This document shows, in pieces, positions 1 to 64,000 of a DNA stretch of 64,000 bases. The translations under genes and the position numbers were made by a program. Below the pieces are notes generated by a model, which saw only the letters and a list, made by a program, of their open reading frames with translations, was not told where the DNA came from and did not search any database. The DNA lies in contig CAVWIG010000021.1 in assembly GCA_963754945.1 (NCBI GenBank), positions 32,001 through 96,000 of the forward strand. Reading direction: 5' to 3'. The stretch is from Methanotrichaceae archaeon (GTDB lineage Archaea; Halobacteriota; Methanosarcinia; Methanotrichales; Methanotrichaceae). Numbering within the stretch: the first letter of the stretch is position 1; the number at the start of each line of letters is the position of its first letter.

Positions 1-225
1 CGCACATTTGCAGTGGCTTCCCGTACTCAATTACCACCGGAACGGAGGGAGGGGCAACGGGACAAACTTTCTTCTAGAAAAATTCTTTTTTTTATTTATT
101 TAATACATGCGTCAACCTCCAAGCAATTTTCCCGAGCCCGTATAATCGATTTTAAGGCCTGATTTCCAAGGATGTATTCCAGGTGGTAAAAAGAGTTTTA
201 GGGGCAAATTTGACGACTTGGTGGG

Positions 226-1089
226 CTATAACTTCAGAAATTGGTCATATTTTAGCCGCTTGGTATCATCCGATAAATGCAGGTACCTCATACTGGTTTG
301 GATATCATTGTGCCTTAATACGTGTTGGATGGTCAATAGATCGCAGCCATTTTGCACCATTAAAGAGGCGGGAGTATGCCGGAATAGAACATGTGCTCCG
401 CCTTTCTTAGTGATCCCTGCTCGATCCTTGTAATAGATCACCAAGTTGTAGATCTCTTTACGATCATATCGGTTCCCAAAGTCTGTGAAAAATAAAGCTT
501 GTTTGCCTTCTAATTCAAAGTCCGGTCTTAGTGCTAAGTAGTCGCGAAGTGTTTCCGCGGCATCCTCGGAAAGATACACGACAGAGGTTTTGCCGCCTTT
601 GCCATCGCGAACCTTTAAGGCCAACCTATCAAGTTCAACATCTTCAAGATCAAGGTTACATAGTTCGGAAGCTCTTAAACACCCGTAGAATGCAGTCTTA
701 AACATCGCGAGGTGTTTAATATTATTAATCTGGTCGAATATCTTGCAAACATCATCAGAGGTGAAGTAATAGGGAATCTCGTTAGTCCGCTTTAAAAATG
801 GAAATTTCACTTCCTGTCCGAGCATCCTGTGATAGTTCCTGATTGCAAAACAGTAATTATTGATCGAAGATCGGGATAGATTTTTATCCATTAAGGAATC
901 CCGGTACTCCTGTGCCATCTCCGGGGAAGGTTGATTAGATCCGCAAAACTCAAGGTACTTCTTAATTCGTTGCAGGTAATCATCCAAGGTACTCTGCCTA
1001 ATGCCTTGGTCTCTTAAATACCGCTTAAAACTTCTTAATCTGGTATCCTTGTTCGGAATATCCCATCTTATTGATAACTTCTGCCTCAT
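226..1089 (-). CDS. Tyrosine recombinase/integrase (XerC/D-like) of an integrated element
   Basis: Catalytic R (GCLRASEL), K (DGKGGK), HxxR-like (HVLFRH), H (LRHNDI) and Y (SMRYLH); N-terminal SAM-like domain; GAGGT RBS upstream; adjacent to a tRNA 3' fragment. Confidence 0.92.
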   Translation of the reverse strand: MRQKLSIRWDIPNKDTRLRSFKRYLRDQGIRQSTLDDYLQRIKKYLEFCGSNQPSPEMAQEYRDSLMDKNLSRSSINNYCFAIRNYHRMLGQEVKFPFLKRTNEIPYYFTSDDVCKIFDQINNIKHLAMFKTAFYGCLRASELCNLDLEDVELDRLALKVRDGKGGKTSVVYLSEDAAETLRDYLALRPDFELEGKQALFFTDFGNRYDRKEIYNLVIYYKDRAGITKKGGAHVLFRHTPASLMVQNGCDLLTIQHVLRHNDIQTSMRYLHLSDDTKRLKYDQFLKL

Positions 1090-1209
1090 TTTAATACCTC
1101 ACGAGGCAGTCATTAGCCGAGCCCTGTTCACTTACAAAACCCGGTATCACACGAAAATCAATATCAGCAGAGGCGTCCAGGGAGATATTTCGGATAGCAG
1201 AGGTTCATT

Positions 1210-1265
1210 CAGGGCTTAGGACCCTGTCACGAAGGTGTTCGCGGGTTCGACTCCCGTCCCCCGCA
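1210..1265 (+). repeat. att site: 3' fragment of tRNA-Leu(TAG), from anticodon arm to acceptor end
   Basis: Anticodon arm CAGGG-CTTAGGA-CCCTG, variable arm CAC-GAAG-GTG, T arm GCGGG-TTCGACT-CCCGT, then CCCCCGCA; no 5' acceptor strand or D arm upstream. Confidence 0.85.
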
Positions 1266-1395
1266 TCAATTTACCATTAATGATGCTGGTTTTCAAAGGT
1301 TCACCCTGAAGGCCTCCACCTATAGCTGACAGGGTTGTTGAACTAATTAGCGCATACTTCAGGTGTCGATGTCCTTGCCGAAAGACTGGACGAAC

Positions 1396-2472
1396 CTATT
1401 CTTGGTTCTTGCCTTCAAAATCCAAAATAGCCTCAACAATCCTCTGGCTGGCATCGCCCTTGCCGAACATCTCCCTCTGATCGCTATGCGGATCGAATGA
1501 GCATGCAGCGCCGACGATCTTCTCCTTATCTGCACCAACCAAGACGTTCCACCCGTCCTCCACAGTCTCCACCCATTCCGTCTCGTCCCTCATGGTTATG
1601 CAGGGCACCTTCAGCATGTACGCCTCCTTCTGGACCCCACCCGAATCCGTCAGGATCCTACGGGCGCTCTTCTCCAGCAAGAGCATATCCAGATACCCTA
1701 CAGGTTTTATGACCCTGACTTCATCGTTTAACCTGTCCCAAAGAGCAACATCTCGTAAGCGCTTCTCAGTTCTAGGGTGGCAGGGGAATACCATATCATC
1801 CATCTCACAAAGGGCATCGATTATGTTCTTCAGCCTCTCTGGATCATCGGTGTTCTCAGCCCTGTGGACTGTGGCCAGATGGTACTCTTTGGGCTTCAGG
1901 TCGAGTTCGTCCAAAATCCCTGAACTCTTCTCTGCAATCCTTATGCAGTCTCTAAGGATATCAGCCATGACGTCTCCTGTGAGGTGAACTCCTCTGATAA
2001 TCCCTTCATTTTTGAGGTTCTCGACCGCTGTCCCGGTCGGGCAGAAGAGCAGGTCTGAGCAGTGGTCTACAAGGACTCTGTTGATCTCCTCTGGCATGTT
2101 TCTGTCAAAGGAGCGAAGCCCAGCCTCGACATGGGCCACTGGGATGTGCAGCTTCGTTGCTGCCAGAGCGCCAGCGAGAGTGGTGTTGGTGTCTCCGAAG
2201 ACGAGAGCCATATCCGGCTTCTCTTTCATAAAAACGTCTTCAATCCCACTTAGCATCTCTCCTGTCTGATGGCCGTGACTTCCCGAGCCTATCCCTAAGT
2301 GGTAATCGGGTTCGGGTATGCCTAGCTCCAGGAAGAATATCTTGTCCATCTCGTAGTCGTAATGCTGACCAGTGTGGATTATCAGTTCCATAGCATCTTT
2401 TCTGATCTCTCTTGAGACTGGTGCAAGCTTTATGAAGTTCGGCCTGGCCCCAACTATTGATGCGATTCTCAT
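1396..2472 (-). CDS. wecB: UDP-N-acetylglucosamine 2-epimerase (non-hydrolysing)
   Basis: GARPNFIK, HTGQHYD, GDTNTT, HVEAGLRS, PEEINR and TDSGGVQKEA motifs. Confidence 0.95.
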   Translation of the reverse strand: MRIASIVGARPNFIKLAPVSREIRKDAMELIIHTGQHYDYEMDKIFFLELGIPEPDYHLGIGSGSHGHQTGEMLSGIEDVFMKEKPDMALVFGDTNTTLAGALAATKLHIPVAHVEAGLRSFDRNMPEEINRVLVDHCSDLLFCPTGTAVENLKNEGIIRGVHLTGDVMADILRDCIRIAEKSSGILDELDLKPKEYHLATVHRAENTDDPERLKNIIDALCEMDDMVFPCHPRTEKRLRDVALWDRLNDEVRVIKPVGYLDMLLLEKSARRILTDSGGVQKEAYMLKVPCITMRDETEWVETVEDGWNVLVGADKEKIVGAACSFDPHSDQREMFGKGDASQRIVEAILDFEGKNQE

Positions 2473-2551
2473 GCGCGCCTACCTGAAAAGTCAATTAAAT
2501 CTTTGTCTATCGATTCTGTTTGGATGATCTTGGATTTGATATCTAAAGACG

Positions 2552-3613
2552 CTACGGCCTCAGTCTCCTAATCTCCAGATATTTTACTTCTCCATCAGGA
2601 TACGCAAACACCATCTGCTTCCTGACGCTGTGCGCCAACCGGACCGCTCTGGACACCGCTTGTAGGTGGAATATGTAGTCTTCTGGGACCGCGTGGACGA
2701 GATACTCGGAGTGGGGGACCGACTCTAGGCCCCCTACCTTCTTATAAACCCTGAAATGGGAGCCGAACTTGAAGCCTGTCTTGACCACAAGATTGCGGTC
2801 TCGCAGATCCTTGTATACCAGGTACTTCAGATCGAAATCCTGCTCGATCGTCCTGGCCTTATCCCTGAAGCCATCAAAGTCCAGAGGTGCTCCAGACCGA
2901 TCGGACAGCCGCACCAACCCCCTTTCAAGCAGGTAAGCGGACTCAACAAGAGAGAGCTGGAGTCGACCACCAACGGACTGGCCATAGAAACCGTGCTCGT
3001 GGAAACGCTTTGAGGCAGACTCGTCCCAGAGAACCACACGGTCTTCAAGTAGGGTAGCCACTCCACCCGTCTGGGCTACTTCCGTATGTCCGGCCATGGA
3101 CTTCTCTCTGGCCTCATAGAAGGTGATGTCGCTCTCCTCATCGACAATGGCCAGCATAAGCTTCTTCCTCATCTGGCTCGCAACGCGCACCGGTTGTAAG
3201 ACCTCTTTAATGGGCAGAGGTGTACGCTCTGAAATCACCAGGACATAGAACTCGGCTGGAGCCTTGCCAGGATGTCCCCCTCGGGGGTAAACCCGGAAAT
3301 CCGGCCTTCCCGGCTGAACGATGTATCCCCTCTCGCGGAGGTCCTTGTAGACCACGTACCTGAACTCGAATCCTTTTTCCAGGGATGAGGAGATTTGGAA
3401 AAGGGCCTGGAAGTCCAGCTCCAGGCCGTCATAGGCGGAAAGGACTCTGATCCTGGATCTGTCGAGGAGATAGGCAGCCTCCACCAGGGACAGCTCCAGG
3501 CTTTGGCCTATAGGCCGGCCGAAGTAGCCCTGGTTGTAAAGCTCCGGCAAAGCTTTTGCGTCCAACAGAACTCTATCGCCCAACAGCTTGCCGGATATTA
3601 TCTCCTCTGCCAT
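2552..3613 (-). CDS. endA: tRNA-intron endonuclease (two-unit homodimeric type)
   Basis: Two tandem units (LSLVEAAYL...VYKDLRERG; LSLVESAYL...VYKDLRDR), KTGFKFGSHFRVY, HSEYLV, RLAHSVRK. Confidence 0.93.
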   Translation of the reverse strand: MAEEIISGKLLGDRVLLDAKALPELYNQGYFGRPIGQSLELSLVEAAYLLDRSRIRVLSAYDGLELDFQALFQISSSLEKGFEFRYVVYKDLRERGYIVQPGRPDFRVYPRGGHPGKAPAEFYVLVISERTPLPIKEVLQPVRVASQMRKKLMLAIVDEESDITFYEAREKSMAGHTEVAQTGGVATLLEDRVVLWDESASKRFHEHGFYGQSVGGRLQLSLVESAYLLERGLVRLSDRSGAPLDFDGFRDKARTIEQDFDLKYLVYKDLRDRNLVVKTGFKFGSHFRVYKKVGGLESVPHSEYLVHAVPEDYIFHLQAVSRAVRLAHSVRKQMVFAYPDGEVKYLEIRRLRP

Positions 3614-3618
3614 GAGTC

Positions 3619-4788
3619 TTAGCAGCTCAGCTTGTCCGGCCAGATGCCGTGCATCACGCCGATGGCCTTATCCACGGTGCTATGGACCTTGTCCGCCGGG
3701 TAACCACTCGATAGCAGGTAGGACTCCACGTGGTTGGGAACGGCAATGGACATCTGCTCGACCATGGATACAGTCTGCAGAACGGTTAAGTCGCCAAACT
3801 TGACCGGAATTATAGCGTCGGAGACCAGAAGCTCGAAGATCTCCGGGCTGATGGGCCGTTCGATGCCTGAAAGGAAAGCCTCAAGGATCTCGCTGGTCCA
3901 CTCATGCTTTCTTCCCTCGTCCTGGTAGGGCATGACTACTACCTCCCTCGTCTTGGCAAACTGTTCAACCAGTTGAGCAGGCGCGACGGAGCCTTTGAAG
4001 ACCATGTTCAGGAAGTTTGTGTGCGGAACCGTGGTTGGCACTTTGCTTGCCCGGATGGAGAAGTTGACCTCCTCGAAGACAGTCCCGGCATCCTTGCCCT
4101 GGTGGCCGGCACCTTTGCCGAACTGAACGGCGGATGGAGATGCCTTGACTACTGTGTGGGGATCGCCATGCCTCCTGTCGATGTTGCCGAGCATTGCCAC
4201 AAGCCCGAGGGGCCTCGCAGCCAGAGCGAGCCTAGATAGGCCAGTGGTGTTGCAGCTTGTACACTGGACGAGCTTAGGCTTGGCTTTGGAGAACATTTCG
4301 TAGTTTTCAAGGCCGAAGAAGAACTCCCGAGCGAAGTCCGACTTTAGCTCATCAGAAATCTTTGCCTTCTTATCGGTTAGAGCCTCAAGGAGAGCGGGGC
4401 GGTCTGCTCCTCCCATCAGGGAGACAAAGCAGTCGTGAGCCAGCGCGGACTCGACATAGGGGAGCTCTTCGTCTCCGGGTGTACCTACCATGACGAAATC
4501 CGATGCCCCAAAGAAGTCGTCGTACCCGCCCTCTATCTTGACTCCAGCCATCTCCCATTTCTCTTTATCAGCTTTATCGCTCACGTAGGCCTTCACACCG
4601 TCACAGAGGCGGCCGATCTTGGCCATCATGGACTTGGCCCTGGCGTGAGGCTTTCGCACAAGGATATTGAGGTCTCCACCTATTCCTGCAGCCTCCTTGA
4701 CCTGGTTCAGCGCCAGGATGGTCCTTTTGTTCTCCGTCCCATCAAACCCGACAAATCCAGCATTTGATTTCGTATTGACTCCTCCCAT
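3619..4788 (-). CDS. Divergent archaeal (type II) glyceraldehyde-3-phosphate dehydrogenase-like protein
   Basis: SCNTTGLSR catalytic Cys motif, RRxxDP, VPTTxxH; atypical N-terminal dinucleotide-binding motif. Confidence 0.75.
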   Translation of the reverse strand: MGGVNTKSNAGFVGFDGTENKRTILALNQVKEAAGIGGDLNILVRKPHARAKSMMAKIGRLCDGVKAYVSDKADKEKWEMAGVKIEGGYDDFFGASDFVMVGTPGDEELPYVESALAHDCFVSLMGGADRPALLEALTDKKAKISDELKSDFAREFFFGLENYEMFSKAKPKLVQCTSCNTTGLSRLALAARPLGLVAMLGNIDRRHGDPHTVVKASPSAVQFGKGAGHQGKDAGTVFEEVNFSIRASKVPTTVPHTNFLNMVFKGSVAPAQLVEQFAKTREVVVMPYQDEGRKHEWTSEILEAFLSGIERPISPEIFELLVSDAIIPVKFGDLTVLQTVSMVEQMSIAVPNHVESYLLSSGYPADKVHSTVDKAIGVMHGIWPDKLSC

Positions 4789-5021
4789 TTTCCTACTTCA
4801 AGAATCTCGTCTTTCGGTGTATCCCGGTTCCGATCCGGGCTTAATTATCTGTTGTCATTATGACATACCTGGATGTTTCCCCAAGTAAGACGATTTCGGT
4901 TGTGTTTCCTCCTTTTCCAAGATCCAGCATCGGCATCCAGGCAGGATCGCTTCTCAGGCATTTGACTCTCTTGACCGTATTTCAATCTTTCCGGGAAAGA
5001 TGGCCAGATTTTCATACGCAG

Positions 5022-5564
5022 CTAACTTCGACCGAACAAGTCTAAAATCCTCTTGGCGATGAATTCTGCGCTATGTTCTGGGTCCATCTTTGAGGAGTCC
5101 ACATCGATCTCTGGGTCCAGGGGTTCTTCGTAATCTACGTTTACGCCAGGAACAGCCGCTCTCTCTTGGACAGCCTTCTTGTAGATGTCCTTAGGTGCAA
5201 ACTCCGCCTTCCTTTGGGCCTCCCGGGCCATGCATGTATCGATGTCCGCTCGGATGTAGACCTCAGCGAAATCTAGCACCAGTCTTCTGGCAAGATCACG
5301 GTACCGGCGCCGGTTTGCTGTGGCATCCACAATCACATTCTTTCCGGCTTCGGCCAGGAGCTTGGCCATGTACGCAAGGCTGGCGTACACTATCTCTCGT
5401 TCCTCATCAGTGTACTTAGGATTGGGGGTGACCACCCTTCGGATCTCGTCTAGCTGGAGGATCTTAACCTCAATCCCATTTTCAGATAGAAGTGCCTTGA
5501 CTGCCTTGGCGATCGTGGTCTTACCACAGCCAGGAAGGCCAGTGAACCATACAACCCAGGCCAT
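5022..5564 (-). CDS. Adenylyl-sulfate kinase-like P-loop kinase
   Basis: WFTGLPGCGKTT P-loop, LDEIR, VPGVNVDYEEP. Confidence 0.8.
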   Translation of the reverse strand: MAWVVWFTGLPGCGKTTIAKAVKALLSENGIEVKILQLDEIRRVVTPNPKYTDEEREIVYASLAYMAKLLAEAGKNVIVDATANRRRYRDLARRLVLDFAEVYIRADIDTCMAREAQRKAEFAPKDIYKKAVQERAAVPGVNVDYEEPLDPEIDVDSSKMDPEHSAEFIAKRILDLFGRS

Positions 5565-5788
5565 AATTGATCACAGCTCCAGGCTCGAATAAATAACCAT
5601 TCCATAACCATTCCTAAGGCGTGCTGCTTTTTAGTCTTATTAAAAGTGAAATCAAAAGGCAACTGAAATCGAGAAACACTGCCCTCAAATTCTGAAATCG
5701 AACAAAAGATTAATATAAGTGTATTTGATATATAGACATGCAGCAAGTCTTATAGCCCTGTGCATATGGGTATTGGGAGGTATAAAAT

Positions 5789-6061
5789 ATGGCAGAAAAA
5801 AGAAATTTCGCATTGCGTGATGCGAAAGGTAACGAGATAGGCGTTTTCTGCGGCAAGCAGCCCAGACAGGCAGCGCTCAAGGCTGCCAATCGCGGCTTCA
5901 CGGATATCCGGCTCAGGGAGCGCGGAACCAAGAAAGTGCATCTCTTCCAGGGAGAGCGCAAGCAAGTGACGAAGCCATCAAATGCACCGGGCTGGATGCC
6001 TTCAAAGATTTGGAAGCCCAACGTGAAGAAGGTAGGCATCGAGAAGCTCGAAGAGCTCTAA
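5789..6061 (+). CDS. Non-histone chromosomal protein MC1
   Basis: RNFALRD...GKQPRQAALKAANRG...IRLRERGTKKVH...WMP...WKPNVKK signature. Confidence 0.95.
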   Translation: MAEKRNFALRDAKGNEIGVFCGKQPRQAALKAANRGFTDIRLRERGTKKVHLFQGERKQVTKPSNAPGWMPSKIWKPNVKKVGIEKLEEL

Positions 6062-6373
6062 ACATACGGGCCGTACGCTGATCTTCCTTTCTGGCTCAAT
6101 ACACCAGAGGCGCAGCATGACAGAATTCCCCAATCATCTTTATTTTATTTTCTTTGCTTTTGGCTCTTAAGATCCTGGTGGAGGGACTCTCTGTTTCTAC
6201 ACGGTCTTCTCTTCACATTCGCCAATTCAGAAGGCCTATATTAATGCTCCCTGAACTCTAAAATTGAATAAGCTTCGAATATAATGCTTTAGGATAACAG
6301 CTACGGCAAAATCACCAATAGGAAGTTAAAAAGATCACGTAACAGACGTAAAAAAAAGAAAATAAGAGAGGTT

Positions 6374-6685
6374 TTAGCCGAATAGGGCGCCCAGTCCCTC
6401 GATTCCGCTCTCCTCTGCCTCTTCTTTCTTCTCTTCTTTCTCTTCAGTTGCCTCAGCCTTGGCGGCAGGTGCTGCTGCGGTTGGGGCAGCAGCTAAGGCT
6501 ACCGGCATAGCGGACGCCTGGGATAGAACTTTGGCAATGTCTACACCCTCCAGGGCTGCGACCAACGCCTTGATCCTGACCTCGTCCACTTTCACGCCCG
6601 CGGCCTCGACTACCTTCTTGATTCCGTCCTCGTTAACCTCTTTTCCTGCGCTGTGAAGCATCAGTGCTGCGTATACATACTCCAT
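6374..6685 (-). CDS. rpl12: 50S ribosomal stalk protein P1 (L12p)
   Basis: [12 protein letters not shown]-terminus, Ala-rich hinge, acidic tail GLGALFG. Confidence 0.97.
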
Positions 6686-6766
6686 TTAAATCACCTCTAA
6701 TTAACCGAATAAAGAACCCGGCCCTGCAGCCGGGTCCTCTTCTTTCTTCTACTCTTCCTTGGGCTT

Positions 6767-7663
6767 TTATTTCTCTTTTACTGGAGCCTGCGCTGGAGCA
6801 GTCTCCCTTTTGGATAAACTCGCTAAGGCCTGGGCGTTTGCAGCGGCGCGTGAGATTACTACATCCATCATGCCCGGCACGGGGATTCCGCCCTCGGCAA
6901 CCAGACTCCTGGCCCCGACGAAAGCCTTCTGCAAAATGGCATTAATGGTCTCCGGCGTGGCATAGCCGATCTCCGTAGCGAAGTTGAACGCTTTTGCTGA
7001 GGCTGAGCCCATCAGAGACAGCATACCATCTACGTCCACGGCTAGATCCTTGGCCTTGAACACCAATCCGCCTTCGTAGATCGCTCGGATCTCCAGTCCC
7101 ACATTCTTCGGGAAGATCTCCATGGTCTTCAGGATATCAGCGGTTTTAGCGGACACGACCTCCCCCTCTTTGACAAGGGTTATCTTTTGGTTGATGACCA
7201 CTTTTCCGCCTTTAATGGCCGCAGGTATTCCTGCTGCTTGGAGCTTGCCAACCATTGGTCCTGGGGAGAAAGACGTCTCACCAGCTTCGACCACTATGTC
7301 CTTGGGTGCTCGTGCGCCTGCGCGCATGGCCATTGGACGCTTGGCTTTCTCAAACATGCTGTAGAGCCTAAAGGGATTTCCGTTGCTGAAGACGAGGGCG
7401 CTCTGGTCCTCGATGAAATCAGCAAGCGGCTTAATCTCCTGAGAAGAGGAATCCAAGGCCCTGCGTGCTATGTTGTTGCGCACCATCTTGACCTCGACTT
7501 CGCTTCTCAGCACTCCTCGCATCTGTTGCAGGTCGCTGGCCGGAATCTCCCGCATCCCTACAACGCCAACAACTCTGCTCTTGCCTATCCGTTCTACCAG
7601 CTCACTTACCTCTTTTACCTTCCATTCTGGGAGATGGGCGGTACGGCGTACCTCTGATGCCAT
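6767..7663 (-). CDS. rpl10: 50S ribosomal protein uL10 (P0); acidic tail cut off by a premature TAA
   Basis: PEWKVKEV, NPFRLY, GETSFSPGP motifs; operon position. Confidence 0.95.
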   Translation of the reverse strand: MASEVRRTAHLPEWKVKEVSELVERIGKSRVVGVVGMREIPASDLQQMRGVLRSEVEVKMVRNNIARRALDSSSQEIKPLADFIEDQSALVFSNGNPFRLYSMFEKAKRPMAMRAGARAPKDIVVEAGETSFSPGPMVGKLQAAGIPAAIKGGKVVINQKITLVKEGEVVSAKTADILKTMEIFPKNVGLEIRAIYEGGLVFKAKDLAVDVDGMLSLMGSASAKAFNFATEIGYATPETINAILQKAFVGARSLVAEGGIPVPGMMDVVISRAAANAQALASLSKRETAPAQAPVKEK

Positions 7664-7664
7664 T

Positions 7665-8300
7665 CTAAATCACCCTTATAGCTGGCCCCATAGTTGTCTT
7701 GACGTAGACCGACTTCAGGTTCTGCTTTCCATCCTTGAGCGTCTGCTCAAGCTTGGTGACGACTGTGTCGATGTTCTCCGTAAGGGCCTTAATGTCCATG
7801 TTCTTGTTCCCGACAGTCAGATGGAAGGTCATCTTGTCCCTGGACCTGATCCGGATCATGTTCCTTAGCCTGTTGATCTGGGGAGTGACATCCTGAGTAG
7901 GAGGCAACGGGGATGGCATCTTGCCCCTCTTGCCCAGAATCGGTCCCAAACTTTTACCGATCACCGGCATGAACTGTGTCTCTGCTATGAAGAACTTGTA
8001 CTCGTCAGCGAGCTTTCTGGCAGCCCTCTTGTTTCCACCTAGCTCTTTGATCTCATCGCCTGAGAGGACACGATCTGCACCGGCACTCTTGGCCCGCATA
8101 GCAGTCTCTCCGCTCGCGAAAACAGCTATCTTGGCAGGCTTACCAACGCCGTGGGGTAGAATTATCTCCACATCCACGCGGTTGGCTGGCAAAGATAGGT
8201 CGATGTTGTGCAGGTTTATGGCCAGATCTATGCTCTCGCTGAACTTTCGGGCAGGCGCAACTTCGATGGCCTGCCTTACAGCATCTTCTATATTTGTCAT
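7665..8300 (-). CDS. rpl1: 50S ribosomal protein uL1
   Basis: RKFSESIDLAINL, LGKRGKMP, VKTTMGP. Confidence 0.97.
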   Translation of the reverse strand: MTNIEDAVRQAIEVAPARKFSESIDLAINLHNIDLSLPANRVDVEIILPHGVGKPAKIAVFASGETAMRAKSAGADRVLSGDEIKELGGNKRAARKLADEYKFFIAETQFMPVIGKSLGPILGKRGKMPSPLPPTQDVTPQINRLRNMIRIRSRDKMTFHLTVGNKNMDIKALTENIDTVVTKLEQTLKDGKQNLKSVYVKTTMGPAIRVI

Positions 8301-8309
8301 CTCAATCCT

Positions 8310-8340
8310 CCGTAGTCTGCGACTTTAAGGTCTCCTACGG
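8310..8340 (-). promoter_or_regulatory. L1-binding autoregulatory mRNA element overlapping the rpl1 Shine-Dalgarno
   Basis: Minus strand CCGUAG-GA-GAC-cuuaaa-GUC-GCAGA-CUACGG: two helices around an asymmetric GA/GCAGA loop, resembling the 23S rRNA L1 site; 3' arm overlaps GGAGG. Confidence 0.75.
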
Positions 8341-8383
8341 CTTCTCAAAAAAGAGAATCAACCCAACTTGACTACCTTGTATT

Positions 8384-8872
8384 TTAAGCCTTTCCTTCAT
8401 CGAGAAGATCGTCGTACTTGCCGTCCGCTACTACCTGCTGCGCCTCTTTTGAAGGCAATCCATCAACGGTCGCGCCCAAGGATCCCGCCGTTCCTATGAC
8501 CTCACGGGCTGCATTCTTCAAGGTCTTGGACAACAAGCTCTTTCTCTTTATGTTGGCGATCTTTACAACCTGCTCTATAGTCAGGTTGCCAACGATCGAT
8601 TTGTCGCCGGTACCCTTCTCTACCCCCATCTCCCTTATGATCAGGGCGGAGGTTGGCGGCGTACCTACCTCTATTTCGAACTCCGTTCTAGACTTGACTT
8701 TGATCTTGACAGGGACCTGCATTCCATTGAGATCCTTGGTCTGTTCATTGATCTTGGCCACTACCTGAGCGACGTTGACGCCCAGCGGTCCTAGGGCCGG
8801 GCCCAAGGGTGGTCCTGCACTGGCTTTTCCGCCAGGCACCAATGCTTCAACAACATTAGCCAAACTTTTCAC
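8384..8872 (-). CDS. rpl11: 50S ribosomal protein uL11 (start may be TTG at 8863)
   Basis: [18 protein letters not shown] motif. Confidence 0.97.
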
Positions 8873-9330
8873 CTCTGTGCTTCATCTTTGCTGAGCACCC
8901 GTACATGATCGCCCCTTACGGTGATGGGGATGGGCACCATGGCCTCGAAGAGTTCTACTGTGATCTCTTCTTTGGCAATGTCTACACGCTTGACCCTTGC
9001 CTTTTCGCCTTTGAACGGCCCTGAAATGAGCTCTATGATGGCACCCTCGTTTATCCCGACAACAACTGGCCGGGGGGTAAGGAAGTGCTCTACTTCAGCG
9101 ATGGTGGATGCCCCTTTTATAACCGAGCGGGCGTGGGGTACTCCCTGGATTGCCTGATCGACGATCTCAGGAGTGGGTGCCTCTACGAGAACGTAGCCTT
9201 TAAGCACATCTGGTACCAGCAGTGCCCTTATATCATACTTATCCTTGCGTGCTATCTGGGCGATCAGGTTGGCCACCGAACGTTCCTGATTTGCAGTGGT
9301 CTTCACAACGTATATGCTGGTCTCGGACAT
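8869..9330 (-). CDS. spt5: Transcription elongation factor Spt5 (NusG)
   Basis: [15 protein letters not shown] (NGN domain); [13 protein letters not shown]. Confidence 0.96.
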
Positions 9331-9432
9331 TCCGCCAATTTAGATGGCAAGCGTGTATAAAAAGCTTTGTAATACCATGGAAATCTCTTTATAGTATAAA
9401 CAAGGGAGTTGTCTGATGGGTGAGTATCTTAA

Positions 9433-10032
9433 ATGAGTGGTAGAACGGATCAGTTGCGAGATCTTGTTCTGAAGATTGGGGCCAGCACCAAGGTTGTAGA
9501 GAAACAGGCAACTCAGCACGGCAATCTCAGGGGCAGTACTGAGATCGAGCGCGCTCTCTTGGGTGTTGTCAAAGAGATGATAAAGACCTACAATATTCAG
9601 ACCAAGCTAACACCTGAACAGCTTTCCACGGTCATCCGGCTATTTTACAAGGGGCTGAGCGATACAGAGATCGCTGAGCGTCTGGGAGATCGATCGCTCA
9701 ACAAAACCGTAAGCAGGGCCAGGATTAAGCTCCATCTTTTCCGGGAATCCGATTTAAAGGCTCCTTTTGATAAGGCCGAGTTCCTCAAGCTCTCCGAGAC
9801 GGGAAAATCCGTCAAGGAGATGGCTGAGGTTCTGGGCGTTGCTCCCTCGACTATCAGCGAGTACAGGAACATATTCGAGAGCCAGCAGGTTGCGGAACGG
9901 GACAAGTTCACAAAGCGCTTTGAGGAGATACTCTCAGACCAGGATGTCTCTGAGCGGATGGTGACATCTCATATCTCCAAAGATGGCCTGCAAGACACCA
10001 TAGATACGGATTACGAGGCTGCTGAAGCCTGA
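9433..10032 (+). CDS. Conserved euryarchaeal protein with two HTH-like segments
   Basis: GLSDTEIAERLG and GKSVKEMAEVLGVAPSTISEY segments; TATA-like TTTATA upstream; resembles the haloarchaeal 'conditioned medium-induced protein 4' family (from recall). Confidence 0.65.
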   Translation: MSGRTDQLRDLVLKIGASTKVVEKQATQHGNLRGSTEIERALLGVVKEMIKTYNIQTKLTPEQLSTVIRLFYKGLSDTEIAERLGDRSLNKTVSRARIKLHLFRESDLKAPFDKAEFLKLSETGKSVKEMAEVLGVAPSTISEYRNIFESQQVAERDKFTKRFEEILSDQDVSERMVTSHISKDGLQDTIDTDYEAAEA

Positions 10033-10058
10033 TGCTTCAGCGGCCCAATCGTGTATTA

Positions 10059-10964
10059 TTAAGCTATCCCTAATACGAGGATAGCTATCATGATTAGCAT
10101 CCATTCTCCCTCCACAAAGAAGTCTAAGGCAAGTGGATTTCTCCTCTTCCTGAAGTACAAGATACAGACATATCCGTATAATGTCAGCGCCAACGCAAGT
10201 GGCCAGGCAGCTTTACCAATAACTGCTACCAAAGGGAGAAGGGTGCTATTAGCTGCAAAAAGGACAAATACTGTTCGTTGTTCCCCCATTAAGGCTGCCA
10301 TTGTCTTTACGCCGTTCTCTCGGTCACCTTTTATATCTCTTACATCGTATAGGACATTATCTACTAATGTTTTTATCAAAACGAAGTAGAACACCAATGC
10401 AACTGTCTTTGTGGCTGGATTGGCAAGATGCATGGCAGGCATTAATACCGTTACTGAAGCCCAAGTTAGGGCTACTACGATATTCTTCACAATGGGTATA
10501 TCTTTGAGTCTAGGAATACCTTTATACAATTTTCTTCCATAAAATGCGTTAGCAATAAAAGGAAGAAAGACCAAGGGAAGAGTCAATGGCTTATTTAGAA
10601 GCGATATCATGAAGGCCAACAGATAAGCTGCGAAAGAACATGCTAGAACAAGCCTCTTTCTTCCGTGGAGGAAGCTTCGTCTTTGGGGCATGTTGGTTAT
10701 ATCCTTATCTATATCGGCAATCTTGTCCAGACTATAAACACAGAAGGTGATCAGAAATACCACAATACAGACCAGGATACTGGGATTCATTCCCAGAAGA
10801 ATAAATGCGACGTATGTCTTGAAGAAGCCATGGGCACCAATAAAAAGCGAACTTACAGAAAGAAATGAAAAGAGTTTCTCTACCGCAACGTAGACTTGCT
10901 TTCCAATTACTGTAAATGTTTCTTCAGACAGATCTCTCTTATTGATATTTTTATATACGCTCAT
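10059..10964 (-). CDS. UbiA-family prenyltransferase
   Basis: Multiple TM segments; YSLDKIADIDKD and YDVRDIKGD Asp-rich motifs; RLKDIP. Confidence 0.85.
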   Translation of the reverse strand: MSVYKNINKRDLSEETFTVIGKQVYVAVEKLFSFLSVSSLFIGAHGFFKTYVAFILLGMNPSILVCIVVFLITFCVYSLDKIADIDKDITNMPQRRSFLHGRKRLVLACSFAAYLLAFMISLLNKPLTLPLVFLPFIANAFYGRKLYKGIPRLKDIPIVKNIVVALTWASVTVLMPAMHLANPATKTVALVFYFVLIKTLVDNVLYDVRDIKGDRENGVKTMAALMGEQRTVFVLFAANSTLLPLVAVIGKAAWPLALALTLYGYVCILYFRKRRNPLALDFFVEGEWMLIMIAILVLGIA

Positions 10965-11076
10965 AATATACTATCCCCTTTTCCTAGATTTGAATTTTTC
11001 TGTCATGAGACCACAATATTGTACAATGTTAGCTAAATTGTTTAAACGTAACAATTAAAATTTATTTTAAAATGAA

Positions 11077-11867
11077 TACCCCGCAGCTTGCTGCGGTTGG
11101 GATGGTCAGGAAACCGACTTAAGGAAGATTGCATATCGTGCATATTGATGATTGAGGTAAGAAATGCAAGCCATTGTACTTATAAAATTCGATATCACAT
11201 GGTTTTCAGCTTAAAATATAGAAAAAAGCTGCTTCTAGATAATGATCGTATCAATTATATCAAATCTATTTGTCTGAAATCGGTGAAAGATACTGGTTCG
11301 ATTTTGATGCCATAGGAACCGATGGAGACCATGTTCATATTTTTGTTGGAGCTGCGCCGAGATATTCGCCTTCAAGAGTGATGCAAATAGTAAAAAGCAT
11401 AACAGCGAGAGCGTTTTTTAAGAAATTCCCCGAAGTAAGGAAACAGCTTTGGGGCGGCGAATTTTGGAGTGACGGAGGATACATGGGAACGGTAGGGGAT
11501 GGCGTGATGGCGGACACAATACGCAATTATGTTGAATCACAGGGAAGCCCTGAAGAAAAGGAAGGGCATAAACAAATGAAGTTGTTGGATTTCAGCTGAT
11601 TACAAACGACACTAACACGCCCCACTGCTTGCATCGGGGATAAAGGGCATGCATATTAAACTTAGGTTTGGATCAGCCTAACCTGGTTCCACTTTCATGC
11701 GGCGGCGCCTTGGATGCCCCGCAGCTTGCTGCGCGGGTGCGCCGCCGCCGTTTCACTTCGTTATTGACATCACGGCTAATGTAGATAACATATTATTTAT
11801 ATAAATGTGCAATTAATTTTGTCGCAATACCCCAATGCTTGCATCGGGTGCACTGCCGTCGTTTGAC
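11077..11867 (+). mobile_element. IS200/IS605-family element (tnpA only) with subterminal hairpins
   Basis: CCGCAGC-TT-GCTGCGG hairpin left of tnpA and related hairpins at ~11620, ~11719 and ~11830; boundaries approximate. Confidence 0.75.
11148..11599 (+). pseudogene. tnpA: IS200-type Y1 HUH transposase, frameshifted near 11270
   Basis: YKIRYHMVFSLKYRKK in one frame; DHVH (HUH), VKSITAR, LWGGEFWSDGGY and IRNYV in the next. Confidence 0.88.
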
Positions 11868-12011
11868 TAGGACCCCTCTCAAAAATAAAATAATATTTTA
11901 ATCGATTTCGATCTAATCAAAGAAATTTTTAAAAATCATAAGTAATGGAACGGCCCAACATTCCCCTTAAGTAAGAAACCTCGGGTATATTACAGAAGTA
12001 GCGGATCTTAC

Positions 12012-12821
12012 TTAAGTTATCTCTACTAAATCTGACATCTCGCGATAGTATTCGAATAGTTCCATTCCCCAAATTCTAGCTTTCTCTCCAAAACAGTTGA
12101 GGTCTGATCCGACGTCATAATTTCCATCAATCCTGAATAATCCCAGTGAAAGGTAGTTATCCGTCACAGTGAAAGCTATCCTGACATCCCGATCTATTGA
12201 ATAAAGTTGGAAATTCTTGTTTTCTATTAATGGCTTGAGGAATTCTAGATAATCTCTCTTGACGATTTCCAGAATAGGCTTAGTCAGCACGAGGTTTACA
12301 GTTGCCCCGTTCTCCACAGCTTTGGTGATGACTATTGGATATTCAGGTATTATGATAGGTGAAACCCCTACTATGACCTTTGACTTGATCACCTCATTGG
12401 CCCAATATTCTTGAGTCTTGAGAATAGCGGCCAGGTCGCCTTTAAGAATTTCTGACTGGCTTAACATACCCATTTTGGCCAGAAGTTCTAAAGGTATTCC
12501 GCTTATGTCGTGGGTTAGCCAAAAATCCTTGTGTTGATCTAAGAGGACAATAGTGCTCACAAGTTCATCCACAAGCAACGCCTGAATCTTACCAATGTTA
12601 GTCAATGAATATCCATGACGAGTCTTCTGAGCGAGGTCTTCATCGATAAGCTCCCTCATCGCATGGAGGATTGTTGATGCCCTGATGCACATGTCTTTTT
12701 CGAGTTCTCTGGCCGTCATTTCCCCTTTAGCCAGACGCAACATAATTTTCGTTCGTACTGCCGATCTCGTGAAAGCCTTTAGTCGATTTTCGGCTAGATC
12801 ATAGAAATCCTGGGCTGGCAT
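12012..12821 (-). CDS. Winged-HTH/DUF1724 transcriptional regulator (FilR1-like)
   Basis: N-terminal wHTH (SAVRTKIML...YSLTNIG), FWLTHDISGIP, WGMELFEYY. Confidence 0.8.
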   Translation of the reverse strand: MPAQDFYDLAENRLKAFTRSAVRTKIMLRLAKGEMTARELEKDMCIRASTILHAMRELIDEDLAQKTRHGYSLTNIGKIQALLVDELVSTIVLLDQHKDFWLTHDISGIPLELLAKMGMLSQSEILKGDLAAILKTQEYWANEVIKSKVIVGVSPIIIPEYPIVITKAVENGATVNLVLTKPILEIVKRDYLEFLKPLIENKNFQLYSIDRDVRIAFTVTDNYLSLGLFRIDGNYDVGSDLNCFGEKARIWGMELFEYYREMSDLVEIT

Positions 12822-12832
12822 GATTTCCTCCT

Positions 12833-13244
12833 CTATTTTCTGACCGCTTCAAAGGGTCCAGATAAAGCGTTCATGTCGCTATCTTGTACGTAAATAGGTT
12901 CCTTTAAGAGTATTTGGATCGATAACGTGGCTTTCTGCAAATGTTATAATTACCTGAGGATCTTTACTTCCATTCCTCACTGATAGATAATTTGCTTTAA
13001 CCTCATCACTATTTACAGTCCCAAAAATTATACCCGAATATTTGTCTCCAGAGGATGGCTGTACTGAGAAAGAGCCCAGTAGGTTCTCGCCCACCTGCTG
13101 GATATTCGCGGTCATAACCTCCTTTGCTCCCATGAAATCGTATTGGGACTCCCAGGTTCCCGTTAAATCTGCACAGTTAGCCTGAACTAAGTAGCCTGAC
13201 TGGATCAAGATGCAAAAGATTAGCGCTGACCTTGGTATCAGCAT
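12833..13244 (-). CDS. Secreted hypothetical protein; apparent +1 frameshift near 12893 (true end probably ...YVQDSDMNALSGPFEAVRK)
   Basis: Signal peptide, DLTGTWES beta-rich domain; continuation in the adjacent frame to TAG at 12833. Confidence 0.55.
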
Positions 13245-14088
13245 TTATATCCTCCAAATATTGTGCTCGATTCGGTTATTAAGCATCATAGTACATCTCT
13301 TCTCTATTAATAGTTAATCTCTTCAAATTTTACGAAGATTTGAGTCGCGAACTTTATTATTTGGTGATTATTACTATTTCTACAAAATATAGTTTACTAA
13401 CAAATCAATAGGTGGGCATCTCGAGGTAGCCGTAGACATGGCCATAATCCTCAGAATCGCCATCATTGACGTTCTTCTCTTTTTCAATGTAGGACCAGAG
13501 TGTTTAGGTTGAAAAATGGGGTCCCTCGACTCTCACTGAAACAATGTCCGCAGGGTGTTACAGCGAAGAAGCGTCATTATTCTTGTCATTTCCTTTCTTA
13601 GAACGATGTTCCCAGCTCCTCCTTTTCGTAATTCGGACAACCTCTGTGCCAGCACCAAATGCTGACAAATCAAGATTGAAATTGCATAACCCTCAAAGAG
13701 GAAAGAATTAAACTCAGGATATATAAATATTATCGGTAGCTACTACACTACCTTGACTATTGGGCTTTTTTGAAATCCCAATTGCAGTTTAGCCTCGCGA
13801 ACTTCATGACTGCTATATACAATTTGTTATCTAAATATAAATCTAATAATTTTCAGAGTTCTTTCCTTTTACGCGTCTTGATTTTGTACTCAAAACCTTT
13901 CTATTTATGTGACATAAAAGACTTTTTGGCTATCGTTTAAGATAGCTTTTTAGTATCTCAAATCCGTTAAGTTTATATGATGTTTTGGATCTAATCAAAA
14001 TTGCTGAATTAGGGCAAAATGTACTCAATTAAGCAAACGAATGGATAGATATGTTGGATGAGAAATTTGGCGTTCAAGAGGGAAATTT

Positions 14089-14177
14089 ATGAAAAGAAGC
14101 GGGATGTAATCATAACACAGATATTGGGGATCTGCTCCAAAGGAGCTAACAAGACGAGGATCGTATATCAAGCAAAT
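14089..14177 (+). pseudogene. Small winged-HTH regulator truncated by IS5
   Basis: MKRS/RDVIITQILGICSKGANKTRIVYQAN ends exactly at the IS terminal repeat; same family as 54982..55218. Confidence 0.7.
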
Positions 14178-14285
14178 GAGGGTTTCGATTTAGTGTTGGT
14201 TAATGAAGCCTTAAATTCTTGCGTTAATATTTTCAATCTTTATAGTGGTTTTTTAGCATATTTCACCCCTAAATTGGCTTATTAG

Positions 14286-14405
14286 ATGCTGTGTTGCGTA
14301 ACTCAAGGCCATGATGCTGGCAGATGTCGATTTTGCTCATTTTACCTATCATTACTGATATGCCACGATGCATATCGGTTTTAGCAGAGTTATTCAACAC
14401 AGCAT
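14286..14405. mobile_element. ~120-bp MITE inserted in the non-coding end of IS5 copy 1
   Basis: TIRs ATGCTGTGTTGCGTAACTC / GAGTTATTCAACACAGCAT; flanking direct repeat (T)ATTAG(A); empty site in IS5 copy 2 at ~56510. Confidence 0.88.
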
Positions 14406-14463
14406 ATTAGATTTCAATTTACCTTGTTGTTTCTAATTTTTGCGCTTTTTTAGAGAGCTTCCG

Positions 14464-15525
14464 CTAGGCTGTTTGTTTATGCACTAAATATTTCAACTGT
14501 TCCAGGTTGTAAACGACCGAATTCATCATGAATTTTACTCCAGCTCTTGCGACAGTTGTTACATAAACATGTGCTCCCTTATGCCCCCGCTTCATAACAG
14601 CGAAGCATCTTTCGATGTGCGATCGCGTTTTACTGATTCTCTTATTCCTCAGAAGATCTATGATTCCAAGCTTGTGACCTCTTGTAGCTTTTTTCATGGC
14701 TGCATCATATCCTCGAGTTTTTGCACCATCATATCCCTTATCGGCGTAACGTGGTAGCCCTTCAATTCCAAGATCTACCTGACTATCGTGTACAGAAGCA
14801 GTTGTAGTCTCAAAATATCTGATAAGGTGGTAATTGGTATCGATTGAGATATGACCTTTATATCCGAAAAAGGATTTGACACCCTTTTTTGCCCAACTTC
14901 CCTCATTTATTGGCTCTTCTTCGAGTCTCTGTGGTTTGGCCTTGTCATCAATAATATTATTTGAAATACCAATTAGCTCTTTATCAAACTCCTGATTCAG
15001 GCTCGTACTGGTGGCTTCGGAATCTTGACCTTCCTTTTTGTCCCCGCCTTGCTCGTCTTTCTTGTTCCTCTTCCGACCTGGGTCCGAAGTTATGAAGGTT
15101 GCATCCTGGATAGTGCCATTCTTTACAGTAAACCCCATCTCATCGAGCTGCCTTTGAAGCTCATTCCAAAGATCATCGTATACGTCGCACTTAATCAAAC
15201 GTTCACGGAATAGCCAAACTGTGCTGAAATCAGGAATTACTTCAGTGGTGCCAAGGAAAATACGAAAAGAGATCCTATCCGCAACCTGTCGCTCCAGTTC
15301 TGGATCTGTTAGACCAAACCAATGCTGAATTACGAGAGCTTTCACCATAATCACGATGTCAATGTTCGGACGACCTCCGCGGCTAGTTTTATTTTTGTAT
15401 ATCAATGGTTCCAAAAATCTGAAACGCTCCCAATTGATCAACGATCCGATCTCGGATAGATCATCTCCGAGGGCTTTTACTCGAGCATATTCTGCTCGAA
15501 TGGCAAAATCAATGAGAGTCCTCAT
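14464..15525 (-). CDS. IS5-family DDE transposase
   Basis: GGRP, PDFSTVWLFRERL, QDATFI, FGYKGH, SVHDS, YADKGYD, RSHIERCF. Confidence 0.93.
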   Translation of the reverse strand: MRTLIDFAIRAEYARVKALGDDLSEIGSLINWERFRFLEPLIYKNKTSRGGRPNIDIVIMVKALVIQHWFGLTDPELERQVADRISFRIFLGTTEVIPDFSTVWLFRERLIKCDVYDDLWNELQRQLDEMGFTVKNGTIQDATFITSDPGRKRNKKDEQGGDKKEGQDSEATSTSLNQEFDKELIGISNNIIDDKAKPQRLEEEPINEGSWAKKGVKSFFGYKGHISIDTNYHLIRYFETTTASVHDSQVDLGIEGLPRYADKGYDGAKTRGYDAAMKKATRGHKLGIIDLLRNKRISKTRSHIERCFAVMKRGHKGAHVYVTTVARAGVKFMMNSVVYNLEQLKYLVHKQTA

Positions 15526-15692
15526 GCATTATATTATAGTATTAATAGTATATAAGTATTTCGATTGATTAGTTTTTCGAAACTCTCATATATTTAGCCC
15601 TAACTCTATCCAAACCAACAATAGCGAAATACGTAAGAGAATTTAATAACCTACTCCCCCCATAAGATGTAACGCTAATTAACACCCCTCAT

Positions 15693-16697
15693 TTATGACT
15701 TCATACAGACAAAGATATGCCTTGTAAGGCTCCTGTGAACACGATCTGTATGAATTTCTCTCACAGCGAAATTTGCTCTGGTTATGTGCTCCTCTATATG
15801 CCTCTCAGCAACAACCACTATTCGTCTCCCTGGCTTCAAAACCCTGTGGAGTTCGGCTAGTCCTTTGTCCAGGAGTTCCTCCTTGGACTCTGCCCTTATG
15901 AGGGCTGATCTGCCGTAGGGTGTGTCAAGGACAGCATTATCAACTGAGCAGTCCCTGAAAGGCAAACGTCTGGCATCGCCTGCTATCATAGTGCAATCCA
16001 GCCCTTCCAGGTTAACCCTGGCTCCTCGAACCAGCTTCTTTTGAACATCTACTCCTACGCACTTTATGCCGACTAGACAGGCCTCGACTAGTATCCCACC
16101 GGTGCCCGAGAAGGGATCTAATAGCAGATCGCTCTCCTTTGCCTGGGAGATGTTGACCAACGCCCTAGCCATCCTCGGCATCAACACGCCTGGGTAGAAG
16201 AACGCCTTGAGGTGAGGCCGCCGGTCTTCAAATTCACACCGTTTTGCCCGAGTCACCTCAATGCCCAGGACGACTTTGTTGCCTGTTATAACGGCTCGCA
16301 ACTCAACTTCTGGTTTGGTGAGATCTGCTTTGTATCCCCTCTTGTAAAGAGCTCGACCGACCACTCTCTCCACTTGATCGGTTTGTAAAGGCGCATTTTT
16401 GACATTCCTGGCCCTGACGCTATAGGCCTTATCGGGAATCACAATGCTCTCTGCCGCATTAGCCAGTGAATCCAGGCTGGCATCGCAGATTGCCAAGACC
16501 TCTATTATCCTATGGGTCATGGCAAGCCGCAAGCCCAGGGTCTGAGCATCCAGATCTTCTGCTTCCACTACCAGGCACTGGTCCAGGAGACACAGTTCTC
16601 TGGAGCCACTGGAGTAGATCTCGAGAAGAGCTAGAGCTTCGCTTCGGGGTAGGGTATCGTGCTCCCCGGAGAGCTCGAAGGCGTAGGTGCGAGCCAT
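15693..16697 (-). CDS. THUMP-domain tRNA (guanine-N2) methyltransferase (TrmG10/Trm11-like)
   Basis: FELSGEH, RRPHLKAFFYPGVLMPRMARALVN, LDPFSGTGG, DTPYGR, RVHRSLTR. Confidence 0.85.
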   Translation of the reverse strand: MARTYAFELSGEHDTLPRSEALALLEIYSSGSRELCLLDQCLVVEAEDLDAQTLGLRLAMTHRIIEVLAICDASLDSLANAAESIVIPDKAYSVRARNVKNAPLQTDQVERVVGRALYKRGYKADLTKPEVELRAVITGNKVVLGIEVTRAKRCEFEDRRPHLKAFFYPGVLMPRMARALVNISQAKESDLLLDPFSGTGGILVEACLVGIKCVGVDVQKKLVRGARVNLEGLDCTMIAGDARRLPFRDCSVDNAVLDTPYGRSALIRAESKEELLDKGLAELHRVLKPGRRIVVVAERHIEEHITRANFAVREIHTDRVHRSLTRHIFVCMKS

Positions 16698-16711
16698 GTC
16701 CAGGCTTGATA

Positions 16712-17797
16712 TCAATCCAGGTAGCTGTTCACATCTCTGTAGTTGAAGCCCTCGGAACCCAGGACGTTCTCCATGAAGTTGAAGAGCGTTCTTCTGACAT
16801 CATCGGCGAGCAGGGGATACCAGGTGGGGCTGGCCACAACCATGGCCCTGAAGGCGAAGAACGGGGCTATGACCTCTAAGAGAGCGTCGTCTCCTGTTTT
16901 CTCCAGGTACCTATCAAAGAATAGCTCGAATAGATCTTTCAAGTCGCCGGAGAGACGGAAGCTCTTCTGGACAGAGTAGAAGATGTAGTTCATGGCCATG
17001 GCAGTTATATCGTCTGCCGCCTCGCCCCACTCGCCTCTAGACCTGTCCAGGACTGTGAAATCGGTACCCTCGCGGAACATGATGTTCCAGGGGTGAAAGT
17101 CGCCATGAACCTGACAGAGCCGATCAGTCCTACTCCTAAGCTTCCAGCGCCACTCCACGCAGAGCTTCTCTACATCGCATAGCTCGCCAGGATCGAGAAA
17201 GGCAGGGTTTTCAGGGTAGTCGTCCAGGATCCCGAAGATGCACTCGCCATCCCCGACGATCTCCCGGATCTTGCGCAGATAGAGGGGCGCACAGTCCCTC
17301 TTGACTGAGTGGATATCTGCCAGGTAATCGGCGAGGGCAGTGACCCTTTGGTAGTCCAGATCTGTCGCACCCTTCTCTTTGACCCTCTCCAGGTCGAAGA
17401 AGTACTCCTTTCCCTCAACTTTCTCCATCATGAGGAAGTACTCTTTGGCCTCCCCCGAGGAGACCAGCCGCCCATCCTCAGTAAAGTAGCCGACGTCCAG
17501 AGACGGCACGTGCTTAGGCAGCTTGCCAAAGGTCGCGTTCTGCCAGATCAAAATCCTGGCACGATCTGAGAAGTGGTCGTGGCCGAAGCCGTGCTGGACC
17601 CGCATAGTGGAGAGCACCGCAGAGCCGTTTTTTCCTCCGGAGACGTACTCCACAAGCAGAGGGGCACCGTACCCGAAGCCTTTGACGTCCTCAGTTGTTG
17701 GTATTGTCTCGCCCATTCTGCGCAGGCTTTGCAGCTCGAGGTCCTGGTCTATAAGGTCGCGCAGATAGGCCTCAATGTTCTCCCGTTTGAGATCCAT
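16712..17797 (-). CDS. Aminoglycoside-phosphotransferase (kinase-like) family protein
   Basis: VHGDFHPWNI catalytic loop; VLDRSRG. Confidence 0.8.
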   Translation of the reverse strand: MDLKRENIEAYLRDLIDQDLELQSLRRMGETIPTTEDVKGFGYGAPLLVEYVSGGKNGSAVLSTMRVQHGFGHDHFSDRARILIWQNATFGKLPKHVPSLDVGYFTEDGRLVSSGEAKEYFLMMEKVEGKEYFFDLERVKEKGATDLDYQRVTALADYLADIHSVKRDCAPLYLRKIREIVGDGECIFGILDDYPENPAFLDPGELCDVEKLCVEWRWKLRSRTDRLCQVHGDFHPWNIMFREGTDFTVLDRSRGEWGEAADDITAMAMNYIFYSVQKSFRLSGDLKDLFELFFDRYLEKTGDDALLEVIAPFFAFRAMVVASPTWYPLLADDVRRTLFNFMENVLGSEGFNYRDVNSYLD

Positions 17798-17814
17798 TTT
17801 TTCACCTCAGCGGT

Positions 17815-19071
17815 TCAGGTTCCCGTCTGCCAGCTGTGCAGATACTTGTCCTGCTCTGGCGTCAACTTCTCGGTCTTCAGGCCCATGGAGGCCAGTTTGA
17901 GCTCAGCCACTCTTCGGTCGATCTCCACAGGAACTGCGTATACTTTTTTCTCCAGGCTTCGCCCGTGCTCCACGATGTAGCGCACGGCCAACGCCTGATT
18001 GGCGAAGGACATATCCATGACCTCTGGAGGGTGGCCGTAGGCTGCAGCCAGATTGATAAGTCGGCCCTCTGCCAGGAGGTACAGCCTCCTTCCGTCTTTG
18101 AGCCTGTACTCGGCCACGTTGTTCTGAATATCGGTCTTCGCAACCGCCATCTTCTCAAGGGCTGGGATATCGATCTCAACGTTGAAGTGGCCGCTGTTGG
18201 CGAGGATTGCCTGGTCCTTCATCAGCTCGAAGTGTTCCTTCCGGATGACGTTAATGTCGCCCGTTAGGGTCACGAAGAGGTCTCCCAGCGGAGCAGCCTC
18301 AAGCATGGGCATGACTCGGTAGCCGTCCATGGCCGCTTCCAGGGCTTTGCGCGGCTCGATCTCCACTACTATGACGTTTGCCCCAAGCCCCTTGGCCCTC
18401 ATGGCAAAGCCGCGGCCACACCAGCCGTAGCCGCCAACGACGACGTTCTTTCCGGCGAAGAGGAAGTTGGTCGCGTTCATTATGCCGTGCAGTGTGCTCT
18501 GGCCTGTGCCGTACCTGTTGTCGAACATCATCTTTGTCTCGGCGTCGTTTACGGCTATGACGGGATAGAGCAGGGCGTTGTCAGCAGCCATGGCCCGAAG
18601 TCTCACGACTCCCGTAGTCGTCTCCTCGCAGCCGCCGAACATCTGCGCAGCAAGCTCAGGATGCTCCTTGTGGACTATAGCTATGGTGTCCGCTCCGTCA
18701 TCCAGGGTGACGTTGGGCTTGATTTCCAGGGCTTTCTTGATGCAGTCGTAGTACTCCTTATCGTTCTCTCCCCGGAAGGCATAGACATGCAGCCCGCGGG
18801 CTGCCAGGGCAGCAGCCACTTCATCCTGGGTGGAGAGGGGGTTTGAGCCGGTGACGGCGATCTCCGCCCCGCCTGCCACGAGGGTTGTGATCAGGTTTGC
18901 TGTCTCGACTGTGACGTGCAGGCAGGCCACAATCCTTGCGCCTTTCAGCGGCTTTTCCTTTTCGAACTCTGCTTTGATGCTCTCCAGGACGGGCATGTGA
19001 CGCCTGGCCCACTCGATCCTCTTCTCGCCGGCTTCCGCCAACGCTGGATCTTTGACGACGCTCTTTTGCAT
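17815..19071 (-). CDS. ahcY: Adenosylhomocysteinase
   Basis: [53 protein letters not shown]. Confidence 0.97.
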
Positions 19072-19177
19072 TAAATCACCTTGAAATTTATTGATGGGGT
19101 TCTTGGCATACCAGACCATTTTTAGCTACTTAACCCAACCGGTCAGCATATTATGTCCTACGTGTTAAGTCCCAGAC

Positions 19178-19915
19178 ATGAGCATAAAGGTCACGCTTCT
19201 CGGCACGGGCGTCGGCATTCCCCAGCCGGGTCGATCCCAGTCTGCAATCCTCGTCGAGACAGAAAGGCCGCTACTCCTGGACTGCGGAGCAGGAACGCTC
19301 CTGAGGCTGGATCAGGCGGGCATAGACATCGAGAACCTGGACGTCGTCCTGCTGACCCACCTTCACCTCGACCACGTCTCAGATCTGCTTGCTCTGGCCA
19401 ATGCCCGCTACCTACGGCGGCTTCCTGGATTGGAGGTCTACGGGCCAGTCGGGACGGCGGCATGGCTTGAAACTCTGCACCGCGCCTTTCCCTACCTGGA
19501 GAAGATGGAGGTGATGGCGCATGAAGTGCGGCCCATGGATGACTTCTCCGTACAGGGATTCGATATCTTTGCTGAGGAGGCAAAGCACAGCGTCACCGCT
19601 CTTGCCTACAGGATCGAGGCTGAGGAGAAAGTCCTGGTCTATTCGGGCGACACCGAACCCTCGCAGCGCGTGGCTACATTGGCGGATGGGGCGGATCTGC
19701 TGATCCACGAGTGCTCTTTCCCTGAGCCATTCGATGTGACGAACCACACGACGCCCAAAAAGCTGGGCAGGATGCTTAAAAACGTCGGGCGCGTGGTGCT
19801 CACTCATTTCTATCCCCAGGCGGAAGGATGCGAAGAGGATATGGCGCTGGAGGTGAGCGAGCTGTCCGGAGCGCCAGTGTTGGCTGGATGGGATATGATG
19901 ACGATGATTCTTTAA
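19178..19915 (+). CDS. MBL-fold metallo-hydrolase (RNase Z-like)
   Basis: LLGTG, LDCGAG, THLHLDH, YSGDT, HECSF, LTHFYP. Confidence 0.88.
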   Translation: MSIKVTLLGTGVGIPQPGRSQSAILVETERPLLLDCGAGTLLRLDQAGIDIENLDVVLLTHLHLDHVSDLLALANARYLRRLPGLEVYGPVGTAAWLETLHRAFPYLEKMEVMAHEVRPMDDFSVQGFDIFAEEAKHSVTALAYRIEAEEKVLVYSGDTEPSQRVATLADGADLLIHECSFPEPFDVTNHTTPKKLGRMLKNVGRVVLTHFYPQAEGCEEDMALEVSELSGAPVLAGWDMMTMIL

Positions 19916-19975
19916 GCCCCAAGAGCTCTGTATCTTCGATGAAAATTACACGCTCAAGACTTCTGAAGGGCACCA

Positions 19976-20848
19976 CTACGATTGTTCGAGGTTATCAATT
20001 TTCCCGAAGGTAGCGATTCGCTTCCAAACGTCCTCTGGTTGCTCTTCTGGGGCAAAATGGCCGCTATCAGGTATTATGGAACTTTGCACGTTTTTAATGC
20101 CTGATTCCTTGAAACCACCAACATACTGCTCTATGTTGCCTCCTTCGCGTTCGCCACGCAGGTAAAGGAGTGGCGTTTCGATCTGTATTCCACGGGCGAT
20201 GTTCTCCCTGTTGTATTTAGCATCCTGTCCGAAAGCTCGATACCAATTGAAACCTGTGCTTAGTGCAGACGGCGTAGAATAAGCCTGAACGTAGCTATTG
20301 CGTAGATCGCCAGTGATTCTTTCGGGGTGTGTGGAAATTGCGTTATAGAAGTAATCAAAGTATGGACGTTCCTTGCCTGTTACAATTATTTCAGGCAAAT
20401 CCTGGATAGCATGGAATCCAAAGTGCCATATATAAGGATTGCGAATTACATCTTCCCATGGTTTGACACCAGGGACAGCGACATTCATAATAACCGCCCC
20501 ATTAAGTTCGTTAGAGTAGCGATGGAGATACGAATAAACAATTTGACCACCAACATCATGGCCAACTAGCGTGAGATGCTTGAGTCCCATTTTCTCCACG
20601 AATTCATGAATAAAGTCTGCTATATCGCGCTTGGTACTTGGAGCATTTCTCATTTTAGAATTACCTATGCCAGGGAGATCCACCGCAAGGGCATAAACGT
20701 GCTCATCTGCAAGCTTTAAGACACTCTCGAACGCACGCCAATTTTCTGGCCAGCCATGGAGAAATAACACTGCAGAGTTTTGGGGAAGGCCAGCTTCAAC
20801 CACATGCATACTTCCATTGCTAACGGTTATTTCAGTGTGTTTTAACAT
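19976..20848 (-). CDS. Alpha/beta hydrolase (epoxide hydrolase-like)
   Basis: LHGWPE, GHDVGG nucleophile Asp, SGHFAPEE; more AT-rich than its neighbours. Confidence 0.88.
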   Translation of the reverse strand: MLKHTEITVSNGSMHVVEAGLPQNSAVLFLHGWPENWRAFESVLKLADEHVYALAVDLPGIGNSKMRNAPSTKRDIADFIHEFVEKMGLKHLTLVGHDVGGQIVYSYLHRYSNELNGAVIMNVAVPGVKPWEDVIRNPYIWHFGFHAIQDLPEIIVTGKERPYFDYFYNAISTHPERITGDLRNSYVQAYSTPSALSTGFNWYRAFGQDAKYNRENIARGIQIETPLLYLRGEREGGNIEQYVGGFKESGIKNVQSSIIPDSGHFAPEEQPEDVWKRIATFGKIDNLEQS

Positions 20849-21022
20849 AATATTTTCTCTTTTTATGGAAACATTAAGGAAATCATCGACCCTGTTTCAA
20901 CTGTCTACAAGCGATTTAATGCCGGAATAGGAGATCCTGGTGCACATTTGCACCATCAAGGCCAGTGGGGAAGCAGAAACTTGCTTCCACCTTTTACTAA
21001 ATCTCCTTAGTTATGAAAACTC

Positions 21023-21427
21023 TTAGGCGATCTGTTTCCCCGCTGCCGGTCCCCACATGGCGTTGTAGATCTCGGTGATCTTGACCATGACGCAGCCCTT
21101 GGCCGGTAGCTTGTCGTTGATTCCGAGCACCCATTCTCTCATTTGGTCGAAGTTCTCGCCTTCCTTGCAGAGGGTGACATTCCCCTTGATCTGGAAGGAT
21201 TTCTTGGTATCCGAGCTGTAGCATAGGATGGATATCTTGGGATTCTCCATCAGGTTGGCAGCGGTCTTGTAGAAGAAGTTGTCAGCGATCATCAGAGTCT
21301 CGTCGTCGATGATCTTCAATAGTCCGATGAAGACGACGTTCGGAACTCCTTTCTTGCTGGCCGTTGCGATCGGCACGGGCTTTTGCTTCTCCAGAGTCTC
21401 CCTAACCTCGGCAGGCATCTTTACCAT
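21023..21427 (-). CDS. Pyridoxamine 5'-phosphate oxidase-like FMN-binding protein
   Basis: ATASKKGVPNV, ADNFFYKT, NLMENP, FQIKG; ATG at 21427 with GGTGA RBS. Confidence 0.85.
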   Translation of the reverse strand: MVKMPAEVRETLEKQKPVPIATASKKGVPNVVFIGLLKIIDDETLMIADNFFYKTAANLMENPKISILCYSSDTKKSFQIKGNVTLCKEGENFDQMREWVLGINDKLPAKGCVMVKITEIYNAMWGPAAGKQIA

Positions 21428-21458
21428 TACATCACCGCCCAAAGAGTTGTGCTGCAAT

Positions 21459-22848
21459 TTATTTAGCTCTTGTGCAGGTCTCAAGAAAATTGGAGGGGAA
21501 GCCTCTGTAGGAAGCGGCATGCAGATGGGAGTAGCTGGCAACCATATTGTTCTCCACGACTCCATCGAGGCTGCCCTGGATGCCAGTGCCGCGATCGAGC
21601 CTGATGGCGTACTCGACCTTCTCCTTTTCATCCATGACAAGCTCGGAGTGGTGGAACTCGTGGCCCAGGAGGCGCGATCCTGCGGGCCCCAGCAGGCAGT
21701 CGCGAGCCAGCTTGCCGGAGACGTAGCTTACCACTCGAATCTGACCCTTGCGGACTTTTCCGGGAACCAGACCGACCATATCATGGTGCTCGCCATCCCA
21801 ATCGATCTCCCTTGCCAGGTACATCAGTCCGCCGCACTCCGCATAGATTGGAAGCCCTCTTTCATGTGCCTGCTGGATGGACGCGAGCATGGACGAGTTT
21901 CGCGACAGCTCCGCTGCGTACAGCTCCGGATACCCTCCGCCGATGTAGATGCCGTCCACCTGCGGAAGCTCTTTATCATGCACAGGGCTGAATGGAACGA
22001 CCTGTGCGCCAGCCAGCTCCATCAGCTCCAGGTTATCCCGATAGTAGAAGTTGAAGGCCTCGTCAAGGGCCACGCCGATCTTCAGGCCCGAGCCTCGTTC
22101 GTTTCTCCTGTAGAGGTCCGGCTCCGGCGCTTCCAGAGGCTCGGCCTCGGCTGCGATCTCCAGGATCCTGTCGATGTCCAGGCCCTCCTCCACTATCTCG
22201 CGGATCCTATCCAGCCGCTGGACAAAACCGTCGTGCCTGGCCTCGCCCTCAAGCATTGGCACCAATCCCAGGTGACGCATTGCTAGGTGCATGGACTCGT
22301 CCCTTGGAATGACACCCACAACCTCCACGCCTGCGTACCGCTCGATCTCCTCCCTTGCCTTACGTGCGTGCCTCTCGCTGCCCACCTTGTTCAGGATGAC
22401 ACCCTTTATGTCGACATTTGGATCGAAGTCCATGTAGCCCTTGACCAGGGCGGCAGCCGAACGGGTAATGGATCGTGCGTCCACAACGAAGATCACAGGA
22501 GTCCTCAGGATCTTAGCAATCTGGGCCGTCGATCCGAGGTCACCCTCGTACCCCTCGTAGAGGCCGCGCACTCCCTCGATCACCGAAACGTCCGCACCAT
22601 CCACTGCATGGGAATAGACCTCGTGAACCGTCTTCTCAGGCATTAGGTAGCCGTCCAGGTTTCGGCACGGCCTTCCAGTTATCCAGCTATGATATGATGG
22701 GTCGATGTAGTCCATCGCCACCTTGAAGGGCTGGACACGGAGGCCCCGTCTAGGTTAGAGCGGAAAGCAGTCCGGCCACGATGGTGGTCTTGCCGCTGGA
22801 GCTTCTGTCTCCTGCCAGCAGAACCCGCGGGATGTGTCCAGAGTTCAT
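21459..22848 (-). CDS. cfbB: Ni-sirohydrochlorin a,c-diamide synthase (F430 biosynthesis); one extra base near 22752
   Basis: [22 protein letters not shown] then, after a +1 shift, [48 protein letters not shown]; next to cfbC. Confidence 0.85.
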
Positions 22849-23642
22849 GCTCGCGACAGCTCCCTGAGCCGCTCATCGCTAATCGGCTGGGGTAACTTCG
22901 GCTCTGCCTCGCCCATGAACGCCTCGGCAAGCCGACGATAGATCTCGGCTATCTCCGAGTCGGGAGCGCCCTCTATGACAGTGATGCCCCTTCGCTCGCA
23001 CTCCTGGACCAGAGGGTCCTTGGGTATGAAGGCCACCATCCGGTTGTCCAGTTCTCTGGCGAAGCTCTCCACGATCTCGCGTTCGCCCGTTGCCTCTCGC
23101 GAGTTGCATATCACACCGGCCAGTGGCGTCCCAAGACGGCGTAGGCCTCTGCAGATGTTGTTGGCCGCATACAGGGGCATATATTCGCCTGAGGTTATGA
23201 TATACGCCTGGCTGACCAGGCCCTTCCTTATGGGCGCCGAAAAGCCGCCGCAGACGATGTCACCCGGTACATCGTACAGCACTAGATCCACATCGTCCAT
23301 TGCCGTAGAGACTTTGCGCAAAAACTGTATGGCTACAATGATTCCTCGACCGGCGCAGCCCACGCCAGGTTCCGGTCCTCCTACCTCGATGCACCTCACG
23401 CCCTTATATCCCTTGAAGACGACATCCGATTCTGCGATCTCTCCGCCACGCTGGATTAGGTCCATCATGGTAGGGATCCTGCGACCCACAAGGGTTATCG
23501 TCGAATCGCTCTTCGGGTCGCAGCCGACGACCAGAACCCTGTGCCCGTCTTCGGCGCAGGCGGCTGCGATGTTCGAGGCGGTGCAGGACTTGCCGATCCC
23601 GCCTTTGCCATAGATCGCAACGTGCTTAATGGGTGACATCAA
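22845..23642 (-). CDS. cfbC: NifH-like Ni-sirohydrochlorin a,c-diamide reductive cyclase ATPase subunit
   Basis: [41 protein letters not shown]; coupled to cfbB; no nifDK nearby. Confidence 0.88.
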
Positions 23643-23741
23643 TTGACTCCGGAGAGCTTAAGACCACGCCATAGGATATACAGCTTATCCAGACGTAGTC
23701 ATCCAGGTATGTATGCTCCGTCTTACGATGAATGGAGGTAA

Positions 23742-26645
23742 ATGAGTTCCAGAGGACAGATTGACCTTTTAGTTCTTGTCGTGGTCTTAGGCGCATTTCT
23801 CATTGTGCCTTCTATGGCTCAATCGTCTTCCACAGATGCTGCCCTGGTGAGAGGATACATCACTAACATCAGTAGTACCTGGAATGCTCACGACTTCGGC
23901 TGGTTCTACTACGATCTGGACAAGGATGTGGGAGGCGAGCAGCTCTCGGTTGATGTGCACGGGCGGACCGCGGAGAAAAGCCACATAGTTTATACCAGTC
24001 GTGCCTGGTCGAGTGATTTCGAGTTTAAGCCCTGGGGGAAATACCAGTCGGTTGCCTTTTTGGGAAAGCGCTACTTCGCCGGCTATCCCGACAGCACTTT
24101 CACAGACGCCAAGAGCGCTCTGGAGAAAGGCGAACTCAGGGAGATACTCATCGACGACAAAAACACGCACATTTTGAACTACAGTCATCCCCTATCGCTC
24201 CTGGAAGGTTACATCCTGGCCGTCAATGGGATTTCAGCCAACGACGGCAAAGTAAACTTCGTCCTCGTAAAAGGCAAAACTGCAGTGGATTTTGGCGTTG
24301 TAAGCATAGGCGGGACCTATGCCTTCAAGAGTGGAGACGAACTTCCTTTAATCCTGATTCATGTCTCCAACGTGTTGGCCGGTGATAAGGATGGAACCGT
24401 CGAGATAGATGGCGTCTTCCAATTGGGAGATGCTCCAGTTGTCAGCATGAAAGACGGTGACAAGCTAGGAAGCATGGAGCTCGTTGACCTCACCGATCAG
24501 GGAATTACGTTTAAGACCAACAAAGATATTACACTGACCCGGGACGCCATTGTACCATTGGCTGATAGGTTGATGCTAGTTGTCGTGAATGATACAAGAC
24601 TGTTTTACTACCCTGTGGGAGCTATCACCGATTACGGCAATCAAGTGATAAGAGGGCCTGTTTTCGATGCCAACTCAATAGTACCAGTCAAGCTAGGTCA
24701 ATATCCTGCCACAGCACAGGCCAGATGGAACTCTGGGAACTTTACCGGATTCTATTTTTCTCCAGAAGACAAGTTGGGCAGTGAGACTCTTACTCTATTT
24801 CCCCCCAATGATAGGACAGTTCCAACTCCCACAAAGCCAGAGCTAATAAATGGAGTAGCGCATTGGAATGCGCTCCAGTATGTATCGTTCATGCAGCCAA
24901 AACAATTTAATTTTAGACCATGGGGCCAATACTACACAATAAGCTTTCTCGGAGAATCGTGGTTTGTAGGTTACAATATCGGGGCAACAAAAGAGAGTGA
25001 TTCGTTGAACCTTCTCGAGCACCAGAAGCTGGGCAAAGTTCTGATCGATAAAGAGATACGAGGGATGATTGTTGCCGGCAACTACACCCTTTCGGAGGGT
25101 TACCAACTCTACATCAGGGACGTGACACAAGATAAGATCTTCGTGCATCTCCTAAAGGACGGGCAGCTTGTGGACAGCTCCATAGCCGAATCCAACTCGA
25201 CTTATGTTTACAAAAAGGACCTCGGCGATGTCGCGGACATGCCCATTATAATGATGCACGTAGATAAGATCTTCAGCGATGGTAAGACGAAATTCGCATC
25301 GATTGACGGGCTTTTCCAGTTGTCGGACCAATATATCCTCTCAGTTGATCCAGGTTCGGGACTCGGTGAGCTTGAGATCGTCCCTACAAACTTTGGCATC
25401 ATAGGTATGTGGAACCATGATACTCTTACATTCAGTCGTAATTCAGACGTGAATCTCTGGCCCGGAATGAGCATCCGGGTCGCTGATAACGACACATTGC
25501 GATACTACCCGTACACTGTGCAGCGCGTGATCCCCAAACCCGCTCTGGGTGGCATAGATTACCCCAAGAACATAAGCTCATCAGGGCAGGCTAACTTCAC
25601 ATTGACTGCCCTGGCAGGTGATATTGTAAGCGTAAGCGTCGACGTAAACGATCCGTCCGGAAGAACCGTGTTCACCAAAGACCTCACCCGCATGGGAGTC
25701 GGTTCGGAGAACGTGTGGAACTACTTCTGGCGGTGGAATGCATCCACCTTGACAATGAGCGATGACGGCGCCCTAGTCCTCGACGCGAACGGTAATCCTA
25801 TCCCAGGACTGCTCTACCTCAACAAAACCAGCAGCCCACTACCGGTGGGGATAAGGTTTGATGGCTCGGGAAAAGTCGCCAGTATAGCGGATAGCAAGGT
25901 TATCTATTACGTCTCCCGTTCGGACTACAACTTGACGAAGCCCAAATTTACTTACGACTCAATGCTTGCCAACAGCACTGCAAAGAGACAGTACATAAAA
26001 ATCAATCCTGGCTCTAGCATGCTGAAGTTTTACGAGACCGTCAAAGGTTCGTTCAACCTGAGCAAATCCAACCACACAATAACGGGTTCCATCGATTCTC
26101 TGGAGCCCCACGCTCTTAGTTTGCCGGCTAAACCAGGCAAATACGAGCTGGGGGTAAGAATAGAGAATTCAGCCGATGCCCTCAGAGTAAATGGATTGTT
26201 CTTCAATGTTACAGCCCCAGAGATGCATGGCGTGTTTTTGGGCTCCAACTCGACCCAGACCGGAGGTCAAGTAAACGTTTCCCTCGAGGTTCCTACCTCT
26301 AATTCGGAGAAGAAAGTGGAGATATCCTACAACCCCGAAACGATCAAAGCAGTAGGCGCATTCGGGCCTTGCCAAACCCCCTCGTACATGGATGAAAAAG
26401 CCGGCTGGATCAACGTTACGTTTCCTCCGGGGTGCGGGGTGACCAACCTGACCTTCGTCGCAGGCCAGAAGAACGCCACGGCAGAACTAAAGGTGGTCAA
26501 TGTCGAAGGGTTCAAGCCAGATAAGGTGACCAACGGAACTATAACAATAAAGGCCGAAAAGAACGCTAAGAAGAGCAGTGATCTGTTGTTTGTAGCTGCT
26601 CTAGCGGCATTATCCCTGGCTGCTGTGTTCAGACGCTGGAGATAG
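23742..26645 (+). CDS. S-layer domain protein (two DUF1608-like repeats) with C-terminal membrane anchor
   Basis: Signal peptide; WNAHDFGWFYYDLD and WNSGNFTGFYFS repeats; VADNDTLRYYP; TM plus RRWR tail. Confidence 0.82.
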   Translation: MSSRGQIDLLVLVVVLGAFLIVPSMAQSSSTDAALVRGYITNISSTWNAHDFGWFYYDLDKDVGGEQLSVDVHGRTAEKSHIVYTSRAWSSDFEFKPWGKYQSVAFLGKRYFAGYPDSTFTDAKSALEKGELREILIDDKNTHILNYSHPLSLLEGYILAVNGISANDGKVNFVLVKGKTAVDFGVVSIGGTYAFKSGDELPLILIHVSNVLAGDKDGTVEIDGVFQLGDAPVVSMKDGDKLGSMELVDLTDQGITFKTNKDITLTRDAIVPLADRLMLVVVNDTRLFYYPVGAITDYGNQVIRGPVFDANSIVPVKLGQYPATAQARWNSGNFTGFYFSPEDKLGSETLTLFPPNDRTVPTPTKPELINGVAHWNALQYVSFMQPKQFNFRPWGQYYTISFLGESWFVGYNIGATKESDSLNLLEHQKLGKVLIDKEIRGMIVAGNYTLSEGYQLYIRDVTQDKIFVHLLKDGQLVDSSIAESNSTYVYKKDLGDVADMPIIMMHVDKIFSDGKTKFASIDGLFQLSDQYILSVDPGSGLGELEIVPTNFGIIGMWNHDTLTFSRNSDVNLWPGMSIRVADNDTLRYYPYTVQRVIPKPALGGIDYPKNISSSGQANFTLTALAGDIVSVSVDVNDPSGRTVFTKDLTRMGVGSENVWNYFWRWNASTLTMSDDGALVLDANGNPIPGLLYLNKTSSPLPVGIRFDGSGKVASIADSKVIYYVSRSDYNLTKPKFTYDSMLANSTAKRQYIKINPGSSMLKFYETVKGSFNLSKSNHTITGSIDSLEPHALSLPAKPGKYELGVRIENSADALRVNGLFFNVTAPEMHGVFLGSNSTQTGGQVNVSLEVPTSNSEKKVEISYNPETIKAVGAFGPCQTPSYMDEKAGWINVTFPPGCGVTNLTFVAGQKNATAELKVVNVEGFKPDKVTNGTITIKAEKNAKKSSDLLFVAALAALSLAAVFRRWR

Positions 26646-26858
26646 GTTGTCGCATTCGCGCTCGTGACCTTAACGGCTAGAACTGAGCTAAGCCACCGCG
26701 GGCAGTTTGTCAGTTCTTGCTTCAGAAGCTCGGACTCGTGGGGTTCGCTTCTTCTTCGTACCACCAAGGGTAATAGCCCAGTTGTCGCAGGTAGTACTTC
26801 CCGCCATCATCGCAATTCGAGGCGTAGGAATTATAAATTTGCCCTTTCTACTCTCTTT

Positions 26859-29033
26859 TCAGATCCTGCTGAACAGATCCCTCCTCACCCCTCTGTGCGG
26901 AGCCGCCATTGCAGCATCAAGAGCTTTCTGGTAGAACTTATCCGTATACTCCTTGGCCATCCGCCGGGCGCAGAAGTGCGGTCCGGTACTCTTTATGGTC
27001 TCCTTCATCATCTTGACCCAGCCCCTGGGAACACCGTGGTCGTCAACATCGTAGTACAACGGGACCACATGCTTTTCCAGGATTTCGTAGATGGCCGCAG
27101 CGTCCTTATGGTCCCTGTCAGGGCCTTGGGCTCCTTCAATTGCCCAGCCGTTCAAGCCGTTGTACCCCTCTATCCACCAGCCGTCCAGGATGGATAGTTG
27201 GGGAACGCCGTTTATGCTCGCCTTCATCCCGCTGGTTCCCGAGGCCTCCATGGGCGGCAGCGGGTTGTTGACCCAGACGTCGACGCCGTGAACCAGATAC
27301 TGGGCCAGAAGCTCATCGTAATCCTCCACGAAGGCTATCCGGCCTCCGAAGGCCTGGTCCTTGGCGACGTTGAATACATTCTGCAGGAGTTGCTTACTCT
27401 GCAGGTCGTCCTGGTGGGCCTTTCCGGCGAATATGATTTGAACCGGCTGCCAGGTATTGTTGACGATCCTCTTCAGCCGTTCGATATCCCGAAGGAGCAG
27501 AGTGGGCCTCTTGTACATTGCGATCCTCCTGGCAAACCCCAGGGTAAGGACCGATGGGTCGAACAGGATACCGGACGCCATAACTACACGAGGATCGGCC
27601 TTTCCGCTGTCGAGCCATTTTTGCCGGGCTCTGTCCCTAATCCTGGTGATCAGCAGGTTCTTCATTGCCTGGTGGTGTCTCCACAGCTCATCGTCCGGTA
27701 TCTCGTCGACCAGCTCCCAGATACGGGGATTGTCGTGACCCGCCAGCCAGTTTCTACCCAGATGCTCGTTGAGGATGACGTCTCCAAGGTGTCGATCGAT
27801 CCAGGTCGGGACATGAATCCCGTTGGTGATGTGGTCTATGGGCACTTTTTCTTCGGGCAGCTCAGGCCATAGCTGCCTCCACATGCTTCTCGCGACCTCC
27901 CCATGCCTTTTGCTCACAGCATTGCGATAGCCGGAGGACCGAAGGGCAAAGGCAGTCATGTTGAAGCCGCTCGGGTTATTCGGATCAACTCCCATCTCGA
28001 AGAACTCCTCTCGGCCAAGATCCAGGCCCGGAAGGTAGGAGCCGAAGTACTTGTCCATCAATTGAAAGGTGAAGATGTCGTGGCCGGCAGGCACAGGCGT
28101 GTGAGTCGTGAAGACCGTGGTTTCTTTGACCTGCTCGAAGGCATCACGGTAACTGGTTCCTCCCTCTACCCGCTCTCTGATCCTTTCCAGGATGGCAAAA
28201 GCCGGGTGCCCCTCGTTCAGGTGGAGGACGGAATAATCTATTCCCAGGGCTTTCAAAATCCTGACGCCACCAATCCCTAAAACTATCTCCTGTCTCAGCC
28301 GCTGTTCGGGGTCTCCTGTGTAAAGCCGGTCGGAGATGCACCGGTTCCAGGGATCGTTGGCCTCGCTTGATGTATCTAACAGGTAAAGGGATGTCCTGCC
28401 AACCTGGACCTTCCAGGCTTCCAGGTAGATCGGCGGATCTATGATAGGAATCTTGACCGACAGGGTCTTCCCATCACCATTCAGGACTCTGGTAATGGGT
28501 GCGTTCTCCCTGTCCAGGATCTCGCAGGCTCCCACCTGCCACCCATCCGGAGTGATCATTTGGCGCAGGTAACCCTGGGGGTACATGAACCCCACGCCGA
28601 CCATGGGTATCCCCAGGTCGCTGCACTCCTTCAGAAAGTCGCCTGCTAGGAATCCCAGGCCGCCGGCGTAGAAGGGAAGGGCGTGATGCAATCCGTACTC
28701 AGCCGAGAAGTATGCAATGTTCATGCTCTTTGGATCGGCTACGTTAGCGCAGAACCAGCCGCTGGATTTGCTCATCTCGTCTTCGAAACCAGCCATGACG
28801 GCGTCGTAATGTCTCAGAAAATGAGGATCCTTTGCTGCGGCCTCAAGCGTTGCCTGGTCAATCTGATGGAGCATCTTAACGGGGTTGTGGGCACTAAGGT
28901 ACCAACCTGTCCTGCTGAGCATCTTAAAGAGGCCCCTGCCTTCGGGGTGCCAGGACCACCACAGATTGTAAGCCAGATCTCCTAGTCCGGAGATCCTGTC
29001 AGGGAGATTGAAGAATTTGTTTATCGCGACCAT
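26859..29033 (-). CDS. glgP: Alpha-glucan (glycogen) phosphorylase
   Basis: AYFSAEYG, YAGGLGFLAGD, HLNEGH, FTTHTPVPAGHD, EASGTSGMK. Confidence 0.95.
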   Translation of the reverse strand: MVAINKFFNLPDRISGLGDLAYNLWWSWHPEGRGLFKMLSRTGWYLSAHNPVKMLHQIDQATLEAAAKDPHFLRHYDAVMAGFEDEMSKSSGWFCANVADPKSMNIAYFSAEYGLHHALPFYAGGLGFLAGDFLKECSDLGIPMVGVGFMYPQGYLRQMITPDGWQVGACEILDRENAPITRVLNGDGKTLSVKIPIIDPPIYLEAWKVQVGRTSLYLLDTSSEANDPWNRCISDRLYTGDPEQRLRQEIVLGIGGVRILKALGIDYSVLHLNEGHPAFAILERIRERVEGGTSYRDAFEQVKETTVFTTHTPVPAGHDIFTFQLMDKYFGSYLPGLDLGREEFFEMGVDPNNPSGFNMTAFALRSSGYRNAVSKRHGEVARSMWRQLWPELPEEKVPIDHITNGIHVPTWIDRHLGDVILNEHLGRNWLAGHDNPRIWELVDEIPDDELWRHHQAMKNLLITRIRDRARQKWLDSGKADPRVVMASGILFDPSVLTLGFARRIAMYKRPTLLLRDIERLKRIVNNTWQPVQIIFAGKAHQDDLQSKQLLQNVFNVAKDQAFGGRIAFVEDYDELLAQYLVHGVDVWVNNPLPPMEASGTSGMKASINGVPQLSILDGWWIEGYNGLNGWAIEGAQGPDRDHKDAAAIYEILEKHVVPLYYDVDDHGVPRGWVKMMKETIKSTGPHFCARRMAKEYTDKFYQKALDAAMAAPHRGVRRDLFSRI

Positions 29034-29295
29034 GAATTATGCCTCACTCCGGCTTAATATAGACAGGCAGGTTATTTAATATTTTTCAGAAAAGTATGAG
29101 GCATTCCGGAAAGACCATCTGTGAAACATCCCGGCTATAAAATTGATGGGCATAATTGCCGATAGCCCTCACAGCTTGAAGCCTCGTAGTGGGTTCATGA
29201 ACTTCTACAAAGCGGCCCTATGACCAATCGTCCCAGCCTGATCGAAATGCAGACATACGAAACCCTTAAAAGTTTATGAGTTTCATAGAATAGGG

Positions 29296-29736
29296 GTGAA
29301 TCTTTTGTCTAAAGGATCAAAATTAGGACTTGCTCTCTTGGTTGTTGCCATGTTAGCAACAGCCGCAGTAGCTGAGATGGCCAACAACTATACCATAAAC
29401 ACTGCAACCAACAAGACCATAGGAACCTATCTCGTAAACCAGACGGGTTTCACGCTATATTATTTCAAAATGGACCCCGGCAATGGAACAAGTACTTGCT
29501 CCGGCGGTTGTGCAACCCTGTGGCCCCCATTCTACGCAAAGAAAGTCACTGTGCCTACCGGACTGAACGCCTCTGACTTCACGAGCATAACAAGAAAGGA
29601 TGGCATGAACCAGACGGCGTTCAAGGGCTGGCCATTGTACCATTACTCAAAGGACATGTTGCCAGGGAACGCAAAAGGACAGGGATTCAAGGGGATCTGG
29701 TTCGTAGTCGATCCGATGAAATTCCCGCCCAAGTAG
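29296..29736 (+). CDS. Secreted protein with repeated Yx(F/Y)xxD motifs (COG4315-like)
   Basis: Signal peptide; TLYYFKMD, CxxxCxxxWPP, GWPLYHYSKD, GIWFVV. Confidence 0.8.
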   Translation: MNLLSKGSKLGLALLVVAMLATAAVAEMANNYTINTATNKTIGTYLVNQTGFTLYYFKMDPGNGTSTCSGGCATLWPPFYAKKVTVPTGLNASDFTSITRKDGMNQTAFKGWPLYHYSKDMLPGNAKGQGFKGIWFVVDPMKFPPK

Positions 29737-29761
29737 CTTTCCGCCCACAACTTTTTTATGA

Positions 29762-30283
29762 CTATTTTTCTGCAAGCGATTGTGCATAGCGTATGTAATC
29801 ACAGGTCGGCTCTCCAACTGGCACTATTCTTCCGGTGACCTTTCCGTCCTTTATCTCGATCTCCGCAACAGTTGGCGGAGACATCCTGGGCACTGTTGGG
29901 CTTCCTGGACAGATGAGCAGCTTGTTACCCCTCTCAACGATCGGCCTGTGCAGGTGACCATAGACAAGGACGTCCACCTCCATCTCCCTGGCAAGCATCT
30001 CAGTGCCGGGGCCAGTAGAGTGTGATGCCCGGTGAACTAGCCCGATCCTTACTCCATCCACCTCGATTACCTTTCTCTCCGGCAAAAGCATTTTCAGCTC
30101 TTGAGAATCTGAATTGCCGCACACTGCCTCGACCCTTCCTATATCAGCCAGGGAGTCGTAAACGTCTTTGGAAACGAAATCTCCGGCGTGAAGAATGAAG
30201 TCGGCTCCCTCGGCAAGCTCGACCAGTCTTTCCGGTAGACCTCTTTCCATGTGAGTATCCGACAGCGCAATTATCTTGATCAT
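29762..30283 (-). CDS. YfcE/MJ0936-family metallophosphoesterase
   Basis: SDTH, HAGD, GNSD, GHLH, PGS. Confidence 0.9.
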   Translation of the reverse strand: MIKIIALSDTHMERGLPERLVELAEGADFILHAGDFVSKDVYDSLADIGRVEAVCGNSDSQELKMLLPERKVIEVDGVRIGLVHRASHSTGPGTEMLAREMEVDVLVYGHLHRPIVERGNKLLICPGSPTVPRMSPPTVAEIEIKDGKVTGRIVPVGEPTCDYIRYAQSLAEK

Positions 30284-31473
30284 ACGTGCAGCCGCCTCAT
30301 TCCTGCCTCCATCATTCCGAGGAACTCTGCACCGACGGCCACTACGCTATTGGTGAAGATTGATGCGTTGATCTCGAAGATAGGGTACCTGAACTTAGTG
30401 TAATCCGACATCAGCCAGGTCGTTGAGCTGGTGTCGCCGCAGAACAGTCCTGAGTACTCAGGCTTAACAGGCACGAAAACGATATCGTCAGTACGTCCGT
30501 GCTTTCTCATCAAAGACACGAGCCGAGAGGATCGGTTCGCGGTAATGGGCATGACATCCGCTCCCTTGCTCAATGCGTGCGCGGCACCCTCCAGGGCCTC
30601 GTAGGTGTTCCCGATTCCGCTTATGGGGAGGTACACGTCCCCTATCTGGAAGGACGGGGTGTTGAAGTCTCTCTCCCAGTAGCTTATCTTGTTCAGGTGA
30701 GTGAACCTCATCTCGAAGGCACGGGCCACTAGGCCGGACCGGCCCACGCCCCCGATGACATATCTGCCGCTTCGCGGAAGAAGACGGTTGAACCAGTGCT
30801 CCAGGCTGTCTGGGTCCATGTCGACTATGAGCCTAGCGTTCTCTTCGAAGTCCTTTATGGTGGAGCGGTATTCGGGGCAGGAAACATCACACACGCCTTT
30901 TAACCTCGACTGGATGTCCTTGAAAACGGCGTTGAGGAAGGCCAGCACCTCCAGCTCGAACTCCGTTCCCAGGGGGGAGAGCCTGGATCTGGTCTCTTTG
31001 TCTGTGCTGTACTTTGTCCTGGCCTTGAAAACGAGGACTGAGCCCTTATCGTATTCTTTCACCAGCTTGTAGGCTGTGCCCTGCTCGTTTGCTGTTATCA
31101 GCTTGATCTCCCCTCCGTGGGCGATCACATCCTCTATGTACTTGTTGACCGATGAGGTCTCTCCCGATCCTGAAATGGCCAGCCCCAGGTTCTTGGCGCC
31201 CTTCCTGTAGTGCCTCTGAACTGGATCCTCTAGGGTGAAGGGGAAGACGTTGTCGAAGTGGTTCTGTATGAGCTGGAGGAAGCTGTACAGGGATAGGGCG
31301 CTCCTGCCAGCAGCCAGCCCGTACACGAACTTGTTCTCTGGTGTTGGGTTCAAAAAAGACACCATGGAGTCAGAGAAGGCTGCAACATCCGCCATGTCCA
31401 GATCGAGCAGCTTCTTCAAGAACTCGCACTGAAGGACTGTTGCTTCGCGAAAAGTCTCAATCAAGCCTGACAT
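30280..31473 (-). CDS. Tandem SIS-domain protein (6-phospho-3-hexuloisomerase-like, internally duplicated)
   Basis: Two units: AAGRS...ISGSGET...PLGTEFE and GVGRSG...MRFTHL...ISGIGNT...ITAN...FE. Confidence 0.72.
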   Translation of the reverse strand: MSGLIETFREATVLQCEFLKKLLDLDMADVAAFSDSMVSFLNPTPENKFVYGLAAGRSALSLYSFLQLIQNHFDNVFPFTLEDPVQRHYRKGAKNLGLAISGSGETSSVNKYIEDVIAHGGEIKLITANEQGTAYKLVKEYDKGSVLVFKARTKYSTDKETRSRLSPLGTEFELEVLAFLNAVFKDIQSRLKGVCDVSCPEYRSTIKDFEENARLIVDMDPDSLEHWFNRLLPRSGRYVIGGVGRSGLVARAFEMRFTHLNKISYWERDFNTPSFQIGDVYLPISGIGNTYEALEGAAHALSKGADVMPITANRSSRLVSLMRKHGRTDDIVFVPVKPEYSGLFCGDTSSTTWLMSDYTKFRYPIFEINASIFTNSVVAVGAEFLGMMEAGMRRLHV

Positions 31474-31516
31474 ACGAGTCAGACTACGCCGTCATCGGAT
31501 AAGCCTTTCTAGTTCT

Positions 31517-32587
31517 CTAGCTTATGACCTCTGATAGTGTATTCGTCTCCCTGGCCAGTTTTATCTCCTGGGCAATGCGTTTGCCGTTGGAGAGGTTGCG
31601 CTCGACCAGATCAGAGTAAGGCGAGCCGCTGACGAATAGGTTGGTGCCTGCGACGATCCTGGCCGATATCTCGAAGACCTTGAACTCCAGCTCGTCTGTG
31701 ACGATAGTCTCCAGGCTAAAGGGACCGATCATCCCTCCGAAAAGCTCGATGGACGTTTCGACCACCCGTTCGCCAAGCTCGAAGACCTTTGGAAGCAGTG
31801 ACTCCCTGAGCACCAGGGGCAGGTTGCCGGTGACAACGAAGCTGGGATAGATCCCTGCCTCGGCCAGCTCGTTCATGGACCCGATCCGAAAGATCTCGTC
31901 GGCGTTCGACTCGACTCTTCTGTCGATGCCTAACATGTCCAGGGTCCCTTTCTTTAGCTTGTATCCTTCTGTCTTTACGGGGGAATAGAAGAAATGAATG
32001 TAGTACCTGGTGCCGAGGATGAACTCCTGGATCGCGTACTTTGCCTGAGAGCTCATCTTGGCCTTGAACTCGTCCTTGTTCTTGGCTATGAAGAAGCCCC
32101 GGCCGCCTTTGGCCCCGTGGTACTTGACTATAACAGGCCGGTCTATGTCCTCCGCCCTCTCAAAACGCATGGGTATGTTGACCCCGGCCTTGAGCAACCA
32201 CTCTCTCTCCATCTCCCGGTCGCTCTCCCAGGCTAAAACCCGGCGGTTGCCGAAAGTTGGGACTGCCAGGGACTCGAACTTGTCTATGCCCAGGTATTCT
32301 ACCAGAGAACCGTGCGGGATGATTATGGCGTTATCCTCCACAAGATCATCGCTGTGGTCCAGTAAGGCCTTGTAGCTGTCCAGGCGGACGAACTTGTCCG
32401 GCTTGGCCAGGGGAAAGGCGTCGTAGAACTTGGGTGGCTGGCCGATGCAGATGCCGATGGTCTTGAACCCCTCCTGTCGGGCGCCGTGAAATATCTGCAG
32501 GCTGCTGTGGGAGCAGATGGTGGCTATGGTAAGATCTCTCTTGTCGTATCCGTCCAGAATCTCTAAAATATCTTCCTTCGGAATCAT
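31517..32587 (-). CDS. purP: FAICAR synthetase PurP family
   Basis: SHSSLQI, IPHGS, GAKGGRG, VVTGN, FEISARIVAGTN. Confidence 0.92.
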   Translation of the reverse strand: MIPKEDILEILDGYDKRDLTIATICSHSSLQIFHGARQEGFKTIGICIGQPPKFYDAFPLAKPDKFVRLDSYKALLDHSDDLVEDNAIIIPHGSLVEYLGIDKFESLAVPTFGNRRVLAWESDREMEREWLLKAGVNIPMRFERAEDIDRPVIVKYHGAKGGRGFFIAKNKDEFKAKMSSQAKYAIQEFILGTRYYIHFFYSPVKTEGYKLKKGTLDMLGIDRRVESNADEIFRIGSMNELAEAGIYPSFVVTGNLPLVLRESLLPKVFELGERVVETSIELFGGMIGPFSLETIVTDELEFKVFEISARIVAGTNLFVSGSPYSDLVERNLSNGKRIAQEIKLARETNTLSEVIS

Positions 32588-32696
32588 GTAGATAACCCTT
32601 GAAAGCGTGACCTTTGAAACTGCTAGGTTGGGATACAGGTAGATATACCTTCCTCAAGATCGATCAGCTTAAAGCTTACAACGGGGATTGGATGTC

Positions 32697-33233
32697 ATGA
32701 AGTCCTCCTTCAAGAGAGATACTAAAGAGACCAAGATCTCAGTAACCTTGGAGACCGACGGCTCAGGGTCGAACGAAGTCGCCACAGGGATCGAGCTTCT
32801 GGACGAGATTCTGGTTGTATTAGCAAAATCATCCGGGTTCGATTTGACTATAAAAGCTAAAGGCGACCTTGAGACAGGAGACCACCACACGACAGAGGAC
32901 GTTGGCATTGCTCTAGGCAGTGTTCTTGGTAAGCTGATTCAGAATGGAATAGGCAGCTCCATGGTGCCTTCTGGAGAGTGCCTGGCTCTTGCAGCAGTTC
33001 GTTTCGGCGAGCCCGGATACTCCGGAGACTTCGAATTCCAGGCCCGGGAAATGGGCAGCATGGCCCTCGAGAACTTCAGCCACTTCGCCAGGTCCGTCGC
33101 CTACAACGGTCGCTTTACCCTTCACCTGAACGCAAAGGGCGGCGACGATCATCAGAAGATCGATTCTCTGACGGTTGCGCTAGGCAGGGCCTTGAGAAGA
33201 GCCGCAGCCGATGGCGTACAGGAAACAAGATGA
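32697..33233 (+). CDS. Degenerate imidazoleglycerol-phosphate dehydratase (HisB)-like protein
   Basis: RDTKET, GDL, HHTTEDVGIALG and TLH present; several catalytic motifs altered. Confidence 0.7.
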   Translation: MKSSFKRDTKETKISVTLETDGSGSNEVATGIELLDEILVVLAKSSGFDLTIKAKGDLETGDHHTTEDVGIALGSVLGKLIQNGIGSSMVPSGECLALAAVRFGEPGYSGDFEFQAREMGSMALENFSHFARSVAYNGRFTLHLNAKGGDDHQKIDSLTVALGRALRRAAADGVQETR

Positions 33234-33256
33234 ATTAAGCTGCAATATCTCTTTGG

Positions 33257-34786
33257 CTATGTCGCCATCAGCGACTTCCCGGTCATGGCCCTCGGCACAG
33301 GAATGCCCATGAGCTCCAATATAGTAGGAGCCACATCGGCCAGGACGCCGCCTTCTCTGAGCTTGTGCACCTTCCCATCATCCAGGATCAGAACAAAGGG
33401 CACTGGATTGGTTGTGTGAGCAGTGTGTGGCTGGCCGGTATCCAGGTCTATCATCTTCTCGGCATTGCCGTGGTCCGCGATCAGCAGAACAGCTCCGCCT
33501 TGAGCCAGAATCCCTTCCACAACCCGGCCCACACAGGTATCAATTGTCTCCACCGCTTTCACAGCCGCTTCGAAGATGCCGGTGTGACCTACCATGTCCG
33601 GGTTGGCGAAGTTCAGGATTATTAGGTGGTAGTTGCCCGAGCGGATTCTCTCTACGACTGCATTGGTGACCAGGTAGGCGCTCATCTCTGGCTGGAGATC
33701 GTAGGTCGCAACCTTGGGCGAGGGTATCAGAACCCTGTCCTCGCCGGGGTTGGGCCTCTCCTTGCCTCCGTTGAAGAAATAGGTCACGTGGGCGTACTTC
33801 TCAGTCTCTGCGATTCGAAGCTGCTTATGGCCTGATCGGCTTATTATTTCTCCAAGGGTATCGTCCAGGTTCTGAGGAGCATAGGCCACGGGGGCATTTA
33901 TGGTGGCATCGTACTGGGTCATGCAGACGAAGTTAACTCTGATGTTAGCCCGCTCAAACTCTCTGAAGTCGGGGTCCACAAAGGCCCGCGTGATCTCCCT
34001 GGCCCTGTCGGGACGGAAGTTGAAGAAGATGATGCAGTCCCCGTCCTCGATGAGCCCGTGCTGATCAACGATGGTTGGCTTGAGAAATTCATCGCTTTCG
34101 TCTCGGTTGTAGCTATCGGTAACCGCCTGCTCAGGCGTCCCGGCTCGGTAGCCTTTGCCTTCCGTCATGGCGCGGTATCCCTGCTCCACCCTATCCCAGC
34201 GCTTGTCTCTGTCCATTGTGTAGTAGCGGCCGGCAACTGTCGCCACCTTGCCGATTCCGATCGTTCTCATCTTGGAATCTAGCTCCTGGAAATAAGTAAG
34301 AGCGCTCTTTGGAGGGACATCTCTTCCATCAAGCACAGCATGGATATAGACGTCTTTTAATCCCCTCTCCTTTGCCATCTCAAGAAGCGCGTAGAGATGA
34401 GTGTTGTGGCTGTGGACCCCGCCATCCGAGAGGAGTCCAAGAAAGTGTTGCTTCTTGCCATTTAATGTGGCCTTATCCATGACCTCTATTAAAACAGGAT
34501 TCTCCCTCAGCCTGTTTTCTTCCACAGCTAAGCTTATTCTGGTGTAATCCTGATAAACTACTCTGCCCGCCCCTAAATTCAGGTGGCCAACCTCGGAGTT
34601 GCCCATCTGCCCTTTGGGCAGTCCAACCGCAAGGCCTGAAGCGGCGATGGTTGTGTTGGGATATTTCCGCATCAACGTATCTATGTTGGGCTTCCTCGCG
34701 CCAGCTACTGCATTTCCCTTTTTTTCGGTGCTTATTCCATAACCGTCCATTATTACGAGAGCTAAAGGCTTTAGGCTGGAATTCAT
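33257..34786 (-). CDS. gpmI: 2,3-bisphosphoglycerate-independent phosphoglycerate mutase (bacterial-type)
   Basis: MGNSEVGH, SDGGVHSH, DGRD, NFRPDR, ETEKYAHVT, DMVGHTG, ADHGN. Confidence 0.96.
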   Translation of the reverse strand: MNSSLKPLALVIMDGYGISTEKKGNAVAGARKPNIDTLMRKYPNTTIAASGLAVGLPKGQMGNSEVGHLNLGAGRVVYQDYTRISLAVEENRLRENPVLIEVMDKATLNGKKQHFLGLLSDGGVHSHNTHLYALLEMAKERGLKDVYIHAVLDGRDVPPKSALTYFQELDSKMRTIGIGKVATVAGRYYTMDRDKRWDRVEQGYRAMTEGKGYRAGTPEQAVTDSYNRDESDEFLKPTIVDQHGLIEDGDCIIFFNFRPDRAREITRAFVDPDFREFERANIRVNFVCMTQYDATINAPVAYAPQNLDDTLGEIISRSGHKQLRIAETEKYAHVTYFFNGGKERPNPGEDRVLIPSPKVATYDLQPEMSAYLVTNAVVERIRSGNYHLIILNFANPDMVGHTGIFEAAVKAVETIDTCVGRVVEGILAQGGAVLLIADHGNAEKMIDLDTGQPHTAHTTNPVPFVLILDDGKVHKLREGGVLADVAPTILELMGIPVPRAMTGKSLMAT

Positions 34787-34909
34787 CGAAGACACAGCGA
34801 ACAGGTAATCAGGCAAAATATATAGGCCTGCTCCCAAGAAGATACAAAAACGACATGACTGGCCAAGAGTCGCTCATTCTGTACTGAAAGCTTTGAAACT
34901 AGACCGAAA

Positions 34910-35563
34910 CTAGAGACTGAATTTGCGCTCTTTGAAGCCGTGCTCTCCGATTAGAGGGACAAAGACTACACCCATCTTCTCCTCGACTGCGAAACCGTTC
35001 TTCCTGGTCACCAACAGAAGCTCCTGGTAACCAACTCCAACCGGGATGACCAGCTTTCCTCCTACTTTTAGCTGGTCCTTGAGAGGTTCAGGGACGGCAG
35101 GGGCAGTAGCAGCAACGCTGATCCTGTCATAGGGCGCATGCTCTGGAAGCCCATTGCTACCATCTCCCTCGACCACTGTCACATTCAGTATGCCTGCCCT
35201 CTTGAGGGCCTCTCTAGCTCGACTCACAAGCTCTGGTACCCGTTCCACCGAATATACATGGCCTTCCGGTCCGATTATTTCAGCCATAACTGCTGCGTGA
35301 TAGCCGCTTCCGCCACCTACCTCCAGGACATTCATGCCCTTCTGCAGGTCCAGGATGTCGCACATTATTGCCACCATGTGGGGAGCGGAGATTGTCTGGC
35401 CCTGACCGATGGGCAGGGGAGTGTCATCGTAGGCTCGAGATCTGATCTCCTCCGGCACGAAAATCTCTCTGGGGACTCTGGTCATGGCCTGAAGAACCTT
35501 GTCTCCTATCCGGCCACTCATGGACTCCAGCAGCACCTCTCGACTCAAAGCTCTCGACCCCAC
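34910..35563 (-). CDS. pcm: Protein-L-isoaspartate O-methyltransferase
   Basis: [36 protein letters not shown]. Confidence 0.95.
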
Positions 35564-36108
35564 AACCGGACGATGTCTTTCGCCTCCGCTCTGTCGGAAA
35601 ACCCCTCACCACGCAGCTTGATCTTTACCACTTGGAAACGGATGCCATCTATCTCAAGAACCTCTCCTCGCTCGAATACGTCTTTACCAGATGCTTGAGT
35701 GCTCAAAGGACGGGTCACGCCATTATTGTAAACGGAAACCTTGAGGGTCACGTTGTCGATGGCCCTGGCCCAAATGGTCTTGATCGATTCAGCAGGTGCT
35801 GTCTCCACTCGGCGATCGGTCTCCAAAGAAGTGATCTCCGTCAAGACGACGTCCTTGGCCCGGTCGTCTACTAGCAGCTCTCCGCCTACTCTAAGTTCCT
35901 CCTGGGCAGGAAGGTTTACGTTGTACGATTGGGCAGTCCCATCTCTATTAACGATAACCCTGACATTCGCCAGACGCTCTCGCTCCTTCTGGATGAGGTG
36001 AGTTGTTCCGCAATCTGCACACTTCATCAAGTTTTCTCGCCCGGACTTGACAACGACATGTTCAGTATCTTCGTCACACGCTGGACAGAAGATTTGATCT
36101 TGAGGCAT
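35545..36108 (-). CDS. HVO_0476-like Zn-finger protein
   Basis: CPAC...H...CADC N-terminus; ITSLE, TIWAR; typical upstream neighbour of pcm. Confidence 0.75.
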
Positions 36109-36157
36109 AGTGGATATTTACCCGGCATGGTATTAAATATGACCGACTGGAGAACTA

Positions 36158-37339
36158 GTGCACCATAACGCAAGTTTTAAATCTTATAAAAGGTCTAGAA
36201 TATAGATCGTGGCAAGAAAAACAAAATTCTGTGTGAAACTGGAAGAGAAAGAACGAGAAGAGTTGAACCAGTACATCCGTCGTGGGAAGTCGTCTGCAAG
36301 GAGTTTAACTCGCGCAAGAATACTGCTCCTGGCCGATGGAGGGCAATCCGATGCGGAGATCATTGATGCATTGAAGGCGAGCAGAACGACAATAGTGAGG
36401 ATAAGAAAGAGATATTTCGAGGGTGGCCTGGAATCTGCATTGAATGAAAGATCTCGCAGTGGAGCGCCTCCGAAGATAGATGCACGAGTTGAGGCTAAAC
36501 TGACCGGCATTGCTTGCTCAGATCCGCCTGAAGGCAGATCGAGATGGACGCTGAATCTATTGGCCGACAAGCTTGTTGAGCTGGGGGAAGTGGACTCGAT
36601 CTCAGGAATGAGCGTTTGCAGAGCGTTAAAAAAAATGAAATAAAGCCATGGCTCAAACAGCGATGGTGCATAGGGAGCATGACGAGCGAATATATCTGGA
36701 ACATGGAAAATGTATTAACTCTGTACGAGCAACCATATGATCCGAGGCATCCTGTGGTTTGTTTCGACGAGAGGCCATGCCAACTGATAGGCGATGTCTT
36801 AGTGCCTATACCCATGAAACCAGGCAGTCCGAAGAAGGTGCATTATGAATACGTCCGTAACGGGACATGTTGCATCCTTATTGCTTTTGATCTTCATGCA
36901 GGAAAAAGAATGATTCGTGTCATGGAGCACAGGACAAGGGTGGACTACGCCCATTTCATGAAAGAACTTACCCAGCAATATCCAGGTGTAGAATCCATTC
37001 GATTGGTCCAGGATAATCTCAATACGCATACTTCAGGCTCATTTTATAATGCTTTTGCGCCTGAAGAGGCGTTTGAGCTGGCTAAGGAGTTCGAATATTA
37101 TTATACGCCAAAGAAAGGTAGCTGGCTCAACATGGCTGAGATAGAACTCTCAGCCCTATCGAAGCAATGCCTCGATCGTCGGATTGGAGACATCGATACT
37201 TTAACCAAAGAGGCTTCGGTGTGGGCACAAGAACGTAACGCAAAAAAAACTACTGTAAGATGGAAATTCACGAAGAATGATGCAAGATTAAAGCTAAACA
37301 GGCATTATATTAATTTGCAAAATTAATGTTATGGTGCAC
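36158..37339 (+). mobile_element. IS630-family element
   Basis: TIRs GTGCACCATAAC / GTTATGGTGCAC, each flanked by TA (CTAG context). Confidence 0.92.
36209..37326 (+). CDS. IS630 transposase in two ORFs (36209..36643 HTH; 36616..37326 DDE) joined by a -1 frameshift
   Basis: RARILLL, PPEGRSRWTL; FDERP, QDNLNTH, SWLNMAEIE; A8 tract at ~36628-36635. Confidence 0.9.
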
Positions 37340-37506
37340 TAGCAAACAGCCAGAATGACTTAAGCATTAACTCAGGAGTTACGCCAATATATTATGTCAT
37401 GATTCATATCATAATCATATAATTTTTTTGAGCTATCATTTTTCATAAATCCGAGGAAAAATTTTTAAACAAGTAGGTGATATATATCAGAATTGGAGGA
37501 CTTGGT

Positions 37507-37677
37507 ATGAAGAAGGTGGCTTTTTCTCAGGATGAGGAGTGCTGGAGCATAGCTGAGAGCATGATTGAGGAGATAGAGTTGATAAAAGGCAGGGAGATCG
37601 GAAGGTTATCTACGGATGGTAAGGTCAAATGTAGTTTCAAGTGGTTGCTCATGAGGGGTGTAAAGATGTCAAAGTAA
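37507..37677 (+). CDS. Small hypothetical protein
   Basis: GGAGG RBS and TATA-like TTTAAA upstream; 56 aa. Confidence 0.4.
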   Translation: MKKVAFSQDEECWSIAESMIEEIELIKGREIGRLSTDGKVKCSFKWLLMRGVKMSK

Positions 37678-37886
37678 AGAAATAGTGGCAGACCACAGCT
37701 TAACAAATATTCCAAATATTCCCCACAAACTTTTAAAATTAGTTTCTGATGATTGAACGCACTAGCTTATACAAATTATTAACATATTCAGCCACTTGAA
37801 TCCCCGTCTGAAGAAATTTAATGGCATATATAAAAATTTTTTATCATCAATTAGCATATGCGGAAACATATCCATTGATAACTATT

Positions 37887-39297
37887 CTGTACTTTCCAAC
37901 TTTTTCGTATATTTATAATATCATCAGATTAAATTAGAATATAAATTTAATAAAAAAAAATAAAAAGTAAGGGTTTTATACTAGGATCAAATTCTCTCTT
38001 TTGGGAGTAGAATGATCAAAATAATAAAGGTACCATTACAATTAGAGCCGTTCTTGAATGAATTTCAGGATCTTTTTACGAAACCGAGTTATGGATCGTT
38101 TCGAGATTTGTGTGGAGCGTTAAGCGTGTGTGATAAATCCAAGACCGTTTCCAACCTTTGTGATACTATGGCCGAATGTAGGAAAGGAAAAAAAGCACGC
38201 TCTTCGTACAATTGGTTCTTTAGCGATGCGAATTGGGACGAGGATGAAGTTGCTCAACGCAAAGTGGACCTTTTTATTGAGAAATTATGTTTAAAAGAAA
38301 ATGATAGAATGTTGTTAATAATTGATGACACATACAATGAGAAGGAAGGAACTCAAACGGAAGGTGTAGGAAAATTTTATGATCATAGTAAAGAAACCTA
38401 CATTTGGGGTAACAATTTTGTTACCTCTGTTATCCAATCCAAAGGATTATTCATACCACATAAAGCTAAGATGTATATCAAGAATGATGACGAAAATGAG
38501 AATTTTAGAACAAAAATGGAGATTGCCTTGGACGAGATCATTGAACCATTAGAAGTACCAAAAAGCATGGACCTTTATATCGTTTTCGATAGCTGGTGGT
38601 TTTCTTCTGATCTCTTTAACAAGTGTCTCAAATTAGGGCATAATATAGTCTGCCAAATCAAATCTGATAAGAAAATCAGGATAAATAAGGACATGTGTTT
38701 TCAGGTTAGAGACTTAGCAAACCAAATTGAGGATAAGTATTTTATTAAGACAACTATTAGTGTTCGGGGCAAAAAGAAGACCTACTATGCATTTGAAAAG
38801 AAGGTAGTCATAGACAAGGTAGGCGAAGTTAAACTTGTAGTCTCAAAGAGAAAAAAGGAGAGCACTACAAAATATTTTATAAGCACTAATGAATCGCTTT
38901 CGTCGAAAGAAATACTCTCAATTTACGAGGATAGATGGGATATCGAGACGGCCCACAGAGAGACAAATCAAAAATTAGGATTCAAAGATTACCAATTAAG
39001 AGAAAAACAATCAATTGAAAGATTTATTCAGCTAGTCTTCTCAGTATGGACTGCGATTCTCTTATGGGAAATAGACAATCCGCCATCTGGGGACGGTTCA
39101 AATCCAAGAACTATGGGCGACATGATCGACCTAGTAAAAATGCAAACATTAGGTGAAACATTTGAATATGTGCTGATGTATTTTAATATACCCGTACCGG
39201 AAGGCGGATTGCTTTATATACTCAGAAGCATGGGATTGAAAATATAATTTGATATAATTTAGAAAATATAAATAAAGGAGAAACTTGGAAAGTACAG
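37887..39297 (+). mobile_element. IS701-family element
   Basis: TIRs CTGTACTTTCCAA / TTGGAAAGTACAG; direct repeat AACTATT on both flanks; AT-rich. Confidence 0.9.
38012..39247 (+). CDS. IS701-family DDE transposase
   Basis: IIDDT, FDSWW, YEDRWDIETAHRETNQKLG. Confidence 0.88.
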   Translation: MIKIIKVPLQLEPFLNEFQDLFTKPSYGSFRDLCGALSVCDKSKTVSNLCDTMAECRKGKKARSSYNWFFSDANWDEDEVAQRKVDLFIEKLCLKENDRMLLIIDDTYNEKEGTQTEGVGKFYDHSKETYIWGNNFVTSVIQSKGLFIPHKAKMYIKNDDENENFRTKMEIALDEIIEPLEVPKSMDLYIVFDSWWFSSDLFNKCLKLGHNIVCQIKSDKKIRINKDMCFQVRDLANQIEDKYFIKTTISVRGKKKTYYAFEKKVVIDKVGEVKLVVSKRKKESTTKYFISTNESLSSKEILSIYEDRWDIETAHRETNQKLGFKDYQLREKQSIERFIQLVFSVWTAILLWEIDNPPSGDGSNPRTMGDMIDLVKMQTLGETFEYVLMYFNIPVPEGGLLYILRSMGLKI

Positions 39298-39419
39298 AAC
39301 TATTGTTCTTCTCAAAATCAAGCGATAGAATCATCTTGAATTTATTAGATAAAATAGTTATTATGTATTCCTTCAAGAAATAACGAAAACTATAAATACC
39401 TATTTAGTAAGTACTTATT

Positions 39420-40103
39420 GTGGATTCGAAAGGGGACAGTCATTTGACATCGTCGTCCGATCTTGGAAGGGATCTTCAAAAGTTAAATCGCATGCTTCAA
39501 GCGGCACACAGAAGCTCCATCGATATCAAGAACAGTTATGACTTCTATGTTTTGGCCGTCAAAGAGATGAACAAAGACAACATATCGGATGCATATCTGT
39601 ACTGCGATCGATCAAGATACGAGCTAACCAATGCTGTGAATGATGCCAAGGTGAACTTGAAGGGAGTGAGGCTCCACAGCCTTAGATCGATCTCTTTTTT
39701 CTTCAAGCTCTACGGCTTGTACGCAGTGGTCTTCGGAATGCTCTCCACCCTTCTGTTCGGTTTTTTGATCTACCGCTATTCCGAACTCACAATCCTGGAT
39801 GTTCCTCTGTGGGCATCCTTTTTTGCAGGCCTCGGATCATCGGCGCAGATTCTCTCGGGAGTCGTTGACGACCTGCGAAAGGAGGGCGCGGTGATAAGGT
39901 ATAAAAGGGTCTGGTATACGGCTATCCCATTGCTGAGCCTGATATTCGGATACATGGCATACCTGCTATTTAGTTCAGGTCTAGTTGCCTTCAACGTGAA
40001 CTCCCAGAGCAAGATCTTCTCATCCATGTTCGTCTGCTTTCTGACAGGGTTTTCCACAAATTGGCTCATCGATAAGCTGTCAAAGATATCCAATAACCTT
40101 TGA
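39420..40103 (+). CDS. Hypothetical membrane protein (four C-terminal TM segments)
   Basis: Helical N-terminus, hydrophobic C-terminal half; TATAAATA upstream. Confidence 0.6.
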   Translation: MDSKGDSHLTSSSDLGRDLQKLNRMLQAAHRSSIDIKNSYDFYVLAVKEMNKDNISDAYLYCDRSRYELTNAVNDAKVNLKGVRLHSLRSISFFFKLYGLYAVVFGMLSTLLFGFLIYRYSELTILDVPLWASFFAGLGSSAQILSGVVDDLRKEGAVIRYKRVWYTAIPLLSLIFGYMAYLLFSSGLVAFNVNSQSKIFSSMFVCFLTGFSTNWLIDKLSKISNNL

Positions 40104-40228
40104 GGTTTCCGTCAATGACTGATGACTTGAGAGCTAATTTTCACAGTGTTTTTGGATCTCAGACTGCATGTTCATTTATAGCAGACGAAAGACCGCAAAA
40201 TTTATATCGTTGAATGCCGTATCACGGC

Positions 40229-40419
40229 GATTGCCGTAAGATTAAAAGGGTAGGTGAGTGGGGATTGAGTCTACCAAACGATCGATCCGGCTGCCTTGAA
40301 GGGCACGCTGGTCGATCGTTCTTCGGCATCTATCGAATAGACCTCAACTTAGGCTTCGGACACGAACCGATGTCTCAGAGCTAATCCTGAAAGCGCATCG
40401 CACGGAATGCAAGACAATT
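40229..40419 (+). ncRNA. Candidate novel structured RNA (~190 nt), possibly also a 39-codon sORF
   Basis: BRE/TATA (CGCAAAA-TTTATAT) at 40194-40207; nested helices whose G-U pairs work on the plus strand. Confidence 0.5.
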
Positions 40420-40423
40420 GAAT

Positions 40424-43400
40424 TTAGGGTATCACAATCTTTCCTCGATCTGTCCTTATCATGTTGTGGTTGTTCCTGAAATAGGCCGGAGAGATCTCCG
40501 GGCTGGTCCAAGCATCGGTGATGTTGCCGATCTCAGTTCCGTTCAGTTTCAGGCTCAGATCTTTCAGGTGAATCTGGGTTGCATTGTTCATGATTATGAA
40601 CTTGGCGGGATTGAACTCCAGGACCATGGTCCTGTTTCCTGGCTCAAGTTTGGTGGTGTTTGTGTCTTTGCCCAAGTCATTCCCGCTATCGTCCTCGATC
40701 CTACCGTTCAGGTTGTAGGCACCGGCCTTGATCACTCGCACCCCCACTCCAATCCCGATCTCGCCTGTCTTTGTAAGGTTTGTGAAGTTTCCATTAAAGT
40801 AGGCTGCAGGATGTTGGAACTCCTCAGGATTTCTCTGGATGATTATGCTCTTGTTATACTTGCCCAAGAGATCTCCGTTTTCATTGTACAGGAACAGGCT
40901 GGGGATCGCCAGTGGCCCGCAAGTGCCACTCTTCCATATCTCCTCTCCGTCTACGTCTATGTTTACGTCCCCGCTCTTCTGAAGGCTAGATGTACCTTTC
41001 AGCCACTGTATCCTATTGCCCCTACAATCCACAAGAGCGCCCTCCACTGTGTAGTTTCCTGGAGACGTGACGTTGACTGCGAATCCGAGGGTCAGTTTGT
41101 CAAAGTAGCCGTCTTTATCCAAGTCTACGACCTTAGAGTAGTTCAAACCATTCAAGGACGAGCCAGCTACGGTCAATCTTATCGGAATCGTGAAGGATTG
41201 ATTGGCAGATCGGATCTCTAAGCTTCCATCGACGACGCTGCTGGTTGCATTAACTGGAATCTTGAGGCTGGCGTCAACCGTTGCACTCGACTCGCTCTCT
41301 ATACTCGCAGGCCCTTTTGTTGAGACCCAGGTCCAATTCCCTTGCAGATAGCGCGATATTTCAACGCTGAAGGACTCGTTGTGATCCGATGGCACATTGT
41401 TGCCGTAAATCCATATCCTCCACTTCCCTGGCTCAGGTCGTATCACTTCTGGTGATCCCGTTGTTTCTGACCCAACAGCCGCATAAACTCTCTTGGCTTC
41501 GGGATCGAGAAGAAGAAAGGCGATATCTCCATTTCCATCCTCGGCGCTCATGTTCGCAGAAATCCTGCTGGTGCCGTTTGGCACATCAAAGAACTTCTCC
41601 TGCAGGTCCTTCCTCCCGATCGACCCTTTGAATTCCAACATGCTCGCGTTCTCTACAGAACCGGTATAGCTGATGTTGCTCAAGGCTGGGCCTCTGTTTT
41701 CAAACTTGAACTGGGCAGTGACTTTGCCGCCGGGAACCACAGATCCAGCGTTCCAGATCTTGGGATTAGTTTCCACCAAAGACTGCTCGAAACTCAGCGT
41801 GTAGTTCACGGGTTCCGTCAGGTTCCTGGCGTGAACGGCCACGAGCCAGCGGCCCGATGGCGGGTCCGTTATGTCCACGGTATCCGCCAGGGAGGTTCTT
41901 TCACCGGCGTAGTACTCGCTGGTGGGGGACAGCAAGAAAAGATCCAGGTCAGCGCTCTGCTTCCAGCCGAGCCTGGACATGAGCTCGCTTGTGCCTAGGG
42001 GCACGTCCAGGTAGTAATACTGCCATTTGATTCCATGAAGATCATTCACTTTGACTGCTCTTCCTTTCTGGATTTTGATGGGCTCGGCGATCAATGCCGC
42101 CACGGGGACGGATGAGATGATCTTATTGCCCTCCGCTATCTCTATCGAGCCATTGTACTCACCGGCTTTTGTCCCGTTGGGCACGCTCATTGTGGCACCG
42201 AAGACCTTCTGGCCGTTGGCCGGAACGCTCTTCGGAAGGGGCTGAAGGGTGACCCAATCAGATATGTCTCCTTTAACTGTTGTACTGATGTTGTTCCTCT
42301 CCTTGTTTGTGAAGAAGACGAACTGGTTTGTGATCTCATCATCATTGGGGGCAAGAGCATAGATTTTCTTCAGAGGGCGGTCTGCGCCCGTGTCTAAGCC
42401 TACATACAGCCCCTTACCGGCAGAAAGGTAAGCCCAGCGGCCCGCATTCCAAGCATCGGGCATCACGCCCGAAATGTCTGATTTCAATAGACTATAAGAC
42501 TGGTTCGCGTCCAGCCTTCCCGCGCCTTGATAGTACTCCTCGTAGGTCTCCCCTTGGCTGTTGTTGAGCTTCTTAGCGCCTAATATCATGGCAGCCTTGA
42601 CACCAGCGGGCGTTAGGCTGGGATCCGCCTGAAGTAACAGGGCAGCCAATCCAGCCGCAACCGGCGTGGAAAGGCTGGTGCCTGATGCCTTGGCATAATA
42701 ACTATCGATGTAATTGGGCTGCTCGAGGCCCGGCGGAACCGTTGAGACAACATTTACACCAGGAGCGACCACGGACGGCTGGGTCCTTCCATCTCTGGTG
42801 GGCCCTGATCCGCTGAAGCTAGCGATGTGGTCGAAGAAATCTGATGCGCCCATGGTGATTACCTTGACTCCATCGCCTGGAGAGTCTATCAGGCCAGGGG
42901 CCAAGGGCACATAGAGCAAGAGCAATAGAACATCTCTGCTCGCCCCATTCGTCTGGGATATGTCGAACTTTCCTAGATCGATTGGACTGCTCTTGCCTTT
43001 GGTCTTGACAAGTGTGCTGGCACCTGCCAAACCCTGGGATTGAGTGTTGTTGCGATTACCGGCCGCGACGCACACAACCGCTCCTGCGTCCACGGCATTA
43101 TCCGCTGCCATGGTCACTGGCGGATTAGTCTCCCCCAAATTCATCCCTCCCAGGCTAAGGCTCAGAACCTTCGCATTATTATCAAGGGCCCATTCCATCC
43201 CAGCGATGATGTCCGATATCTTTCCGTTTCCTTTCTGGTCTATCACTTTCACATTCAACAAGCTGGCTCCGGGGGCAATCCCTCTGTACTTTCCACCAGA
43301 AGCGGCACCAGAACCGGCAATGATCCCAGACACCAGGGTTCCGTGCCCTAGAAGGTCGTCCGTGGTGGTCTCACCCTCCACGAAGTTCTTCTCGCCGACC

Positions 43401-43918
43401 ACTTTTCCTGCAAGATCTGGATGGTTCTCATCGATCCCAGAGTCCAGAATGGCCACGATCACACCTTTTCCATCTATTCCCTTTGACCAGAGCGGTTCGG
43501 CGTTGATCTTATCCGCAGGGATGACTGTGCTATTCCCAGGCGCATTGATGTCAGGCCCTGCCACGTGAGTTGAACTATCCAGGTAAACTCCTTTTATGGC
43601 ATCACTGACGGTTAGTTTTTTGATAGCAGAAGGACTGGCATCCCCTGCTACACCCTTGATCAAGTGATATCTGTACCTGACTTTCAGGTCACCCAGATCA
43701 GGCATGTCCTGGCTTTTGGCTATTACGATTACCGGTATCTCATTCTCATTTCCATTGTCTAGAAGCTTTTGCAGAGCCGGATCAACTGTTGGCACGGATG
43801 TTCCTGTCCGATCAGAAGACGCCGATGCTAGAACTGGTGATGATGACACATAGGAGGCCAGCAGAAGCAGGCCTGCTAGAGTTGCTGCAGAGATCAAGAA
43901 AATTTTTTGCTTATCCAT
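40424..43918 (-). CDS. Secreted S8 subtilisin-like serine protease with C-terminal accessory domains
   Basis: Signal peptide; ILDSG, GHGT, AAGN, SGTS triad motifs. Confidence 0.92.
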   Translation of the reverse strand: MDKQKIFLISAATLAGLLLLASYVSSSPVLASASSDRTGTSVPTVDPALQKLLDNGNENEIPVIVIAKSQDMPDLGDLKVRYRYHLIKGVAGDASPSAIKKLTVSDAIKGVYLDSSTHVAGPDINAPGNSTVIPADKINAEPLWSKGIDGKGVIVAILDSGIDENHPDLAGKVVGEKNFVEGETTTDDLLGHGTLVSGIIAGSGAASGGKYRGIAPGASLLNVKVIDQKGNGKISDIIAGMEWALDNNAKVLSLSLGGMNLGETNPPVTMAADNAVDAGAVVCVAAGNRNNTQSQGLAGASTLVKTKGKSSPIDLGKFDISQTNGASRDVLLLLLYVPLAPGLIDSPGDGVKVITMGASDFFDHIASFSGSGPTRDGRTQPSVVAPGVNVVSTVPPGLEQPNYIDSYYAKASGTSLSTPVAAGLAALLLQADPSLTPAGVKAAMILGAKKLNNSQGETYEEYYQGAGRLDANQSYSLLKSDISGVMPDAWNAGRWAYLSAGKGLYVGLDTGADRPLKKIYALAPNDDEITNQFVFFTNKERNNISTTVKGDISDWVTLQPLPKSVPANGQKVFGATMSVPNGTKAGEYNGSIEIAEGNKIISSVPVAALIAEPIKIQKGRAVKVNDLHGIKWQYYYLDVPLGTSELMSRLGWKQSADLDLFLLSPTSEYYAGERTSLADTVDITDPPSGRWLVAVHARNLTEPVNYTLSFEQSLVETNPKIWNAGSVVPGGKVTAQFKFENRGPALSNISYTGSVENASMLEFKGSIGRKDLQEKFFDVPNGTSRISANMSAEDGNGDIAFLLLDPEAKRVYAAVGSETTGSPEVIRPEPGKWRIWIYGNNVPSDHNESFSVEISRYLQGNWTWVSTKGPASIESESSATVDASLKIPVNATSSVVDGSLEIRSANQSFTIPIRLTVAGSSLNGLNYSKVVDLDKDGYFDKLTLGFAVNVTSPGNYTVEGALVDCRGNRIQWLKGTSSLQKSGDVNIDVDGEEIWKSGTCGPLAIPSLFLYNENGDLLGKYNKSIIIQRNPEEFQHPAAYFNGNFTNLTKTGEIGIGVGVRVIKAGAYNLNGRIEDDSGNDLGKDTNTTKLEPGNRTMVLEFNPAKFIIMNNATQIHLKDLSLKLNGTEIGNITDAWTSPEISPAYFRNNHNMIRTDRGKIVIP

Positions 43919-44023
43919 AATAATACCTGTTTAGAGGTGATTCCCCAACCACTCATCGATGATCGTCAATGGACTTAGTGTAAGTAGATAATGCTAAATA
44001 AACCTGTGGTATTTCTAATCCAG

Positions 44024-44803
44024 ATGAGTCCGCTCTGGCTGATATCAAATATTCTATGGTTGAGCCTGATTCTTCTCCTAGCCTCGGCTCTGACCAGGAT
44101 CAGCAATCTAGCGGGACTGGGTTGGATATTCTTCGGCATCTACTGGATGGATCAGCCTGGGTATTATTTATCCATCGAGGATTACTTCAACTCCGGATTG
44201 GCAATTGCAGCCGGATTGTTGTGCTTCTATATGGCCGGGATCATTCTATGGAAAAGATGCCAAACAAAGGCTTTTGAATGGGCGAGCTATGCAGCGGCCG
44301 TCTGCGGCATAGTTTACTTTCCCTTTGCCGAGGTAGAAGTCCTCAAAGACTGGCTTATAAGCCAGACGGCCCTGATCACCGTTCATCTCCTCTGGGCGTT
44401 CTCGGTTCCGGTCTCTCTTCAGAGCGGGAACGTGATGGCCCTGAACGGTCGGACGGTGGAGATCATCCTGGCCTGCACGGCAATTGAGAGCATATCTCTA
44501 TTCATCGGGGTGATAATTTCCGTAGGCGCTCCGTCTCTTCGCAAGTTCACAGCCCTGACTGTGTCAACGCTTGTCATCTACTCACTGAACATAGTCAGAA
44601 ACGCCTTTGTGATGGTCGCCTACGGCCAGAGTTGGTTCGGAGACGATAGCTTCATGGTGGGCCACAACATCATAGCGAAAGCAGGATCGACTGTTGCCCT
44701 GCTGGCAATCGCATACTTCGTCTTCACGATTCTTCCTGAGCTTTTGGACCTCATGGAATCGCTGGGTTCGGAGCTAAAGAATCCGTGGAGGGACCGTTCC
44801 TGA
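44024..44803 (+). CDS. artA: Archaeosortase A
   Basis: IILACTAIESI (Cys), LNIVRN (Arg), HNIIAK; multi-TM; next to psd/pssA. Confidence 0.9.
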   Translation: MSPLWLISNILWLSLILLLASALTRISNLAGLGWIFFGIYWMDQPGYYLSIEDYFNSGLAIAAGLLCFYMAGIILWKRCQTKAFEWASYAAAVCGIVYFPFAEVEVLKDWLISQTALITVHLLWAFSVPVSLQSGNVMALNGRTVEIILACTAIESISLFIGVIISVGAPSLRKFTALTVSTLVIYSLNIVRNAFVMVAYGQSWFGDDSFMVGHNIIAKAGSTVALLAIAYFVFTILPELLDLMESLGSELKNPWRDRS

Positions 44804-45387
44804 AGATCGCCAAGGGGTCCACGACCTGGATATCTTTGCCCCTCATGCTTACAGCGGTATTGGCCGTCCTAGGAAGCTGGTATGCTTCGGCATTAGCCCT
44901 GATTGGTACGATATTCGTCATATTCTTCCACAGAGACCCCGACCGAGCTCCTCAAGGAGAAGGCATGGTTTCTCCGGCGGATGGCAGGGTGATCAAGGCC
45001 GATACTGACGGGATAGCCATCTTCATGGGAGTTCACAACGTTCACGTTAACAGATCTCCTCTGGACGGCCTGGTTAAGAGAACCCAGTACACCAAAGGCG
45101 GGCACTATCCTGCCTTTTTGAACCTAGCCAGCAAGAACCAGCAGAACAAGATAGATATTGAGACGGCCGAAGGTGACATAGAGATCTCTCAGATAGCAGG
45201 AGCTCTGGCCAGAAGAATAGTCTGCTACGTCAAACCCGGTGATCGGGTTGTGCGAGGACAGCGCATAGGCATGATTCACTTCGGGTCCCGAGTAGAGGTT
45301 ACAATTCCCAAAGGTTACCGGCAGTATGTCAACATTGGGGATAGAGTTCGCGCTGGTGAGAGCATAATCGCGGTGAAGGAATCATGA
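44785..45387 (+). CDS. psd: Archaetidyl/phosphatidylserine decarboxylase proenzyme
   Basis: FFHRDPDR, SPADG, HVNRSP, QIAGALARRI, FGSRV cleavage motif. Confidence 0.92.
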   Translation: MEGPFLKIAKGSTTWISLPLMLTAVLAVLGSWYASALALIGTIFVIFFHRDPDRAPQGEGMVSPADGRVIKADTDGIAIFMGVHNVHVNRSPLDGLVKRTQYTKGGHYPAFLNLASKNQQNKIDIETAEGDIEISQIAGALARRIVCYVKPGDRVVRGQRIGMIHFGSRVEVTIPKGYRQYVNIGDRVRAGESIIAVKES

Positions 45388-46045
45388 ATATCCTCAGGGC
45401 CATTCGGATACCCGATCTTTTTTCTCTCCTGAACCTTGCGTTCGGATTTGGGGCAGTACTGGCTGCGTCCCGAGGAAATATCGAATTTTCTATCACTGCT
45501 GGTGATCCTTTCTGCAGTCTTCGATGGAATCGACGGTTTCCTCGCCAGAAAGGCAAAGGCAAGCGATCTTGGTTTCAGCCTTGATTCCCTGGCCGACCTG
45601 GTCTCCTTCGGGGTTGCGCCGGCCTCAATTGCTGTGACCGCCTTTGGCTTCTCGGGTTACGCCCTGACTGTGAGCCTGATCTACCTGACCTGCGGGACCC
45701 TGAGGCTGGCCAGGTTCAACGTTTCGGACAGGGACGACGAGCACTTCGAAGGGTTTCCTATAACAGCGTCCGGGATAGCGATTGTTGCCAGCATGCTTCT
45801 GGATAGGCCTGGGCTAACCCTGGCCTTGATGCTGATTCTATCCATCCTGATGGTGAGCAGCATCCCTTACCCGAAAGATAAGGGATTTAAGATTGGTCGC
45901 GGCTTTTGCCCTGGTTCTCCTGGCCGCTGCAATCCTATTCCGGTTTATGGGAGACGCCGCTCCGTCTGGATCGCTCATATTAGCCGCAATGCTCGTTTAT
46001 ATGGCCAGTCCGGTGGTGATATCATGCCTACCAATAGGGAAATAG
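45384..46045 (+). CDS. pssA: Archaetidylserine synthase; two apparent frameshifts (~45490, ~45875)
   Basis: PDLFSLLN / FDGIDGFLAR, LDSLADLVSFGVAP, LRLARFN, PYPK / IRDLRL...SPVVISCLPIGK across frames. Confidence 0.85.
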
Positions 46046-46349
46046 CGGCCTTCGAAGCCGGGATCAAGCTTGGGGCGCTCTATCACCAGTTCGTTGGATC
46101 GCCAATAAGCCCCAAGACAGCAGACAGCCTCGAAGAGCCATAAAGGAGAGCATATCCCTGCAGCCTTACGTCCGGAGTGTCGATGTGAGGATTGACCGGC
46201 GGATGCTCGAGGAGAACGCCTTCGGCTACGGAGAGCTGGAGGGCAGGATGATATTCGCCGAGGTGGAGATAAAATACCTGGGCGAGACTGTGCGGGCCAG
46301 GTTGGAGTACGATCCTGATAAGGACTATCCGATGATGAAGCTAATTTAG
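46024..46349 (+). CDS. mptD: Archaeal dihydroneopterin aldolase; frameshift near 46135
   Basis: FEAGIKLGALYHQFVG then, in the shifted frame, SISLQPYV...GYGELEGRM...DYPMMKL. Confidence 0.8.
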
Positions 46350-46432
46350 GTCTATTTGGCTGGGGGCAAGATAATTCGGTTGCTCTGGCTGGATGATTCT
46401 GGAACCCTAGCCTAAGTGCAGCCCAGGTACCC

Positions 46433-46458
46433 TTCATTCCATGACTTCATGGAATGAA
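46433..46458. repeat. Perfect 12-bp inverted repeat with 2-nt spacer
   Basis: TTCATTCCATGA-CT-TCATGGAATGAA. Confidence 0.7.
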
Positions 46459-46493
46459 TTTTCGACAATTGCCAGCTATCGACTAACCAGCAT

Positions 46494-46536
46494 CGGTCAA
46501 AACAAAAACGCACTGTAGAACCAAGAGCGCAAGGTA
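46494..46536 (+). repeat. ~43-bp dispersed repeat, copy 1
   Basis: CGGTCAAAACAAAAACGCACTGTAGAACCAAGAGCGCAAGGTA; matches 48567-48610. Confidence 0.75.
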
Positions 46537-46641
46537 AGCTTTAGCGGGGCTAAAGCATATTTATAAATTTTCCATAACTTGTATACTGGCAGACGTTGTA
46601 TAAAATTGTGCGTTTAAAAAAACAATAAGCTTCATGACATT

Positions 46642-47201
46642 TTATGGATTTTGCTCAACGGGGCGTACGTCTCTAAGGGAGCTCTTTCTCTTTAATTCAT
46701 CTATAAATTCATCCACAGTATTTAATCCATTGGCGATTTCAGTCATTCTTTGCATCAAGTCATTGGCAATAGCTTCGATTTCTTCCTTCGACGCTGTACT
46801 TGGATCCAGTTTTTGAATACGTAGTAAAGGTGGAACTAGATATACCAAAGACAGACCTCGTTTTCTAGTCTGCCCCACGCCTTAATAGATAGATAAACGT
46901 CTTTTATTGCATTTAAAATGGAATTTAAAATAGCAATTGTGATTCCTATAATGCCTATTATAGCTATCGGCGGTATCTCCGTGGTCGCAGTTGTAGTTGT
47001 TATATATGTATATCCTATAATTACTAAATATATCTCTATAATTAGTATTGATAAGCTCGAGAAAACATTACTAAATATTCGTGAATCGCTTTCAATAGGA
47101 GCCAGAATCTTATCTTTAGCAATCCGAATTTGCATATCCAAAAGTCGCTTATCGATTTTTTTAAGTAAAGCTAACATTTCCTCGATATCTTTTTCAGCCA
47201 T
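46642..47201 (-). CDS. AT-rich hypothetical membrane protein, probably one gene split into two overlapping ORFs
   Basis: Two TM segments in 46836..47201 and an overlapping downstream ORF 46642..46878; low GC. Confidence 0.45.
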
Positions 47202-47364
47202 GTACAGGAAAGGATTATGAGATCCCATGCAGATAAATATTCCCTGTAATTTCCTCTGCATTTCTCCTATGAGCAGTGGTCGATACGCTCCGAGGGCGAG
47301 TTCCGTCGTGACAAGGATTGAACTCTTTCGCGAGACCTTAGAGGATTCCTAAAACCCTCCCAAA

Positions 47365-47988
47365 TCAACCGGCAGTAGCAGGTCAGCCTTTGCGAGCCTG
47401 CGGTCAATCAAGCTGACAGAGATCAACAGAACAGCAGAAACAGCCAAGCCTAGTAATGGATAGCTGTGGGCTGCCTCCAACCAAGACAGTCAGTGTTCCC
47501 AAGAAGTTAATCCAAGCTTTTCCTTATAGAATCCACCGATCACAGGCACCAGCATTCCGCTGGTGAATACGGTGTAAACTGAGAAGAGCATTGCTATTAT
47601 TCCGGATCCCGTCAGAGCCAGGGCCAGAGCTGCCATGCCAATGGTCACAGCTCCCAACCTGGAAGTTCTCATGAGTTCCGGAACTCCTGATGACGGTCTG
47701 GCCTTCAGTATAGGTCAAGCGCCATGGTGGTTGTGGCTGTCATCAGGGGCGTGGCCGCCGAGGACATGAACGCAGTCAGAAGGGCTGATCCTACGATGCC
47801 CGTTCGAGGGGTGAGCATGCTCATCATCAGAATAGGTAACGCCTGTTCGGCCTGGATACCAGGAAAAAGAATCCTAGCTGATATTCCCAGGATTGTGATG
47901 GCAAAGGCCAGGGGCGCCAGGATTAAAACGGCCATCACGACAGAGCCCCCTAGCAGTCCCAGAGTCTTTTTGCCAGGAAGATACAGGA
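47365..47988 (-). pseudogene. Diverged duplicate of the 3' part of the sodium:solute symporter gene
   Basis: LFPGIQAEQALP, AFMSSAATPLMTATTTMALDLY, SVYTVFTSGMLVPV; frameshifts and a small deletion relative to 51173-51820. Confidence 0.88.
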
Positions 47989-48050
47989 AATTTCATAGTA
48001 CTATCACTGGGATAATGTTAAATTCATCCAGAGCGTAATGGTTACCTAAT

Positions 48051-48329
48051 ATGTTCGCAGAGTACATCCAGGCAGCTCTGGAGCGAGCGCAGTACAAGGT
48101 CATTGACAATACTGAGCCTATATTTGGGGAGGTTCCTGAACTTGAAGGCGTGTGGGCAACGGGTGAGACTGTGGAAGAGTGCCGCAGGGAACTAATTTCA
48201 GTGATTGAGGGGTGGATTGCCTTGAGGCTGCGAATGGGCGATTCAATTCCACCGATAGGTAACTTCACCATCAACGTCTCGACGGAGCCGATGGCCGTTG
48301 TCGAGGCTGATCCCTGTCACCAGAAATGA
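48051..48329 (+). CDS. hicB: HicB-family antitoxin
   Basis: YIQAALERAQY...GEVPELEGVWATGETVEECRRELISVIEGW...IP. Confidence 0.85.
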   Translation: MFAEYIQAALERAQYKVIDNTEPIFGEVPELEGVWATGETVEECRRELISVIEGWIALRLRMGDSIPPIGNFTINVSTEPMAVVEADPCHQK

Positions 48330-48537
48330 GTTGTTGAGAAGACTAAGAAAGTTGGGGTTTTGAAGGTCCCTATCCTGGGTCGGGCCAATGCGTATATGGT
48401 CAGAGAAGTATCCGGGAAAAGGTTGTATGTAAAAATCCCCAACCCCCCATCACGGTGAGGATATAGGCGCTGGCCTCTTGGCAGAAATATTGAGAAGGGC
48501 CGAAATCAGCCGCGAGGATTGGTTTTCGGCAGCTTAG
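48298..48537 (+). pseudogene. hicA: HicA-family mRNA interferase toxin with three single-base insertions
   Basis: Reconstructs to SRLIPVTRNELLRRLRKLGFEGPYPGSGHAYMVR...IPNPHHGEDIGAGLLAEILRRAEISREDW. Confidence 0.78.
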
Positions 48538-48566
48538 CTCTCTTTTAGATTTATTGGCAAGGATTC

Positions 48567-48610
48567 CGGCCAAAACGAAAATGCACTGTAGAACCTGGAG
48601 CGCAAAGATA
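48567..48610 (+). repeat. ~43-bp dispersed repeat, copy 2
   Basis: CGGCCAAAACGAAAATGCACTGTAGAACCTGGAGCGCAAAGATA. Confidence 0.75.
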
Positions 48611-48689
48611 GGAAGAATGGAAGGTCGTCCACGCTGGAGTTGTTGGGACAACACTTTCCAATCATACATATTCCTCGATCCTTGAAAAC

Positions 48690-49960
48690 GGCAGTGTAAC
48701 GATTTTTCTGTACTTTGATAATAAGAATGATTATCGGCCCTGTATCCTATCCAATCTTGAGAAAAGGAGGACACAGGACCATGATACCCATAGCACTCTT
48801 GGAAGATTACCTTATCGATCAGGAAGATGGACTAAAGAAGCTTCTGACCTGGTTCTTGAACCTTGTAATGCAGCTAGAAGCGGCGCAACAGGCAGATGCA
48901 GAACCGTATCAGAGAGTCGAATCCCGAAAGGCACATAGGAATGGCTACAAGGAAAGATCTCTGAAGACGCGAGTTGGAGAGCTCCGACTCAAGAAACCTC
49001 AATTCCGTGAAATTTCCTTCGAAACCAAGGTGTTCGACAGATTTTCGCGCGTAGAGAAGGCTTTGGTCAACGCTGTACTCGAATCGTATCTCCAGGGGGT
49101 TTCAACCAGGAGAATCCAAGATATTGTCTCTCGATTTGGCATCGAGAATTTATCTGCCTCTAGCGTTTCCAGGATATCCAAAGAGCTTGACGAGAAGGTA
49201 GAAGAATTCCTGAAGAAACCTATCGAACGTCCTATTCCTTATCTTTATGTAGATGCAAGCTACTTCAAAGTAAGAACAGAATCAAGATATGTTACCAAAG
49301 CTTTCATGATCGTCACAGGTGTTAGAGATGACGGTTATCGCGAGATACTTGGCGCAAGAATAGCTGACAGTGAAGATGAACTCTTCTGGTCGGGATTATT
49401 TCAAGATCTGGCGGATCGTGGGTTGTCCGGAGTAAAGCTCGTGATATCAGATGGTCATAAGGGAATCCAGAAAGCGGTTGAGAAATCATTTCTTGGTGCT
49501 TCATGGCAAATGTGTCACGTTCACTTTTCAAGAGCGGTCTTGAGAAACGTTGCCAAGAAGTATCATAAGGAGATCGCCGATAAGATCAAGATCGCTCTGG
49601 AAGACGAAATCAAGATACAGGACTTAGCGAAAGAATTGAGGGAAAGAGGTTATGCGAAATCTGCTGACACTATCGACCGCTTCAGATTCAGTCTGTGGAA
49701 TTACAGGGCATTCCCCAGAGGTCACTGGAGAAGGATTCGGACTACAAACGGGCTGGAGAGGATCAACAAGGAGCTGAAAAGAAGATCCAGGGTAGTCGGT
49801 GCCTTCCCAAGTGAGAGCTCGTTCATGAGGTTAGGGGTTTCGATCCTCATCGATATCAACGAAGAATGGCTGACCGCTAAAAAGTATTTATCTATGGATG
49901 CTGATTGAGTATGTTGGGATACAGGGCAACTCCAAATTACAGAAATCTCGGCACACTACC
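48690..49960 (+). mobile_element. IS256-family element
   Basis: Imperfect TIRs GGCAGTGT...TTTCTGTA / TACAGAAA...GCACACTACC; 8-bp TSD TTGAAAAC at 48682-48689 and 49961-49968. Confidence 0.93.
48781..49908 (+). CDS. IS256 transposase
   Basis: RNGY, YLQGVSTR, YVDASY, ISDGHKG, QMCHVHF, RTTNGLERINKELKRR. Confidence 0.95.
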   Translation: MIPIALLEDYLIDQEDGLKKLLTWFLNLVMQLEAAQQADAEPYQRVESRKAHRNGYKERSLKTRVGELRLKKPQFREISFETKVFDRFSRVEKALVNAVLESYLQGVSTRRIQDIVSRFGIENLSASSVSRISKELDEKVEEFLKKPIERPIPYLYVDASYFKVRTESRYVTKAFMIVTGVRDDGYREILGARIADSEDELFWSGLFQDLADRGLSGVKLVISDGHKGIQKAVEKSFLGASWQMCHVHFSRAVLRNVAKKYHKEIADKIKIALEDEIKIQDLAKELRERGYAKSADTIDRFRFSLWNYRAFPRGHWRRIRTTNGLERINKELKRRSRVVGAFPSESSFMRLGVSILIDINEEWLTAKKYLSMDAD

Positions 49961-50059
49961 TTGAAAACCCCTGAACAACTTGACGCGGTTGGTTCTTTTG
50001 GTCCCAAACCCTATACAAGATCAAAGAAATTATGTACTTACAGCACTTACAACGTCTCC

Positions 50060-50272
50060 ATGCGTGGAAATACAAACATAAAACATGCAGCAGCAACAAG
50101 CCGAATCCCTGTATCGAGAAACGTTTGGGCAAGCCTGTCCAGTTTAAGAAAACCAGGAGAAACTTACAATGACCTACTCGAGGAGATGATCGAAAGGGAG
50201 AAGAAACGCCGGTTGTTTGAGGACATGGACCGAATCGAGAAGAGGGGTAAATTCGTGGTGATGAAATGGTAA
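50060..50272 (+). CDS. Small antitoxin-like protein followed by an 18-codon RelE-like N-terminal remnant (50266-50322)
   Basis: RIPVS..VW..L..L+KPGETYNDLL pattern; overlapping ATG giving MVNFEVFIDEDA. Confidence 0.6.
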   Translation: MRGNTNIKHAAATSRIPVSRNVWASLSSLRKPGETYNDLLEEMIEREKKRRLFEDMDRIEKRGKFVVMKW

Positions 50273-50318
50273 ACTTCGAGGTGTTTATAGATGAAGATGC
50301 CTGCATCTCGAATAAAGG

Positions 50319-50699
50319 CTAATCCCCTAGAAAAATAACGTCTTTCAGTCCTTTGAAATGGGTGTCCCCAGTTAAGACTTTTGCACCTTCTCTGATCGCT
50401 GTGGCATAGATTATGGCATCTCCTAGGCCCCAATCTCTTTCATGCCTGAACTTGGCTCCTTTGACGGCAATCTCTTCATCAACGGGGATCAAATAGCATC
50501 GTGAGATCATGGCCCTTCGCCTCTTTTCGGCGGTCTGTTCATCGAACCGGTCAAGTGCTATACGATAGATCTCAGCAAGGTTGATACTGCTTATGATAAT
50601 CTCTTGGTCCTCGTCCATAACATAGGTCTTAACGGTTTCTCCGATCTTGCTACCAGCGAAGAACTCTACCCAGGCCCAGGAATCAATTAAAGCGATCAA
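50319..50699 (-). CDS. vapC: VapC PIN-domain toxin
   Basis: IDSWAWVE, INLAEI, GLGDAIIYATA, LTGDTHF. Confidence 0.92.
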   Translation of the reverse strand: MIALIDSWAWVEFFAGSKIGETVKTYVMDEDQEIIISSINLAEIYRIALDRFDEQTAEKRRRAMISRCYLIPVDEEIAVKGAKFRHERDWGLGDAIIYATAIREGAKVLTGDTHFKGLKDVIFLGD

Positions 50700-50877
50700 T
50701 CTCTTCCCTCTTGAATGGTGCTATTCCTGGCATACTTCCGAACTCGGATTCGTCCATTCTCTTGGCTTTCCTGAGCAAATGCCTGACCACATCGTTATAG
50801 GATTCGACATTAAGCTCCTTCTTTAATATGTTCAGCATTTTGTAAACATCGTCTTGAACCTGAATCGTAGTTGACAT
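50683..50877 (-). CDS. vapB: VapB-type antitoxin
   Basis: TTIQV...L..LKK...SYNDVV; overlaps the vapC start. Confidence 0.8.
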   Translation of the reverse strand: MSTTIQVQDDVYKMLNILKKELNVESYNDVVRHLLRKAKRMDESEFGSMPGIAPFKREEIDRFN

Positions 50878-51172
50878 AGTTACAATGCTATATTATTATA
50901 GGCCTATAAAGTTATCGATCAAATTGGTTGATGCAGAACTTGAGATGCACATGCCGACGCGAAAGTAAACAATAGATCGGTGTAAACCCGCAAAATCGGC
51001 CTAAAGTTCTTCTGGCAATCGGATTAATCGCCGCAAGGAGCGATTCTAATATTTTCCTGAGTATAGCGCGGCTGCAGCACCGGCTACGCATACCTTCCGA
51101 GTGCGAGTTATGCCGTAAACAAGGATTGAACTCTTTCGCGATACCTGAGAGGAATCCTTAAAATCCGCCAAA

Positions 51173-52540
51173 TCAACCAGCAGTAGCAGATCCCGCCTTT
51201 GCGTGCCTGCGGTCGATCAAGCTGACAACGATCAAGAGAACAGAAGAAACAGCCAAGCCCAGTAGTGGATAGCTCTTTCCCAAAAGTATGCCTGTGAGAC
51301 CACCTCCAACCAGAGCGGTCAGCGCTCCCAAGGAAGTGAGTCCAAGCTTTTCCTTGTAGAATCCTGCGACCACGGGAACAAGCATTCCGCTGGTGAATAC
51401 GGTATAGACTGAGAATAGCATTGCTATTATTCCGGATCCTGTCAGGGCCAGGGCCAGAGCCGCCATTCCAATGCTCACAGCTCCCATCCTGGAGGTCCTC
51501 ATGAGTTCAGGAACTCCTGATGACGGTCTGGCCTTTCGGTAGAGGTCAAGGGCCATGGTGGTTGTAGCTGTCATCAGGGGCGTGGCCGCCGAGGACATGA
51601 ACGCAGCCAGAAGGGCTGATCCTACGATGCCCCGCTCAAGGGGTGAGAGCATGTTAGTCATCAGAACTGGAAGTGCCTGCTCAGCCTGGATGCCGGGGAA
51701 GAGAATCTTGGCGGATATTCCCAGGACAGTGATGGCAAATGCTAGAGGAATAAGGATAATGGCAGACATCACAATTGAGTTGCGTGCCGTCCCTGGGTCT
51801 TTTGCCAGGAAGATGCGGGAATAGATGTCGGGTCCGACGAGGTATGTGGACCCCACTACGAGGATCATGGATACGACGCCAACTGCGTCCCTTTCCGGAG
51901 ATAAGGGGAAGCTCTGTTCCTTCAGAAACGTAAGACCTGTGGCATCCAACGTCCTATATAAGAGAAGCACTATGCCTGCGAGGATTATCACGAACTGGAC
52001 CAGATCAGTCCGGACAACGGAGTGCTGTCCTCCCTGGACTGTGTAGAGGATGAAGACTAGGGCAGACGCTGCCATAAACACCTGTTCGCTGCCGCCGAAC
52101 AAGGCGTTGAGAACCTTTCCCGAGGCTATGATCTGGACACAGATTACCCCAATCCAGGAGACGATTATGAGCAGCGAGGCTGCAGTTCTCACCCTTTCAC
52201 CGTAGAATGTTCCTATCAGCTCCGGCAGGGTGTAGCAGCCCTTTGCCCTGATCTTCTTGGCAAAAAATACGGACAGAACCAGCAGCCCGACAGTTCCGGA
52301 TAGCATCCACCAGGCACCCGTTAGCCCTTCCTTAAATCCTAGTCCTGCCATGCCCATGGTAGCCGACGCCCCAACGATGGTGGCACAGAGGGTAGACGTG
52401 AGCATGACGTACCTCACTCTTCTGCCGGCCAGGTGAAACTCATCCAGGCCCGTAACTCGCTTGGCACTAATTGCCCCTATGACAAGCATGACGGCGAAGT
52501 AGCTGATCATGACTGCTAACGTTAGGTCCGTTGCGCCCAA
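51173..52540 (-). CDS. Sodium:solute symporter family protein
   Basis: FHLAGR, YTLPEL, GGQHSVVRTD, LLAAFMSS; many TM segments. Confidence 0.92.
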   Translation of the reverse strand: MGATDLTLAVMISYFAVMLVIGAISAKRVTGLDEFHLAGRRVRYVMLTSTLCATIVGASATMGMAGLGFKEGLTGAWWMLSGTVGLLVLSVFFAKKIRAKGCYTLPELIGTFYGERVRTAASLLIIVSWIGVICVQIIASGKVLNALFGGSEQVFMAASALVFILYTVQGGQHSVVRTDLVQFVIILAGIVLLLYRTLDATGLTFLKEQSFPLSPERDAVGVVSMILVVGSTYLVGPDIYSRIFLAKDPGTARNSIVMSAIILIPLAFAITVLGISAKILFPGIQAEQALPVLMTNMLSPLERGIVGSALLAAFMSSAATPLMTATTTMALDLYRKARPSSGVPELMRTSRMGAVSIGMAALALALTGSGIIAMLFSVYTVFTSGMLVPVVAGFYKEKLGLTSLGALTALVGGGLTGILLGKSYPLLGLAVSSVLLIVVSLIDRRHAKAGSATAG

Positions 52541-52675
52541 TTACATATCTCCCGACAGTGATCCTCGAATTGTAAACCTATTCTTCGCGAGGAGGTTTAC
52601 AATATATAAAGGTTGCGAAGAACTATACACAATCTTTATATTCAATAGGTTCCTATAAAGATAGGGTGAACTGAG

Positions 52676-53068
52676 ATGGAGCTTCGGGTAGAGAACTATT
52701 TTCTCAAGGCTTTTGTCGCCTCAGGGCTCCTGGCGCTGGTGATCATGGTTCTGGCGATGGGCCTGATCTACCTTTTCAGGTACGGCACACCGCTTCCGAC
52801 CCCAGTTATACTAATCCTGGCAGCCATCTCTTTCGTGATGTCCGCTTCCTTCTTCGAACGGTATGAGGTGGGGTCTATAATGTGGTCCTTGCTCGTCTCC
52901 CTCATCGTGACCCTCATCATGACTCTAATCTCCGGCGGGATAGTCTACTTCGGATCGATGAACCGCCTGGGGTGGGAGGAGCTCCTATCCGGCCTGGCTG
53001 TGAGCATGATAGTTGCCACTACTCTGCTCAACTATCTTAAACGAAGCCTTGGAGAGATTGAGTACTAG
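52676..53068 (+). CDS. Hypothetical 4-TM membrane protein
   Basis: Hydrophobic ORF with GGTGA RBS and TTTATA promoter. Confidence 0.65.
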   Translation: MELRVENYFLKAFVASGLLALVIMVLAMGLIYLFRYGTPLPTPVILILAAISFVMSASFFERYEVGSIMWSLLVSLIVTLIMTLISGGIVYFGSMNRLGWEELLSGLAVSMIVATTLLNYLKRSLGEIEY

Positions 53069-53134
53069 TTCAAACAAGCCATGCCATCAGCCCCAACCAA
53101 GGCTAAAATAGTAGAAGCCCGATGGATTGGTTTA

Positions 53135-54025
53135 ATGATCCTGGTTGATCCCTTCGGCAGGAAGGCTACGGGTCTGCGGATGGCTCTCACCTCCAGGTGC
53201 AACTTGAAGTGCGTTTATTGCCACCACGAAGGGGATGTTGCGCACAAGGACGAGATCTCCTGTGAGATGGCGGCAAACCTGGCTAGGGCAGCCGCTGACC
53301 TCGGAATGCACTCTGTCAAATTCACGGGAGGCGAGCCTCTGATGCGTAGCGACCTGGAAGACATCTTGTCCGAGATGCCCGATTGTCTGGACCTGTCCCT
53401 GACTACAAACGGGATCTTTCTTGCAAATCGAGCAGGATCCCTGGCTGAGGCCGGCCTGAACAGGGTCAACATAAGCCTGGATTCGCTGAACCCGAAGACC
53501 TACAGATCGATTACCGGAGGCAGAGAGGGTGATATGGAAAAGGTCATCGATGGAATTGAGGCTGCCAAGAATGCCGGTCTATTGCCCATAAAGCTGAATG
53601 TGGTCGTGCTTCGTGAAAACGAGGACGAGATTCCGGAACTGATCGACTTTTCCCGTGACAGAGGCCTGATTCTCCAGTTAATAGAGCTTATGGACCTGAA
53701 CGGCCTGGGAATCTCCGGAGACATCGAGGGGGTCGAGCGCAGGCTTCAGGCCAGTGCGGACAGGATTGTGACCAGAGAGATGCACCGCAGGAAGAAGTAC
53801 TTCTTGGATGGAGCCGAGGTCGAGATTGTGCGGCCCATGGACAACACAGAGTTCTGTGCCAACTGCACGAGGATTCGAGTCACTTCGGACGGGAAGCTGA
53901 AGCCCTGCCTCTTGCGGAACGACAATCTTGTCAATATCGAAACCTGCGACTGCGAGAAGATAAAGGATCTGCTCAAGGTGGCGAATGAGCGCAGGGAGCC
54001 TTATTTTGGAAGAGTGGTTTTGTAA
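53135..54025 (+). CDS. moaA: GTP 3',8-cyclase (radical SAM)
   Basis: DPFGR, CNLKCVYCHHEG, TGGEP, FCANCTRIR...LKPCL. Confidence 0.94.
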   Translation: MILVDPFGRKATGLRMALTSRCNLKCVYCHHEGDVAHKDEISCEMAANLARAAADLGMHSVKFTGGEPLMRSDLEDILSEMPDCLDLSLTTNGIFLANRAGSLAEAGLNRVNISLDSLNPKTYRSITGGREGDMEKVIDGIEAAKNAGLLPIKLNVVVLRENEDEIPELIDFSRDRGLILQLIELMDLNGLGISGDIEGVERRLQASADRIVTREMHRRKKYFLDGAEVEIVRPMDNTEFCANCTRIRVTSDGKLKPCLLRNDNLVNIETCDCEKIKDLLKVANERREPYFGRVVL

Positions 54026-54981
54026 GATGAATCCCTTTTTAATGGGATCTATTCTTTGCTTCCATTAGTGACTCAACCACAAAAACTATGGGGCAAATTC
54101 TTTTTGAAGACTGGAGCGGGCTGCGGTACCGGTGCGCAGGCTACGGTTTAACTCAATCCCTTGATTTGATTATGATAATTGCCGTTCATCCGCCCGCAAT
54201 TGATGGCGGAGTTCACTATCTAGCAATTAAACTTTCATTAGATTTCTTTGGTGATGTACTGCCAGTGTTAACCGTCAAAGTAGTATTGTCCGACTCTCTT
54301 CGTATATGAAGAAACGACTTTGGGTTCTTTTATCTGCTTGTCATGTCTAAAGGGGTTAGCTAAAGGTATAAGACCTAACATTTAAGAAAGACTTGTGATA
54401 CGCAATTACAGCCCCCGGAACGCGGCAATAATCCGCCGCGCTCCTGGAACTGCTCCTCCCTCCTGTGATATAGTTGTCGATGCGCTATAATTATTTATCA
54501 CGAGCCTATTTCTGCGTCATGTATTGAGAGCGATTGAGTTTCCGGGCTCGTCCACCCCATGCTACAACATACCACGATATAAACTTTGCTTCTTTGCCTC
54601 GGTCCAAATGGTTGGTCCTTTATTTGATCCGAGCACTAGCCCTGCATCTGCACGAATACCTGGATAGCAATGGACAATTGTCAACTGATAGTGGAACCTG
54701 GATCGTTCTGAGCCGTGGGCATCACTGCATCAGATTGAGGAAATCGACATTCGATGCGCTGAAGGCCAGATGGACATATTTTCGTTGGGATTGAGATTGG
54801 GGATCTCAGATTTCCGCGAACTACTCTAAATCTCATGTTATCTCGTACAACTTTGGGCCTAATATATTAATATATTTATGGGCACTTTGTTTCACACTTT
54901 CGTGTAAATCCATTGCCGTTAGGGGAATAAAGACCGGTGGATACAGTTCAATCAATTATTGCCGGTCGAGTATAGTCAGTT

Positions 54982-55218
54982 CTAGGAGAGGAGCGGAGAC
55001 ACACTCCTCAGATTTAATAACAATTCGTCTCCTTTTGGTGTTATTCTGAAGAAATTCTCCTCTTTTATGATCAATTCACGGTCTATAAGCCAGTTTAGGT
55101 GGACATTTGCAGTCTTAGAATTGAGATTGGCCCGGCAGATTATTCGGTTTTTTGTAACAGCATCTTGCTTGCATATGAGCAGTACATTCCTTGCGATTTC
55201 TGCTTTTCCTCGTCTCAT
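54982..55218 (-). CDS. Small winged-HTH protein
   Basis: MRRGK.EI...L..C....KNRII.RANLN...L..LI......FRITPKG pattern. Confidence 0.75.
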   Translation of the reverse strand: MRRGKAEIARNVLLICKQDAVTKNRIICRANLNSKTANVHLNWLIDRELIIKEENFFRITPKGDELLLNLRSVSPLLS

Positions 55219-55333
55219 AAAGTATCTCCTTCGATCTTGAAACAGATGATGAAGATGTGCTGGCCCGATTTCGGAGATTAGCTCAGAATACTTGATATTC
55301 TGAAACTAACCTATTCAGGTTAGAGTGCTATTA

Positions 55334-56618
55334 GAGAGTTTCGAAAAACTAATCAATCGAAATACTTATATACTATTAATACTATAATATAATGCATGAG
55401 GACTCTCATTGATTTTGCCATTCGAGCAGAATATGCTCGAGTAAAAGCCCTCGGAGATGATCTATCCGAGATCGGATCGTTGATCAATTGGGAGCGTTTC
55501 AGATTTTTGGAACCATTGATATACAAAAATAAAACTAGCCGCGGAGGTCGTCCGAACATTGACATCGTGATTATGGTGAAAGCTCTCGTAATTCAGCATT
55601 GGTTTGGTCTAACAGATCCAGAACTGGAGCGACAGGTTGCGGATAGGATCTCTTTTCGTATTTTCCTTGGCACCACTGAAGTAATTCCTGATTTCAGCAC
55701 AGTTTGGCTATTCCGTGAACGTTTGATTAAGTGCGACGTATACGATGATCTTTGGAATGAGCTTCAAAGGCAGCTCGATGAGATGGGGTTTACTGTAAAG
55801 AATGGCACTATCCAGGATGCAACCTTCATAACTTCGGACCCAGGTCGGAAGAGGAACAAGAAAGACGAGCAAGGCGGGGACAAAAAGGAAGGTCAAGATT
55901 CCGAAGCCACCAGTACGAGCCTGAATCAGGAGTTTGATAAAGAGCTAATTGGTATTTCAAATAATATTATTGATGACAAGGCCAAACCACAGAGACTCGA
56001 AGAAGAGCCAATAAATGAGGGAAGTTGGGCAAAAAAGGGTGTCAAATCCTTTTTCGGATATAAAGGTCATATCTCAATCGATACCAATTACCACCTTATC
56101 AGATATTTTGAGACTACAACTGCTTCTGTACACGATAGTCAGGTAGATCTTGGAATTGAAGGGCTACCACGTTACGCCGATAAGGGATATGATGGTGCAA
56201 AAACTCGAGGATATGATGCAGCCATGAAAAAAGCTACAAGAGGTCACAAGCTTGGAATCATAGATCTTCTGAGGAATAAGAGAATCAGTAAAACGCGATC
56301 GCACATCGAAAGATGCTTCGCTGTTATGAAGCGGGGGCATAAGGGAGCACATGTTTATGTAACAACTGTCGCAAGAGCTGGAGTAAAATTCATGATGAAT
56401 TCGGTCGTTTACAACCTGGAACAGTTGAAATATTTAGTGCATAAACAAACAGCCTAGCGGAAGCTCTCTAAAAAAGCGCAAAAATTAGAAACAACAAGGT
56501 AAATTGAAATCTAATAAGCCAATTTAGGGGTGAAATATGCTAAAAAACCACTATAAAGATTGAAAATATTAACGCAAGAATTTAAGGCTTCATTAACCAA
56601 CACTAAATCGAAACCCTC
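55334..56618 (+). mobile_element. IS5-family element, copy 2 (no MITE), inverted relative to copy 1
   Basis: GAGAGTTTCGA ... TCGAAACCCTC ends; same transposase as copy 1. Confidence 0.92.
55396..56457 (+). CDS. IS5-family DDE transposase
   Basis: Translation identical to 14464..15525. Confidence 0.93.
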   Translation: MRTLIDFAIRAEYARVKALGDDLSEIGSLINWERFRFLEPLIYKNKTSRGGRPNIDIVIMVKALVIQHWFGLTDPELERQVADRISFRIFLGTTEVIPDFSTVWLFRERLIKCDVYDDLWNELQRQLDEMGFTVKNGTIQDATFITSDPGRKRNKKDEQGGDKKEGQDSEATSTSLNQEFDKELIGISNNIIDDKAKPQRLEEEPINEGSWAKKGVKSFFGYKGHISIDTNYHLIRYFETTTASVHDSQVDLGIEGLPRYADKGYDGAKTRGYDAAMKKATRGHKLGIIDLLRNKRISKTRSHIERCFAVMKRGHKGAHVYVTTVARAGVKFMMNSVVYNLEQLKYLVHKQTA

Positions 56619-56832
56619 ATATATAGTCAGAAGAAAAAAGAATTCTGAATGTTAACTAGAATTGATAAGCAGAACTTAAACTATGTACCTAAGATACGAA
56701 TCGGCCCTTTCATAGCGGATCGCACCTTAGAAGTTATTACCTATATCAAGTCCAATTAAGAAGAGCTTGCGATGGACTGGACCCCGAACGAGTTTACTAT
56801 AAGCTTGAAATTTTGCTGATCGCATCTTTGAG

Positions 56833-59800
56833 CTAACAATGAGATTCCAGGACTGCCTGTAACTCTTCCAGCTTCACTGGCTTACTAATGTAATCATCCA
56901 TACCTGCATCAAGACACTTCTCTCGATCGCCTTTGAGTGCATAGGCAGTGATTGCGATTATCTTCGGTTGTTCTGCAGACGCCCAGCGCTTTCGAATTGC
57001 CCTGGCGGTTTCAAGCCCATCCATTTCTGGCATCTGAACGTCCATGAGAATTAGGTCGTAGGGCTGGAGTTCCAAGGAGCGTAAGACCTCTGTCCCGTTA
57101 GCCGCCACATCAGCGTGATAGCCTAGCTTATTTAGCATTTTCAACATTACCATTTGATTAACTGGGTTGTCTTCGGCTAAAAGTATCCGAAGAACATGGT
57201 TTCGCTCCCATCCACTGTCGCTCTCTTGCAGCACCCCAGCTTTTATACTACTCGCGGGATTGATAAATGTAGCATCGGCCAATATTGTGAAGTTAAAGGT
57301 TGAGCCCTTGCCCAACTTGCTCTCGGCCCAGATCCTTCCGCCCATCATCTCCACAAGCTTCTTGGTTATGGCGAGACCAAGTCCGGTGCCGCCATACTTG
57401 CGGGTAGTCGACGAGTCTATTTGGGTGAATGATTGAAATAAACGGCTCATCTTATCTTCAGGAATTCCAATTCCAGTATCTCTTACTGCAAAGTACATTT
57501 CATAACATTGGTTTTCAAGCTTCTTGCTAGAGATTGAGATTGATATCTCCCCATTGTCCGTGAATTTAACGGCATTGCTGAGTAGATTGGCCAAGATTTG
57601 TTGTAGCCTGATAGGATCGCCCATGATCACCTGAGGAGTGCCTTCATCGATTGTATAAGACGGGTTTAGGCTTTTTTCAGATGCTTTCACTCCTACGAGA
57701 TTCAGGGAGGTCTCTATGCTGCTTTTCAGTTCAAATGGCCGGAACTCCAGCTCCATCTTACCACTTTCGATCTTCGAAAAGTCCAGTATTTCGTTGATGA
57801 CCGATAACAACGAGTCCCCACTGCTTCTGATGGTCTCTACATAATCATTTTGTTCTCGAGTTAGATCTGTACCTTGGAGAAGATCCGTGAGACCTATGAC
57901 TGCGTTCATCGGAGTCCGTATCTCATGGCTCATGCTTGCCAGGAACTCGGATTTGGCTTTATCTGCAGATTCTGCCGCCTCTTTGGCCTTTATCAGTTCA
58001 TCCTCTGCCCGTTTCCGAGCTAAAGCCCCGCCTATAGAGGCAGCTGTGGCCTGAAGAATAGACACTTCGGCACCAGTCCAAATGCGCTCGGAATGGCAAT
58101 CATCGAAACTGATAAATCCCCAGAATTGGCCTTCTATCATAATAGGAATAGCCAGGATTGATTTGATTTTCTGAGACTGCAATATCGCCCTCTCAGACTC
58201 CGGAAACTCTCGAATCAGCCCTTTTATTGGATGGCCAGCAAAAAGCATCTCATGCCATCGCGACATCTTCACATGACACAGATATTTATATAAATTAGAA
58301 TTATTTATCTGGGGTGCGGTAGAATCTCGAGCCCATTTGAATCTCCGGCCCTCAAGATGTTTACCTATTTCTGATTCGTTAATCTCAGAGATGTAAACTC
58401 GGTCAACTCCTGTAGCGGCTCCGAGAAGCTCCAAAGTTTCATTTATTGCAAAATTTAGATTCGTCTCAGTCAGAAGAGTGTTTGTGGCAACTGCAACTCC
58501 ACCTAGCAGGATGTCCTTCTTTTGAAGCGCTTCCTCTGCTTTTATGCGATCAGTTATATCCATGCTTACTCCAACCAAGCCCATCATCTCAGAGTTGATG
58601 TTATTTACAGTGCTAAATGTATAGAATGCCTGAAAAGTAGACCCATCTTTGCGCTTGACTGGAAATTCATCATCATAATGTCCGGTTTTTTTTATCTTAG
58701 CCATTACATCTTGCATGATATCAGTCTTATTCTCTGGGACTATTGTCTCAGAGATATTTTTCCCGATCACTTCTTCCGCAGTCCATTGATATAGTACTTC
58801 AGCGAACTTGTTCCAATATGTTATATTTCCACACAGATCCGTCATAATAACCGCGTTATAAACCTGATTAAGTAAAGATGCTTGAAAGAGTATTTTCTCT
58901 TCATCCTGTTTTCGCTCTGTGATTTCAGTGAGGAAGTTCAAAGTGGCAGGGTTTCCTTCCCAATTAATCGGGACTGCAGAAATCTCCAGCCATTTGACAG
59001 CGTTATCTCTATCGATGAATCTAAAAGCATATGACTGGGGGTTAATATCGCTACATAGCCTTCTAAGATGATTATTAACTGCTATATCTTTATCATTTCG
59101 ATGAATGAATTCCTCAAACGGCCTAGACTTTAACTCCTTCTCCGAATAGCCTGTAACTTTCACGAATTTGGGGTTGACGAATTTTATTCTGCCATCCTGA
59201 ACAACTAGAATTGATTCGTTGACATTCTCAAACAGCAAACGATATTTCTCCTCAGATGCCCTTAAAGCCTCTTCTACTTGTTTTCGCTCAGTAATATCTT
59301 CAACTGTCCCATCATAGTGAATGCCATTCTCATCTTGCACTATCGTAGTGTTCATGGAGACCCAAAACTTGGTGCCATTTTTTGTCTTCACTTCAAGTTC
59401 GAATCCTTCCAGGTAACCTTGCTCAAGAAGAGTCTTAATAGCTCTGTCTCTGTCTTGAGGATTAACATAAAGCTGATGGCCTATGTCCGTGACTGAAGCA
59501 ATCAACACTTCAGGTGAATCGTATCCGAAAAGCCGTGCAAAAGCCGGGTTGACGCTTAAGTACCTACCACCCGGTACGCTCTGATATATGCCCATTATGG
59601 AATTTTCAAAGATGTTTTGGTACTTCTCTTTGTTTCTTCTTAGATCCTCTTCCATCTGCTTACGTTCGGTTATCTCGCGTATCGATTCTATCGATCCGAT
59701 TATATCCCCTGAAGAGTCATAAAGAGGAGCAGCTTTGCCCATAATGTAAGAGCCATCCTTCCTGAAAGAGGAAATCTTCGCCTCGCCGCTGATGTTAGTG

Positions 59801-60126
59801 CCATCACGTTGTAGATTCCTGTATTCTGCTTCAATTTTTGCATCCTGTTTCAAGACCAGGTCAACCAGAATAGGTCGCCTGCAATTGTAGAAAGGTAGTG
59901 CATACTCATAATTCCCTTTTCCTAAAATATCTATGGCTTTCGTACCAGTTAGATTCTCCATGGCCTCATTCCAGGCTACCACCTTGCCTTTGATATCAAC
60001 GGCTAAAGTGGCGTCTGTGATAAAATCTATGATTCTCGTCAGTTGGATGAAGTCCATTGCGGCTATTGCCGTAGAGGGATTGGAGATACTCTCCTTCTCT
60101 TGATCATCTTTGCTATCTCTCGACAT
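56833..60126 (-). CDS. Hybrid sensor histidine kinase (4 PAS, GAF, HisKA, HATPase, receiver)
   Basis: Repeated (D/E)ITERK PAC ends; SHEIRTPMN, NAVKFT, DTGIG, GGTGLGL; AEDN, LMDVQMP, SKP. Confidence 0.95.
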   Translation of the reverse strand: MSRDSKDDQEKESISNPSTAIAAMDFIQLTRIIDFITDATLAVDIKGKVVAWNEAMENLTGTKAIDILGKGNYEYALPFYNCRRPILVDLVLKQDAKIEAEYRNLQRDGTNISGEAKISSFRKDGSYIMGKAAPLYDSSGDIIGSIESIREITERKQMEEDLRRNKEKYQNIFENSIMGIYQSVPGGRYLSVNPAFARLFGYDSPEVLIASVTDIGHQLYVNPQDRDRAIKTLLEQGYLEGFELEVKTKNGTKFWVSMNTTIVQDENGIHYDGTVEDITERKQVEEALRASEEKYRLLFENVNESILVVQDGRIKFVNPKFVKVTGYSEKELKSRPFEEFIHRNDKDIAVNNHLRRLCSDINPQSYAFRFIDRDNAVKWLEISAVPINWEGNPATLNFLTEITERKQDEEKILFQASLLNQVYNAVIMTDLCGNITYWNKFAEVLYQWTAEEVIGKNISETIVPENKTDIMQDVMAKIKKTGHYDDEFPVKRKDGSTFQAFYTFSTVNNINSEMMGLVGVSMDITDRIKAEEALQKKDILLGGVAVATNTLLTETNLNFAINETLELLGAATGVDRVYISEINESEIGKHLEGRRFKWARDSTAPQINNSNLYKYLCHVKMSRWHEMLFAGHPIKGLIREFPESERAILQSQKIKSILAIPIMIEGQFWGFISFDDCHSERIWTGAEVSILQATAASIGGALARKRAEDELIKAKEAAESADKAKSEFLASMSHEIRTPMNAVIGLTDLLQGTDLTREQNDYVETIRSSGDSLLSVINEILDFSKIESGKMELEFRPFELKSSIETSLNLVGVKASEKSLNPSYTIDEGTPQVIMGDPIRLQQILANLLSNAVKFTDNGEISISISSKKLENQCYEMYFAVRDTGIGIPEDKMSRLFQSFTQIDSSTTRKYGGTGLGLAITKKLVEMMGGRIWAESKLGKGSTFNFTILADATFINPASSIKAGVLQESDSGWERNHVLRILLAEDNPVNQMVMLKMLNKLGYHADVAANGTEVLRSLELQPYDLILMDVQMPEMDGLETARAIRKRWASAEQPKIIAITAYALKGDREKCLDAGMDDYISKPVKLEELQAVLESHC

Positions 60127-60342
60127 GGACCACCCGAAACAATTGGCTGAAACTCAAACTTACACTGCATGAACTTTCAAATACTTATCTCTTGATTACG
60201 GAGAAGTCGCTCATGGTCAGTATGGTGATCCAGTCGTAGGAGTCGACCTCTGCTAAAATTAGTCTAGGACTCTTTGGGATCATTTCGGTACCAGCACAAA
60301 ATTTTTATCTGCTAAAAACCTATATGGTATGAGGAATTATCT

Positions 60343-60750
60343 ATGAAGGTGCTACTAATAGCACTCGGAATTGCACTACTGGTATCTATTTCTATTGGCC
60401 AGCCAATTTCAATTGGCGGAACCTACGGAAAGTCTTGGCTGGAGGATTATGGAAGTAAGAACATAGTGCCAAATTCGACCGGACTCTGGGATTGGGGCCA
60501 TATTCCCCTTGGAAACATACTTCTGAACGGCAAATTGATGTCAATAGGCGACTACGGTGACACTGTATTGATACTTCCAGCCTTCCCAACTAACACGACC
60601 CCCATCCTTCAAAACAGAGCCTTGATGACATCAGACTATTCTGGCTTGTCAGTCGCAGATCTCAGCTCTCCATATCTTATGGAGGACCCATGGGCCGTAT
60701 CTCAGACAATAGGACAGCCCATATTGTACCATAGCATAAATCGAGCTTGA
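60343..60750 (+). CDS. Secreted hypothetical protein
   Basis: Signal peptide, GAGG RBS; LWDWG.IP.G and EDPW motifs. Confidence 0.65.
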   Translation: MKVLLIALGIALLVSISIGQPISIGGTYGKSWLEDYGSKNIVPNSTGLWDWGHIPLGNILLNGKLMSIGDYGDTVLILPAFPTNTTPILQNRALMTSDYSGLSVADLSSPYLMEDPWAVSQTIGQPILYHSINRA

Positions 60751-61075
60751 ATAACCACTCCAGCCTAGAGCATGTTTGGAGCTAAACCTGTTGTGACCTC
60801 TTCGCGGCTCTATAGCTGTGCTCAGTCTTGTGGTAGGAGTTCGAAGATCCACATGTACTGCTTCTCCCCAAAGGTCCTGGATGGAGCCAGCTTCTCCCGA
60901 AGTTATCTATTGCATGTATTGATATGGACCGAGACATGTTAGGACGGCGAAATGATAAATGCATATTGTCACATCTCGACTTTCCTGAATCAATAACAAG
61001 ATATTTAAGAATAGAAGTGCACCATATTATTGGGAGCTATTGTTTGACTGCTCGAAGTCTAAAGGGGGATATGAT

Positions 61076-61804
61076 ATGAAAAATGTTCTTCGACCTACTG
61101 GCGCGATGATTTTGGTCTCTATCTTTATTTGTCTCTGTTTGATAGAGCAATCGGTGGCAACGCTGCCTGACACAGCCGACCCTCTTAACAGGGTCAAGGA
61201 ATTTCATTCAAACTTCATCACCCATGACCAACAATCGATGCCGTCTCTGGTGCCGTCTCAGCTTTCTGATATAGGGGCGCAAGAACCTGGATTGGGAATC
61301 TTCCCTCCGGATTTAATGCCACACGCTTCGCCAGTGAAGCAACATATAGTCATGGACAATTCTCATCCAGAACAACAAGTCCAGGATATGTATGCTATGA
61401 ATACTAATATGCAGAGAGACATTGTTTTCGACGACACTCAGACGGGAGATCCCGTAAAAAAGGGCTTGAAGAACTCTATGGATGTTACGATTAACGGAAA
61501 TGGACATGGGCAAACAAAGAGAAACGGTGGGCCAGATGGAAGCTCTGATGATATGGGCATCGAGAATTTAGTGGATAACGCCGTAAGCTCCCAGCAACAT
61601 GATGGTCCCGTCTATTCTCAAAGCCAGAGTGGCTCTCCAGGACAACAACGCCTCGGGAACTATATGAACATCGATGTCAGCGGCATAAATGTCCAGGCCA
61701 CAAATACTGTGCAGGGTGGTAGTGCAGTGGCTACCTCGAATATAGAAATAAAGCCTGTGCAAATCATTAACTGTCCGCCTGAAGTCGAAGAGAAGCTCAA
61801 ATAG
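61076..61804 (+). CDS. Secreted hypothetical protein
   Basis: Signal peptide; C-terminal IDVSGINVQATNTVQGGSAVATSNIEIKPVQ. Confidence 0.65.
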   Translation: MKNVLRPTGAMILVSIFICLCLIEQSVATLPDTADPLNRVKEFHSNFITHDQQSMPSLVPSQLSDIGAQEPGLGIFPPDLMPHASPVKQHIVMDNSHPEQQVQDMYAMNTNMQRDIVFDDTQTGDPVKKGLKNSMDVTINGNGHGQTKRNGGPDGSSDDMGIENLVDNAVSSQQHDGPVYSQSQSGSPGQQRLGNYMNIDVSGINVQATNTVQGGSAVATSNIEIKPVQIINCPPEVEEKLK

Positions 61805-62075
61805 CGACGGGGGTAATTCTACATATAAAATCATATCACAATATCCTCACTATCGGGGTAGTCGGCATTGCCCCTAGCTCTCTCTTGCCACCCAGAAGCT
61901 TGGAAACCAGCTATCCCCACTTTTCCCAATCTGTCCCGGGTGTCGTGGTCAAAATTCTTAACCCATCAACTCTCCTACAACTCCCAAATAATCGGGAGTA
62001 CTAGTACTAATCAAACACATGTGACGCTGGATTTGTGCCAATTTCAATTTCTCGAAAAGGGATGACGAATAAATA

Positions 62076-62759
62076 TTACTTCACGCCGTAGAATCCAGCC
62101 TGCATACAGGAGTACCAGAGCAGCTCGACAGCGTAAAATCCTATTCCCCTCAGCAAAGAGAGATGTTCTTCGACCGTTATGGGGAAGAACATGGTATCAA
62201 ATCGCCTGATATGGTTCTCGACTGTTTCCAGATCCCTACCCTTCGAAAGCTGAAAACTTTTCCAGCTCCGTTTTCCTATCTCGATCCCTATTTCTGTAAT
62301 TGGCCTGATATTCTCGAAGGTTACATAGGTGCCACCTTGATTAAGTAGGTCATAACATACCTTTGTGACCTTGTTCCTATCTTCTCTTGATAGATAATGA
62401 TGTGATTGGATAGCCGTAATTACATCGGGCCTTCCAATGATCTCCGGGGACAGGTCTTGGGTCGAATTGGGCATCAAGAAGGTTACTCTATCTGACCCGG
62501 ATAGCTTCTTTCTTGCCCCTTCCAGCATCTCGGCAGACGGATCAGCCAGTACGAACTTGGTATCAGGAAAATGTTTCAATGCCCTCTCGACAAACGTGCC
62601 TGTCCCGCAGCCTGTATCCAGCCAAATGGCAGGCTCTGCGTTCATAGCTTTAATTAAGTTGATCGTCTCTTGATGAAACGAATCATAATAGGGCAGAATA
62701 CTGCGAATCTCTTCGTCGTAGTTGGGAAAAAGCATGTACTTGCGTTCTTTTCCAGACAT
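62076..62759 (-). CDS. Class I SAM-dependent methyltransferase
   Basis: WLDTGCGTG, DPSAEML, QSHHYL. Confidence 0.88.
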   Translation of the reverse strand: MSGKERKYMLFPNYDEEIRSILPYYDSFHQETINLIKAMNAEPAIWLDTGCGTGTFVERALKHFPDTKFVLADPSAEMLEGARKKLSGSDRVTFLMPNSTQDLSPEIIGRPDVITAIQSHHYLSREDRNKVTKVCYDLLNQGGTYVTFENIRPITEIGIEIGKRSWKSFQLSKGRDLETVENHIRRFDTMFFPITVEEHLSLLRGIGFYAVELLWYSCMQAGFYGVK

Positions 62760-62891
62760 TTATATTCTCGTATATTCATCCAGATACTCATACTACTGCG
62801 CTCTATTAGATAGAAGACCTAATGAACAGATAGAATCAGATGCATAACCTTCGAGTACGAAAAAGGTGAAACTAAAGAGGCAATCTAATTC

Positions 62892-63416
62892 ATGAAGCGG
62901 TATCTAGCCCTAGTCTCGGTTCTGGTATTGACTCTGATTCTTCCTACGTTTGCCGAGATGGAAAGCCAAAAATGTGGGCCATATTTGGTCACGTTCAACC
63001 AGACCACAATTGGGAAAATGAACTTTTCCGAGCTGAAGCCGGTATATTACAATAACAATGTCTTATACGGTCTACGTCTAAGCAACCGAAATGGGAATGG
63101 GTGTGGATTGATCGGGATCTGCACATTCTATCAGCCTGCTCCACCATACATCAGCCTTGATAACCTTGCATCATTTGACGAAGCCTCTTATAAAAACATG
63201 ACTTACAGCCGTATAACAAGAAATCAAAGAACAATTGATGGTCATTTAGGCTTTGTGGTCACAGGCGTCGATTTATTGGGGCATCTAAACTGGATCGCTG
63301 GTTACTGGATTGCTAACGGCAATACGGAGGTCGAAGTGCAAGGCAATCGTGACTGGAAAATGAAAGATGTCTCAGCTATGTTGGAGTCGATCCATATTAA
63401 GCGGGTGGGATTTTGA
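62892..63416 (+). CDS. Secreted hypothetical protein
   Basis: Signal peptide; GPYLVTF, TIDGHLG, MLESIHI. Confidence 0.6.
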   Translation: MKRYLALVSVLVLTLILPTFAEMESQKCGPYLVTFNQTTIGKMNFSELKPVYYNNNVLYGLRLSNRNGNGCGLIGICTFYQPAPPYISLDNLASFDEASYKNMTYSRITRNQRTIDGHLGFVVTGVDLLGHLNWIAGYWIANGNTEVEVQGNRDWKMKDVSAMLESIHIKRVGF

Positions 63417-63599
63417 GCACCAATAAGATTGATATTTGCACAACATCCAGAGCACAGATTAGTCAGATTGATCCTGATGAAAACGCCTCCAGGGTGGTCT
63501 GGCTATTCTGCGCTCTCGAACATGCTTCGGATAGCCCTAGGGCCTTAACATTAAATGGACCAGCTCCTATCACTTTCAAAGCCAAGCATAGACAATAAT

Positions 63600-63661
63600 A
63601 AAAGGGATGGCCGGGTCAGTCATGAAGGGAGTATGGGGTAAGACCGTCTCCCGGCCCAGTC
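63600..63661 (-). ncRNA. Candidate hairpin sRNA with C-rich loop
   Basis: TTTTTAA promoter-like at 63681-63687; GGCCGGG/CCCGGCC stem; loop CCCCAUACUCCCUUC; U-tract end. Confidence 0.5.
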
Positions 63662-63715
63662 TATTCATTTATAGTAGTAGTTAAAAAGGATCACCCGCGC
63701 GTTGCGCAAGTGATT

Positions 63716-63924
63716 TCAAGGGGCCTTCTTCAAATCTTCTTTCATCTGAATATATTGCTCTCTGGTAAGCTCTCCCTTTGCGTATCTTTCAGACAGAATA
63801 TCCTCTGCGCTTCTGATAACGGGCCTGATTGTTGCAAGGATCTTCTCACTCTTGATCAGCTTGCAAATAAGATAGCCGCTACTATTACGATTATCGGCCA
63901 AAATAGGCTCATTCCAATTCCCAT
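63716..63924 (-). pseudogene. SHOCT-domain small membrane protein, frameshifted
   Basis: MGIGMSLFWPIIVIV in one frame; SAEDILSERYAKGELTREQY in another. Confidence 0.6.
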
Positions 63925-64000
63925 AAGGGGATAACAATGAAACAAATGGTATTTGTCCTCTTGTTCTAATTATCGACTTTTAGTGAACCTATACTATACT

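Follow-up and report, generated by a model that had tools for sequence, protein, structure and literature searches.

The 64,000-nt stretch of DNA analysed here, referred to as the window, belongs to a Methanotrichaceae MAG from an uncultured peat methanogen. Between positions 40104 and 40423 it contains a gap flanked by two convergent genes, one encoding a 227-aa protein and the other a subtilase (Table 1). An earlier note on this DNA had proposed that the gap harbours an undescribed non-coding RNA. The 227-aa gene is represented in 12 related loci with 68–98% amino acid identity. Behind it lies a T-rich stretch that is also recognizable in the alignment with the two related genomes carrying the element, designated G001 and G002 (the present genome is G000). 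Judging from the sequence, the T4 and T5 runs in this stretch likely end transcription of the 227-aa gene ahead of the promoter of the element.

Table 1. Features of the locus, in coordinates of the window.
Feature	Position	Strand	Remarks
227-aa protein gene, upstream neighbour	39420..40103	+	without Pfam match; conserved across Methanotrichaceae
T4 (40138-40141) and T5 (40149-40153) runs	40138..40153	+	likely oligo-T terminator of the 227-aa gene
BRE/TATA cgcaaaatttatat	40194..40207	+	read from sequence
Spacer from TATA to start (CGTTGAATGCCGTA...)	40208..40230	+	conserved
5′ core of the predicted RNA, 115 nt	40231..40345	+	conserved; folds better than shuffles
P1 (UGCCG.AAGA / UCUU CGGCA)	40232-40241 with 40320-40328	+	minimum-energy fold, three of three species
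G-rich site AGGGUAGGUGAGUGGGGAUUGAGUC in P2	40247..40271	+	contains AGGUGA (Shine-Dalgarno-like) and the TTG at 40265
P2 hairpin	40249-40275	+	holds the G-rich site
TTG-initiated 39-aa frame	40265..40384	+	judged non-coding
P3 long hairpin (40278-40296 / 40301-40319)	40278..40319	+	18 pairs, loop UGAA in G000
Small hairpin after P1, UCUAU-CGA-AUAGA	40329..40341	+	fold; one pair broken in G001
3′ tail, fast-evolving, possible 3′ end	40346..40426	+	divergence 24-41%
Subtilase (Peptidase_S8), 1164 aa, convergent neighbour	40424..43918	-	

With regard to the promoter, the BRE/TATA motif pointed out in the earlier note was indeed present and agreed with the promoter consensus of the genome. This consensus, TTTATAT-N-CGTTGAATGYCG, matched 14 sites in the genome versus 1 for the reversed control, and a looser scan of the same genome returned 24 sites. 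Among the related promoters listed, the spacing from TATA to start was identical in 28 of 30, and a conserved start sequence, (A/U)UGCCGUAA, follows the TATA box at a fixed distance. Because the related promoters and the genes of the type I and type II hairpin RNAs described below keep this spacing fixed, the start of the RNA is predicted at approximately 40231, 24 nt past the last T of the TATA box. At the level of sequence, the element possesses its own BRE/TATA at the proper distance from the predicted start. A mini-ORF, ATG-CCG-TAA, is common at the predicted start among 33 related promoters. We read it as a by-product of a 5′-terminal hairpin, since there are variants that keep the hairpin without the stop or the start codon (G120, G019 and G028).

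The element is single-copy in its own genome, where only the promoter part recurs, and the core is single-copy in G001 and G002 as well. The multicopy, MITE-like occurrence that the earlier note had named as an argument against its own proposal was absent, with one copy per genome in all three. A search of the whole window against Rfam 15, which includes riboswitches, SRP, RNase P, snoRNAs and known sRNAs, gave 0 matches at gathering thresholds, and when matches up to an E value of 10 were admitted for positions 40050–40500, the sole match was 13 nt of noise (11.8 bits, E 3.8). This check, also suggested in the earlier note, left the element without a family. ARAGORN did not find a tRNA. Full-length relatives were found in G001 (87% identity) and G002 (82%) and in none other of the 61 relatives or 105 family genomes searched. 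BLAST against the 105 family genomes gave just a 26-nt chance-like match outside the genus, and a covariance model of the core found 3 of the 105 genomes, all of genus g1, plus one match at chance level (E 0.92). In a metagenome scan with an invariant 19-mer, 27 stretches were obtained, of which 2 were true homologues nearly identical to G002 (L064 and L070) and 25 were due to chance. Collections of phages, plasmids and viral contigs contained no match to the element. The element is restricted to three species of one genus and two metagenome contigs, and its position and orientation are identical in all three species.

The arrangement of the flanking genes is widely kept, the 227-aa gene and the S8 gene being convergent neighbours in 11 of the 12 related loci. 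The gap between them is 314 and 328 nt in the element-bearing genus. In four loci of other lineages it measures 61, 61, 74 and 100 nt and the element is absent; the remaining loci have a gap of 190 nt (one locus, partly masked) or 325 nt of unrelated sequence (one locus), and in three further loci the gap is about 1075 nt and holds an extra gene. Taking into account that the matches are limited to the genus and that the gaps elsewhere are short, we concluded that the element is a genus-specific insertion.

The secondary structure of the predicted RNA was then considered in its parts. The core folded far better than shuffled sequences, with z scores of -3.94, -4.13 and -4.07 in the three species and 0 of 200 shuffles as good in each. 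One common minimum-energy fold with three branches, P1, P2 and P3, was obtained in all three. P1 forms the closing helix of the junction, with the 5′ end of the RNA hidden in it; 8 of its 9 pairs are invariant, and there is no covariation. The long hairpin described in the earlier note is real and corresponds to P3. Within P3, one G-C pair has been replaced by A-U in a compensatory manner, one G.U pair has become G-C, and in G001 and G002 an inserted G pairs with a U that is bulged in G000. The small hairpin TTCGG...TCGAA of the earlier note is present in the sequence, as is a GCAT/ATGC hairpin at 40395–40410, a terminal hairpin whose GCA/UGC in G000 corresponds to GCC/GGC in the relatives. 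The strands of a proposed enclosing stem, TTGAGTCTA/TAGACCTCAA, can likewise be found in the sequence, but the stem is absent from the minimum-energy folds of all three species. The three-way junction closed by 40265–40273/40338–40347 was not supported, as some of its pairs are lost in the relatives, in which changes in the 3′ strand at 40338 and 40343–40345 lead to A.A and A.G mismatches; the 5′ end pairs with 40320–40328 instead. A structured second domain at 40342–40426 also found no support, with a z score of +0.14 and 102 of 200 shuffles as good. The scores for this domain were +0.14, -1.67 and -1.42 in the three species, with a different fold in each. Further downstream, a T-rich stretch at 40418–40425 overlaps the stop codon of the S8 gene. 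This stretch is weak (T3–T4), and the transcript may therefore run on into the subtilase gene.

For the whole 211 nt the z score was -2.29, with 2 of 200 shuffles as good. On the minus strand the scores were -2.97 for the whole and -3.8 to -4.6 for the core, and the minus-strand core folds 8–10 kcal/mol more weakly than the plus-strand core. The expectation in the earlier note that the RNA folds better than shuffled controls was thus borne out for the core (z about -4), while the result for the whole was modest and that for the minus strand equal. In agreement with the strand that the note had read from wobble pairs, there are three invariant G.U pairs and one more in G000, all on the plus strand. 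In the three-species structure alignment, 98% of the cells are paired. Of 42 pairs, 1 is compensatory and 38 show no variation; 331 of 500 shuffles scored as high. As 38 of the 42 pairs never vary, covariation cannot prove the structure.

We compared rates of change along the locus among the three genomes. In the promoter (40192–40229), G000 differs from both G001 and G002 at 3 of 38 positions, and G001 and G002 do not differ from each other (0/38). For the core (40231–40345) the differences from G001 and G002 were 12/117 and 12/119, respectively, as against 19/79 and 34/83 in the 3′ tail, 29/89 and 42/91 in the upstream spacer, and 83/489 and 95/482 at the 4-fold sites of both flanking genes. 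Over the three possible comparisons, 9–12 of 117–119 positions have changed in the core versus 17–20% at 4-fold sites. Promoter and core together (40192–40345) evolve at about half the 4-fold rate and 3–4 times more slowly than the flanking spacer. The comparison with 4-fold sites gave 15/155 versus 83/489 for G000 and G001 (p 0.016), 15/157 versus 95/482 for G000 and G002 (p 0.0017) and 9/157 versus 97/476 for G001 and G002 (p 3.5e-6), and that with the flanking spacer gave p values from 1e-5 to 8e-13; these values come from three lineages of one genus, and the pairwise comparisons share lineages and are non-independent.

As for coding potential, we found no plus-strand gene between 40231 and the convergent subtilase gene other than the TTG-initiated frame, which is not conserved. 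The AGGTGA and TTG of this frame, reported in the earlier note together with a 39-aa ORF, are present and invariant, but the frame is shifted in the relatives. Its length is 39 aa in G000, 27 aa in G001, 31 aa in G002 and 27 aa in M070. The single-base indels that shift it follow helix P3 and not codons, and just the first 5 residues of the peptide are common to all four sequences. A 56-aa frame starting at 40214 shrinks to 11–12 aa in the relatives and is without a Pfam match. With frames that shift and a peptide that is not conserved, the suggestion that the element might be the mRNA of a small protein found no support, and on sequence grounds we judged the region to read as non-coding. A cis-regulatory 5′ leader or riboswitch likewise found no support, as the next gene is convergent and no same-strand gene that could be regulated lies before it.

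Concerning expression, one peat metatranscriptome (X1) was available, stored as contigs without strand information and possibly with DNA carried over (0.07 of sampled words). Contigs of relatives cover 40253–40426 (176 nt, depth 3.3) and 40260–40342, again strandless and possibly derived from DNA, and the latter runs on into G002-like sequence. Both flanking genes are covered by contigs too. The stretches without cover, 40231–40252 and 40427–40472, coincide with strain-variable sites. The sequence is thus present in an RNA library. From the sequence evidence as a whole, the element is real, conserved and promoter-bearing, and is probably a genus-specific small RNA gene.

The G-rich site within P2 is invariant in G000, G001, G002 and M070 save for one inserted A. 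The corresponding motif, GGTAG-N1-5-GAGTGGGG, was found at 5 sites of the genome, as against 1 for the control, and is present in 104 of the 105 family genomes. Two of the copies, G000:C24 near 66555 and G000:C18 near 40430, correspond to genes of hairpin RNAs, designated type I and type II, on the opposite strand (loci G000:C24:66530–66610 and G000:C18:40405–40490). When 10 genomes were aligned for each type, these genes displayed a conserved promoter, a variable spacer of 23–24 nt, and then an invariant GAGCGGGUA. Next come a part of the loop that varies and a C-rich stretch that does not (type I, 26 nt; type II, 36 nt). Invariance begins 23–24 nt past the TATA box. The predicted type I and II RNAs are C-rich and about 60 nt in length, and a search of Rfam gave no match to them. 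When a 16-mer with up to 2 changes was used, 5 sites were found in the genome, of which two are the small-RNA genes and one is a chance-like site in a coding region.

Duplex energies between 40247–40271 and the loops were -32.6 kcal/mol for type I and -36.4 kcal/mol for type II. In a background of 2000 random genomic 196-mers the means were -14.3 and -16.4 kcal/mol, and the fractions reaching the observed values were 0.001 and 0, respectively. The energies for G001 and G002 agree with those for G000. When the unfolding of both RNAs was counted, the net cofold gain was -11.2 and -12.2 kcal/mol, values reached by 3 and 2 of 100 dinucleotide shuffles. The predicted duplex is interrupted at its centre by a U.U or U.C mismatch, and the P2 stem takes up half of the site. 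The conserved site is complementary to the candidate small RNAs above background, given the strand on which we place these partners. As the partners were found via the motif itself, the complementarity rests on the strand assigned from the position of their promoters; the independent evidence for the partner RNAs consists of promoter geometry and invariance. The loops of five other C/U-rich small RNAs of the genome paired with the element at background level (fractions 0.10–0.36), and nothing special was found for the type I and II loops with the 5′ UTR of the subtilase gene (fractions 0.26–0.35) or the start of the 227-aa gene. When four exposed segments were used to look for complementary mRNA targets, no site was convincing. 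Whole small RNAs were also tried as partners with RNAduplex and discarded, the results being long-loop artefacts (fractions 0.25–0.64).

The type I and II loops find comparable sites elsewhere in the genome. A further promoter-driven RNA on contig C8 gave -34.0 and -36.2 kcal/mol with the two loops, and the leader of a gene for a secreted 759-aa TPR protein (promoter and leader at G000:C19:8837–9001) gave -45.7 and -46.8 kcal/mol. Against six loop or tail motifs, the TPR leader performed better than background with five (0.002–0.051), the sixth being at 0.215. This leader, which occurs in 44 of the 105 family genomes, also resembles the element: a profile of promoter and core matched the TPR promoter and leader at G000:C19:8837–8965 with an E value of 4.1e-5. 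The two resemble each other in the promoter consensus, in the start sequence (U/A)UGCCGUAAG, in a similarly spaced G-rich motif, GGGUAGG..GAGUGGGG, and in complementarity to the type I and II loops. On the other hand, in the TPR leader a ribosome-binding site and a long ORF follow, which the element lacks, and the hairpins differ. With the promoter removed, the similarity of the core to the TPR leader was not significant in a search of the genome (best foreign match E 0.37, with C19 not among the matches listed) and weak in a comparison with 30 leaders (G108, E 0.01; TPR leader, E 0.075). Units consisting of a leader only, in which the shared motif is followed by T-rich stretches, were found upstream of aroA in other genera.

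These results can be brought together as follows. A gene inserted between a conserved convergent pair in one Methanotrichaceae genus would have an archaeal promoter of its own and give rise to a plus-strand RNA of about 195 nt. Its functional part would be the first 115 nt or so, in which P1 pairs the 5′ end, P2 presents the G-rich, Shine-Dalgarno-like sequence and P3 comes next; the 3′ tail would be a variable spacer reaching to the T-rich stretch where the subtilase frame stops. The P2 sequence is predicted to pair with the family-wide type I and II hairpin RNAs at their invariant C-rich loops, which also match the TPR leader and one further small RNA of the genome. In that case the RNA would be either a decoy that titrates the two small RNAs or itself a target under their control. 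That 40194–40426 is a genus-specific non-coding RNA gene whose core offers the type I and II RNAs a place to dock, as decoy or as regulated target, is the interpretation we favour, and we regard its chances as about even. The earlier proposal of a promoter-driven, undescribed non-coding RNA is what best fits a locus with a promoter, a single copy, a conserved and stable core and no Rfam match.

The similarity to the TPR leader raised the possibility that the element is a relic, formed when the promoter and 5′ leader of such a gene were copied and the coding part was lost, so that an RNA may be made without having a function. The profile match, the shared order of elements (TATA, UGCCGUAAG start, G-rich motif and hairpin), the lack of a plus-strand gene behind the element, a 3′ tail evolving at the rate of the spacer and the leader-only units upstream of aroA can all be understood in this way, and the finding would then be an ordinary one. 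In a dead leader, promoter and core would not be expected to change roughly half as fast as 4-fold sites, as they do in each of the three comparisons, the indels and substitutions in P3 preserve pairing, and the similarity without the promoter falls below significance in the genome. We consider a relic unlikely. A rather slimmer chance is given to regulation in cis, in which the promoter fires towards the subtilase gene and acts by collision or by pairing at the 3′ ends, with the structure being secondary. Read-through is plausible at a weak T-rich stretch that overlaps the subtilase stop codon, the element occurs solely beside the subtilase gene, and on the minus strand no strong T-run is met past the subtilase stop before 40244–40247 or 40196–40199. 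Nevertheless, the constraint extends beyond the promoter over 115 transcribed nucleotides, other genera have a working gene pair that lacks the element, and the 5′ UTR of the subtilase gene does not stand out in its pairing with the partner small RNAs.

In the case of a small-protein mRNA, AGGUGA and the TTG would start a peptide of 27–39 aa under the control of P2 or the C-rich RNAs. AGGUGA fits the anti-Shine-Dalgarno end of the organism's own 16S rRNA, GGAUCACCUCCUAA, lies 6 nt from the TTG and, like the TTG, is invariant in the three species; every sequence has an open frame, and the predicted small-RNA site spans both the Shine-Dalgarno sequence and the start codon. As the frames are shifted by single-base indels that track P3 instead of codons, leaving 5 shared residues, and the 56-aa frame has no Pfam match, we hold this to be very unlikely. 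Even less probable is that the constraint belongs to the minus strand, with the element acting as 3′ UTR or terminator of the subtilase mRNA and the apparent TATA box being a T-rich terminator. The minus-strand z scores do equal those of the plus strand, and a hairpin followed by CUUUUAAUC (40248–40240, G000) and ATATAAATTTT (40207–40197) can be read on this strand. However, when read in plus orientation, the TATA region agrees, spacing included, with promoters driving genes at other sites; the three invariant G.U positions, and the fourth in G000, would be C.A on the minus strand; the T4 of that strand at 40244–40247 is lost in G001 and G002; and the minus-strand folds are the weaker ones. 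A remnant of a mobile element, be it a MITE, the end of an insertion sequence or a viral fragment, is hardly credible. The element is an insertion relative to other genera, a gene for a DDE transposase lies 1 kb upstream (38012–39247), and the promoter-like ends of IS200-type elements in the genome resemble its promoter. Against this stand the one copy in each of three genomes, the one position and orientation across three species, and the lack of any match to phages, plasmids or viral contigs.

Returning to the non-coding RNA gene with a docking site, a wider and distinctly speculative extension, which we regard as improbable, is that the element belongs to an RNA–RNA network new to the literature, in which two C-rich small RNAs found throughout the family have a varying group of G-rich docking RNAs as their counterparts, the element being a dedicated decoy. 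The docking set would comprise the mRNA leaders of secreted proteins, the leader-only units at aroA, the C8 RNA and the genus-specific RNA of 195 nt, and the decoy would determine how much of the C-rich RNAs is free. On this view the element would be the first RNA of the sponge type to be put forward in archaea, a literature search on archaeal sponge RNAs having given none among the matches listed.

The main interest of the element lies in its possible connection, through the C-rich small RNAs, with an RNA–RNA network of the whole family. Archaea of the Methanothrix family produce a large share of wetland methane. A literature search on non-coding RNA in Methanosaeta and small RNA in Methanothrix gave no on-topic paper among the matches listed. 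If the interpretation we favour is true, a 115-nt structured RNA together with two C-rich RNAs of about 60 nt provides a testable pair for the study of RNA–RNA regulation in these archaea. In addition, the locus would illustrate one route to a new small-RNA gene, the placing of a promoter-leader unit between two existing genes.

Among systems for comparison, the type I and II genes, the proposed partners, have the same type of promoter and are built of promoter, hairpin and exposed C-rich stretch. The element differs in being three times longer, single-copy, restricted to a genus and G-rich, and is complementary to these RNAs and not homologous. In Methanosarcina mazei, the intergenic small RNAs sRNA154, sRNA162 and sRNA41 have had their expression and targets shown experimentally, according to a review (PMC5867862). 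They resemble the element as intergenic RNAs of a methanogen from the same order-level group, with their own promoter, stem-loops and conservation within the genus, and the action expected of the element likewise involves pairing with sequences resembling ribosome-binding sites; there is no relation to the element in sequence or in Rfam. In these RNAs, anti-RBS loops mask the RBS of mRNAs, whereas the element would carry the RBS-like, G-rich side and be bound by C-rich RNAs. The spRNAs of M. mazei, as reported (bioRxiv 10.1101/2025.10.28.685009; PMC11456600), share with the predicted RNA of the element a short length, a Shine-Dalgarno-like site and a short frame, which in the element is not conserved.

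The decoy function that we suggest has a parallel in bacterial sponge RNAs, of which 3′ETS-leuZ and SroC are enterobacterial examples. In Staphylococcus aureus, SprY is reported to titrate RNAIII (PMC8501977). The element belongs to another domain of life and is without an Hfq-type context, and its titrating action is deduced here from complementarity. What it would have in common with the bacterial sponges is that the conserved feature is a binding site for a regulatory RNA and not for an mRNA.

The hairpin small-RNA genes of types I and II share a motif that was present in 104 of the 105 family genomes. In the alignments of their loci (A6 and A7), each type displayed a conserved promoter followed by a variable spacer of 23-24 nt, and both the stem GAGCGGGUA and a C-rich stretch, 26 nt long in type I and 36 nt in type II, were invariant. 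Neither type had any match in Rfam.

We identified two predicted partners of the C-rich loops, both included in the table below. The 5' leader of a gene for a secreted tetratricopeptide repeat (TPR) protein contains a site of ~28 nt that is a near-perfect complement of the type I and type II loops, with predicted pairing energies of -45.7/-46.8 kcal/mol. This site precedes AGGAGAGUGA, which is the gene's own ribosome-binding site, and the leader itself was found in 44 of the 105 family genomes. The other predicted partner is a short RNA candidate on contig C8 (-34/-36 kcal/mol), in which one hairpin displays GGUAGUGGAGUGGGG and a second includes GGGAGGGC together with GCCCUCC. Copies of the C8 motif are also carried by G001 and G002, two other species of the window's genus, and by G076.

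Features of the window and its genome (G000)
Feature	Location	Strand	Remarks
Type I and type II hairpin small-RNA genes	G000:C24:66530-66610; G000:C18:40405-40490	minus, both	loci L137, L138; alignments A6, A7
Promoter-driven short RNA candidate	G000:C8:40625-40745		loci L118, L139
5' leader of TPR-protein gene (759 aa, secreted)	G000:C19:8837-9001		locus L073
~65-nt hairpin units, among others	G000:C28:199107-199555; C14:10629; C34:33143; C20:51047; C7:17437
DDE transposase gene (411 aa, ISC1217 / DDE_Tnp_2-like)	window 38012-39247		directly 5' of the 227-aa gene

About 12 further promoter-driven hairpin units of ~65 nt form one multicopy family, with loops CCCUCCUAC and tails CCUCCCUCCUU. 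Some of them are carried by the ends of IS200-like elements (C15:22394).

When window positions 40208-40239 were examined together with 30 related promoters, a family-wide layout of CCGCAAAG-TTTATATT-CGTTGAATGYCGTA was recognized. The predicted transcription start carries a string of start codon, one codon and stop, ATG CCG TAA, with the variants TGA and TAG; the string is probably a by-product of the 5'-terminal hairpin GCCGU...ACGGC. The element's promoter type was also observed in leader-only units ~100 nt 5' of aroA (EPSP synthase) at L083, L085, L093 and L101 (genus g2) and at L013 (genome G028); every unit also has GGUAGAGGAGUGGGGG and T-rich stretches in addition to its 5' hairpin. The aroA downstream of these units is apparently leaderless.

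Concerning the neighbourhood of the element, ~100 bases are masked (N) in the gap between the counterparts of its flanking genes in a relative, at L035 (contig CAZXDN010000003.1). One member of the convergent pair itself encodes a 227-aa protein of unknown family, the other a large S8 subtilase; the pair has been retained at 11 of 12 Methanotrichaceae loci (window 39420-43918, L034-L045).
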